From the NCBI GenBank assembly GCA_964648855.1, contig CAZYLT010000010.1, positions 60,001 through 92,000 of the forward strand: a stretch of DNA of 32,000 nucleotides, given 5' to 3'. Below the pieces are notes generated by a model, which had not been told where the DNA came from, did not search any database, and saw nothing but the letters and a program-made list of their open reading frames with translations. Positions within the stretch are counted from its first letter, which is position 1, and the number at the start of each line of letters is the position of its first letter. Shown here piece after piece: positions 1 through 32,000 of this stretch. Source of the DNA: an uncultured archaeon (GTDB taxonomy: Archaea; Asgardarchaeota; Thorarchaeia; Thorarchaeales; Thorarchaeaceae). Made by a program: the position numbers and the translations under genes.

Positions 1-1
1 A

Positions 2-448
2 TTTGCTCACAGAATAGCGGGGATGGCTAAGGAGAAATTTGGTGATACTGCAAAATGGTTTTGTCAACTACCTTGTAGCGAGGATCCTGGAGGTGGGTTG
101 CATATCTACGAAGACCGAACATATATTCCACCCAAACTGGCTGTGCCATATCTCTACAGCTTCTCCGGTGATAATCGGCCTTCACGTATCGACTTTGACA
201 GAATCTGGTGGCTGGAGAATATTTTTGTTGAAGGAAATCCCAAAGCCACTCGAGAGAATGAGAAGCTCATATTCCGTGACCTTGAATTTATGTCACGGGA
301 TGCTCGATGGTACGGGTATCCGGTCCCCTTAGCACTTGCGCATCAATCATGCAAGCTTGGATACGAGGACCTTCGAATCGCACGCGAGATTACAGGTGAT
401 ATTCTGAAGCAGACGACGGAGCCTCTGCGTACTGATTTCAACCTTTAG
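2..448 (+). CDS. nurA: NurA 5'-3' nuclease, C-terminal part (5'-truncated by window edge)
   Basis: Frame is open from base 2 (FAHRIAGM...). The C-terminal GYPVPLALAH matches the NurA GYPxxLxxAH motif. Directly upstream of herA-mre11-rad50. Confidence 0.8.
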   Translation, partial: FAHRIAGMAKEKFGDTAKWFCQLPCSEDPGGGLHIYEDRTYIPPKLAVPYLYSFSGDNRPSRIDFDRIWWLENIFVEGNPKATRENEKLIFRDLEFMSRDARWYGYPVPLALAHQSCKLGYEDLRIAREITGDILKQTTEPLRTDFNL

Positions 449-464
449 GAGAGTATAGGGAAAA

Positions 465-2216
465 ATGACAATACAAAAAGACAATCTCGGAGAACACTAC
501 GGGAAGCTAGGTATTGGTAACCAGACCAATCTTGGAATTATGGGCAAAAACCGTGATATTAGCGTGGGAGAGATATTTCTAGTCTATTCTACAAGAGATG
601 ATCAGGAAAGAGTGTTCTTCTTTCGAGTTCTCGGGCTTGAGAATTACTTGAGACAGGTGGATGACTTAGCACGAGTTGCAGGCACACTCATGGTAGAAGG
701 CGATTCGTATCTTTCAGGAATTGAGAGAAATATGCTTCTCTCTGTAGAGGGAAAGATGCTTGGGTATGCTGAAGAAACAAAAGATGGATGGAAATTCCGG
801 GCGCCGCGAAGGTTGCCCGATCATCTGGCTGATGTTTACCGACCAGTCCCTGGTACATCTGACAAGGTGGTTAGAGAGATGCTTGAGAGCCAAACGGGCG
901 GCCACATGTATGTTGGAAATCTCCAAGTGGGAGAAGAAACACTCGATGTTCCTGCAAAAATTCCATCAAAATTCCTTCCAATGCATTTGGGAATCTTTGG
1001 GTCTACAGGTGCCGGCAAGAGCAACTTGATGATGGTTCTAATCAAATCTATAATTGACAATAACCTTCAGGTGAAACGAACCGGACAGGGTCAGACAATA
1101 TCTGCATTCTGCATTGACCCGCATGATGAGTTTGCTCAAGGTGTTGACGATTATGGGATCCAGCATATTGTAGAAGAGATGAGCCCAAGTACTCGTTCAG
1201 AGGTATTGGGAGATTTCTATTACTTAACAACCCATGCAGGCGCCACAATGAGGGAGATTAAAAGATATGCCCGACAAATTCGTATCTTATGGAGTGAGAT
1301 TAAGCCGCGTGATTTGTATTCTATAATGGACTTCACATCCCAAATGTATTCTTTTATTGATGCTCAGTATGCTCAACACCGCGAGAATTGGATTAGTGAA
1401 ATCTTACAGATGGATGAAGATCCTCATGGCCATCCTAAAGGGACGCTTCGAGCTGTTCAGCGACGTCTGAGTTTTGTTCAGAGGTCACCGATATTTATCG
1501 AGTCAGGCCAATCAATTCTCGGTGAGATATTCAAAGCCATGGAAACTGGTCGCATTCTTGTTGTCAATACCAGCCTTATGAGTGACATGGAGCAATTCCT
1601 TCTCACGACAATAGTGACTCGTACATTATCTGATATGCGGCGTGCGTTGAAGAGCAGCGGTAATCTTGGTGACTTTGATACTCAAGGAAAAAGCAGACTA
1701 CCATATCCGTTCTTCAAAGGAATCAAATCTGCAGCGAGGTCTTTCTACGGGAAGGATGGCAGTTCTGACAAGTCAAGCGTACGCGACCCCCGAAAGCTTC
1801 CAGTTATTCTCGTGACTGTAGAAGAGGCCCCCTCTATCTTGAATCCCGAATTAATGCGAGGTCGTTCCGTATTCAAGGATATCTCAAGGCAGGGTAGAAA
1901 GTTCAACATCGGCCTACTTGTTGTGAGCCAACAGGTCAGTGTCTTAGATAATGTCATCCTCTCCCAAATGAATACTGAAATAAACCTCCGGCTTGGAAAC
2001 GAACGCGAGATACAGGCATGCATAGATAATGCAAGTGTGAATATATCAGGATTTCAGAATGAGTTCAGAGTTATGGCTCGGGGAGAGGCATTACTAACAG
2101 CCTCATACAGAGAAATGCCGCTTCCAGTAAGGATACCACTATTTGATGACATCTTTAAGCGTGACAAGCATACCTACTCATCAGACACAGAGAAAGAAGA
2201 AAAACACATCCTATGA
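465..2216 (+). CDS. herA: HerA bipolar helicase/translocase (FtsK/HerA family), 583 aa
   Basis: N-terminal HAS-barrel-like region, Walker A GSTGAGKS, IDPHDEF, Walker B VTVEEA, arginine finger RQGRKF, SQQ motif; operon context. Confidence 0.92.
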   Translation: MTIQKDNLGEHYGKLGIGNQTNLGIMGKNRDISVGEIFLVYSTRDDQERVFFFRVLGLENYLRQVDDLARVAGTLMVEGDSYLSGIERNMLLSVEGKMLGYAEETKDGWKFRAPRRLPDHLADVYRPVPGTSDKVVREMLESQTGGHMYVGNLQVGEETLDVPAKIPSKFLPMHLGIFGSTGAGKSNLMMVLIKSIIDNNLQVKRTGQGQTISAFCIDPHDEFAQGVDDYGIQHIVEEMSPSTRSEVLGDFYYLTTHAGATMREIKRYARQIRILWSEIKPRDLYSIMDFTSQMYSFIDAQYAQHRENWISEILQMDEDPHGHPKGTLRAVQRRLSFVQRSPIFIESGQSILGEIFKAMETGRILVVNTSLMSDMEQFLLTTIVTRTLSDMRRALKSSGNLGDFDTQGKSRLPYPFFKGIKSAARSFYGKDGSSDKSSVRDPRKLPVILVTVEEAPSILNPELMRGRSVFKDISRQGRKFNIGLLVVSQQVSVLDNVILSQMNTEINLRLGNEREIQACIDNASVNISGFQNEFRVMARGEALLTASYREMPLPVRIPLFDDIFKRDKHTYSSDTEKEEKHIL

Positions 2217-2225
2217 GGAATATAG

Positions 2226-3536
2226 ATGACAGCTCGAATTGCTCACATCTCGGATACCCATCTTGGCACACGACCAGGTACAGGGGTACGGCAGAATGTA
2301 TGGGCAGTCGAGATGAGAACACGGCTTCTTGAGAATGACTTCTATGAACGGTTTGAAGAACTCTTTGAAAGAATCGGAGCACTTGAACCAAAGGTTGATC
2401 TTGTGGTTCACTCGGGGGACCTCTATAACTCTCCCTGGGAGGGCAATCCCACACAGCCACCTGTGGTTGCACAGGAGACCGCGATTAGAGTCCTGAAGGA
2501 CTTCACTGAGCGAACCGAAATTCCGGTGTTCATACTAGAAGGAAACCATGGTATATACCGAACGCTAGAGGTCTCCTTGCTTGATACTCTCAAAATGGCA
2601 GTCCCTCGATTGGAAATCGCAACACAACAGGAATTGAAACGCGCTATTGCGAAGGGCGAGCCGCTCGTTCGCGAGTACGAGAATTTGAATGTGTATTGTT
2701 TCCCGTATCTTGACAAGAGTGTTCTTGATTCGGCTGGACTGGTGGATGCTTTCATTGACTGGATTAGGACCTATCAAAAGCCGTCTTCCGATAAGGCTTC
2801 TATCGCTGTTGCACATGGCATGGAGCTAGACGAGAGTCTTTACTCTCCGATCTTTGACATGGGCTACGACTATATAGCGCTTGGACATGACCACCGACAA
2901 CATGCACACTCGAAGAATACGTGGTATGCCGGTTCCCCTGAACGCTGGAGATTCGACGAAATAAAGCATGAGAAGGGATTCATCGTAGTGGACATAGAAG
3001 AAGATAGTACTCTTGACATTACCCCTGAGCATTTTGATTTTGTTCGCCCTGTCTATAATGAAATGATGACAATTGATTCGGATGATACTGTCGCTACGAT
3101 GATTGAAAAGGTGCGCGCCTTTCTTGATGAGAAAGGTCTCAAATCGGAATGGGATATATCAACTGCTGGACGAGTCAGAATAGTGTTTGAGGGCTCCGCG
3201 AGTAGAGTCAAGCCAATGGACCTTACGATTGCATTGGAGAATTTTCGCCTTGAGGCATTTACCACAGGTTCAGAATACAACCTGGCGCAAATGGTATGGA
3301 CCATAAGACGTGACAAAGAAGAATTTACGGAAGCTGCTTATCCTGAGATAGAATCGGAGTATCTAATTGAAGACCCCGAACAAGACTTCAGGGAATATGT
3401 TGAAACTCTAGATATCGATGAACAATTCGACATCACCAAGCTCACCAAGGTTGCTGTCAAGGCCCTCAGAAAGGCTGTAAATCGGGATGAAGAAAAACTA
3501 GCCTTTGTGGACCTAGCGGAGGGTGGTGAGGAATGA
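2226..3536 (+). CDS. mre11: Mre11 nuclease, 436 aa
   Basis: Phosphoesterase motifs HISDTHLG, HSGDLY, GNH, AHG, ALGHDH, YAGSPE; ATGA overlap with rad50. Confidence 0.93.
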   Translation: MTARIAHISDTHLGTRPGTGVRQNVWAVEMRTRLLENDFYERFEELFERIGALEPKVDLVVHSGDLYNSPWEGNPTQPPVVAQETAIRVLKDFTERTEIPVFILEGNHGIYRTLEVSLLDTLKMAVPRLEIATQQELKRAIAKGEPLVREYENLNVYCFPYLDKSVLDSAGLVDAFIDWIRTYQKPSSDKASIAVAHGMELDESLYSPIFDMGYDYIALGHDHRQHAHSKNTWYAGSPERWRFDEIKHEKGFIVVDIEEDSTLDITPEHFDFVRPVYNEMMTIDSDDTVATMIEKVRAFLDEKGLKSEWDISTAGRVRIVFEGSASRVKPMDLTIALENFRLEAFTTGSEYNLAQMVWTIRRDKEEFTEAAYPEIESEYLIEDPEQDFREYVETLDIDEQFDITKLTKVAVKALRKAVNRDEEKLAFVDLAEGGEE

Positions 3537-5614
3537 AGATTCTGAGTATTGAACTCACTAATTTCAAGCCCTTTAGAGATGTTCGCCTCCCCTCCGATGG
3601 TCATCTCCCGGACGGTCTGATAATTATCAAGGGCCCAAACTCCACAGGAAAATCATCGATATTCGAGGCTGTTCTGTGGTGTCTATGGGGGTCAAATGCA
3701 GTTGAGCTGACGAATGAGGAATTGATCAGCTTTTCGTCCTCATTTTGCAAGGTTATTGTTGAGTTCGAAGTAGCAGGCCGTCAATACAAAATAGACCGCT
3801 CCTATGATCCAGCTAGTAGACTATCGGTTGTGTTCTACCAACAGACCGTTGATGGTTGGAAGCGAATTGCCGATGGCAGTAATTCAGTCGAGTCAAAACT
3901 TGAAGAAATCATCAACTTGGGACTACGGCAGGCATTAAACACGCTTCTTGTACGGCAAGGTGAAGTCGCGCTAATTGCGAACGCCACTGCATCGGTTCTT
4001 CGAGGTCTGTTGGTTGACGTGTACAATATTGAGATTCTGGGCGATATGTCTGGACACATATCGCATCTCGAAGATGACTTGAAGACTCGAATAGGGGTTT
4101 TGGAGAAAAAGTATGTTCGACCTGAAGTGATTGAAAAGCAAATTGAAGACATGGAAGAACGAATTGAAGAACATAGAAGCAATATCGAATCGAAGAAGGA
4201 TGAAATAGCAGGAACAGAGGACTTACTGAAGGATGTACCTCAACCTCACCTATTGGATGCAATTCAGGATATGTCTTCTAAATTAGAACGGAAGGAGGTC
4301 CAACTGAAGAGTGTACAGAAGACAAGAGACTCCTACCTGGAGGAAGCAGGTCTACTCACAGCAGAAGAAGAACTGGTACAAGCGCGTTTGGACACATTAT
4401 CCAAAAATGAGGAAGATGTGAAAGGCCGAATAGAGGAATTAGGCGAAGAGAAATCACAGATTGAGCGGGAGATAGGATCAATTAGAGGAACAGAGAGAGA
4501 CCTGCAAGAGAAAATCGAAACCCTTCAAGAAGCAAAGGACGTGACAATCTGTCCAACATGCTCAAAGCCTCTAACGGCAGAGGAGCGCGATGACATTCTA
4601 CAAGAATATCAGGACACTATCAAAGAAGGGACAGCGAGGATTAGCAAGCTTCAGGCGAAGAACAAGAAGGTCTCTGAAGAAGCTCAGAACCAAAAGAAGC
4701 GCCTGGGAGAAATCCAAAAAGCTCTCCAAGCCATTGGGCAAATAAAGAGACATCAGAATGACGTAGCTGATGCTGAAAACGAACTAGATGAAGCCCGAGA
4801 GGATTTGGAGAAAGCAATTGCAAAGCTGGGAGTAAAGGATCTTCAGACTCTTCTTGAGAAACATGGCGTAAAGAAACTAGGTGAACTGCAACGACTTGTT
4901 GAAGCTTGGATTAGTAAATTAGGGTCTCTGAAGAATGAGATTGAATCCATAAATAAGATGATTGAAGGCGAGAAAAGGCGCATAGCAGATGCCAAGAAGA
5001 AAATCGAAAAAATGGATGAGATTGGCTCAGAGATTGACGACCTAAGATCTCTACATGAGCATGCACAATATGTCCGACGAAAGCTAGTGAGTGGCTTCTT
5101 GGCAGACTACGTTATTCAGAAGCGTCTCATAGGAATAATTCGGGGTGCTACCAATCCCTACGTACGTGCGTTTACGAGTGGCCAATACTCTGGTGTTGAT
5201 TTGGTACCTACACCTGGTCGTGGTCGTGGTGGGGCTGGACTTGAGCTCAAAATCCAAGATGTTCGTGACAATGCCGTTAAGAAGACATCCCAACTCAGTT
5301 TTGGAGACCGTACGGCCATCAGCCTTGGGCTACGGCTAGGTATCAGCCGGACAATGAGCGCAATCCGTCCTCTCAAAGACAGCCCTGCATTGTCACCCCG
5401 AGTTAGATGCGTTCTGCTGGATGAGCCATTGGGGGGCTTGGATAGTGCACGGAGAAAATCAGTAGTTCAGAATCTAGTGAATGATCAATCATTCCGACAA
5501 ATCTTCCTCATCACACACACGGATGTCCAAGGATGGGAAGGAGTGCCTGTAGTCGATGTTTCAAAGACAGGTACAAGCAGTGAGGCAAACTTGGTTCAAT
5601 CATCGGATATGTAA
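3533..5614 (+). CDS. rad50: Rad50 ATPase, 693 aa
   Basis: Walker A GPNSTGKS, Q-loop VRQGE, coiled coils with central zinc hook CPTC, signature LSFGDR, Walker B LLDEP, H-loop ITH. Confidence 0.93.
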   Translation: MKILSIELTNFKPFRDVRLPSDGHLPDGLIIIKGPNSTGKSSIFEAVLWCLWGSNAVELTNEELISFSSSFCKVIVEFEVAGRQYKIDRSYDPASRLSVVFYQQTVDGWKRIADGSNSVESKLEEIINLGLRQALNTLLVRQGEVALIANATASVLRGLLVDVYNIEILGDMSGHISHLEDDLKTRIGVLEKKYVRPEVIEKQIEDMEERIEEHRSNIESKKDEIAGTEDLLKDVPQPHLLDAIQDMSSKLERKEVQLKSVQKTRDSYLEEAGLLTAEEELVQARLDTLSKNEEDVKGRIEELGEEKSQIEREIGSIRGTERDLQEKIETLQEAKDVTICPTCSKPLTAEERDDILQEYQDTIKEGTARISKLQAKNKKVSEEAQNQKKRLGEIQKALQAIGQIKRHQNDVADAENELDEAREDLEKAIAKLGVKDLQTLLEKHGVKKLGELQRLVEAWISKLGSLKNEIESINKMIEGEKRRIADAKKKIEKMDEIGSEIDDLRSLHEHAQYVRRKLVSGFLADYVIQKRLIGIIRGATNPYVRAFTSGQYSGVDLVPTPGRGRGGAGLELKIQDVRDNAVKKTSQLSFGDRTAISLGLRLGISRTMSAIRPLKDSPALSPRVRCVLLDEPLGGLDSARRKSVVQNLVNDQSFRQIFLITHTDVQGWEGVPVVDVSKTGTSSEANLVQSSDM

Positions 5615-5684
5615 GAAATCATCGTAAAAGGAAGTTTCATTGTCGAGGAAGCATTAATGAGCCACGATACAAGGACAATTTTCT

Positions 5685-7250
5685 ATGGAGCTCTCCCGGA
5701 TTAAGCGAAAAATTATCAGCTTACTTCGCAATTACCTACTTTTTATTGTTGTACTTGTAATTGGTTTCTACGTTTGGGGGAATGTTTTCTCGCTCGCCAT
5801 CAAAGACTATATGGAGTCTGCTCTTTGGAGAACCCGTGGAGTCTGGCTAGGCGAGGGGACCTTTGACTTATTTGGCCTTGAGATATATTACCAGTTTGAG
5901 GGCTACACCGATCACTCATTCTATTACATTCACTGGGGCCACAATATGCTTCGTGGAGTCATGCCCTATTGTGAAGAATTCGGTCACATCGTACTGGATG
6001 GATATGAGAACAATAATGGGCTCTATATCTTCCCCCCGCTCTACGCCTATCTATATGCTATCGGTGTGATTCTACCCATAGAGGGATGGGGCATTGGGTT
6101 GTTATTGGTTTCTTTTGGGTTCCTAACAGCATTCCCTGTTTTTGGTATTGCAAAGGAACTATCTGAGAATCACGTCATTGGAGCTGTTGCAGCTCTCACG
6201 TATTTACTTAATCCCAATATTCTGTATCATATCACATTTGCCTGGCTTAACCCAGCTCCTTTCATCTTCTTCTTCTTCTCTGGTTTCTATATGCTCATCA
6301 AAGGAAGAAGAGATGTTGGGACGGTACTGATAGTTGCGGCAGCCTTATTCAAGCAAACTGCATGGTTTTTGGGCATTCCATTAGTAGTGTATCTCCTTGT
6401 AAAACCCAAAACTCAGGGTCGAAATGCGACTGCATCTGGTGATGATTCTCCAGATTCAGACGGGGAACCAACCAACGCCCCTGACTCCGAATCGGAAACT
6501 AAGAAGAGTTCTTGGCAGTATCTAAATGATATATTGGATCTCCATGGATTTGCAAGAAGCTCCCTCTTGGTAATAGCTTTCGTGTTAGCTATAATGTTCC
6601 CCTTTTTGCTTGCTCAGCCAAATGTGCTGTCCCAAATGCTCCTTGGTGCTGGGGGCTTCTCCTTGGATTCATTTACTGAGGTCCCGGGATACTCTGCGCC
6701 AATGACGGTTCAAGTGCTCGCTGTTGTTGCGGAGATTCCATTTCTAGCTGAGATACTGAATTTCATTGTATATCCCGGCTTCTTGTTGTCCTTTGGTGTT
6801 ATTCTACTCATGGGAATAATGTTTCTAGAACCTCGACCTGAGGATGACAAACTGTATCTTCGCAGATTGCTTTTCTTGACATTACTGTTAATGCTCTTTG
6901 TTCATCTAGCAGGTCCTCGAGGCGTCTACAAGTATTACTTCACTCTCTTTGCACCCTTTTTCTCCATATTCTCCTCAGAAAAAATGGTCACAAGCGACAA
7001 GAATCGTGTGAATTTCTCTAGCTCTATGCTATGGCTGCCCATTGCTCTCTCCTTCTCAATACTTATTCCCCCGCGAGAAGTATATCTCTTCTCTGTTCTC
7101 CTTATCCTCATTGGATATCTTGCTGTGAGGCAAGTTGGGGCATTCTGGTCAGTGATTTCATATCTCTTCCGATATGCAATGGGAAAACTTAGGCCACTGC
7201 TTACTAGAATTAGACAAATAACAAATCAAAAAAGCCAGAATCTCAATTGA
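5685..7250 (+). CDS. Multi-pass membrane protein, GT-C (GT87/PIG-M-like) glycosyltransferase candidate
   Basis: About 11-12 hydrophobic segments. First extracytoplasmic loop has YTD...G..PY...YIFPPLY and a later FKQ motif, typical of GT-C mannosyltransferase-like families. Confidence 0.6.
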   Translation: MELSRIKRKIISLLRNYLLFIVVLVIGFYVWGNVFSLAIKDYMESALWRTRGVWLGEGTFDLFGLEIYYQFEGYTDHSFYYIHWGHNMLRGVMPYCEEFGHIVLDGYENNNGLYIFPPLYAYLYAIGVILPIEGWGIGLLLVSFGFLTAFPVFGIAKELSENHVIGAVAALTYLLNPNILYHITFAWLNPAPFIFFFFSGFYMLIKGRRDVGTVLIVAAALFKQTAWFLGIPLVVYLLVKPKTQGRNATASGDDSPDSDGEPTNAPDSESETKKSSWQYLNDILDLHGFARSSLLVIAFVLAIMFPFLLAQPNVLSQMLLGAGGFSLDSFTEVPGYSAPMTVQVLAVVAEIPFLAEILNFIVYPGFLLSFGVILLMGIMFLEPRPEDDKLYLRRLLFLTLLLMLFVHLAGPRGVYKYYFTLFAPFFSIFSSEKMVTSDKNRVNFSSSMLWLPIALSFSILIPPREVYLFSVLLILIGYLAVRQVGAFWSVISYLFRYAMGKLRPLLTRIRQITNQKSQNLN

Positions 7251-7269
7251 GCATGGACTCATCTGCTGT

Positions 7270-8442
7270 CTATTTTGCCATGCCCTTAAGCTCTTCCTTC
7301 TTTTTTGAAACTCTCTTTTCTAGCGACTTGATTTTTTCAGCTAGTTTTTCTGCTTGTTCTTCGTAGGCGTCTCTAGGCATTGCCCCCGATGAATGTCGCT
7401 CTTCAATATGATCTTGGAGTTGCTTGACAGACTTTAGTTCTGCATTCAATGACTTGATGTCTGCTTCTAGGTCAGCCACCTTGTTTTCGTCTTCGGTCTT
7501 GAACTGTTTCGCGGGGATAATCACACCAAGCTGATCTTGTGTCTTCTCTGCAAAATCTTGAAACTGATTTCTGAGTGCATCTATGTTCTTCTCTACTCGC
7601 TCTACCTTTTCTGTGGCAGTTTCAATATCTTTCTGCAAGTCGAACACTGCATTTACTAGTCTTCGTAGTGTATTCTCAAATTCTTCTGACACGACACCAC
7701 TCCCTGATTCTCTCATGCTCTTTTGTGTTGAATCGTTCCTAGTCTTGTCTTCAGCCCTTAGAGGCGTGGACTGCATTCTATTGAGCCAAGAGAATGCATT
7801 AAGTGCAAAATTCTTGTTATCTTCTTTCTTGAAGCCGCCGCCTCTTCTGAAGACCTCATAGCTGCTAATACAAATCACTCTCCCCTTTCCATGCTCCGCA
7901 ACAGCGATAACAGGTTTGCTGGGTGGGTCTGCGGTTCCTCCAGTCTTTGCCAAGACCTCTGCGTTGCTCTCCACTTCGAGTGTGCAACCAGATGGTAGCA
8001 AAATTTCATTAATTCCTTCCATGATAGGATGGTCTTCTAAATCCCTAATAATAGGCATAGTAGGTAGTCCATCGTTGTGTTTCTTATCTTTGATTGCAGT
8101 ATTGTCGAAAGTTATTCCGAAGGATTTGGATATATCGCTCATGTTATTCATGAGACCTCGATCCCCGCCCGAGTGGGAGAGGAGCATAAGACCGCCTCCG
8201 TCTTCAACGAACTCCATTAGTGCTGTTATCTCTGCCTTTCTTAGCTTGGAGCTGTTCGGACAGCCAAACACCATTATTGCTGCTGACTTGATTTCCTTTG
8301 GAAGAAGCATAAAATCTGTGTAGGCCTCAACATCATAGTCGTTATCTCGGAGTAATTGGCGTAGTTCTGAGTATGTTGTATCAAGCCTACCCCTTTCATT
8401 TTGAGTCTGGTCGAAGTAAATGAGCATTCTACGTCCGCTCAA
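7270..8442 (-). CDS. GIFT (IFT52/GldG-like, DUF4350-type) domain protein with C-terminal coiled coil
   Basis: IYFDQTQNE...EITALMEFVEDGGGLMLL...GITF...GKGRVICI...DNKNFALNAFSWL pattern, then a heptad-rich C-terminus. Start set at the TTG following a GGTGA RBS; GTG at 8451 is the alternative. Confidence 0.7.
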   Translation of the reverse strand: MSGRRMLIYFDQTQNERGRLDTTYSELRQLLRDNDYDVEAYTDFMLLPKEIKSAAIMVFGCPNSSKLRKAEITALMEFVEDGGGLMLLSHSGGDRGLMNNMSDISKSFGITFDNTAIKDKKHNDGLPTMPIIRDLEDHPIMEGINEILLPSGCTLEVESNAEVLAKTGGTADPPSKPVIAVAEHGKGRVICISSYEVFRRGGGFKKEDNKNFALNAFSWLNRMQSTPLRAEDKTRNDSTQKSMRESGSGVVSEEFENTLRRLVNAVFDLQKDIETATEKVERVEKNIDALRNQFQDFAEKTQDQLGVIIPAKQFKTEDENKVADLEADIKSLNAELKSVKQLQDHIEERHSSGAMPRDAYEEQAEKLAEKIKSLEKRVSKKKEELKGMAK

Positions 8443-8573
8443 TAATCTCACCTTGCTATGCCGAGTTATGAGAGAACTCCAGATTTCAACTAATGAGGCT
8501 TCCTTGGATGGCCTTTTCTACGATTATATCTCTTCCAGGTCCAAAAGACCTAACTATGTAATACGCTCCTCGA

Positions 8574-8584
8574 ACAATTTATCA
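8574..8584 (+). promoter_or_regulatory. Putative archaeal TATA-like element for the HIT gene (leaderless)
   Basis: AATTTATCA about 26-33 nt upstream of ATG 8609. Confidence 0.35.
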
Positions 8585-8608
8585 AAGCAGATAGTCAATC
8601 AGAAACTC

Positions 8609-9046
8609 ATGACAAAAGAGGATTGCACCTTTTGCAAGATTGTGAGTGGCGAAATTCCAGCCTCAGTGATTTTTGAAGATGAGGTATGCATGGCATTCAT
8701 GGATGTCTTTCCAGTGAACGAAGGACATTGTCTACTTATTCCTAAGGATCACTTTGAGAACATGTTGGATGTAGACCCAAATGTCGTATCTCACTTGGCA
8801 GTACGTCTTCGTGAGCTTACAAAGCGAGTTTACGGCATATATGCTCCGACGGGAATAATCAATGCAATCGCAAATGGCAGTGCAGCCGGACAAGAAATTC
8901 CTCACTTACACATCCATGTCATTCCGCGCAAGGCGGGAGATGAATTTGGCTTCCGTTTTCCCGAAGGATATCGAGATGAGATGGCTTCTAGAGAACACCT
9001 TGATGACACTGCCGAGAAGCTTAGAAATGTCAATCTTCAAGATTGA
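8609..9046 (+). CDS. HIT-family (HINT-like) nucleotide hydrolase
   Basis: CTFCKI at the N-terminus, GHCLLIPK, AGQEIPHLHIHVIPR histidine triad. Start moved to ATG 8609 because the upstream ORF extension overlaps the divergent gene. Confidence 0.92.
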   Translation: MTKEDCTFCKIVSGEIPASVIFEDEVCMAFMDVFPVNEGHCLLIPKDHFENMLDVDPNVVSHLAVRLRELTKRVYGIYAPTGIINAIANGSAAGQEIPHLHIHVIPRKAGDEFGFRFPEGYRDEMASREHLDDTAEKLRNVNLQD

Positions 9047-9470
9047 GTAGATGTAGGCCTGTAGATTCGTCCTCCGTACGGGTTAGTGTTCCCGCCAGAA
9101 CGGTGATGAGAATCTCGATTGTCACGGAGACAGTGCACCCCCTCATTAAGTGACCACCATAACACCTTCCCGCTTTATCCGCCACAACCGTGTGGGCATG
9201 GACAACGGGTGTGTTATCTCCCTTACGAGATATATTCCCCATACAAGAAACAACTTCCAAGTCCTCATCCACCTCAAAATCCATGTATTCTTTCTTCTCG
9301 ACATTAAAGTATCCGAGATGAGCCCCTCCAATAGCCCCAATTAGATTGAGCTTGCCTGCGTGAATATCGTAATCTAATGCAATTTGCTCAAGCGACTCAA
9401 GAATGTCTTCACCGGGAAAGAGCCTAGCCACTATTACTTGCTCTGTTTGGGTCTCCTTGATAGTTGGCAT
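9030..9470 (-). CDS. PPC/DUF296 domain protein
   Basis: RLFPGEDILESL, IGAI, EVVSCMGNI, VHAH, YGGHL, VTIEI motifs. Confidence 0.9.
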   Translation of the reverse strand: MPTIKETQTEQVIVARLFPGEDILESLEQIALDYDIHAGKLNLIGAIGGAHLGYFNVEKKEYMDFEVDEDLEVVSCMGNISRKGDNTPVVHAHTVVADKAGRCYGGHLMRGCTVSVTIEILITVLAGTLTRTEDESTGLHLLNLED

Positions 9471-9567
9471 ACTTGAGAAATGAATACCTGCTTAATGAAG
9501 ATACGTGTTGCACTCATCATGCCGATAGGAAGTGCTTATCAATACTTCACTATGCATGAACAAATGA

Positions 9568-12500
9568 GTGCCTCAGTTGAATCGCGAACATGATGATGAA
9601 AGCAACCAGTCTTCATTAGAGGACTTCATGTCAGTCCAAACTGAGTCAGAAAAAACGGGAGAAACAGAATCAAAACCTGCGTCTGAGGGCAAAAAGATAG
9701 CAAGAGAGAACAAAACAGAGAAAATAGCCCCTTCTCGCGAAACTTCAGCGATAATAATCAATCCAGAAAGCATGACTTTCGAAGAAGATGAAATGATTCC
9801 AAATGATTACATTGCCGGACTGAGAGAAGAACCGGAGAATTTGGACCCCTCATATCTTTTGTCTGTAGATTATGATGGTTCTCAAAAGAAGGCTATAGCT
9901 CGGCTTTACAACCCGGAAACAGAGAAGGTATACTTCTGGCATGACAACACCGGTCATCTCCCTTATTGCTTTACTGACCTTCCTCCACAAACAGCTGAGA
10001 AGAAAGTCAGAAATCATCGTGGGTTTGTTTCATTAGAATCTGAAACAGTACAGGATCTTCTGCGAGATGAATCTCGAGAGATGACCAAGATTTACGCCAC
10101 TGATCCATTGAGCATTGGAGGAACTGCTGGTGCAATTCGTGAGCTCTTGACTACCTCCTCTGGTCCAATAGGCGAAACCATAAGTCATGCGTGGGAAGCA
10201 AATATCCGTTACCATAACAACTTCTGCTATGACCGTGAACTTGTATGTGGAATGCCATATAAAATAGAAAATAGTGACCTTGTTCCCTGTCCTCCCAAAC
10301 TTGACCAAGCAACCTTAAACGAATTCAAGAAAACAATTGGTGATGCTGAGTACTTCGGAGAGATAATAGACAAGTATGCACCGATGTTCTTCACAGAAGT
10401 TCCCGACATAAAACGAATTGCAGTTGACATCGAAGTCTATTCAGAGAAGGCCAATAGAATCCCGGATGCCAATCGGGCACCGCAGCCAGTCACAGCTGTA
10501 GGTCTATCAGATAATCTGGGAATGAACAAGTGTTTTGTTCTAAGACGGACTGATTTAGAAGAAGGCGAAAAGCACGAAGAATTTCCGGAAGAGCTGAATA
10601 TTGTCTTTTACGAGGATGAGCGAGAAATGCTCATGCAAACATTCCGAATGCTGGACAAATATCCAATCGTCTTGACATTCGTCGGGGATGCCTTCGACCT
10701 CACCTATCTCTATAATCGTGGAGAACGTCTGGGCATTGATGTGGACAAGCACTGCCCAATACGATTGGGTAGGGATATTGCATTACTCGACGGGGGGATT
10801 CACATCGACCTCTATAGGTTCCTCAAGAACCCCTCAGTCCGACTCTATGCCCTATCAGGTGCCTATGAACGAAACAATCTCGAATCCATCGGACGAGGCC
10901 TTCTTAATGTTGGTAAACTTGAGTTAAGTGATGAGATTTCTAGGCTTGGATACTACGAACTAGCTCATTATTGCTGGCTAGACTCCAGTATTACTCTGAG
11001 AATCACACAATACAATGAAAACCTCTTATTGCGCCTTATTGTTCTTCTCATGCGAATCTCCCGGTTACCAATGGAGGATGTGACTCGCTTTGGAATATCA
11101 ACATGGATACAATCTCTTTTCCGGCAGGAACACCGTTCACGAAATGCGTTGATTCCAAAACAGCGTGAGATTCGAGAACTGAAATCGAGTGATGCTCATA
11201 CTGAGGCGATGATAAAGGACAAGGCATTCAAAGGCGCAATTGTTATTGAGCCCGTGGCAGGGGTCCATTTTGGTGCTACTGTTCTTGACTTTGCTAGTCT
11301 GTATCCCACAATCATGAAAACACACAACATTAGCTACGAAACGGTGGATTGTCCCCACGAGTCCTGTAAGAACGCGGAAGACAATCGGGTGCCTGAAACA
11401 AATCATTGGACCTGTAAAGAGAACGTGGGTATGATTAGCCAGACCATCGGCTTCTTTCGAGACACACGAGTCAAATGGTTCAAGGGAAAAAGCAAGGACA
11501 CAAGTCTGGATCAAGGAATACGAAACTGGTATTCTGTTGTCGAGAAGGCACTAAAGGTATTCGTCAATGCGTGCCTTCCTTTTGACGAAGAAGTAGTGGT
11601 ACGGGATTCCCGCGGTCTTGTATTTAAGAGAGCCATCGGCAGTTTGGAGGATGAATGGTGCGATCTTGAGATTCTAAGCATTGATAACGACTGGGAATCT
11701 TCCTCCTTTGGAACGCCAGTATTCGTTCCAATTGTCGGATTTCGGAAGAATGGAAAAGCACCAATTCTCGACATCTCCCTTCGGGACGGACGAACTATTC
11801 GATGCACAGGTAACCATGTCTTGCCGAAGCTTCTTCCCAAACATACACGAAAGAACCGAAAGGCAATTGCCCAGAAGCCACTCGCGATCGAGTATGTTGC
11901 CGCTGAAGACCTCCAGATAGATGATGATCTCCTGATGTTGGAGCAGACTCCACTCTCATCAAGTCCTCCTGAAACATTGTTTATTCCGGACCTTGTCCCT
12001 CAGGAGTCAATACATGTGGGAGTACGAAGAGAAGACTATGTGAAGTTCTCGTATCGACGTTCCCAACGAACAGAGAACCCTCTGATAGCTGTAATAAACG
12101 AAGAATTCAGATATTCAAAGGCGAGCAGATGGTATCGCGCACGATGGAAAGACCTGTCCACTAAAGCTAAGAATATGATTAGAGAACATGGTTCAGATGC
12201 ACCAACTTTCTATCTCAAATTGATTGAAAGAAGTGGAAAATGGCGTGAGGCTGGTAAATGGGAAAGCATCAGAATTGAGCTTGATGAAGATTTCTTGGCA
12301 TTGATGGGCTGGTATCTATCTGAAGGACATGTAGGCGTCAATCGGGTATCTATTTCACAGTATCAAGAAATCAATCCCGTTAATTTCCAACAAATCGGGG
12401 CATTATTACAACGGATGGAACTGCCCTTTGCAGTATATTCGGAGAGGGAGCATGTCATCCACTCGAAAATACTTGCAGCAGTCATGGAATCCCTCTGCGG

Positions 12501-13707
12501 TAGCGGATCCAACAACAAATCTATTCCTCTTCATCTACTTAATGAAGAAAGAGCACGCATAGTTCTAAAATCGTTCTTCAAGGGTGATGGGAATATCACC
12601 AATCATGGCGCTATGCGATATTCGACATCGAGCAAACAACTAGCTTATGATATTCTATACCTGTTGGGGGCAGTTGGGAAACATGCATCTGCCCATCGCG
12701 GCGAATCAATGTATCGTATTGTGGAAAGCAAAGGGCTAAAGTACCGGCGAACGGGCCGAGGATTGATTGATTTCAATGGTACACATGCAGTAAGGATTCG
12801 TTCGATACACAAAAGTTCGCATTCAGAACCGACTTACGACTTGGAAACAGGGAACGGATTGTTTGTATCGACGAACGGAATTGTGGTACATAATAGCTAC
12901 GGTGTCACAGGAGCCCAACACTTCGAGCTCTTCTGTATGCCTGCCGCCGAGAGTGTAACTGCCTATGGTAGAGATGCAATCATTCGGACCAAAGAGAAGG
13001 CTGAGTCCATGGGTGTACGAGTATTATACGGGGATACTGACTCTGTTTTCCTTGATAGTCCAACAGAAGATCAACAACAAGAGCTCATTGAATGGTCTCG
13101 AAAGGAACTGGAAATAGACCTAGAAGTTGAGAAGACATACAAGTATGTTGCTCTCTCAGACCGCAAAAAGAACTACATCGGAGTCTATGATTCAGGTTAC
13201 GTTGAGGTAAAGGGGCTCAGTGGTAAGAAGCGAAACACGCCGGAATTCATTCAGGAAGCATTTCGAGAGATGCTAGAAGTCTTAGCTCATGTGGACAGCC
13301 CTGAAGGATTTGAAATGGCAAAAGAGGAAATCCGCGAAATCGTAAACCGTGTCATTGATAGGCTTGAGGGAAAAGCGGAGCCCTATTCCCCAGAGGAACT
13401 CGCTTTTCGTATTCAAATGACAAAACCAATCTCACAGTACGGTAGTACCCTCCCACAACATGTGAGAGCGGCCATGATGATGGAAGAAGCTGGACACGAA
13501 GTTGAAGGCGGAACCATCATTGAATATGTTAAGACAAAGGATGCAGATGGCGTTTTACCTGTTGTGCTTGCGAGAGAGGGAGAATACTGGTTGGATAAAG
13601 AGAAGTACATAGATACATTGAGATCGGTTTTTGAGCAGGTTCTGGAATCAGTGGGAATTGATTTTGATAGCCTCTTGGGAATCACAACATTGGATGATTT
13701 CTTCTAA
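9568..13707 (+). CDS. polB: Family B DNA polymerase (PolB1-like) precursor containing one intein; about 938 aa after splicing
   Basis: YLLSVDYDG..KAIARLY..DNTGHLPY N-terminus resembles crenarchaeal PolB1. ExoI DIE, ExoII FD, ExoIII YCWLD, motif A DFASLYP, motif B KVFVNA|SYG, motif C YGDTDS, KKNY. Confidence 0.95.
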   Translation: MPQLNREHDDESNQSSLEDFMSVQTESEKTGETESKPASEGKKIARENKTEKIAPSRETSAIIINPESMTFEEDEMIPNDYIAGLREEPENLDPSYLLSVDYDGSQKKAIARLYNPETEKVYFWHDNTGHLPYCFTDLPPQTAEKKVRNHRGFVSLESETVQDLLRDESREMTKIYATDPLSIGGTAGAIRELLTTSSGPIGETISHAWEANIRYHNNFCYDRELVCGMPYKIENSDLVPCPPKLDQATLNEFKKTIGDAEYFGEIIDKYAPMFFTEVPDIKRIAVDIEVYSEKANRIPDANRAPQPVTAVGLSDNLGMNKCFVLRRTDLEEGEKHEEFPEELNIVFYEDEREMLMQTFRMLDKYPIVLTFVGDAFDLTYLYNRGERLGIDVDKHCPIRLGRDIALLDGGIHIDLYRFLKNPSVRLYALSGAYERNNLESIGRGLLNVGKLELSDEISRLGYYELAHYCWLDSSITLRITQYNENLLLRLIVLLMRISRLPMEDVTRFGISTWIQSLFRQEHRSRNALIPKQREIRELKSSDAHTEAMIKDKAFKGAIVIEPVAGVHFGATVLDFASLYPTIMKTHNISYETVDCPHESCKNAEDNRVPETNHWTCKENVGMISQTIGFFRDTRVKWFKGKSKDTSLDQGIRNWYSVVEKALKVFVNACLPFDEEVVVRDSRGLVFKRAIGSLEDEWCDLEILSIDNDWESSSFGTPVFVPIVGFRKNGKAPILDISLRDGRTIRCTGNHVLPKLLPKHTRKNRKAIAQKPLAIEYVAAEDLQIDDDLLMLEQTPLSSSPPETLFIPDLVPQESIHVGVRREDYVKFSYRRSQRTENPLIAVINEEFRYSKASRWYRARWKDLSTKAKNMIREHGSDAPTFYLKLIERSGKWREAGKWESIRIELDEDFLALMGWYLSEGHVGVNRVSISQYQEINPVNFQQIGALLQRMELPFAVYSEREHVIHSKILAAVMESLCGSGSNNKSIPLHLLNEERARIVLKSFFKGDGNITNHGAMRYSTSSKQLAYDILYLLGAVGKHASAHRGESMYRIVESKGLKYRRTGRGLIDFNGTHAVRIRSIHKSSHSEPTYDLETGNGLFVSTNGIVVHNSYGVTGAQHFELFCMPAAESVTAYGRDAIIRTKEKAESMGVRVLYGDTDSVFLDSPTEDQQQELIEWSRKELEIDLEVEKTYKYVALSDRKKNYIGVYDSGYVEVKGLSGKKRNTPEFIQEAFREMLEVLAHVDSPEGFEMAKEEIREIVNRVIDRLEGKAEPYSPEELAFRIQMTKPISQYGSTLPQHVRAAMMMEEAGHEVEGGTIIEYVKTKDADGVLPVVLAREGEYWLDKEKYIDTLRSVFEQVLESVGIDFDSLLGITTLDDFF
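11572..12894 (+). mobile_element. Intein (441 aa) with LAGLIDADG homing endonuclease in polB
   Basis: Starts CLPFDEEV (Cys1), block B TGNH, DOD motifs LMGWYLSEG and LKSFFKGDG, block F TYDLE, ends GIVVHN followed by Ser+1. Removing it restores KVFVNASYG. Confidence 0.95.
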
Positions 13708-13768
13708 TAATCATCATTTTTTGATGAGGGGTTTGAAGAAGAAATCCTTTTAGCGAGCCATTGACTAG

Positions 13769-14851
13769 ATGCAAACCAGCTCTGAGCTAGTATTATGCTA
13801 CACAGAGAGGCTCCCAATGATGAAGGTTAACTACCGCGAATTGTTCATGCAGAAGATGGTCATCCTTCTTAAACCTGAAGACATTGAAACTTCTGCCAAA
13901 GAATTTCTTTCTACCTATGCATCATACATGGAGAGCGTAGGGATATATGGTAAGGGTTCCGATGGCCATGCTAATTATCAAAGCAAGACAGCTCCTGTTC
14001 ATGAAGAGAATCTGGATTTCTTTGAGGAGTGGGTGGAGATTGCCAACGCCTTGGAGATAAACACAGCCGTCGGTATGGACCTCTATACTGATAGACTATT
14101 CGCAAAGGATCCCAAGTATCAAAGCAAGAATGATAAAGGTAAAGAGATGGACCACCAGATATGCCCCAATTCGCCTGAATTCTGGCAATATGCGTCTGAA
14201 ATAGTGTCGGAAATTGGACATTACCCTGTTGACGAAATCTTCGTTTTTGGTGCAGGCTTCATTAGAGATAGATTCTGTTTCTGCGAAAAATGCAGGAATG
14301 ATTTTGCTCCTTTGGTTAATCAAGAACCTGATAGACTGAATCATCAATATCTAACAGAAAATCCCGAATATCACGAAAAATGGCATGAATGGCGAAGTGG
14401 AATAGTCCATCAAGGTATAGAGCAATTGCAGGCAGCAGCCCGTGACATTAGTGATAGCACAGAGAGAACAAAACCGTTGAAACTCGGTATTGAGATCTTA
14501 TTGGATCCAATGACTGGTCTCACAGAAAACGCACAGGATGAGTATGGCTACGATTGGAAGAGAATACTCGACATTACAGGTAGCATTTTGGTCAATCTAT
14601 ATCCTTGGTCTCCAATTCTCCCTACCAAAGGAAGTGCAGAATATGATGATTTAGTGGAGTCTCTTTACTTCTCAAACGAATTCAAGAGGCGTGGAGGCGA
14701 TGTGACACTATTTCGCTGGGGAGTCGATTCAATAGAGGAAGTAAAGGACCTCAAGGATTTGGCAAAGGATACTGCTATTGAAAGAATATCTGGTACATTT
14801 GACTATCCAGATGATTATTCGGATCGCCGCGAAGAAGCTATCGGTGACTAG
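13769..14851 (+). CDS. Hypothetical protein, glycoside-hydrolase-like TIM barrel (GHL10/GH42-like) with Cys cluster
   Basis: ICPNSPE...EI..YPVDEIF...FCFCEKCRNDF...W.EWR pattern. Start uncertain (13769, 13847 or 13856). Confidence 0.5.
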   Translation: MQTSSELVLCYTERLPMMKVNYRELFMQKMVILLKPEDIETSAKEFLSTYASYMESVGIYGKGSDGHANYQSKTAPVHEENLDFFEEWVEIANALEINTAVGMDLYTDRLFAKDPKYQSKNDKGKEMDHQICPNSPEFWQYASEIVSEIGHYPVDEIFVFGAGFIRDRFCFCEKCRNDFAPLVNQEPDRLNHQYLTENPEYHEKWHEWRSGIVHQGIEQLQAAARDISDSTERTKPLKLGIEILLDPMTGLTENAQDEYGYDWKRILDITGSILVNLYPWSPILPTKGSAEYDDLVESLYFSNEFKRRGGDVTLFRWGVDSIEEVKDLKDLAKDTAIERISGTFDYPDDYSDRREEAIGD

Positions 14852-14870
14852 TAAGAGGACATATCAACGA

Positions 14871-15749
14871 TTATTGGCGCGTTCCGCAGTAGGGGCATAG
14901 CTTTGTTCCCTTTTCAAACGTCCTACCACAAGAAAAGCAAAATGCGCGTTCCTCAGTTCCCTCCGGCGTATTGTCTTTGAAAGGACTAAGTTCTCCTTGT
15001 GAGAATAACGCACCAAGCCCCTCGACGCTTGGCTCACTGTTTGTCGAGCAGGATGTTCCCGTATCGATGTTGCGAGTAGATTTTCGCATCTCATCCATCA
15101 AGCTGTCATTTCTGTGCATTCTGGAGACTGACCCAATAGATCTCTCTTCGGTACTACCTCTACTGCGTTCATTATGCTTCGATGATCTTGGGTCGTTTCT
15201 CCAAGAGTTGCCTCTGCGACTATTATCTGGTTGAAAAACTTGGTCAAGCTTGTCAAAATCTCTTCTATAGTCGTCTGAACCAAAACCCCTATCAGTTGCC
15301 GGGCGATTTGCAGTTCTCCCATCACTAGTTCTCTGCCATGACCTATCGTGTACATCATCAACCTTGGATGAATCGAGGAATTGGTAGTGTGAGTTGCCCT
15401 TCAACTGCTCATAGTCCCTTTTTGTCAAACCCAAAACTTCGAGGGCGCGGTCTCTTTCCATGCATCTCTTCGAGAGCGGACAGCAATATGCCAAGCTTTC
15501 ATGACATAGCGAAGCCATAGCTCTCTCTTGGCGTGACTTGAAGATGGGCGAAATTCTCTTGCGACCAAGAATCAATTCATCTCCTGCATGACGGATATCG
15601 GAATAACCTGATTGAGCTAGTGCCTCTACAACTTCCTTCGCCGGATACGGTCTGCCTTCAATGACAACTGTTCCTTCTGTGCGATCCAGCCGTACAGGTT
15701 TCTCACGGTTTCGTTCGTCATCATAACTAGAATATCGCGTTTTGACCAC
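14871..15749 (-). CDS. Hypothetical protein: Cys-rich (methanogenesis-marker-9-like) motif, disordered linker, C-terminal zinc ribbon
   Basis: CHESLAYCCPLSKRCMERDRAL..LG...YEQLK, then an R/D/S-rich linker, then FCFSCG...LCPYCG. Confidence 0.65.
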   Translation of the reverse strand: MVKTRYSSYDDERNREKPVRLDRTEGTVVIEGRPYPAKEVVEALAQSGYSDIRHAGDELILGRKRISPIFKSRQERAMASLCHESLAYCCPLSKRCMERDRALEVLGLTKRDYEQLKGNSHYQFLDSSKVDDVHDRSWQRTSDGRTANRPATDRGFGSDDYRRDFDKLDQVFQPDNSRRGNSWRNDPRSSKHNERSRGSTEERSIGSVSRMHRNDSLMDEMRKSTRNIDTGTSCSTNSEPSVEGLGALFSQGELSPFKDNTPEGTEERAFCFSCGRTFEKGTKLCPYCGTRQ

Positions 15750-15959
15750 CCCGGAATGGAATTAATTCTATTTGATGGTCATATTCTCGAAATACAATCC
15801 TATGTATTACCTGCGTAGTTTCGCCTTTGAAGGGAATATGTGACATCAAAGAGCAGTACATGGACTTAGTAGGGTTTTTATCTGACTCATCCATTGTTTT
15901 CCTTGATGTGCTATCGTTTCCGATTATGCAGATGAGATGGCACAAAGAGGATGATATAC

Positions 15960-16328
15960 ATGGGTCTTAAGGCAGTTGGAGCTGCTCAAGGTTATACGGT
16001 ACTCGGTGGAATAGTGTTGGCTATCTTCGCAGTACAAATGGTTCTAGGTGGACTTGAGAATGCAGCAGGCGGAGACGTAAATGCGCTAATTGACGTAATT
16101 CTAGGAATATCCCTCATAATAATGGTAATCTTGGCATTCGATGCCTGCGGATTCATTAATTTCAGAATTGAAAGGTCAGGTCTCTTGCTTGCCCTCATCG
16201 GATTCATATCAATCGTAATAGTCGTACGCGGTCTAGAGATCAATATTATATCTTGGTTGACAAATCTAGGCACTCTTGCTGGATTTATGATTCTCCTTGC
16301 CGGACTACTCCTAGCGCTCAGAAAGTAG
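15960..16328 (+). CDS. Small 4-TM membrane protein (distant paralog 1)
   Basis: Four hydrophobic Gly-rich segments; RBS-like GAGGATGA upstream (ATG 15951 is the alternative start). Confidence 0.7.
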   Translation: MGLKAVGAAQGYTVLGGIVLAIFAVQMVLGGLENAAGGDVNALIDVILGISLIIMVILAFDACGFINFRIERSGLLLALIGFISIVIVVRGLEINIISWLTNLGTLAGFMILLAGLLLALRK

Positions 16329-16343
16329 CATTGGAATGGTAAC

Positions 16344-16700
16344 ATGTCAGACGATTTGGAAGAGACCAGCAGGCTATCGACTTTTCTGATTATCTTTGGT
16401 GCTATTCTCACGGGAGTGCATGGTATCCTCTTCGTTATGAACTTCGGCAGGTGGCTAGAATTTCTCCCAACAATTGAACTTGGAAGCGTCCTAGGCAATC
16501 TGACGGGTTTGTCAATAGGGGTTCTTTTGATATTTCTCTCAATTCTTACCCTCGCGATTTCAAGTTCATTGATAGAGTTACCAGTTTCAAACAATCGAGA
16601 ATGGATTCCTTTTCTCTTGCTTGGTCTATTGATGTACTTCCTTGGCGGGACACTTGGCGGGCTTTTAGTCATCATGGGTTCTCTATTGAAATTGATCTGA
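16344..16700 (+). CDS. Small 4-TM membrane protein (paralog 2)
   Basis: Four hydrophobic segments; aligns by eye with 18203-18538. Confidence 0.72.
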   Translation: MSDDLEETSRLSTFLIIFGAILTGVHGILFVMNFGRWLEFLPTIELGSVLGNLTGLSIGVLLIFLSILTLAISSSLIELPVSNNREWIPFLLLGLLMYFLGGTLGGLLVIMGSLLKLI

Positions 16701-16798
16701 CACGTTACAATAGCTACAATGTCTGCGGGGCCTCAATCGCAAATTAGATAATGAAGAGGGAATTGCCTATGCCTAGAATTCCATGAGGATTGTTGGCG

Positions 16799-18148
16799 AT
16801 GGACGAGAAAGATATTGAGCTTATCAGAGAATTAGGATTTGGAGAAATCACTTCTAAGGAGCTTTCAAATGAATATTGGAAAGAGAGGGCTGCAAAGGCA
16901 CTCGCAATAACTACGCAGGATCGAGAAGTCTACGGCTGCCTTGACCATACCCGCGGTGAGGGTGTGAGGATTTATGATATTGAAGGAAAAGAGTACTTGG
17001 ATGTCACGGGAGGAGTGGCAGTAAGGGCTCTTGGTCTTAGATACCCACCTTATCTCGAATTTGAGAGTCGTATAAATGATGTAGTCCGTGAACTCCCCGG
17101 AATGGATTTTGACGCAATTCCTCAAACACTTCTTGCTGAACGTCTAAGCGATATCGCACCTGGTGACCATAAGAAGAGAGTCGTCTTTACAACTTCTGGA
17201 GGACGAGCAGTTGAGGGCTGTCTTAAATCTGCAATGGATCTGTCCGGGAGGACGAGATTCGTTGGATTCAGGCCCGCATTCCATGGTCGAACTGGATATG
17301 CCTTGGCTCTTACTGCTTCAAATCACAAACATAAGAACGGATATCCACAAGGCATCGACGTAATCCGTGTATCATATCCTTATTGTTATCGTTGTCCGTA
17401 TGGCAAAAAGGTCGAGTCTTGCAATGTGGAATGTGTTGAGGCTCTGCGATATGCACTTCAAGTTGAAGGGACGGATATCGCCGCAACTGTGATGGAACCA
17501 CTGTGTGGAGAAGGTGGTCTCATTGTACCGCCATCCAAAGCCGTGCAGGGGATGTACGATGTAACAAAAGAGCACGGTGCATATTTCATTTCAGACGAGG
17601 TCCAAGCAGGCATGGGACGAACTGGACAATGGTTCGCAATTGAAAATCATGATGTAGTTCCCGACTATATCTGCATGGCAAAAGCCCTCGGCGGAGGATA
17701 TCCGATGGGTGCTTCAATAGGTCCAGCTCCGATGTTCACAGGCGGAAGTCGTCACTCTGAAACTTTCTCTGCGGAACCCAAAATGTCTCTGCTGTCTCTT
17801 TGGATTCTAAAGCAAATTGAAGATGGCAACTACCTAAAGAAGAATGCTGAGAAGGGAGAGTATCTGTTCAAACGATTAGAGGAGTTGAAGGAGAATAATG
17901 AGGTTGTTGGTGATGTCCGAGGAATGGGTCTCATGGTGGGCATAGAACTTGTAAAGGATAAGAAAACGAAAGAGAAGGCTCCCAAACTACGTGATCGCGT
18001 TGTCAAGAATGCAGTTCAAAAACAGGGGCTCTGGATATTGGGTTCAGGACAGAATTGCCTTCGACTAACTCCAAGCTATGTCATAACAGAGGACGAGCTG
18101 GATTCTGCTGTCGATAAGATAGAAACCGCAATCAAGGAATCTGTCTAG
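16799..18148 (+). CDS. Class III PLP-dependent aminotransferase (GABA/acetylornithine-type)
   Basis: FHGRT, EPLCGEGG, SDEVQAGMGRTG, PDYICMAKALGGG (PLP lysine), DVRGMGLM. Start taken at ATG 16799 (TTG 16790 alternative). Confidence 0.92.
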   Translation: MDEKDIELIRELGFGEITSKELSNEYWKERAAKALAITTQDREVYGCLDHTRGEGVRIYDIEGKEYLDVTGGVAVRALGLRYPPYLEFESRINDVVRELPGMDFDAIPQTLLAERLSDIAPGDHKKRVVFTTSGGRAVEGCLKSAMDLSGRTRFVGFRPAFHGRTGYALALTASNHKHKNGYPQGIDVIRVSYPYCYRCPYGKKVESCNVECVEALRYALQVEGTDIAATVMEPLCGEGGLIVPPSKAVQGMYDVTKEHGAYFISDEVQAGMGRTGQWFAIENHDVVPDYICMAKALGGGYPMGASIGPAPMFTGGSRHSETFSAEPKMSLLSLWILKQIEDGNYLKKNAEKGEYLFKRLEELKENNEVVGDVRGMGLMVGIELVKDKKTKEKAPKLRDRVVKNAVQKQGLWILGSGQNCLRLTPSYVITEDELDSAVDKIETAIKESV

Positions 18149-18166
18149 ATTAGATGATAATAGAAG

Positions 18167-18193
18167 GCCCTTGCAAGAAACGCGTGCAAGGGC
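18167..18193. terminator. Stem-loop between convergent genes, putative terminator
   Basis: GCCCTTGCA-9 nt loop-TGCAAGGGC, a perfect 9-bp inverted repeat in a 54-nt convergent gap. Confidence 0.5.
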
Positions 18194-18202
18194 ATTCATG
18201 GT

Positions 18203-18538
18203 TTATAGTGCTAGTAGAATAGCTCCAATGATTACCAGAATCCCGCCCAAGCCTGAGCCAAATATATAGATCAGAATACCCAGAATCAGAAGTACTATCC
18301 AGCTCTTACCTAGTTTAAGGGCCGGTATATTGATAACTCCGCTGGTAGCCAGCGTCACGAGTGAAACAACAATCAGTATTATCCCACTAATGATTCCTCC
18401 CAAAATCCCTCCCAATTCCCAACCAATGGGGTCGAAAAGCGGAAATGAGAGCACGGCTGCTATTCCATAGATGATGCCCACAATGCCGCCGATGAGCACT
18501 AAGAGTTCTCCAAGTTTTGTCATGCTGCTTTTTGCCAT
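18203..18538 (-). CDS. Small 4-TM Gly-rich membrane protein (paralog 3)
   Basis: ATG 18538 is preceded by a GGTGA RBS; four hydrophobic segments. Confidence 0.78.
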   Translation of the reverse strand: MAKSSMTKLGELLVLIGGIVGIIYGIAAVLSFPLFDPIGWELGGILGGIISGIILIVVSLVTLATSGVINIPALKLGKSWIVLLILGILIYIFGSGLGGILVIIGAILLAL

Positions 18539-18771
18539 GGTTTTTTCACCTTTAAATGAATTAAAGCGGCTTTCTGGACAGAAAGAGTCTAATGAACCTC
18601 TAACCACAGTTAATTCATCTAGATGTTCCACTCATCTTCCTGATAATCATTTTCATTCTCCAGATGGTTATCTAAACAACAGACCGTTTCATTAACAAAA
18701 ATCATAAAGCTTGGTAATATCCGAAGGATGATGCTGCTCTTCAGCTAAAATACGAAGTAGGCCACATCAAA

Positions 18772-20109
18772 ATGAACAGCTCCGCCAATCACAAGTTTCA
18801 GAATGATTCGGTCAAAAAAGAAGAGATTCTAGAATTTGATGGAAGCATTAGCCCAGAAATTACAATTCCAAATAACCGGGCAATTCTGATTCTCAGTAAA
18901 GACCAATCATTTCTATCTCATGGTATTCACAAATTTCCTGCGAAGTTCTTTCCAGAACTTCCTAGATATCTGATCCGGAAATACTCGCAGGAGGGCGCTA
19001 CAGTTCTGGATCCAATGTGCGGCAGCGGCACTGTTCCACTAGAAGCAATGCTTGCGAATAGGGTCGGCATCGGGCTAGACATTGACCCTATTGCACGACT
19101 TATAACAAAGGTAAAAACAAATCCGCTGCCATCGTCAGAGCTTAGACAAATTGTGGCTCTTTTGAGAAACTGTATCCATCAAAAGACTCGGGACCCGTCC
19201 TATTCGCCGGCAATTCCTTCATTTCATTATCGCGACAAGTGGTTTCGCGATTTCGTCCTCTTCGAGCTTGGGATGATATTGGAATGTATCAATGAAACAT
19301 GCGAAGATGAACCAAGCTATAGCCCTGAACTACATGATTTCCTCCGGGTTGTCTTCTCGTCCATTGTGAGAGATGTATCAAATGCAGACCCTTACTGCAC
19401 AAGAACCGTTATCCGCAAGAAACAGATTCGTCGAATACAGCCCGGAGAAACCATTGGATTGTTCTTTGAATCTCTATGTCAGCAGAAGGAAGCAATGTTG
19501 GAACTTCTCGATTATTGTCGAACTAACGGCGTTTCTCGAACGCATCTCCCATTGGCAACTGCAACTCATATTCCTCTGGCTGATGACTCTATTGATTTGG
19601 CTATTACTTCTCCTCCGTATATCAACGCAGTCGATTACACAAGAACCCATCAACTTGAGATGTATTGGTTGGATATGCTAGATGACGCTCCACTATCGGA
19701 GAGAAAGAGGAAATACATAGGTACAGAAACTGTTTACAAGAGTGAGTACAAGGGTCTAAGAATCTCGGGATACAAATCCTTAGATCCATTGCTTCATTCT
19801 ATTCATGAGGTGGATCCTCGACGCTCTTTCATCGTGTACAAGTTTTTTGAGGATATGAGAATCCAACTATCAGAAACGTTGCGAGTCCTCAAACCGGATG
19901 GAAAATACTGTATTGTTATTGGAAATAACACAGTCAGGGGGCATGAGGTGAACTCTCATGAGATTCTCTCTGAAATTGCCACATCAGATGACATTGGATT
20001 CCAGCTGGAGAAGAAGTTCTTCTCTCTGCTGATTCGGCACTTCATTAAAATTCCTCGACCCGAAAGAATGAATGGGGAATGGGTCTTGATCTTCCGGAAC
20101 CCCAAATGA
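18772..20109 (+). CDS. Amino-DNA methyltransferase, probably m4C, alpha-type motif order
   Basis: HGIHKFPAKF, motif I VLDPMCGSGT, then motif IV ITSPPY, LKPDG. Confidence 0.88.
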   Translation: MNSSANHKFQNDSVKKEEILEFDGSISPEITIPNNRAILILSKDQSFLSHGIHKFPAKFFPELPRYLIRKYSQEGATVLDPMCGSGTVPLEAMLANRVGIGLDIDPIARLITKVKTNPLPSSELRQIVALLRNCIHQKTRDPSYSPAIPSFHYRDKWFRDFVLFELGMILECINETCEDEPSYSPELHDFLRVVFSSIVRDVSNADPYCTRTVIRKKQIRRIQPGETIGLFFESLCQQKEAMLELLDYCRTNGVSRTHLPLATATHIPLADDSIDLAITSPPYINAVDYTRTHQLEMYWLDMLDDAPLSERKRKYIGTETVYKSEYKGLRISGYKSLDPLLHSIHEVDPRRSFIVYKFFEDMRIQLSETLRVLKPDGKYCIVIGNNTVRGHEVNSHEILSEIATSDDIGFQLEKKFFSLLIRHFIKIPRPERMNGEWVLIFRNPK

Positions 20110-20174
20110 AGCTGCTGCATACTTTGAGGCCAAAGCTTATGTGTCCACAGGAGTCTTGAAAGCCACTCAACTAA

Positions 20175-20450
20175 ATGGAGGTACAACATTTATGGCAACA
20201 AATCTAAGGTGGGATCGCGTTTGCCAAGCGCTCATTCTTAGCATTACCTCCGTCTGCGAAATTCTTGTACGTTCTTCTGAAGCGTAATCGCCGCCTTTCA
20301 AGGCAGCAGCTGATTACCAGAACATTTCTTCCTCCGCGAACTGTGAATTATGCTATCAGTCGCTTGAAAGAACTAAATCTACTGGAAGAAGAGGAACATG
20401 ATACGGATGCTCGTGAACGGATATATGTGCTAGCTGCTGCTCCAATGTAG
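20175..20450 (+). pseudogene. Small archaeal winged-helix DNA-binding protein with apparently disrupted 5' end
   Basis: LPPSAKFLYVLL...LPPRTVNYAISRL...DARERIY is an archaeal wHTH pattern. The conserved LPPSAK lies upstream of the first in-frame start (TTG 20265), and in-frame ATG 20175 is followed by TAA at 20205. Confidence 0.55.
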
Positions 20451-20580
20451 GATTCAAAGGCGACGGACAATTCGGATATTGTAATTAAATATCCATATGT
20501 ATAGTGGTAGCCAGGTTTCTCCAAAAGCCTCATAACCAAGTCCTCTGGCATTGAAATAACAGGAGTTCAAGGACGTATCA

Positions 20581-21942
20581 ATGGTGGACTATTACAAACA
20601 GGCAGATGTACGCCCCATAGGCGAGGATCGAAGAAACCACTATACATATGAAATAGGAAAAGGTCTCATTGGCAAGCAGGTTACTTTGGTTGGTTGGGTA
20701 CATATTCTCAGAGATAAGGGAAAAATCAAGTTCCTTATTCTTCGTGATGAGCGAGGAACAACTCAAATCACCATTCCTAAGAAGCGAGTACCTAAACAAG
20801 TCTTTGAAATCTCCGAGAACCTGAAACCTGAAACAGCTGTACTCGTCAAAGGAGAAGTTGTTGCGACTGATTTTCTTCCATCCGGTGCTGAAATCATCCC
20901 ATCTGAAATCCGCGTGCTAAACTGGTCAGAAACAATTCCTATAGACATAGTTGAGGGAAAGGTCGACATTGACCTTGACACGCGACTGAACTATAGAGTC
21001 CTAGACCTCCGGAAACCAAGAGTGAATGCCATATTCCGGATTCAACACTCCCTAGTCAGATTCGCACGTGAATTTCTTGAACAGAATGAATTCACTGAAA
21101 TACACACTCCGAAAATTGTAGCAGCAGCAACCGAGGGTGGCGCAAACCTCTTTGAAATAAAGTACTTTGAAAAGCCAGCCTATCTAGCTCAGAGTCCTCA
21201 ATTCTACAAGCAGCTTATGCTCTTAGCGGGCTTTGGAAGGGTCTTCGAGATTGCCCCCGTATTTCGAGCTGAGAAACATAACACTCCAAGGCATATGAAT
21301 GAATATACTTCATTCGACTTCGAAATGGCTTGGATAAGCGGAGTTGAAGATGTGATGAAAATGGAAGAGCAGATGCTGCATCATGCCTTCAACAAGACAA
21401 AGCAAGTGGCCAGCAGGGAGCTGGAGCTTCTGGAAATTGAACTGCATGTCCCCAAACTACCCTTTGAGCGAATCAAATATGCGGAAGTCATCGACTTACT
21501 GCAAGATGCTGGAAAAGAGATTACATTGGAAGATGACTTAGATCCTGAATCGGAGCGAATGCTCGCAGACATATTTCCTGAGAAATTCGGTACCGATATG
21601 GTATTCATAACGCACTATCCCACGGAGCTTCGCCCTGCTTATACCATGCCAAGTGTCACTGACGAGGGCATGACTGAGAGTTTTGACCTAACATACAAGG
21701 GAATGGAAATCACCACGGGCGGACAGAGAATCCATCTCTATGATCTACTTCTGGAGCGGTTCAAAGCCAAGGGGTTTGACCCGGACCGATTCGTCTTCTA
21801 TCTTGACCCATTCAAGTATGGTGCTCCTCCACATGGTGGGCTGGGTCTCGGAGTCGAGCGACTTACCATGCAACTTCTCGGCATAGAAAATATTCGAGAG
21901 GCTAGTCTTCTCCCGAGAGATCGTGACAGGATTACCCCCTAA
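20581..21942 (+). CDS. aspS: Archaeal-type aspartyl-tRNA synthetase, probably non-discriminating (Asp/Asn)
   Basis: OB fold [43 protein letters not shown]. Confidence 0.95.
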
Positions 21943-22077
21943 TAGGGTATGATTCTAGTCGGATACACCGGTACTTCGGACCTCAACCCAATAATACTCT
22001 CTTTTAAAGGAGCACACAACAAAATTCGTTTAGTAGTCTAGACTAGACAAGAAACCAGTCTGAAGGGATATCTGGCG

Positions 22078-22881
22078 ATGCATGACCATATTCACCAGGA
22101 GCTTTACGCTTCAATAGCTACCTTAGATCAACTCAAGAAGATGTATGACCTTGGTGCGGTTGATATCAGGTCATTCCAGCGGGAATCTGATGCTCTCGTA
22201 AACGAAGTAAAAGGTCATTTGGATGAGATGAGGCGCATGGGTATTGATGTTGGGGGATTCATGGCAGAACAAAGAATCTTAGACGAGTTTCCAGATGCAG
22301 CAGGATTAATCGAATTCTACCAACACAGGTCCAGACCGGCATTAGATGGATACACAATGGATGAATATTACGATCATCTGGGGTTGGCTGTTCTAGATGT
22401 TGCTACTACACACTCTGCGAAAGGCTTGTTGGGTCTAGCGGACCTGATAGTTGAGGTTGTCAACCGTGTGCCGCAGTTCAAGTCAGTCAGCTATAATGAT
22501 GTCATAGAGGCGGTCAATAGGGTCGCAGAAAACGGACTGATTCCAGGGATACGAACTCTACGTGGTGGTGTGAAAGTTGTAGAGCTTCGTCCACTAGAGC
22601 TACGCGGCGACCAATCGGATGTGGTTAATCTTGCAGCTACGAAGGGATATACCTCTGTGGAAGAGGTCATGATGGAGCTCAAATGGTCTGAGGACCACGC
22701 TCGTCAAGTGCTATCAAGTCTAGTTGATGCGGGAATGGCTGTTGCCGATATTCGGTTCAGTACCGGCGGTAGATACTATTTCCCTGGGTTGCATCACAAG
22801 TCCTCAGATAAGGCAAATGGTCATGAAATGCTAGATAGAAGAAGAGATGGCCGAGACTCTCCCCCAGCTCATGGCTTGTAA
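22078..22881 (+). CDS. ESCRT-II Vps22/Vps36 (EAP30)-like tandem winged-helix protein with N-terminal Vps28-like helical domain
   Basis: DEYYDHLGLAVLDV...DVIEAV...PLELRGDQSDVVNLA..KGY...LKW..A..VL..LV..G matches the Vps22/Snf8 pattern; N-terminus ELYASIATLDQLKKMY resembles Vps28. Confidence 0.85.
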   Translation: MHDHIHQELYASIATLDQLKKMYDLGAVDIRSFQRESDALVNEVKGHLDEMRRMGIDVGGFMAEQRILDEFPDAAGLIEFYQHRSRPALDGYTMDEYYDHLGLAVLDVATTHSAKGLLGLADLIVEVVNRVPQFKSVSYNDVIEAVNRVAENGLIPGIRTLRGGVKVVELRPLELRGDQSDVVNLAATKGYTSVEEVMMELKWSEDHARQVLSSLVDAGMAVADIRFSTGGRYYFPGLHHKSSDKANGHEMLDRRRDGRDSPPAHGL

Positions 22882-22895
22882 TTCTATATTCATGC

Positions 22896-23609
22896 CTAAG
22901 AAATACGAATTTTTATTGCCGCCCTTTTCTTGTCTACCCATTCAGCGAGTTCTTGTTCCACTAGAATCCCTAGGACTGTTTTGATTTCATCTTCAGGGAG
23001 ACCTGCAAAATCTTGGTTACTTTCTTGGATTACGAGCGTCTTGACATCCAACCTAGTCTTACCTGTTTCAATAGCCCATGCATAAACGATATCCGCCCAG
23101 TCTTGTATGGGTCTCCAGTAGATCCGAAGCTGTCCATTGTTTTTTCCAATCCATTCAGCAACGTCCTTTTCAACCAGCTTTTCGGCTATGAACCTGAAGG
23201 CCTTGACTTTTCCAAATATGTCGCAAAAGGGCGGTTCAGTAATGAAGGTTGCAAGTGATATTTTGTGTGCCGTATTCCTCTGTGCCCACTCCAAGAGGAA
23301 ATCCCCCCATTCATCTGCCCAGAGATTTCGGTCATCTTCTTCGATAGGGATATGGTACATCAATTCATACTCTTTGACGCTGCCCCATGATGGCAAGAAA
23401 ATCTCGGGTTCAGCTGATACTTCCTCGACAACCTGAGTTTTGAATTCGTCTTTGATGGTCGTTATGTCTTCTTTCTCGTCGATACTGTCCACTTCAATGG
23501 CTTCGACTTCTTGCTCTTCAATTTCATCTGTTCTTGATTCAACTGTTTCTTCTTCTGAACGATCTTTTTCTTTACTCTTCTTCTCTTTTTTGCGCTCTCT
23601 GACTCCCAC
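22896..23609 (-). CDS. vps25: ESCRT-II Vps25-like protein with charged N-terminal extension
   Basis: W.DFLLEWA, AEWI.....LRIYWRPIQDWADIVYAWA..TG, F.GL.E......L..L.....AE, as in Vps25. Confidence 0.88.
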   Translation of the reverse strand: MGVRERKKEKKSKEKDRSEEETVESRTDEIEEQEVEAIEVDSIDEKEDITTIKDEFKTQVVEEVSAEPEIFLPSWGSVKEYELMYHIPIEEDDRNLWADEWGDFLLEWAQRNTAHKISLATFITEPPFCDIFGKVKAFRFIAEKLVEKDVAEWIGKNNGQLRIYWRPIQDWADIVYAWAIETGKTRLDVKTLVIQESNQDFAGLPEDEIKTVLGILVEQELAEWVDKKRAAIKIRIS

Positions 23610-23612
23610 GAA

Positions 23613-24836
23613 CTATGAACCCTCCGCCCATTCTTTGTATCTACGAATGTCTTCAGGCGATGTTGCCGGGCGAATATTTTCAATCGCATTGAGAAAGTCC
23701 AATCTTGACACTGGTCTTAATCTGAAGCCAGCTTTCTCTGTAGGAGGTATATCGCTCTGCAATTCTCTGATAGGTTCCATCGCGGCTTCTCTACATACAA
23801 CGCTGATATCTCTCCCGCTGTATCCCTCTGTCAGGTCAGCAAGCTCATTGAAGTCCACATCTGGTCCGACTTCAATATCATCAATATGTATTTTGAAAAT
23901 CCTGACTCTTGCGGCTTTATTGGGGAGGGGAACATTGATCCTTTTCTCAAATCGGGATCGTAAGGCGAAATCGATGTCCCATGGTAGATTTGTGGCCCCA
24001 ATGAGTGTAACTCTTTCATCACTCTTACTTGTTAGTCCTTGAAGTTCCGTCAACAATTGGGTCTTGAGTCTTCTTTCGCCACCAACATCTTCTCCGCGCC
24101 TTGAAACCCCTATAGAATCAAGCTCATCTATGAATATGATAGATGGCTGGTTGTCGCGCGCAGAATCGAAGAGGTGTTTAACCAATCGCTCTGATTCACC
24201 AAGCCATTTACTCACTATATTTGCTGCTGATACATTGAAGAAGGTGGCATTTACTTCGTTTGCAACCGCCTTGGCAATTAAGGTCTTTCCACAGCCTGCT
24301 GGTCCATAGAGTAGAATGCCTTTCCAAGGCTGCCTAGCCTTGCCTTTGAACAACTCGGGGTGCTTCATGGGTGATATGATGGCATCATGTATAGCCTGTT
24401 TTGCATCATTGAGTCCTGCAACTTCTGACATCTTGACATCAGGGCGCTCGGAGAGGATTGTATCAGAAATCATCTCGTTGAGCCTTATCTCATCCTCATC
24501 TTCCTCTTCAGGCGGGCTACTTGCTGGTTTCTCATGTCTTATACTATCATCATGGATTGGTTCAGGCGGCCTGGCGAGACCCTTTTCTTGTCCCCTAGCT
24601 TTTTTCTTGATGCCCGAAAGATAACGAACCCTATCTACACACTCTTGAGCCCGTTTGAGGTAATGCTTTCGGACTGAAGGGAGACTCGTTGCATTTGAGA
24701 GTTTGATCAATATCTTACTGGCTTTGAGGTATTTTTGACAGGCCTCCTTCTTCAGTCCTCTCTGGTCCAGATCGATAGCTCTGTCGAGGAGTTCTCGTAA
24801 GCCTTTATCGAGTCTAGTTCCATTGGTATCGCTCAT
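23613..24836 (-). CDS. vps4: Vps4 AAA ATPase (MIT + AAA)
   Basis: N-terminal MIT helices, acidic linker, VAGL..AK, PWKGILLYGPAGCGKT, pore loop SKWLGESE, FIDELD, GATN.PW.ID, GYSGRDI. Confidence 0.93.
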   Translation of the reverse strand: MSDTNGTRLDKGLRELLDRAIDLDQRGLKKEACQKYLKASKILIKLSNATSLPSVRKHYLKRAQECVDRVRYLSGIKKKARGQEKGLARPPEPIHDDSIRHEKPASSPPEEEDEDEIRLNEMISDTILSERPDVKMSEVAGLNDAKQAIHDAIISPMKHPELFKGKARQPWKGILLYGPAGCGKTLIAKAVANEVNATFFNVSAANIVSKWLGESERLVKHLFDSARDNQPSIIFIDELDSIGVSRRGEDVGGERRLKTQLLTELQGLTSKSDERVTLIGATNLPWDIDFALRSRFEKRINVPLPNKAARVRIFKIHIDDIEVGPDVDFNELADLTEGYSGRDISVVCREAAMEPIRELQSDIPPTEKAGFRLRPVSRLDFLNAIENIRPATSPEDIRRYKEWAEGS

Positions 24837-25028
24837 TGTTACCCCGTTAGAAAAATGCTGTATTGGTTGTTAAGAGCTTCTGTATTGCCCACAAACTACT
24901 GAGTTTTTCGAAAAGGATGTTTAGAACCGCGCCTTAGAAACACCCGCACAGTTTCATTCCAGATGACTGCGAAGTGTTAAAATGGCATCCATATTATTGA
25001 AAGTGAAGAAGAATCTTACTTCTTCAGG
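24837..25028. promoter_or_regulatory. Divergent promoter region between vps4-vps25 and ESCRT-III
   Basis: 192-nt AT-rich spacer with TTAA-type boxes at about 24870 (minus strand) and about 24977 (plus strand). Confidence 0.4.
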
Positions 25029-25652
25029 GTGAGCAAATTGGGTATCTTCAAGAAAGCCTTCTCGTGGGGACGAAAGAAGCCTGATATCAATGAAGTTACA
25101 AGTCAGCTTCGCGTTCTATCAAAACAACTTGAAAGACAGAGAAACAAGTTGGAAAAAGAAGAACGAGATACAAAGGCAAGAGCCATCAACGCACGAAAGA
25201 ACGGAAACACGGAAGCCTTTCGGACCTATGCAAAGGAAATGGTGAGATTCAGACGTTTTGCTCTCTCAATTGATAAGTCGCGTCTTCAGATTTTGAAGAT
25301 ACTGGCTCATATAACTCGAGCACAAACCACCGCAAAAGCATCCAAGGCCCTTGACGATGTAGCTGATATTTTGGGTCTTCTTGGAGATGCCACGGACACC
25401 TCGAAAGTAATCGAAAATGCAGATGAAATAGCCATGCGGCTGGAAGAGTTCGAGATTGAGAGCGGAATTGCAGGTGAAGCTTTCGACTCCACAACTGAAT
25501 CTGAGGTGACTTCAGATGAATTGAGTGAAGCCATGAGAGAAATAGAGGCTGCCGCCCAAGTAGAGGGTTCTACTACAGGGGCGCATCCGATGACTGAAGC
25601 AGAGGAATTGGAAGAAGCCATCAAGTCATTAGAGAAAGAACTTGGTGTTTGA
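25029..25652 (+). CDS. ESCRT-III (Snf7 domain), Vps2/24/46 (CHMP1-3)-like
   Basis: Amphipathic N-terminus LGIFKKAFSW, LERQ..KLEKEE...K.....ARK.GN.E..R.YAKE.VR, basic N-half and acidic C-half, MIM1-like C-terminal ELEEAIKSL. Confidence 0.9.
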   Translation: MSKLGIFKKAFSWGRKKPDINEVTSQLRVLSKQLERQRNKLEKEERDTKARAINARKNGNTEAFRTYAKEMVRFRRFALSIDKSRLQILKILAHITRAQTTAKASKALDDVADILGLLGDATDTSKVIENADEIAMRLEEFEIESGIAGEAFDSTTESEVTSDELSEAMREIEAAAQVEGSTTGAHPMTEAEELEEAIKSLEKELGV

Positions 25653-25653
25653 A

Positions 25654-27213
25654 TCACCATCGACGATATTCATGGGTGTCGCCATACTGGTCGAGTTCCT
25701 TTCTAATACCATACGAGTCCCGCATCAAACCTCTGTATCTTCTTATGAAGTCTTCAGGTACAATTCTTCCACTGCGGAGTAGGTCTACCGTTTCAGAGAG
25801 AGCGGATTGCAGTTCGCGTTCATTTCTCCTTAATTGCTCGAAACCCATATCGTATCCTTGATTCCTTCGTCTGCTATCTCGATGCCCAAGTGTTCTTCTG
25901 AGCTCCTCAGCCAATTCATCTTCGTATTTCTGCTTCTTTTGGTATCTACTTTGTGGGCTCCAAGGACGGTTCACCTCATCCCGGTATGGCACATAATATC
26001 CTCTCTTTGTTTCGGGAACTTGACTCACCTGATCAGTTGACAGAATCGAGTAGATCAGCTCCTCAATCTTCAATCTCACATCGCTGACATTAACACTGGT
26101 CGCCTCGATCTTTCGTACCCGGTGCATGTCGTCCTGCACGTACCTATCAAACTTCTTTGCGATCTGTATGTAATCTGAGAGGACCTGTTCCGTTTGTTCG
26201 TCACAATCAACTCGAACATCACCCTGCTTTAACTTCAAAACCAATCGTTTTCTGAACCTTCCATCCTCTTCAAGAGATTTGAGATAGGCCAAGGGGAAGT
26301 CGAAGACGACCTCTGTCTTTTTGCGTACTAGTCCAGTTTCTGCAACGAATATGAGACGCTTGTTCGTAATATACAAGATCCCTGTGGTCTTATCATGCTT
26401 CAAGAAGTCGCTCCCACTGAGTTTTATCTCGGGAATTGCACATACAGGAAGCTCGTTTACCGACAGGTCTGAATACTCGTAGAATCCCGCGAAATGCTTC
26501 CTATAGTAGTCAAGACCTTCTAGATGCTCTGTTAGTTCACCCAAATCTAATTCTAGTGCTTGGAGTGAATCGTCAATATTGCTCTTGTATTGTCGTCCGA
26601 TATGAGTTACGCGATTGGTCACGCCCTCAACAAATGGGAATTGACCTGTTTCCCATGTTTGGTAATCAATGAGTCCTTTTGTTTCTGCGAGCATTTTCTT
26701 GGCTACTATCTCGGCTTGGTTTGTAACGCGATTCTTGATAGCTATGAACTCATCTTGAATCTGTTCAACCCTATCTTCGAACCACTTGAAGCCAAGAAAA
26801 TTTGCCATTCTTAATGAAACAAGAATCCTTTTCGCGGAGGCGAGCCTAGTATTGAACTCTCTGAGTTTGGTGTGGCCGTAGTGAATACTCATGACTGCAT
26901 TACGCAGTTCGTGAGCTAGGTTTCTGCGTTTATCTTCAATTCCCGCAATCCGAGTTGAATAGCAATTTGGACATATCTCTTCAATACGTTTTGCAGTAAC
27001 AAAACTCTGTGATTCACACTCAGGACAATTTTCCGGTTGCTCGCCCATTGGAACCCTCCCAATATTATGATGGCACTCTGCGCACATTGTGTATTCGCTT
27101 GATTTTGAATCAAGGCAATTTGTGCATAGCAAAGCGCCACAGTCCTCGCACATATGCGTTGAGCGATTATCGCCACAAAGGCTGCAATAATTCGATGGTG
27201 AACCTTTTGTCAA
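25654..27213 (-). CDS. Zn-finger / coiled-coil / PH(GRAM/GLUE-like) / steadiness-box-like protein, candidate ESCRT-I subunit or adaptor
   Basis: Six CxxC pairs in the first 84 aa, heptad region, GILYITNKRLIF...DFPL..L PH-like strands, C-terminal DLLRSGRIVPEDFIRRYR.L hairpin. GGAGG RBS before TTG 27213. Confidence 0.75.
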   Translation of the reverse strand: MTKGSPSNYCSLCGDNRSTHMCEDCGALLCTNCLDSKSSEYTMCAECHHNIGRVPMGEQPENCPECESQSFVTAKRIEEICPNCYSTRIAGIEDKRRNLAHELRNAVMSIHYGHTKLREFNTRLASAKRILVSLRMANFLGFKWFEDRVEQIQDEFIAIKNRVTNQAEIVAKKMLAETKGLIDYQTWETGQFPFVEGVTNRVTHIGRQYKSNIDDSLQALELDLGELTEHLEGLDYYRKHFAGFYEYSDLSVNELPVCAIPEIKLSGSDFLKHDKTTGILYITNKRLIFVAETGLVRKKTEVVFDFPLAYLKSLEEDGRFRKRLVLKLKQGDVRVDCDEQTEQVLSDYIQIAKKFDRYVQDDMHRVRKIEATSVNVSDVRLKIEELIYSILSTDQVSQVPETKRGYYVPYRDEVNRPWSPQSRYQKKQKYEDELAEELRRTLGHRDSRRRNQGYDMGFEQLRRNERELQSALSETVDLLRSGRIVPEDFIRRYRGLMRDSYGIRKELDQYGDTHEYRRW

Positions 27214-27359
27214 ATACGTGCCTCCGGCTTGTCACGTTATTAGGAATATACCCTAAGAATAACGTGTGTATTATTCTACTAATACTTGCATGGCCAACTG
27301 CACAGTACGAATTAGTTATAATATCAGGTTTTTCAAGCAGAAATCAGGACGAAAACACT

Positions 27360-28745
27360 ATGGAGGACTTGGCAAACGCAGCGATTGCTGCAGCTCTAGA
27401 TGAGGGCGTCGAATTTGTTGATGTTCGTGTAGAAGACACTCAAACAACAATTATTGAAATCAGTGATGGCGTTACAAAACGGTCCATGGCCGCCCATCTG
27501 AAAGGTGCGGGAATACGAGCATTTGTTGATGGCTCATGGGGATTCAGCCAAACGACGGATTTGACTAGGGCTGGCATGAAGAAAGCTGGTGCATCTGTTG
27601 CAAAATTGGCACTTGCTACGCGAGAAAAAGTATCTGCTCATTTTGAAATAGACGGCCCCTCAAACAAGGCTAGATCTCCCATTTCAGTCAAGATTCCATT
27701 CTCAGATATCCACTTTGAGGACAAAATTGGGTTTGCTAAGTATATTGATGAACAGGCACAATCATACGATGATCGGATTGCTAACACACGGACAATATAT
27801 GGCGACCTCCAAACTGAGCTCTATATTGTAAATTCATTTGGAACCTCCGTATACACCGAAAACTCACTTCCAAGAATCATTTCGTCATTGACCGCAACAG
27901 ATGGAAAAAACCGAAGAAGGGCGTCCGAGTCAATTGGCATTAGAAGCGGATTTGAGTTCACAGAATCCGAAGAGGCCCAGTCCATAGGGTCTTCCACTGC
28001 AGAGCTTGTCATAGACTTGCTTTCTTCAAAAGCAGCACCTGGTGGAGTCTTCGATGTTGTCGTGGACCCCGTGCTTAATGGCGTGATGGTTCATGAGGCA
28101 TTTGGCCACGCCTGCGAGGCTGATAATTGGCCAGCACATACCACCGTACTTGAAGATAAGATTGGAAAAGAAGTAGGTCCTGAACAATTGAATATCACGG
28201 ACAATCCAAAATTGCGTGGCAAACGAGGGAGTTTTGATTTCGATTGGGAAGGAACCCCGACAAGAAAGAGGACTCTGGTCAAAGATGGTGTTCTAACAGA
28301 GTTGCTGCATGATTTAGAAACCAGCTCCAGGCTCGAAATGGACGTTAATGGTGCTGCTCGAGCACAATCGTTTATGCATCCTCCTGTCCCTCGAATGAGC
28401 AATACATACATGGAGCCCGGTGATTGGGACGTAGATGAACTTATAGCTGATACAGAATCTGGCATATTGCTTTGTAGATTCAATTATGGCTATACTGAAC
28501 CAGCAAAGGGTCAATTTATGTTTCAGGCAGGTCATGGATACATGATAGAGGGCGGCGAGCTTGGTCATATGGTGAGAGACGTATCTATTGCAGGTCATAT
28601 CTTAGATATTCTGGCAAAGGTTGATGCCATTGGATCTGATTTTGAATTAGACGCAGGAAACTGTGGAAAAGGCGGCCAGGTTGTACCTGATATGAGTGGA
28701 GGCCCACATGCACGAATTCGTAATGTCCCTGTTGGAGGGATGTGA
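27360..28745 (+). CDS. tldD: TldD metalloprotease
   Basis: GAGIRA, HEAFGH metal site, PRMSNTY, CGKGGQ..P...GGPH. Start moved to ATG 27360 because the longer ORF overlaps the opposite-strand gene. Confidence 0.93.
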   Translation: MEDLANAAIAAALDEGVEFVDVRVEDTQTTIIEISDGVTKRSMAAHLKGAGIRAFVDGSWGFSQTTDLTRAGMKKAGASVAKLALATREKVSAHFEIDGPSNKARSPISVKIPFSDIHFEDKIGFAKYIDEQAQSYDDRIANTRTIYGDLQTELYIVNSFGTSVYTENSLPRIISSLTATDGKNRRRASESIGIRSGFEFTESEEAQSIGSSTAELVIDLLSSKAAPGGVFDVVVDPVLNGVMVHEAFGHACEADNWPAHTTVLEDKIGKEVGPEQLNITDNPKLRGKRGSFDFDWEGTPTRKRTLVKDGVLTELLHDLETSSRLEMDVNGAARAQSFMHPPVPRMSNTYMEPGDWDVDELIADTESGILLCRFNYGYTEPAKGQFMFQAGHGYMIEGGELGHMVRDVSIAGHILDILAKVDAIGSDFELDAGNCGKGGQVVPDMSGGPHARIRNVPVGGM

Positions 28746-30092
28746 ATGAGTTATCTCTGTGATGTGGCAAACAGAGCTCTTCAAGCTGCTGAGAAAGAAG
28801 GCGCTCAACAGTCTGAGGCCTATGTGTCATCGACGAAATTGTTCCAAATCGAGGTAGAGAATTCGGCGGTAAAGGGTGCAGAACATAGCTTGGACCAGGG
28901 CTGCGGTGTTCGCTCAGTAATAGACAAGAGAATTGGTTTTGCATATGTGACTAATCTTGATAAACAACAAGTAGTTACTGTAGGAAAGAAATCTGCTGAA
29001 CTTGCAAAATGCTCAATTCCAGACCCAGATTTTGTTACGCTACCATCCGAACAAGAATCCTACCCAGAAATCGCAGGATTATTCGATTCGACTATGATGA
29101 AACTGGATGCTGAAGCGACAGCGGATTTATTGATTGCAGCTGTTGATTCGACGTTGAGCATTCTTGAGGGAAAAAATCCTGCTGTTGAAGGAAAAATATC
29201 CATTAGAGTCAATACAAGAGCTGTTGTGAATTCGCTGGGCATTGAGAGTAGTACTAAGAGTACGATTGCGTACTTGTATACATATCCGACAATAAAGGAA
29301 TCCGGTCAACAAACATCAGGATACGAATTCCAAGTAACCAGAAAGATGAAAGACCTCGATCCTCGCTGGGTTGGACAGGAGGCCGCCAAATCCGCGTTAG
29401 CCAATCTTGGTCCAAGCACAATAGATGGAGGTCAATTGCCAGTCATACTTACTCCTCTTGCTGTCAGTTCTATAATCGGTTTAGGATTTTCAGGTGCACT
29501 TGATGCAGAAGAAATCCAATATGGGCGATCCTATATCTCTGATGATATTGGCTCAATGGTTGGTTCTTCTGAGTTAACAATCACCGACGATGGAACCTTG
29601 GAATGTGGAATCGGTTCAAGGCCATTTGACGCAGAAGGCGTTCGTTCTCAAAAGACTCCTATCATGGAGAAGGGGGTTCTCAAGAGCTACCTTCACAACT
29701 CCTACACTGCGAACAAGGACCAAGTAGAAAACACAGCAAACGCAGCCCGCGCATCATATGCTGGGCTCCCAGCTATATCGGCATCAAACTTCACTGTAGC
29801 ACCAGGGCGTGGAACAGTTGAGGATTTCATCTCAGAAATTGACCGAGGAGTTCTCTGTCGTAACACGGCTGACCGCCCGAATATGACTACTGGCGAGCTA
29901 AGTGCAATGATCATGGATGGATTCTATGTTGAGAATGGAGAAATTCAACACCCTCTGAAGAACACCCTTGTTGGAATTAATATGTGCGACTTATTGAAGC
30001 GGATCTCTCTTGTTGGAGATGATAGTCGCACTACGTTTTCAATTACGAGTCCGAGTATTGTTTTAGAATCAGCAAGGATTACTTCCGGATAG
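28746..30092 (+). CDS. pmbA: TldE/PmbA partner subunit
   Basis: Directly abuts tldD; GVR...K.IGFA, SRPFDAEG, GVLKSYLH; no HExxH. Confidence 0.9.
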   Translation: MSYLCDVANRALQAAEKEGAQQSEAYVSSTKLFQIEVENSAVKGAEHSLDQGCGVRSVIDKRIGFAYVTNLDKQQVVTVGKKSAELAKCSIPDPDFVTLPSEQESYPEIAGLFDSTMMKLDAEATADLLIAAVDSTLSILEGKNPAVEGKISIRVNTRAVVNSLGIESSTKSTIAYLYTYPTIKESGQQTSGYEFQVTRKMKDLDPRWVGQEAAKSALANLGPSTIDGGQLPVILTPLAVSSIIGLGFSGALDAEEIQYGRSYISDDIGSMVGSSELTITDDGTLECGIGSRPFDAEGVRSQKTPIMEKGVLKSYLHNSYTANKDQVENTANAARASYAGLPAISASNFTVAPGRGTVEDFISEIDRGVLCRNTADRPNMTTGELSAMIMDGFYVENGEIQHPLKNTLVGINMCDLLKRISLVGDDSRTTFSITSPSIVLESARITSG

Positions 30093-30093
30093 A

Positions 30094-32000
30094 CTACATT
30101 CGCTCGATAATCGGTATTCCAAGCAAGCGAAGACAGTTGGTCATGGTGATTTTGAATGCCTTGACGAGATGGAGCCGAGCATGCTTCACGTCGCCATCCG
30201 CTTGTAGAACCGGACACGTGTCATAGAATTTACTGAACTGCGTGGCCAACTTGTAGCAGTATGAAGTCAGCCGACTGGTCTGGAAACTGGTCCCCCACGT
30301 ATGCTTCTTCAATCCGTCAACAACCTCTAGAACCTCATCTGCCAAACGGCTAAGTGATTTGACCAACTCAAATTCAGCCTCTTCGGACAACAATGAATAG
30401 TCTATATTCTGAGCTGTATTTGCGTCCTGCTTCTCAAGAATTCTCTGGGCTCTAGCTAAGGAATACTGCAAGTAGGGGGCTGCATCACCATTGAAATCTA
30501 AGGCTTCAGACCATCGAAACGTGATTTTCCTGTCGGGTGAGGCATTGAGTAGAAAATATCTGACTGCTCCTGCAGCTATTTTAGATGCGACGTCTTTGAA
30601 GAATTCCTCCTCCTCTTCGGGATTTCTCTTAACCACTTCCTCTCTGGCAAGAGTCTTTGCCTTTTCGATGACCTCGTCAGCAGAATAGCCAATCCACGTG
30701 CCTTTTCTTCCTGAGAGATCTTCATCTTCAAGACCCACAAACTCATAGGCCACATGATGTGAATTCTTAGCCTCTTCTTCGTGGCCTAGAAGCTCAAGAA
30801 TTGCATAAATGAGACGTTGGGGATGCGCTTGTGCTGCACCTATCACGTTGAAAACGGAGTCAAAGGTTCCAATATCTCTCTCTTCACCTTCTAAGGTAGT
30901 TCGATACACTCGTTTGCCATTTGGTTGCTTCTCAAATACCGAGTACCGGAAGGGATCGGACAGAATACCAAACTTCCACATTTGCAGTGCAACATCGGCT
31001 CCTGTATATGTTCTTGTACCATCTGATCGAAACAGTACCTTGAACGGGTCCTTCATATCTTTGAATTCGTCAAGGCTGTCCAATCGTGCCACAATGCATC
31101 CCTCTTTCTCACCGGATTCCATTACGAAAATGTTCTCAGTTTCGAGCATCAATTTCCTAGCTTGACTTAGTAATCCACTGTGGGAAATCGCGCTTTCCCA
31201 GACCTGGTAATCATGATATATTCCCAGTGCGTAGGCCGTCTGATTTTGTGCCTTCACGCATTTGGTCACCATCTCACTACTAACTTCTGAAGCCTTAGAG
31301 TTCAAATCCTCCAACTGGCGAGCAATCTCACGAACCTCTTGTTCCACGTTAGGATCTTCTTCAAAGGCCTCCTGGACATCCACATATTGTCTTCCTAAGT
31401 ACCAGTCGTATTTTTCCTCTATATCTGGGCTAGTTGAATGGAGAAGCTTCCATGTAAGCTGTGCAATTTGAAGACCAAGATCATTGATATAATCAATCCG
31501 GGTCACATCATGCCCAGTTGCACTGAGAATATTTCCTAATGTATCGCCCAGTACTGCATTTCTTGCATGACCAATATGCCAGGGTTTTGAGGGATTGACG
31601 GCAGGGAACTCGATCATGACTCGCCTATCGCTGAATTTCTGTGTAGTTCCATACTCTTCCTTCAGAGTCACGACAGATGGTAACACCATCTTTGAAAAAA
31701 TCTCTTTGTCCAAGAAGATATTGATATACGGGCCCTTCACTTCAACTCTTGAAATATAGCTACTCTCTGGTTTTTCTTTCCTCAATTCATCCGCGATATC
31801 ATTTGCTATATGAGCGGGGTTCTTCTTCTTACTCTTTGCAAGCTGGAACGCGATGGTACATGCCAAGTCGCCCATCTCTGAATCGGGTGGGATTTCAAAA
31901 TACTCCGAAATCTCCTCTCTGGAAACCTTGGCAGCTGCAGCAATTTCTCCTTCGATAGACTGAACCATCTCATCCCATGGATTTCTTGTATTCGTTTCAC
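30094..32000 (-). CDS. argS: Arginyl-tRNA synthetase (true start possibly beyond the window; ATG 31968 alternative)
   Basis: GPYINI, NPSKPWHIGHARN, NDLGLQ, RSDGT, SGRKG, PYLQYS.AR, FY..CPVL, C-terminal ERM. Frame stays open to the window edge. Confidence 0.95.
   Translation of the reverse strand, partial: ETNTRNPWDEMVQSIEGEIAAAAKVSREEISEYFEIPPDSEMGDLACTIAFQLAKSKKKNPAHIANDIADELRKEKPESSYISRVEVKGPYINIFLDKEIFSKMVLPSVVTLKEEYGTTQKFSDRRVMIEFPAVNPSKPWHIGHARNAVLGDTLGNILSATGHDVTRIDYINDLGLQIAQLTWKLLHSTSPDIEEKYDWYLGRQYVDVQEAFEEDPNVEQEVREIARQLEDLNSKASEVSSEMVTKCVKAQNQTAYALGIYHDYQVWESAISHSGLLSQARKLMLETENIFVMESGEKEGCIVARLDSLDEFKDMKDPFKVLFRSDGTRTYTGADVALQMWKFGILSDPFRYSVFEKQPNGKRVYRTTLEGEERDIGTFDSVFNVIGAAQAHPQRLIYAILELLGHEEEAKNSHHVAYEFVGLEDEDLSGRKGTWIGYSADEVIEKAKTLAREEVVKRNPEEEEEFFKDVASKIAAGAVRYFLLNASPDRKITFRWSEALDFNGDAAPYLQYSLARAQRILEKQDANTAQNIDYSLLSEEAEFELVKSLSRLADEVLEVVDGLKKHTWGTSFQTSRLTSYCYKLATQFSKFYDTCPVLQADGDVKHARLHLVKAFKITMTNCLRLLGIPIIERM

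Follow-up and report, generated by a model that had tools for sequence, protein, structure and literature searches.

A conserved Thorarchaeota ESCRT cluster with a predicted hairpin link between ESCRT-I-like and ESCRT-II proteins

Gene content and order of the cluster

The window (the whole stretch of DNA that was analyzed, 32,000 nucleotides) comes from a thorarchaeote. Positions 22078 to 27213 hold five adjacent genes, all of them present as open reading frames: a Vps28N::Vps22 fusion (P0001, 267 aa; 22078..22881, plus strand), Vps25 (P0003, 237 aa; 22896..23609, minus strand), the Vps4 ATPase (P0005, 407 aa; 23613..24836, minus strand), an ESCRT-III subunit of the Snf7 family (P0004, 207 aa; 25029..25652, plus strand), and a Znr_CC_PH_SB protein (P0002, 519 aa; 25654..27213, minus strand). 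The three linked middle genes have their family domains above the Pfam cut-off: ESCRT-II (PF05871; E 4e-13, residues 94-186) in Vps25; MIT, AAA, lid, and Vps4_C in Vps4; and Snf7 (E 4.3e-10) in the ESCRT-III subunit. Vps25 carries, in addition, an acidic N-terminal extension of about 90 aa, which is probably disordered and had no family match in the Pfam search. The genes do not form a single operon: vps4 and vps25 are read in the same direction, and the remaining genes are convergent or divergent.

An earlier reading of this DNA, made from the sequence alone, described five contiguous ESCRT genes with two fusion proteins, and the open reading frames, Pfam, AlphaFold2 (AF2), and Foldseek all bear this description out. 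Comparison with Asgard relatives also upheld the conservation of the flanking genes beside vps4 and vps25, which that reading had named as a point to check. The cluster is kept with both flanking genes in relatives from Thorarchaeota: judging by NCBI locus tags, the outer two genes have homologues spaced four genes apart in four Thorarchaeota assemblies, with a spacing of five in one more, and genome L048, whose Znr_CC_PH_SB orthologue shares about 50% identity with P0002, has exactly the order TldD-TldD-[Znr_CC_PH_SB]-Snf7-Vps4-Vps25-EAP30-AspRS. In another lineage, a homologue of this protein (31% identical) adjoins two Snf7 genes. In Thorarchaeota, this is the usual, conserved ESCRT locus, and it shares its Vps25-Vps4-ESCRT-III core, and the linkage of these genes, with the clusters of Loki-, Heimdall-, Odin-, and Helarchaeota (PMC9192718).

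The Vps28N::Vps22 fusion

Residues 92-224 of P0001 match the Pfam EAP30 model (E 3.9e-13), and its AF2 model (pLDDT 80) consists of an N-terminal hairpin with helices 2-24 and 30-53 (pLDDT above 89 for residues 2-53), followed by the two winged-helix domains of an ESCRT-II core (residues 92-234; 22351..22779, plus strand; Pfam, AF2, and Foldseek). The best Foldseek matches are human VPS22 (2zme_A and 3cuq_A; E 6e-9) and yeast Vps22 (1u5t_A), with E values for these proteins from 6e-9 to 1e-6, and Foldseek places Vps22 above Vps36. Identity across Thorarchaeota is 55-96%. In eukaryotic Vps36, GLUE and winged helices share one chain; here, the PH domain is on P0002 and the winged helices are on P0001.

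The N-terminal part of the protein has a different affinity. When residues 1-92 were aligned to five canonical Asgard Vps28 proteins with hhalign, the probability was 98.7% (E 2e-16, 78 columns), with residues 4-81 (22087..22320, plus strand) matching only Vps28 residues 25-102, and the motif ELYxxIATLDxL is common to both. An orthologue from the sister family (43% identical) attains the Pfam VPS28 cut-off (24.6 bits), and matches of the hairpin to yeast Vps28 N in the PDB are weak (E 0.16-0.3). By these profile comparisons the hairpin is Vps28-N-like, as the sequence-only reading had proposed. The Vps28 C-terminal four-helix domain, which contacts ESCRT-II, is absent from P0001, and PF03997 had no match in the thorarchaeote's own genome at E <= 1.

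Tandem EAP30/Vps22 winged helices and a Vps28-N/SB-type hairpin thus occur in one polypeptide, and P0001 has the same architecture as the published Thorarchaeota protein termed Vps22# (cog.002769; Makarova et al. 2024, PMC10936438), in which the Vps28-N hairpin is likewise fused to two winged helices; residues 1-70 of one such protein, KXH75178.1, match PF03997 with an HHpred probability of 99 (Table S3 of that paper). The text of the same paper presents the steadiness box (SB) fusion as a general feature of the Asgard Vps22 family. However, in our sample of 121 genomes, every full-length match to the P0001 profile came from the Thor family or its sister family, whereas outside the Thor order its two parts match two different genes, vps28 and vps22, which are often neighbors. 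On the evidence of these profile matches, no genome of the sample outside the Thor order has the fusion.

The Znr_CC_PH_SB protein

The TTG start of P0002 at 27213 is supported by the first Zn site, which is conserved and stands upstream of the first ATG. The Pfam search with this protein gave weak B-box and bPH matches only; its AF2 model has a pLDDT of 79.5. At the N-terminus (residues 7-91; 26941..27195, minus strand), 12 conserved cysteines form CxxC pairs that are invariant or nearly so (11/14, 22/25, 30/33, 44/47, 63/66, and 81/84), and, with weak Pfam matches to DZR, B-box, and Prok-RING_4, three Zn ribbons are predicted. They are followed by a long helical, coiled-coil region (residues 92-246; 26476..26940, minus strand) with AF2 helices 92-138, 143-178, and 189-246 (pLDDT 85-96). 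Residues 256-353 (26155..26448, minus strand) form a beta-sandwich plus helix in the model, a PH domain of the GRAM/GLUE type: Foldseek superimposes it on the MTMR2 PH-GRAM domain (1zsq and 1lw3; rmsd 3.1-3.5 A over about 115 columns) and also matches the Lam6 PH-like domain and EAP45 GLUE (2dx5_A; TMt 0.66), and the region has weak Pfam matches to bPH_3, GRAM, and Vps36_ESCRT-II. AF2 and Foldseek together identify the coiled coil and PH domain that are characteristic of Znr_CC_PH_SB.

In the model, the PH fold is followed by a disordered linker and a C-terminal hairpin (residues 456-518; 25660..25848, minus strand) with helices 456-481 and 486-518 (pLDDT 93-96). Profile matches of this hairpin to the yeast Vps23 SB (2p22_A, 2f66_A, and 2caz_A) are sub-threshold (E 0.1-0.4). 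Orthologues in another Asgard family attain the Pfam Vps23_core cut-off at their C-terminus (26.8-31 bits), and the P0002 family aligns to them with an hhalign E value of 2.4e-5. These comparisons give moderately strong grounds, through orthology, for the view, already put forward in the sequence-only reading, that the hairpin is SB-like. Neither Pfam nor the AF2 model revealed a UEV domain in P0002.

The Znr_CC_PH_SB (or Znr_PH_CC_SB) family, asCOG cog.011556, was described by Makarova et al. 2024 in mBio (PMC10936438). P0002 has the same domain order and size class (three Zn ribbons, coiled coil, PH, C-terminal SB) and differs in nothing essential; it is the Thorarchaeota member of this family, with 46-93% identity across Thorarchaeota. 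We add to the published description its spread across sampled genomes (202/301 Asgard genomes, including 73/76 of the thorarchaeote's own family) and a predicted partner for the SB. The earlier suggestion that ESCRT-I and ESCRT-II modules had been shuffled here holds for Vps28N::Vps22, in the Thor order only, but not for Znr_CC_PH_SB, which is widespread.

Ubiquitin, UEV, and ESCRT genes elsewhere in the genome

As the sequence-only reading had noted, the window has no ubiquitin or UEV gene, and the Pfam search agreed. A wider search found no ubiquitin in the thorarchaeote's own genome and none in the 61 genomes of its (Thor) family (PF00240), whereas all five positive controls, from other Asgard genomes, were positive. 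UEV was likewise found in 0/61 family genomes with a Pfam model that sees it in just two of the five positive-control genomes. The sole weak UEV match in the thorarchaeote's own genome is an E2-like gene within a defense-type operon. Canonical Vps28 is present in nearly all non-Thor families; in the Thor family it was matched in 6/76 genomes, weakly. On the one hand, Loki-, Heimdall-, Odin-, and Helarchaeota have separate vps23, vps28, and vps22 genes together with ubiquitin; on the other hand, the Thor family has the fusion and no ubiquitin detected by PF00240. The lack of ubiquitin in Thorarchaeota was reported by Hatano et al. 2022 (PMC9192718).

A second ESCRT-III (Snf7) paralogue is encoded outside the cluster, on contig C5, as is a long Vps22 paralogue (P0349). 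Because these genes sit elsewhere in the genome, the cluster is not self-contained, and the compact supercomplex envisaged from the sequence has to be qualified to this extent.

Cells of Sulfolobales are divided by ESCRT-III and Vps4, and the Thorarchaeota cluster might similarly work in cytokinesis, as Cdv does among TACK archaea, and not in protein sorting or vesicle budding; that the searches found no ubiquitin as a cargo signal would fit such a role. However, the genome encodes three proteins of the tubulin/FtsZ family, two of them with strong matches, the cluster contains no CdvA-type protein, and the PH domain and Zn ribbons of P0002 point to targeting, so that we regard a division function as improbable.

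Predicted pairing of the two hairpins

The complex of the P0002 SB with the Vps28-N hairpin of P0001 was predicted in a single in-silico analysis with an ipSAE of 0.66 in three runs, against 0.22 for the best of three controls. The runs share at least 94% of contacts, with a partner pLDDT of at least 77, and the predicted interface places the SB on residues 3-40 of P0001, with residues 7-19 of P0001 and 490-501 of P0002 among those involved. Among solved complexes, 58 of 80 attained an ipSAE of 0.66, as did 2 of 110 mismatched pairs; these counts hold only roughly because we used our own alignments. Since structures of the ESCRT-I headpiece have been solved, part of the score may also reflect likeness to them. 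The two hairpins are thus predicted to pair, which supports the earlier proposal that the outer genes of the cluster could pair in this way.

The eukaryotic ESCRT-I headpiece needs three hairpins, and P0001 and P0002 account for two. This requirement would fit another hairpin protein as the main partner of the SB, either the BAR-SB/'Vps28' protein P0347 (contig C7) or a small SB-like protein (P0348/P0345, contig C24), with the P0001 hairpin as a third headpiece member or uninvolved. In some relatives, orthologues of P0347 score roughly at the Pfam VPS28 cut-off, and 58 of the 61 family genomes have kept a small protein bearing the motif G-I-G-x-E-E-F-x-x-x-Y. Yet hhalign gave no link in either case: the probability was 0.35% for the P0347 family against canonical Asgard Vps28 and 0.4% for P0348 against the SB profile. 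Neither gene is near ESCRT genes, and nothing else in the genome is nearly as close to Vps28-N as the Vps22-fused hairpin of P0001, which scores well with the SB. We therefore consider a different main partner unlikely. Even so, the SB of P0002 may bind a different partner, or a further one, because the Thorarchaeota SB protein was found to interact with a 'Vps28' in yeast two-hybrid experiments (Hatano et al. 2022, PMC9192718).

The P0001 hairpin might, alternatively, serve only to join Vps22 to itself or to its long paralogue, replacing the helical contacts between Vps22 and Vps36, with no link to Znr_CC_PH_SB. Thorarchaeota Vps22 does interact with itself in two-hybrid experiments (PMC9192718), Foldseek aligns 215-250 columns of P0001 with eukaryotic Vps22, which itself has N-terminal helices, and, with some of the other Asgard Vps22 proteins, alignment of the P0001-family profile starts only at about position 34-41. 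However, the resemblance of the hairpin is specifically to Vps28, in other Asgard lineages it is the separate vps28, not vps22, that the hairpin region of the profile matches, and the predicted SB complex passed its controls; taken with these findings, a role restricted to Vps22 is very improbable.

Proposed mechanism and relation to known systems

Our preferred reading, with a probability of about 0.72, is that this conserved Thorarchaeota ESCRT cluster has a ubiquitin-independent ESCRT-I/II mechanism linked through the SB and Vps28-N hairpins. Znr_CC_PH_SB would be the ESCRT-I-like arm, with Zn ribbons and a PH domain that may engage membrane or cargo, a coiled coil as the stalk, and an SB that is predicted to pack on the Vps28-N hairpin, itself covalently joined to the winged-helix core of Vps22. 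This core would bind Vps25, Vps25 would nucleate ESCRT-III, and Vps4 would take the polymer apart, steps that we infer from the pathway in eukaryotes and from two-hybrid results published for Asgard proteins, such as the binding of Vps25 to ESCRT-IIIB (PMC9192718). Recruitment would proceed without ubiquitin or a UEV domain. The predicted pairing also resembles the Lokiarchaeota interaction in which the SB protein binds Vps22 (yeast two-hybrid; Hatano et al. 2022, PMC9192718).

The hairpins have homologues in the eukaryotic ESCRT-I headpiece, which is built from Vps23 SB, Vps28 N, and Vps37 C (2p22, 2f66, and 2caz); the homology is clear for Vps28-N and weaker for the SB, and their packing together is predicted. 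No Vps37 was identified here. As in eukaryotic ESCRT-I/II, a PH (GLUE-like) domain and Zn fingers are at the membrane or cargo end, although the PH domain is on the Vps23-like subunit rather than on Vps36. Unlike eukaryotic ESCRT-I, the cluster lacks UEV, ubiquitin, and the Vps28 CTD, and where eukaryotes use the Vps28-CTD/Vps36 bridge, ESCRT-I and ESCRT-II are here joined covalently; the contact of the Vps28 CTD with ESCRT-II would have been replaced by a peptide bond.

The novelty that the sequence-only reading implied does not stand: both fusion architectures and the absence of ubiquitin in Thorarchaeota, as well as SB-Vps22 binding in Lokiarchaeota (two-hybrid), were published in 2022-2024 (PMC9192718 and PMC10936438). 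We make two small additions: the restriction of the fusion to the Thor order within the sample, and the finding that the cluster is not self-contained. Alongside the fusion, our searches of the Thor lineage detected neither ubiquitin nor UEV nor, apart from the weak matches, canonical Vps28. We tentatively suggest, at clearly less than even odds, that an adjacent vps28-vps22 pair was fused in the Thor order, with loss of the Vps28 CTD and the first Vps22 helices, giving a merged ESCRT-I/II that is ubiquitin-independent and recruited by the Zn-ribbon/PH end of P0002. Since the published account makes the SB fusion a general feature of Asgard Vps22, this lineage restriction with its paired losses would be a modest refinement. 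If true, it would amount to a natural experiment in which the contact between the Vps28 CTD and ESCRT-II proved replaceable by a peptide bond.

Gene content and layout of the ESCRT cluster

The sequence-only reading had described five contiguous ESCRT genes at window positions 22078-27213, and this observation is confirmed by five adjacent ORFs at exactly these coordinates and by their Pfam matches. They encode an EAP30/Vps22-36 protein (22078-22881, forward strand; E = 3.9e-13), Vps25 (22896-23609, reverse strand; E = 4e-13), Vps4 with MIT, AAA, lid, and Vps4_C domains (23613-24836, reverse strand), a Snf7/ESCRT-III protein (25029-25652, forward strand; E = 4.3e-10), and a 519-aa product with weak B-box and bacterial-PH matches only (25654-27213, reverse strand). 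By Pfam, the flanking genes encode a class II aspartyl/asparaginyl-type tRNA synthetase and a TldD/PmbA pair. The vps4 and vps25 genes are read in the same direction with a gap of 3 bases, the Vps22 gene is convergent with vps25, and the ESCRT-III gene is divergent from vps4 and convergent with the gene for the 519-aa protein; the five genes are not a single operon. A scan with bacterial-type promoter and terminator models, which are unsuited to archaea, gave results at chance level.

Two features of the locus concern gene boundaries and termini. For the first TldD/PmbA gene, the longest possible ORF (27009-28745, forward strand) starts with GTG, encodes 578 aa, and shares some 200 bases with the 5' end of the 519-aa gene. 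Its relatives are about 461 aa long and its Pfam domains start at residue 137; translation probably begins near 27360, and the overlap would then not be real. About 90 residues at the N-terminus of Vps25 (22896-23609, reverse strand; residues 1-90) form an extension that is very acidic, Lys/Glu-rich, and has no family match; it looks disordered rather than similar to a steadiness box (SB). N-terminal subdomains of Asgard Vps25 were mentioned by Makarova et al. 2024 (PMC10936438).

The Vps28N-Vps22 fusion

The AlphaFold2 model of the 267-aa product of the first gene (22078-22881), built on an alignment of 32 sequences (pLDDT 80), shows a helical hairpin (helices 2-24 and 30-53) and short helices that end by residue 83, with a pair of winged-helix domains after them. 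The best Foldseek matches were human VPS22 (2zme_A and 3cuq_A; E = 6e-9) and yeast Vps22, with Vps36 ranking lower. The first 80 residues are strongly conserved and contain the motif ELYASIATLDQLKK, which is common to the start of canonical Vps28 proteins from other Asgard genomes. A direct Pfam scan of the hairpin gave a sub-threshold VPS28 match (E = 0.11). The protein had been called a Vps28N-Vps22/36 fusion from sequence alone, and this call is correct, because hhalign matched residues 1-92 to canonical Asgard Vps28 with a probability of 98.7% (E = 2e-16, 78 columns), and because an orthologue from the sister family (43% identity) reaches the curated cut-off of Pfam VPS28. In Table S3 of Makarova et al. 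2024 (PMC10936438), residues 1-70 of a Thorarchaeota Vps22 are likewise matched to Pfam VPS28 (HHpred probability 99), and the same study reported Asgard Vps22 proteins fused to SB.

A profile of the fusion was matched over its full length only in the genome of the window, in 16 of 17 sampled relatives from its family, and in the one genome from the sister family. In every other family, the winged-helix part of the profile matches a Vps22 of about 250 aa, and its first 85 positions match the N-terminal end of a Vps28 of about 220 aa that has its own gene; the vps22 and vps28 genes are often neighbors. Pfam VPS28 is present in nearly all other Asgard families, and in the family of the window it gives weak matches only, in 6 of 76 genomes. 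This profile-based distribution is evidence for a fusion that would be restricted to the Thor order.

The Znr_CC_PH_SB protein

The 519-aa protein encoded by the last gene of the cluster (25654-27213) belongs to a family with 46-93% identity inside Thorarchaeota, and its TTG start at 27213 is backed by the family alignment. Six CxxC pairs are conserved between residues 11 and 84, a number that suffices for three Zn sites. In its AlphaFold2 model (pLDDT 79.5), small beta-ribbons extend up to residue 91. Three long helices (residues 92-246) come next, then a beta-sandwich that ends in a helix (residues 256-353), a disordered linker, and a confidently modeled hairpin (residues 456-518). Foldseek matches of the sandwich include PH-GRAM domains (MTMR2; about 115 columns aligned at an rmsd of about 3 A), the PH-like domain of Lam6, and the GLUE domain of EAP45 (TMt 0.66).

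Assignment of the C-terminal hairpin is less direct. A Pfam scan of this hairpin gave no SB match, and its profile matched the yeast Vps23 SB, as present in three structures of ESCRT-I, with E-values of only 0.1-0.4. In another Asgard family, orthologues over the whole protein reach the Pfam Vps23_core cut-off at the C-terminus, and these C-termini match the Thorarchaeota profile with E = 2.4e-5. We thus consider the hairpin a steadiness box with moderate confidence.

Named homologs of both outer proteins come almost exclusively from Candidatus Thorarchaeota. According to NCBI locus tags taken from the hit lists, four Thorarchaeota assemblies have the homologs of the two outer genes at a distance of 4 genes and a fifth has them at 5, and gene order, including the flanks, is identical in a Thorarchaeota genome whose Znr_CC_PH_SB orthologue is about 50% identical. 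Elsewhere in the phylum, a homolog with 31% identity adjoins two Snf7 genes. A distant homolog (locus L051) has no ESCRT genes among its neighbors. Of 301 Asgard genomes sampled, 202 have the Znr_CC_PH_SB protein; in the family of the window, it was found in 73 of 76 genomes. Makarova et al. 2024 (mBio; PMC10936438) described it as a likely ancestral Asgard ESCRT-I component (Znr_PH_CC_SB, cog.011556).

Predicted pairing of the two hairpins

In the mechanism proposed from sequence alone, the two outer proteins could pair through their hairpins. Complex prediction for residues 1-92 of the fusion and 455-519 of the Znr_CC_PH_SB protein gave ipSAE values of 0.66, 0.65, and 0.66 in three runs, and the best of three controls reached 0.22. 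The runs had at least 94% of contacts in common with a partner pLDDT of at least 77, and the predicted interface joins residues 3-40 of the fusion to residues 476-505 of the Znr_CC_PH_SB protein. Of 80 solved complexes, 58 reach the ipSAE mark, as do 2 of 110 mismatched pairs; these counts apply only roughly here because the pairing was run on custom alignments. ESCRT-I headpieces are solved structures, and part of the score may therefore reflect resemblance to these headpieces. The models support mutual binding of the SB and Vps28-N hairpins. The proposed mechanism is reasonable and has in silico backing; binding is predicted rather than demonstrated. Published interaction data include self-interaction of Thorarchaeota Vps22 and two-hybrid binding of a Lokiarchaeota steadiness-box protein to Vps22 (Hatano et al. 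2022; PMC9192718).

ESCRT-related genes outside the cluster

The cluster is not self-contained: more ESCRT-related genes lie elsewhere in the genome (3.1 Mb, 62 contigs, 94.6% completeness). A second ESCRT-III (Snf7) paralog of 216 aa (contig C5, 2840-3490, locus L069; E = 7e-15) is unlinked to the cluster and adjoins inositol monophosphatase and HAD hydrolase genes. The same contig encodes a long Vps22/EAP30 paralog (44604-47072; L067:4605-7073). Its ORF spans 822 aa, the protein itself probably 776 aa from a start at M47, and the EAP30 domain is C-terminal. The N-terminal part combines a coiled coil with a beta-rich region without family assignment, and 11 of 17 sampled family members, as well as the sister family, have the paralog at full length. 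The EAP30 part is nearer to canonical Asgard Vps22 than the fusion is, and the protein may serve as the second ESCRT-II arm.

A protein of about 415 aa that is helical throughout (contig C7, 37591-38946; L034:6595-7950) probably belongs to the published Thorarchaeota BAR-SB/Vps28-BAR family. Table S3 of Makarova et al. 2024 (PMC10936438) includes a Thorarchaeota BAR-SB protein, and a Thorarchaeia fusion of Vps28 with a BAR domain was noted by Eme et al. 2023 (PMC10307638). Orthologues of about 410 aa in some Thorarchaeota score 21-25.6 bits against Pfam VPS28, around the cut-off; the copy in this genome has no Pfam match. We do not call it Vps28, because hhalign against canonical Asgard Vps28 gave a probability of 0.35%.

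A tandem gene pair for small helical proteins of 107 and 76 aa (contig C24, 2645-2968 and 3636-3866, locus L010) lies next to zinc-transport and NikR genes. Both proteins contain a motif, KKAGxIGxEEFxxxY, that resembles the SB hairpin, and a homolog is found in 58 of 61 family genomes. They matched SB in an own-genome hmmsearch (E = 9e-4); homology to the SB is not supported by hhalign (probability 0.4%), and they are a lead only. The genome also has three tubulin/FtsZ-family genes, which argues against the ESCRT set as the only division machinery.

Ubiquitin and UEV

Ubiquitin (PF00240) was not detected in this genome at E <= 1 or in any of 61 genomes of its family; the same model matched in 5 of 5 other Asgard genomes used as positive controls. 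Ubiquitin had already been described as seemingly missing from Thorarchaeota (Hatano et al. 2022; PMC9192718). A UEV domain was likewise not found in the genome or the family, a weak test, since the Pfam model was positive in just 2 of 5 controls.

A separate 9.2-kb contig (C42, locus L009) carries an operon of E2-like (146 aa), ThiF/E1-like (287 aa), and JAB (336 aa) genes at 5272-7607, beside cas1/cas2 and with CARF-like and NYN-domain genes upstream. The operon matches PADLOC defense-type E2, E1-E2, and JAB models, and no ubiquitin-like gene was seen. Given these matches and neighbors, we rejected it as an ESCRT-linked ubiquitin pathway.

Significance of the Thorarchaeota architecture

Makarova et al. 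2024 and Hatano et al. 2022 had already published this architecture. What the present analysis adds is small: a predicted SB/Vps28-N interface and profile-based evidence for a restriction of the fusion to the Thor order. Among prokaryotes, Asgard ESCRT systems are most closely related to the eukaryotic sorting machinery, and the way in which ESCRT-I, ESCRT-II, and ubiquitin came to be linked is therefore of real interest. The locus is a clean case of the Thorarchaeota solution, a fused ESCRT-I/II without ubiquitin, and it could be a simple reconstitution system.

Follow-up and report, generated by a model that had tools for sequence, protein, structure and literature searches.

A Vps28 N-terminal headpiece joined to a Vps22 winged-helix core at a Thorarchaeota ESCRT locus

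The hand-off from ESCRT-I to ESCRT-II is a key step in eukaryotic membrane remodelling. In eukaryotes the two complexes are linked non-covalently: the C-terminal four-helix bundle of Vps28 contacts ESCRT-II, and the N-terminal helical domain of Vps22 pairs it with Vps36 in the ESCRT-II stalk. Asgard archaea lack Vps36, and how their ESCRT-I and ESCRT-II connect is still a question (Hatano et al. 2022, PMC9192718). In yeast two-hybrid assays on Loki- and Thorarchaeota, steadiness-box proteins were found to interact with Vps28 or with Vps22 (Hatano et al., PMC9192718), and Heimdallarchaeota encode UEV-Vps28 and E2-Vps23 fusions (PMC9192718).

The closest described protein is the Thorarchaeota 'Vps22#' (asCOG cog.002769, KXH75178.1). 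Makarova et al. (2024, mBio, PMC10936438) describe a steadiness-box fusion for Asgard Vps22 in general; their Table S3 assigns residues 1–70 of KXH75178.1 to PF03997 (VPS28-N; HHpred, 99%). As published, Vps22# combines VPS28-N with EAP30 in an ESCRT neighbourhood that includes a Znr_PH_CC_SB protein (PMC10936438). The fusion is unmentioned in a 2023 Vps23 preprint and a 2020 Asgard diversity preprint.

Here, we analyse a gene with the same architecture and the same neighbourhood in a window of 32,000 nucleotides, the whole stretch of thorarchaeal DNA under study. The fusion pointed out by the initial annotation is already published (Makarova et al. 2024, PMC10936438), and the family found here takes in the AB_25 and SMTZ1-45 orthologues, both from reference Thor genomes. 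To the published fact we add its restriction to the Thor order, a domain replacement, a probable deletion-fusion origin, the lack of a detectable separate Vps28 and a predicted partner interface. Like the Heimdallarchaeota fusions, this protein carries ESCRT-I modules in one polypeptide, but those fusions stay inside ESCRT-I and keep the Vps28 C-terminal domain, whereas the Thor fusion crosses the ESCRT-I/ESCRT-II boundary.

Domain layout and identity

The locus is an Asgard (Thorarchaeota) ESCRT locus, with the following features around the fusion gene.

22078..22881, plus strand: Vps28N-Vps22 fusion gene, 267 aa and stop (ORF list, translation)
22078..22329, plus strand: Vps28 N-terminal domain (ESCRT-I headpiece / steadiness-box), aa 1–84 (profiles and predicted fold)
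22330..22356, plus strand: short linker, aa 85–93, the likely fusion junction (pLDDT ~63, no secondary structure; EAP30 match from aa 92)
22357..22788, plus strand: Vps22 tandem winged-helix core, aa 94–237 (Pfam EAP30, AF2 secondary structure, Foldseek)
22789..22878, plus strand: poorly conserved C-terminal tail, aa 238–267 (pLDDT 50–69)
22896..23609, minus strand: Vps25 (ESCRT-II) with an acidic N-terminal extension, convergent with the fusion gene (Pfam ESCRT-II PF05871, E 4e-13)
23613..24836, minus strand: Vps4 AAA ATPase (MIT, AAA, Vps4_C; Pfam)
25029..25652, plus strand: ESCRT-III (Snf7 family) subunit (Pfam Snf7, E 4.3e-10)

The reading frame given by the initial annotation is present, with its ATG at 22078 and its stop codon at 22879–22881. 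The vps25, vps4 and ESCRT-III genes adjoin it (22896–25652), and the same order recurs in a distant lineage. We find that the gene really does join the Vps28 N-terminal headpiece of ESCRT-I to the Vps22 winged-helix core of ESCRT-II, and we regard the identities of both domains as close to certain.

Pfam EAP30 (PF04157) matches residues 92–224 (E 3.9e-13; 50.1 bits, cut-off 26.8), and AF2 secondary structure places the two winged helices at residues ~94–169 and ~177–234. The initial annotation had called this region a Vps22-36 core; the tandem winged helix stands, and the Vps36-like part does not. Foldseek ranked human Vps22 (2zme_A/3cuq_A, E 2e-9) and yeast Vps22 (1u5t_A, 3e-7) ahead of Vps36 (3e-5), and Pfam found no GLUE or PH domain in the protein, so we rejected its identification as Vps36. 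The core is 16–24% identical to eukaryotic Vps22 chains and 28–42% identical to other Asgard Vps22, and its tandem winged-helix fold is common to Vps22/SNF8/EAP30 (3CUQ_A, 2ZME_A, 1U5T_A) and canonical Asgard Vps22. The tail that follows, probably disordered as modelled, is ~15 residues longer than that of most orthologues (most ~252 aa in total).

The AF2 model of the N-terminal domain (pLDDT 89.1) consists of a hairpin (helices 2–24 and 30–53) followed by three short helices (58–64, 67–70 and 72–83). When this model, a prediction and not an experimental structure, was compared with 48,161 PDB chains, the top chain was human VPS28-N (6vme_E; VIA Z 11.6, rmsd 2.0 Å over 80 residues) and the runner-up was yeast Vps28-N (2caz_E; Z 9.2), these two alone reaching a Z of at least 8. 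In Foldseek, its top 12 matches were all Vps28-N chains. The structural check that the initial annotation had proposed, superposition on the yeast ESCRT-I core, came out in favour of a Vps28-like hairpin. The fold is common to eukaryotic and Asgard Vps28 (TM 0.64–0.73, ~21–24% identity), as is the motif ELYAxIATLD.

Family profiles point the same way, with a likeness to Vps28 that greatly exceeds chance. A profile built from the family's N-domains scored 34–73 bits on all 30 of 30 genuine Asgard Vps28 proteins and aligned with them in hhalign at 99.3% probability (E 7e-21, 81 columns); against PDB sequences, its best four matches were yeast Vps28-N chains (E 0.006–0.01). Among 53 orthologous N-domains, 46 matched PF03997, with GvpG (14) and SHOCT (8) next, and a sister-family orthologue exceeded the Pfam VPS28 cut-off (26.9 against 24.5 bits). 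The assignment of residues 1–85 to Vps28-N in the initial annotation is borne out by these comparisons, in which Vps28 outscores the generic helical or SHOCT domain that it had named as the alternative. In the fusion protein itself the VPS28 profile match ends at about position 61–66. Vps28 continues into an ESCRT-II-binding C-terminal four-helix bundle, which is missing here, and the Vps22 winged helices stand in that place. Since winged helices and not the Vps28 C-terminal domain follow residue 93, the protein is not a full Vps28, and the N-terminal domain alone belongs to that family.

A candidate partner and competing readings

Beyond the ESCRT-III gene lies a further gene whose product could serve as a docking partner for the Vps28 head.

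25654..27213, minus strand: 519-aa protein combining Zn ribbons, coiled coil and PH-like domain, with a Vps23-like steadiness-box hairpin at its C-terminus (weak Pfam matches to B-box, DZR, bPH_3, GRAM and Vps36-GLUE)
25657..25866, minus strand: last 70 aa of this protein, a conserved hairpin (motif ...LLRsGRlVPEDFIRRYRgLMRDSY...)

The protein is of the Znr_PH_CC_SB type, a family described by Makarova et al. (2024, PMC10936438). It is present in 58 of 60 sampled genomes of the family, and at the loci listed its gene shares a contig with vps22, at a distance of ~2.7–4.3 kb (2.8 kb here). Seven hairpin residues are invariant in alignment A3 (R31, D39, F40, R42, R43, Y44 and L47). The hairpin family profile weakly matched the hairpin at the C-terminus of yeast Vps23 (2f66_A, E 0.72), and Pfam assigned no family to the C-terminal 100 residues.

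Complex prediction with the last 70 residues of this protein and residues 1–88 of the fusion gave a score of 0.68, the best of three controls reaching 0.02; 58 of 80 solved complexes attain the score mark used, as do 2 of 110 mismatched pairs, counts that are approximate for our purpose as we used our own alignments. Contacts agreed 100% between runs, partner pLDDT was at least 78, and the predicted interface (residues 3–40 of the N-domain and 27–56 of the hairpin) comprises the most conserved residues of both. The score may nevertheless stem from likeness to the solved Vps23-C:Vps28-N complexes (2F6M, 2CAZ, 2P22, 6VME) and not from real binding. On balance we lean slightly toward this hairpin as the surface on which the head would dock.

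The fusion protein is a chimeric ESCRT subunit in which a Vps28 head (aa 1–84) is tied by a ~10-residue linker to Vps22 winged helices (aa 94–237). Judging from homology and synteny, the core would still bind the neighbouring Vps25, presumably by way of the C-terminal winged helix, and Vps25 would connect it to ESCRT-III and Vps4. The head would pack on a steadiness-box hairpin of the Vps23 type, for which the C-terminus of the 519-aa protein is the leading candidate. The outcome would be a covalently bridged ESCRT-I/II supercomplex that ties a membrane- or cargo-binding module to the ESCRT-III nucleator, the covalent link taking the place of the Vps28-CTD/Vps36 bridge. Taken as a whole, this account of a chimeric subunit, its fusion origin and its docking partner is in our judgement quite likely to be right. 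One point against it is that assembly of an ESCRT-II stalk without the Vps22 helical domain is unaccounted for. A natural covalent Vps28N-Vps22 chimera indicates which modules need proximity, with the Vps28 C-terminal domain and the Vps22 helical domain dispensable once linked, and its small size is convenient for attempts to rebuild the Asgard ESCRT-I/II/III cascade in vitro.

In this genome, whose 94.6% completeness limits every absence call, PF03997 returned no separate Vps28 at E ≤ 1, and the N-domain HMM matched the fusion ORF alone among the genome's 15,309 ORFs. Vps23_core gave one 12-bit noise match, and no ubiquitin was found; the UEV search also found nothing, but its control was silent too, making it a weak search. 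Ubiquitin, UEV and a separate Vps28 all seem to be missing from the lineage. The search elsewhere in the genome that the initial annotation suggested did turn up a second EAP30 protein: an 822-aa protein ends in an EAP30 region with the canonical helical domain present. In the ESM Atlas, its N-terminal 590 residues matched a Thor-specific cluster only (score 0.82). Another EAP30 match (contig C4) is the winged helix of an MCM protein, not of ESCRT origin, and the other extra EAP30 matches were sub-threshold. A 223-aa coiled-coil/steadiness-box protein (contig C5) found nothing useful among PDB sequences.

A broader proposal, which we offer tentatively and hold at somewhat less than even, is that Thorarchaeota have merged ESCRT-I and ESCRT-II into one ubiquitin-independent supercomplex. 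The Vps23-like hairpin on the Zn-ribbon/PH adaptor would dock the Vps28 head; the 223-aa protein could add a third strand to the headpiece, and in the stalk the 822-aa EAP30 protein could play a part like that of Vps36. On this view the fusion is a natural Rosetta stone for a direct ancestral Asgard contact between Vps28 and Vps22 that preceded Vps36.

Thor Vps22 self-interacts by yeast two-hybrid (Hatano et al., PMC9192718), and the head could therefore serve in homo-oligomerisation, either in place of docking or alongside it. In its strict form this reading makes the head a self-association module that substitutes for the lost helical domain, yielding Vps22 homodimers or oligomers without docking on a Vps23-type hairpin. 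It gains from the absence of the canonical helical domain here, from the observation that one of two cross-linked dimer surfaces of Heimdall Vps22 lies in the N-terminal helical part (Hatano et al., PMC9192718), and from the nature of steadiness-box hairpins as general packing modules. However, Vps28-N packs on Vps23 and Vps37, not on itself, in the solved ESCRT-I structures that are the top fold matches (2F6M, 2CAZ, 6VME), and both the conservation of the 519-aa partner and the score of the predicted heterocomplex, with its possible debt to solved complexes, point to docking. We consider self-association alone unlikely.

We then asked how the Vps28 assignment fares against a generic steadiness-box or CdvA-like hairpin, related to Vps23 or Vps37 or convergent, that does not derive from Vps28. 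Single-sequence Pfam searches of the N-terminal 88–90 residues are weak, ambiguous and, taken alone, uninformative: the first 88 residues score 12.9 bits with VPS28 (E 0.09, or 0.093 unrounded; cut-off 24.5), close to HisKA_3 (E 0.06, 0.061 unrounded). Table S3 of Makarova et al. (PMC10936438) gives a CdvA/SB profile 85% for the same region, one orthologue has a weak Vps23_core match, and a Vps23 hairpin superposes on the model with Z 7.0 over 57 residues. The Vps28-N assignment is one that rests on family profiles and predicted fold, not on a single sequence. The structural match takes in all five helices (80 of 88 residues), not the hairpin alone, and the next chain after the two Vps28-N chains falls to Z 7.6. 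A search of 1.84 billion proteins with the N-domain profile returned 54 at E ≤ 0.001; of the 47 scanned with Pfam, 28 contained VPS28, as against four with Vps23_core, and these library matches include proteins combining UQ_con or UEV with VPS28, kin to the Heimdallarchaeota fusions. Together with the hhalign result, this makes a generic hairpin very improbable.

A third possibility, that the region is an ordinary but diverged Vps22 helical domain and that no fusion occurred, draws on the equal length and position of the two (~90 residues before wH1) and on both being helical hairpins. We put its probability near zero. Canonical Vps22 has an N-terminal basic helix and a helical domain (EAP30 positions 1–82), and the fusion protein has neither: its EAP30 match spans profile positions 83–218 of 219 only and, starting at 83, leaves the canonical N-terminal helical part unmatched. 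By contrast, of nine Vps22 scanned from non-Thor Asgard lineages, eight have EAP30 matches that run from position 1–16 to ~218 (the ninth, L050, matches positions 104–218 only). On 18 non-Thor Vps22 N-termini the Thor N-domain profile stayed at or below 6.4 bits, far from its scores on Vps28, and hhalign gave 0.3% against the canonical Asgard Vps22 helical domain, in agreement with the initial annotation, which had noted the absence of the usual N-terminal helices. Because the profile fails on that domain, we read the Vps28 head as its replacement and not as an addition.

Distribution and origin of the fusion

An assembly or gene-calling chimera of two genes, conceivable in a metagenome-assembled genome of 62 contigs, is equally remote, as the frame is unbroken in every genome sampled from this family (59 of 59), in its sister family and in more than 130 database clusters, on contigs of up to 3 Mb. 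The orthologues in both families are full-length, and the fused N-domains of the two form one clade (support 96/87). Outside these families, the winged-helix part alone matches. In our sample we see the fusion only in the Thor order and in a single divergent lineage, which differs from the general steadiness-box fusion of Asgard Vps22 stated by Makarova et al.; eight of nine others here have the canonical helical domain.

In all 28 of 28 non-Thor loci (those with enough flank), vps22 lies directly downstream of vps28 on the same strand, with gaps of up to ~520 bp and, by ATG-based start calls, slight overlaps in three pairs. This adjacency in other Asgard lineages suggests that an in-frame deletion fused the two genes. 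Most likely it happened once, at the base of the Thorarchaeota order, and it would have taken out the Vps28 C-terminal domain, the spacer and the Vps22 helical domain. We consider such an origin likely, on the basis of synteny in other lineages; no intermediate stage of the deletion was found.

Weak PF03997 matches occur in 18 of 59 family genomes; in the four re-examined, the best match lay in a 414–441-aa frame away from the vps22 locus. In genome G239 this frame encodes a K/E-rich coiled-coil protein of 410 aa whose surroundings are unrelated to ESCRT, and we judged the match spurious. The divergent long-linker fusion, P0239, groups with the Vps28 of family f15 on a very long branch in the N-domain phylogeny, and a single clade of P0239 and the Thor fusions was not rejected (p-AU 0.40).

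A Vps28-type head on a Vps22 core

The window covers positions 60001-92000 of contig C10 in a Thorarchaeota MAG (3.11 Mb, 62 contigs, 94.6% complete) and holds a compact ESCRT locus, flanked upstream by an Asp/Asn-type class II tRNA synthetase and downstream by two TldD/PmbA genes.

Genes of the compact ESCRT locus (window coordinates, strand)
22078-22881 (+), target fusion ORF
22896-23609 (-), Vps25
23613-24836 (-), Vps4
25029-25652 (+), Snf7-family ESCRT-III
25654-27213 (-), 519-aa Zn-ribbon / coiled-coil / PH-like protein

The proposed fusion ORF proved real, encoding 267 aa from an ATG that its orthologues share, and among the 120 close homologues listed with a source name all but one (Lokiarchaeota) are labelled Thorarchaeota or Promethearchaeota. 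Pfam matched EAP30 at aa 92-224 (E 3.9e-13, 50.1 bits; profile positions 83-218 of 219 only), so this sequence by itself identifies the winged-helix half reliably. Taken in isolation, the N-terminal 90 aa returned just VPS28 (E 0.093) and HisKA_3 (E 0.061), scores so weak that the initial annotation's claim of a Vps28 N-terminal pattern in the first ~80 residues needed family-level tests.

Strongly conserved positions in an alignment of 53 non-redundant orthologous N-domains (A1) include E8, L9, A11, S12, I13, A14, T15, L16 and D17, together with F71, P72 and A74. Scanned singly, 46 of the 53 matched the VPS28 family PF03997 (best E 4.3e-5), against 14 for GvpG and 8 for SHOCT, which came next. 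Searched against all PDB sequences, the A1 profile ranked four yeast Vps28-N chains first (2f6m_B, 2p22_B, 2f66_B and 2caz_B; E 0.0055-0.01), with alignments spanning profile positions 6-68. The A1 HMM also matched all 30 Asgard proteins that score above the PF03997 cut-off, nearly all of which cover almost the whole profile (34-73 bits; 29/30 across about positions 4-84), and hhalign matched A1 to 20 aligned Asgard Vps28 proteins at 99.3% probability (E 7e-21) over 81 columns (A1 5-85 to Vps28 26-106). Among 1.84 billion representative proteins, A1 found 54 at E<=0.001; a Pfam scan of 47 of these identified VPS28 (28), UQ_con (4), Vps23_core (4), UEV (2) and EAP30 (3), the EAP30 carriers being the fusions.

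AlphaFold2 on A1 predicted helices at 2-24, 30-53, 58-64, 67-70 and 72-84 (pLDDT 89.1, pTM 0.78). The best 12 Foldseek matches to this model were all Vps28-N chains (2caz, 6vme, 2f6m, 2f66, 2p22), with TM 0.64-0.73 over 76-85 columns in all but 2p22_B (TM 0.55, 50 columns) and E-values of only about 0.06-0.6. An exhaustive VIA-align comparison with 48,161 chains superposed the model first on human VPS28-N (6vme_E; Z 11.6, rmsd 2.0 Å, 80 aligned) and second on yeast Vps28-N (2caz_E; Z 9.2), the only two chains at or above Z 8; a ribosomal protein came third (Z 7.6), and the Vps23 hairpin reached Z 7.0 over 57 residues only. In the model, the target carries the whole five-helix Vps28-N domain, more than a hairpin. 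Sequence and fold comparisons together thus place these residues closer to Vps28 than to generic helical or SHOCT domains.

In the full-length model (pLDDT 88.7), two winged-helix domains follow a linker of low confidence at 84-93, in agreement with the tandem winged helix proposed for the rest of the protein; beyond about residue 238 the tail is disordered. Among PDB chains this model is closest to Vps22 of human (2zme_A and 3cuq_A, E 2e-9) and of yeast (1u5t_A), with Vps36 chains ranking below (E 3e-5). The core resembles Vps22, not Vps36, so that of the proposed "Vps22-36" identity the Vps22 part stands and the Vps36 part does not.

The central finding, a Vps28-N domain on Thorarchaeal Vps22, is already published: Makarova et al. 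(2024, mBio, PMC10936438) state that the Vps22 proteins of Asgard archaea (cog.002769) "are fused to an SB" (steadiness box), and their Table S3 lists aa 1-70 of the Thorarchaeota Vps22 KXH75178.1 against PF03997, "VPS28 protein (N-terminal domain - SB)", at HHpred probability 99. Orthologues from the reference genomes AB_25 and SMTZ1-45 fall within the family recovered here; KXH75178.1 itself is cited as listed in that table. The initial observation is confirmed, and its interpretation as a fusion of Vps28-N with an ESCRT-II winged-helix core is supported; the covalent link may stand in for the eukaryotic Vps28CTD-Vps36 bridge.

Replacement of the helical domain and probable origin of the fusion

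Nineteen Vps22 ORFs were taken from other families of Asgard archaea; their N-termini follow the pattern MGLxEIERK...ELMxxEL...FEKKY. Nine non-Thorarchaeal proteins were scanned, and in eight the EAP30 match ran from position 1-16 of the profile to about 218, indicating a canonical helical domain; the ninth (L050) matched at 104-218 only. The Thorarchaeal N-domain HMM scored at most 6.4 bits on 18 non-Thorarchaeal Vps22 proteins, and hhalign gave 0.3% against the canonical N-termini; together with the target's late EAP30 start, this bears out the suggested absence of the usual Vps22 N-terminal helices. The Vps28 head, as a complete five-helix domain, is therefore a replacement of the canonical helical domain, not an addition to it, which extends the published description.

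Across 251 Asgard genomes, full-length matches occurred in all 59 Thorarchaeaceae genomes and in the sister family, where one orthologue (L038; 43% identical) has the same type of head and scores 26.9 bits on Pfam VPS28, above the family's own threshold. Beyond these two families most matches start at about residue 70-95 of the target. In the N-domain tree, the fusions from both families group as a single clade (support 96/87). Whereas Makarova et al. describe the SB fusion for Asgard Vps22, we find it confined to the Thorarchaeal order plus one divergent lineage, and it is no general Asgard Vps22 feature.

The divergent variant, P0239 (315 aa; L122:6001-6948 of GCA_054387495.1, also L123 and L124), has a Vps28-like head (aa 22-97), a disordered low-complexity linker of roughly 60-80 aa and two winged helices. 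Its loci keep the Thorarchaeal order vps22 / vps25 / vps4 / Snf7, with a Zn-ribbon and Yip1 membrane protein encoded directly upstream. The N-domain tree did not discriminate between an origin shared with the Thorarchaeal fusion and a separate one.

Full Vps28 (PF03997 above cut-off) is present in most non-Thorarchaeal families (165/251 genomes overall), and Thorarchaeaceae gave weak matches only; in four re-examined genomes the best lay in a 414-441-aa frame away from vps22. One such match reaches the cut-off (G239, one genus; 410 aa, L089:2556-3788 on contig C268; 25.6 bits, profile 10-185), and we judged it spurious: the protein is a K/E-rich coiled coil in a non-ESCRT context, probably a compositional false positive of a kind that could mislead presence/absence tables. 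In the source genome PF03997 had no match at E<=1, and the N-domain HMM found the target alone among 15,309 ORFs; a separate Vps28 was thus not found there, a further addition to the published account.

At 30 non-Thorarchaeal Vps28 loci, vps22 lies directly downstream of vps28 in the same orientation wherever there is enough flank (28 of 28 loci); the gaps measure at most about 520 bp, with slight overlap in three pairs (ATG-based start calls). This synteny newly supports a deletion-fusion origin: removing, in frame, everything between the Vps28 inter-domain linker and the end of the Vps22 helical domain would yield precisely the observed protein, and this is probably how it arose. No intermediate was seen.

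Candidate partners in the ESCRT machinery

The identity of both domains is established, as is the conservation of the neighbourhood. By homology, the winged-helix core would bind Vps25, recruiting ESCRT-III and Vps4, and the Vps28 head would pack on a Vps23-type hairpin, as in the ESCRT-I headpiece of eukaryotes. The best candidate for the latter is the C-terminus of the neighbouring 519-aa protein, assigned to the Znr_PH_CC_SB family by Makarova et al. (PMC10936438). It occurs in 58 of 60 Thorarchaeaceae genomes, in the listed loci on the same contig as vps22 and about 2.7-4.3 kb apart. Strong conservation marks its last ~55 residues (invariant D39, F40, R42, R43, Y44 and L47 in the hairpin alignment, A3), which bear a weak resemblance to the Vps23 hairpin of yeast (2f66_A, E 0.72).

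Complex prediction for this hairpin with aa 1-88 scored 0.68 vs 0.02 for the best of three controls. The mark applied is reached by 58/80 solved complexes and 2/110 mismatched pairs, counts only roughly valid here because our own alignments were used. Three runs agreed on 100% of contacts (partner pLDDT at least 78), and the predicted interface joins N-domain residues 3-40 to hairpin residues 27-56, in each case the best-conserved segment. This specific predicted interface is new and supports, rather than shows, binding, since a pass may merely mirror the Vps23-C:Vps28-N complexes already solved.

The 519-aa protein also contains several CxxC zinc ribbons, a coiled coil and a PH/GRAM/GLUE-like region (weak Pfam, about aa 253-326), uniting in one chain modules split in eukaryotes between Vps36 (PH and zinc fingers) and Vps23 (coiled coil and steadiness box). 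A Pfam search of the source genome, weak for UEV, returned no UEV or ubiquitin match, in agreement with the report that Thorarchaeota seem to lack ubiquitin (Hatano et al., PMC9192718); the same study found Thorarchaeal Vps22 self-interaction by yeast two-hybrid.

A search for a second canonical Vps22 located another EAP30 module elsewhere in the genome, at the C-terminus of an 822-aa protein (contig C5:41882-47072; L091:5882-11073), where ~210 aa match EAP30 profile 18-215 as a canonical helical domain with two winged helices. This protein could be a Vps36-like partner for the ESCRT-II stalk. Its N-terminal 590 aa have no Pfam family and resemble only a Thorarchaeota-specific Atlas cluster. 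Beside the 822-aa gene are genes for a small GTPase of the Arf family, a winged-helix-like protein of 370 aa and a 223-aa protein in which a Pro/Glu-rich linker connects a coiled coil at the N-terminus to a CdvA/steadiness-box-like hairpin at the C-terminus; this last protein may be of the "BAR-SB" type of Makarova 2024 Table S3 (PMC10936438). The region is a possible second ESCRT-like locus, and its proteins could supply both the stalk partner and a third headpiece hairpin.

Neighbouring genes

Vps25 carries a ~90-aa highly acidic N-terminal extension, probably disordered and lacking a Pfam match, ahead of its ESCRT-II winged helices. In its longest ORF version the first TldD/PmbA gene begins with a GTG at 27009 and shares ~200 nt (27009-27213) with the 5' end of the opposite-strand 519-aa gene; as no Pfam domain starts before aa 137, the true start probably lies further downstream. 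Elsewhere in the window, a 393-aa protein (7270-8451, -) matches the IFT52 GIFT domain (E 1.1e-16), best known from eukaryotic intraflagellar transport, and a HerA-like helicase, an Mre11-like phosphoesterase and a Rad50 with zinc hook, encoded in a row (465-5614, +), constitute an archaeal DNA-end-resection operon.

Follow-up and report, generated by a model that had tools for sequence, protein, structure and literature searches.

How ESCRT assembly starts in an Asgard lineage devoid of ubiquitin is the question raised by the locus described here. Thorarchaeota lack ubiquitin (Hatano et al. 2022), and in the 94.6%-complete genome under study none of Pfam Vps28, Vps23_core, UEV and ubiquitin was detected above the curated cut-offs. 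Asgard ESCRT proteins give the best view of the origin of the eukaryotic sorting machinery. For gene P0001, a sequence-only reading had proposed the role of an ESCRT-I adaptor, in the place of Vps23/Vps37 but with a PH domain and zinc fingers instead of a UEV domain. The gene lies within the window, i.e., the whole 32,000-nucleotide stretch of DNA analysed, next to the following ESCRT genes.

22078-22881, (+) strand: P0227, 267 aa, Vps28-N-like hairpin plus Vps22/EAP30 winged-helix core (EAP30, E 3.9e-13)
22896-23609, (-) strand: Vps25-like subunit of ESCRT-II, extended at its N-terminus by an acidic stretch
23613-24836, (-) strand: Vps4 with MIT, AAA and Vps4_C domains (Pfam, NCBIfam)
25029-25652, (+) strand: ESCRT-III (Snf7, E 4.3e-10), convergent with P0001
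25654-27213, (-) strand: the whole P0001 gene, a Znr_CC_PH_SB protein (see below) of 519 aa with TTG start and stop codon at 25654-25656

Only a single base separates the last base of the ESCRT-III gene from the stop codon of P0001 (window 25652-25656), and the two genes share a 4-base overlap in a relative with 31% identity (L001:9524-9527). A convergent Snf7 gene was found beside or near P0001 homologues of just 23-31% identity. For the homologue on L003, the convergent neighbour is a 225-aa protein with no Pfam match, which may be a divergent ESCRT-III. Within Thorarchaeota, the order ArgRS, PmbA, TldD, P0001, ESCRT-III, Vps4, Vps25, Vps22, AspRS is repeated on two other contigs, one of which carries an extra, unassigned 376-aa gene between Vps22 and AspRS. 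The ESCRT context of P0001 is conserved both in these contigs and in the neighbourhoods of distant homologues. In the Vps25-like protein of the window, residues 1-90 are highly acidic and Lys/Glu-rich, match no family and look disordered; the N-termini of some Asgard Vps25 proteins have been likened to steadiness boxes (Makarova et al. 2024, PMC10936438).

The sole start codon located 5' of the cysteine at position 10 of P0001 is TTG. Since this cysteine is invariant in the homologues and TTG alone lies upstream, the long 519-aa form is real. The three nearest database entries are annotated as proteins of 464-477 aa, 42-55 residues shorter than P0001, and full-length orthologues were also found by database search. 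When the whole protein was compared with Pfam and NCBIfam, only sub-threshold matches were obtained. We then modelled P0001 by AlphaFold2, using as input an alignment of 59 homologues with 17-57% identity (alignment A1). The model (mean pLDDT 87.8, pTM 0.69) consists, from the N-terminus, of a zinc module, a three-helix bundle, a PH domain of GRAM/GLUE type, a disordered linker and a C-terminal helical hairpin. Every feature listed by the sequence-only reading for 25654-27213 was recovered, where that reading had placed it, in the ORF, its translation and the model.

26962-27186, (-) strand: zinc module, residues 10-84, six CxxC pairs with 12 invariant Cys
26476-26940, (-) strand: three long helices (the 'CC' part), residues 92-136, 144-178 and 189-246, an intramolecular bundle in the AlphaFold2 model with pLDDT >90
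26155-26448, (-) strand: residues 256-353, GRAM/GLUE-subgroup PH domain made up of seven strands and a C-terminal helix
25852-26028, (-) strand: disordered linker, residues 396-454, pLDDT 39-69, containing YYVPY and PWSP
25660-25851, (-) strand: Vps23-type steadiness box hairpin, residues 455-518, as assigned from the AlphaFold2 model and family profiles

In the model, residues 1-91 form a beta-rich zinc module, in which the cysteines follow the pattern C10xxC13-x6-H20-x-C22xxC25-x4-C30xxC33-x10-C44xxC47-x15-C63xxC66-x14-C81xxC84. The CxxC pairs and the position at 26962-27186 thus agree with those noted from the letters, but the first spacing is x6 and not x5. Among 52 homologues with 21-55% identity, all 12 cysteines (12/12) are invariant and His20 shows no conservation, indicating that the zinc ligands are Cys only. 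The 12 Cys would be enough for three Zn sites, and the module may be a nested cross-brace instead of three separate ribbons.

The identity of this fold was examined by profile and structure searches. On P0001 itself, Pfam zf-B_box gave 18.8 bits, below its cut-off of 24.1 bits, and DZR (double zinc ribbon) and Prok-RING_4 were also sub-threshold. Family-wide, zf-B_box was matched by 30 of the 59 members (best E 1.9e-5, still sub-threshold) and an ANCHR-like B-box by 15. The module folded alone with pLDDT 83.7. With this structure no Foldseek match below E 1e-3 was obtained, the weak matches including an MCM zinc ribbon. By VIA, the best folds were RING, U-box, B-box and ZZ domains, among them the BIRC7 RING (Z 5.3), the B-box of COL2 (Z 4.5) and that of KAP1 (Z 4.2), all with Z <= 5.3, a range that VIA describes as possibly just a common arrangement. 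The zinc module therefore bears a weak likeness to RING/B-box/ZZ cross-brace folds. The proposed 'TRIM-like' or B-box N-terminus is best taken as such a likeness and not as membership, given the sub-threshold Pfam scores, the low Z values and the lack of conservation of H20.

The long helical region predicted from the letters was borne out by the modelled helices at 92-246; residues 95-232 of this bundle superpose on the designed helical bundle 5j0l_A with Z 9.9 (VIA). It is followed by a PH sandwich of seven strands at residues 256-336, which contains GILYITNKRLIF, and a capping helix at 339-353. By VIA, residues 243-359 were superposed on the PH-GRAM domain of MTMR2 (Z 12.8, rmsd 2.6 A, 107 aligned), the PH-like domain of Lam6 (Z 12.1, rmsd 2.8 A, 108 aligned) and the GLUE domain of EAP45 in its complex with ubiquitin, 2dx5_A (Z 10.4, rmsd 3.5 A, 97 aligned). 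The identity of 19% for the EAP45 GLUE match is the top value in the VIA list. Foldseek likewise detected the PH domain of yeast Vps36 (2cay_A, E 6.7e-4). Among the 59 members, Pfam bPH_3 was matched by 30, GRAM by 10 and Vps36 GLUE (Vps36_ESCRT-II) by 6. The PH/GRAM-like strands that had been read from the DNA at about 26150-26460 are thus structurally confirmed, with VIA Z of 10-13 and the Foldseek match to Vps36. To our knowledge, phosphoinositide-type PH ligands are not established in archaea. When the whole model was submitted to Foldseek, most of the entries returned were DH-PH RhoGEF proteins. With TM of about 0.2 and rmsd of about 20 A, these entries are read as 'helical bundle plus PH', and DH homology of P0001 was rejected.

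Two more helices lie within residues 363-395, and the disordered linker starts at 396. The Pro/Tyr motifs YYVPY and PWSP, to which attention had been drawn, are indeed present in the linker. This segment is, however, poorly conserved among orthologues, a loosely recurring Trp being the sole exception to the lack of motifs. As YYVPY and PWSP are not conserved in the orthologues, they are not counted as a feature in their own right.

The C-terminal hairpin, composed of helices 455-481 and 486-518 in the model, spans the segment 25693-25842 that had been likened to the TSG101/Vps23 steadiness box and the Vps37 Mod_r hairpin. The last 90 residues of P0001 gave no Pfam match even at E<=10. The claim is thus not borne out by the query alone, but it gains support at the level of the family. 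Among the C-termini of 26 Thorarchaeota orthologues, 10 matched Vps23_core (best 9.8e-5) and four matched Mod_r (best E 0.0082), and no other Pfam family was matched by more than 7. With full-length members, Vps23_core was matched by 13 of 59 (best 7.2e-6). When the C-terminal family profile was compared with PDB, chains of the yeast Vps23 ESCRT-I core ranked 2, 3 and 5, with E values of 0.06-0.2 that taken alone are below significance. The profile alignment pairs GRIVPEDFIRRYRxLMRDSY with GTIPLDTFVKQGRELARQQF, and spans the conserved G-x-I-x-x-x-x-F motif and the second helix. The C-terminal end of Loki-type relatives carries the same sort of motif. By VIA, the hairpin superposes on residues 322-385 of Vps23 in 2p22_A with Z 9.8 and rmsd 1.2, and on the CdvA filament of S. 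islandicus, 9s9g_A, with Z 10.2 and rmsd 0.9 over 67 aligned residues; Z values of about 10, on a par with Vps23, were also obtained for an OST1 domain and for the coiled coil of a serine integrase. Since Vps23, CdvA and unrelated hairpins superpose equally, structure alone is undiscriminating. Judged by the profiles, the hairpin is confirmed at the family level as a Vps23-type steadiness box.

All ORFs of the genome were also searched with an HMM of the steadiness box. One further match (E 7.8e-5) was found, to one of two short paralogues encoded on contig C24 (L006:2645-2968(+), 107 aa, and L006:3636-3866(+), 76 aa), which have in common the motif KKAGxIGxEEFxxxY...LEFxxYNLRLG. The pair was rejected as ESCRT parts, its KKAGxIGxEEF motif being SHOCT-like and the adjoining genes forming a zinc ABC transporter cluster of ZnuA/NikR-like/ZnuC/ZnuB type.

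What would the steadiness box of P0001 bind? Since no Vps28, UEV or ubiquitin was detected at the Pfam level in the genome, the Vps28-like hairpin on Vps22 is the obvious partner. Residues 1-64 of P0227 carry the near-invariant motif ELYASIATLDQLKKMYDLG, for which a weak alignment to Pfam VPS28 (its positions 3-61, E 0.11) was obtained. A complex of P0227 residues 1-95 with P0001 residues 453-519 was modelled with a score of 0.74 (runs 0.74, 0.75 and 0.72), the best control reaching 0.02; this score was attained by 58 of 80 solved complexes and by 2 of 110 mismatched pairs, and, as the headpiece of yeast Vps23-Vps28 has already been solved, it may reflect likeness rather than binding. Agreement of contacts across runs was 100%, and the pLDDT of the partners was at least 79. 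The modelled interface joins P0227 residues 3-40 with P0001 residues 476-505, and involves the conserved motifs of both hairpins. The model supports a predicted pairing of the steadiness box with the Vps28-like hairpin that is fused to Vps22. The eukaryotic ESCRT-I headpiece consists of three hairpins, whereas no third was identified for P0001 and P0227.

P0001 is a Thorarchaeota member of a published Asgard family, Znr_PH_CC_SB or Znr_CC_PH_SB (asCOG cog.011556), described by Makarova et al. (2024, mBio 15:e00335-24, PMC10936438), and the family is not new. According to these authors, the family has no eukaryotic members, probably dates back to the Asgard ancestor, and is a likely ESCRT-I component, for which membrane association is expected via PH (PMC10936438). 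The same study describes Asgard Vps22 (cog.002769) as fused to a steadiness box (PMC10936438), and cog.011556 is placed among steadiness/Vps23-box asCOGs (bioRxiv 10.1101/2023.07.25.550441). P0001 has the six CxxC pairs, the long helices followed by PH, and the C-terminal steadiness box of this family, with which it has in common the domain order, the phylum, the ESCRT neighbourhood and the proposed ESCRT-I role. As both the architecture and the ESCRT-I inference are contained in Makarova et al. 2024, the sequence-only reading was correct in substance and already in print.

A word-index search with P0001 gave 166 relatives, of which the named ones are almost all Thorarchaeota. By exhaustive search, 100 cluster representatives were obtained, 500-830-aa forms among them; the named ones belong to Promethearchaeota, Asgardarchaeia and one Asgard-group MAG. 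Homology extends to proteins of 646-669 aa (E 1e-16 to 1e-24), three of them named as Promethearchaeota or Sigynarchaeum. Relatives of 500-830 aa found with the P0001 profile are similar in size to the 650-aa Lokiarchaeum GC14_75 member, As_004-p_01543 (PMC10936438 table); the Thorarchaeota proteins are shorter (about 520 aa) because their linker is shorter. The phylum was sampled with 301 genomes, of which 284 contain a match at E<=1e-5, as do 88 of 90 high-quality ones, the matches of several families being weak (1e-6 to 1e-9) and maybe covering only part of the protein.

Compared with eukaryotic ESCRT proteins, P0001 combines features of two different subunits. Like Vps23/TSG101, it ends in a steadiness-box hairpin with a matching motif and a predicted packing on a hairpin of Vps28-N type. 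Unlike Vps23/TSG101, it lacks UEV (no Pfam match, the N-terminus being the zinc module), its hairpin is preceded by a disordered linker and not by a stalk helix running directly in, and it carries zinc and PH domains, both absent from Vps23. Its PH domain belongs, like that of Vps36/EAP45, to the GRAM/GLUE subgroup, and zinc fingers accompany it within one protein, as in yeast Vps36. The zinc fingers of P0001 are, however, N-terminal and not NZF inserts inside PH, and the two C-terminal winged-helix domains of Vps36/EAP45 are missing (no EAP30 match, and none in the model).

The PH domain, the steadiness box and the ESCRT context all support the proposed adaptor role, in which P0001 would be Vps23-like but equipped with PH and zinc fingers and devoid of UEV. 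We consider with moderate confidence that P0001, as the Thorarchaeota orthologue of Znr_CC_PH_SB, most likely serves as an ESCRT-I-like adaptor at the upstream end of an ESCRT pathway that is compact and independent of ubiquitin. In the mechanism that we propose, the GRAM/GLUE-type PH domain, possibly together with the zinc module, would bind membrane or cargo, and the flexible linker of about 60 residues would bear the Vps23-type steadiness-box hairpin. This hairpin would pack on the Vps28-N-like hairpin fused to Vps22, and the packing would tie the adaptor directly to ESCRT-II (Vps22/Vps25). ESCRT-II would then recruit ESCRT-III and Vps4, which are encoded next door. A more far-reaching version, which we regard as doubtful, takes the 12-Cys module as a RING/B-box-type cross-brace recognising cargo or an unknown modifier instead of ubiquitin through UEV, and P0001 together with the Vps28-N/Vps22 fusion as a merged ESCRT-I/II complex. 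If true, sorting would proceed along a ubiquitin-independent route, which might be ancestral and older than the link between ubiquitin and ESCRT.

In the chief alternative, P0001 would be a CdvA-like membrane anchor that brings in the neighbouring ESCRT-III by direct contact, in the way that CdvB is recruited by CdvA in TACK archaea. It would serve division or vesicle release, the ESCRT-II bridge not being obligatory. We judge this alternative unlikely, although several observations point in its direction. The hairpin superposes on CdvA as well as on Vps23, homology between the steadiness box and CdvA hairpins has been proposed (PMC10936438), and, of the gene links conserved in distant lineages, the closest is that to ESCRT-III and not that to Vps22. 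CdvA and P0001 are thus alike in a homologous-looking hairpin, in a gene adjoining ESCRT-III and Vps4, and in a likely role as membrane-proximal recruiter. On the other hand, the PRC barrel of CdvA is missing from P0001 (no PRC match), which has PH and zinc domains instead, and no CdvB-binding C-terminal peptide was identified. Pfam CdvA was matched by 3 of the 59 members, but Vps23_core by 13, and the hairpin was confidently modelled on the Vps28-like hairpin of Vps22.

The zinc module gives rise to two further explanations. That P0001 is an E3 ligase of TRIM type or a protein that handles modifiers, its cross-brace module and coiled coil acting on a ubiquitin-like modifier, appears very unlikely. 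The sub-threshold matches to zf-B_box (30/59), ANCHR-like B-box (15/59) and Prok-RING_4 and the ranking of RING, U-box, B-box and ZZ as best folds would agree with such an activity, but the fold matches are weak, the B-box histidines are not conserved, and Pfam detected no ubiquitin in the genome. One cluster of E2-like, E1-like and JAB genes is present elsewhere in the genome, but on a different contig and with no ESCRT genes adjoining. Least probable of all, and in our judgement hardly credible, is a zinc-finger protein that has nothing to do with ESCRT, for instance one binding nucleic acid, and is encoded beside the ESCRT genes by chance. Zinc ribbons are common among nucleic-acid-binding proteins, and the weak Foldseek similarity to the MCM zinc ribbon could be taken in this sense; against it, lineages whose homologues have 23-31% identity retain the ESCRT-III neighbourhood, sequence profiles are the source of the steadiness-box signal, and the PH domain is of GLUE/GRAM type.

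P0001 does not extend the published catalogue. Znr_CC_PH_SB, near-universal in the phylum sample, joins in one protein the parts that eukaryotes split between ESCRT-I (steadiness box) and ESCRT-II (GLUE-type PH and zinc fingers). The predicted hairpin contact bears on how ESCRT assembly would start in an Asgard lineage without ubiquitin. The additions made here are small: the invariance of the 12 Cys, the convergent ESCRT-III link in distant homologues, the lack of conservation of the linker motifs, and a partner for the steadiness box at the level of a model.

Several other observations were made in the genome and in the window. On contig C42 (L005:1306-3173(+)), three co-directional genes encode an E2-like protein of 146 aa (UQ_con, E 3.2e-5, below cut-off), a Rossmann-fold ThiF/E1-like protein of 287 aa, and a JAMM/MPN protein with the HSHx7SxxD motif; the cluster resembles bacterial-type E2/E1/JAB conjugation or defence systems. 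Within the window, an operon at 465-7250(+) encodes HerA (DUF87), Mre11 (Metallophos) and Rad50 (zinc hook), and the 521-aa ORF that comes next, with no Pfam match, occupies the usual position of NurA. A 393-aa protein encoded at 7270-8451(-) matches the GIFT domain of IFT52 (E 1.1e-16), followed by a coiled-coil tail. Finally, the 1379-aa family-B DNA polymerase at 9568-13707(+) contains an intein, whose homing-endonuclease domain is of LAGLIDADG type (Pfam Intein_splicing, LAGLIDADG_3).
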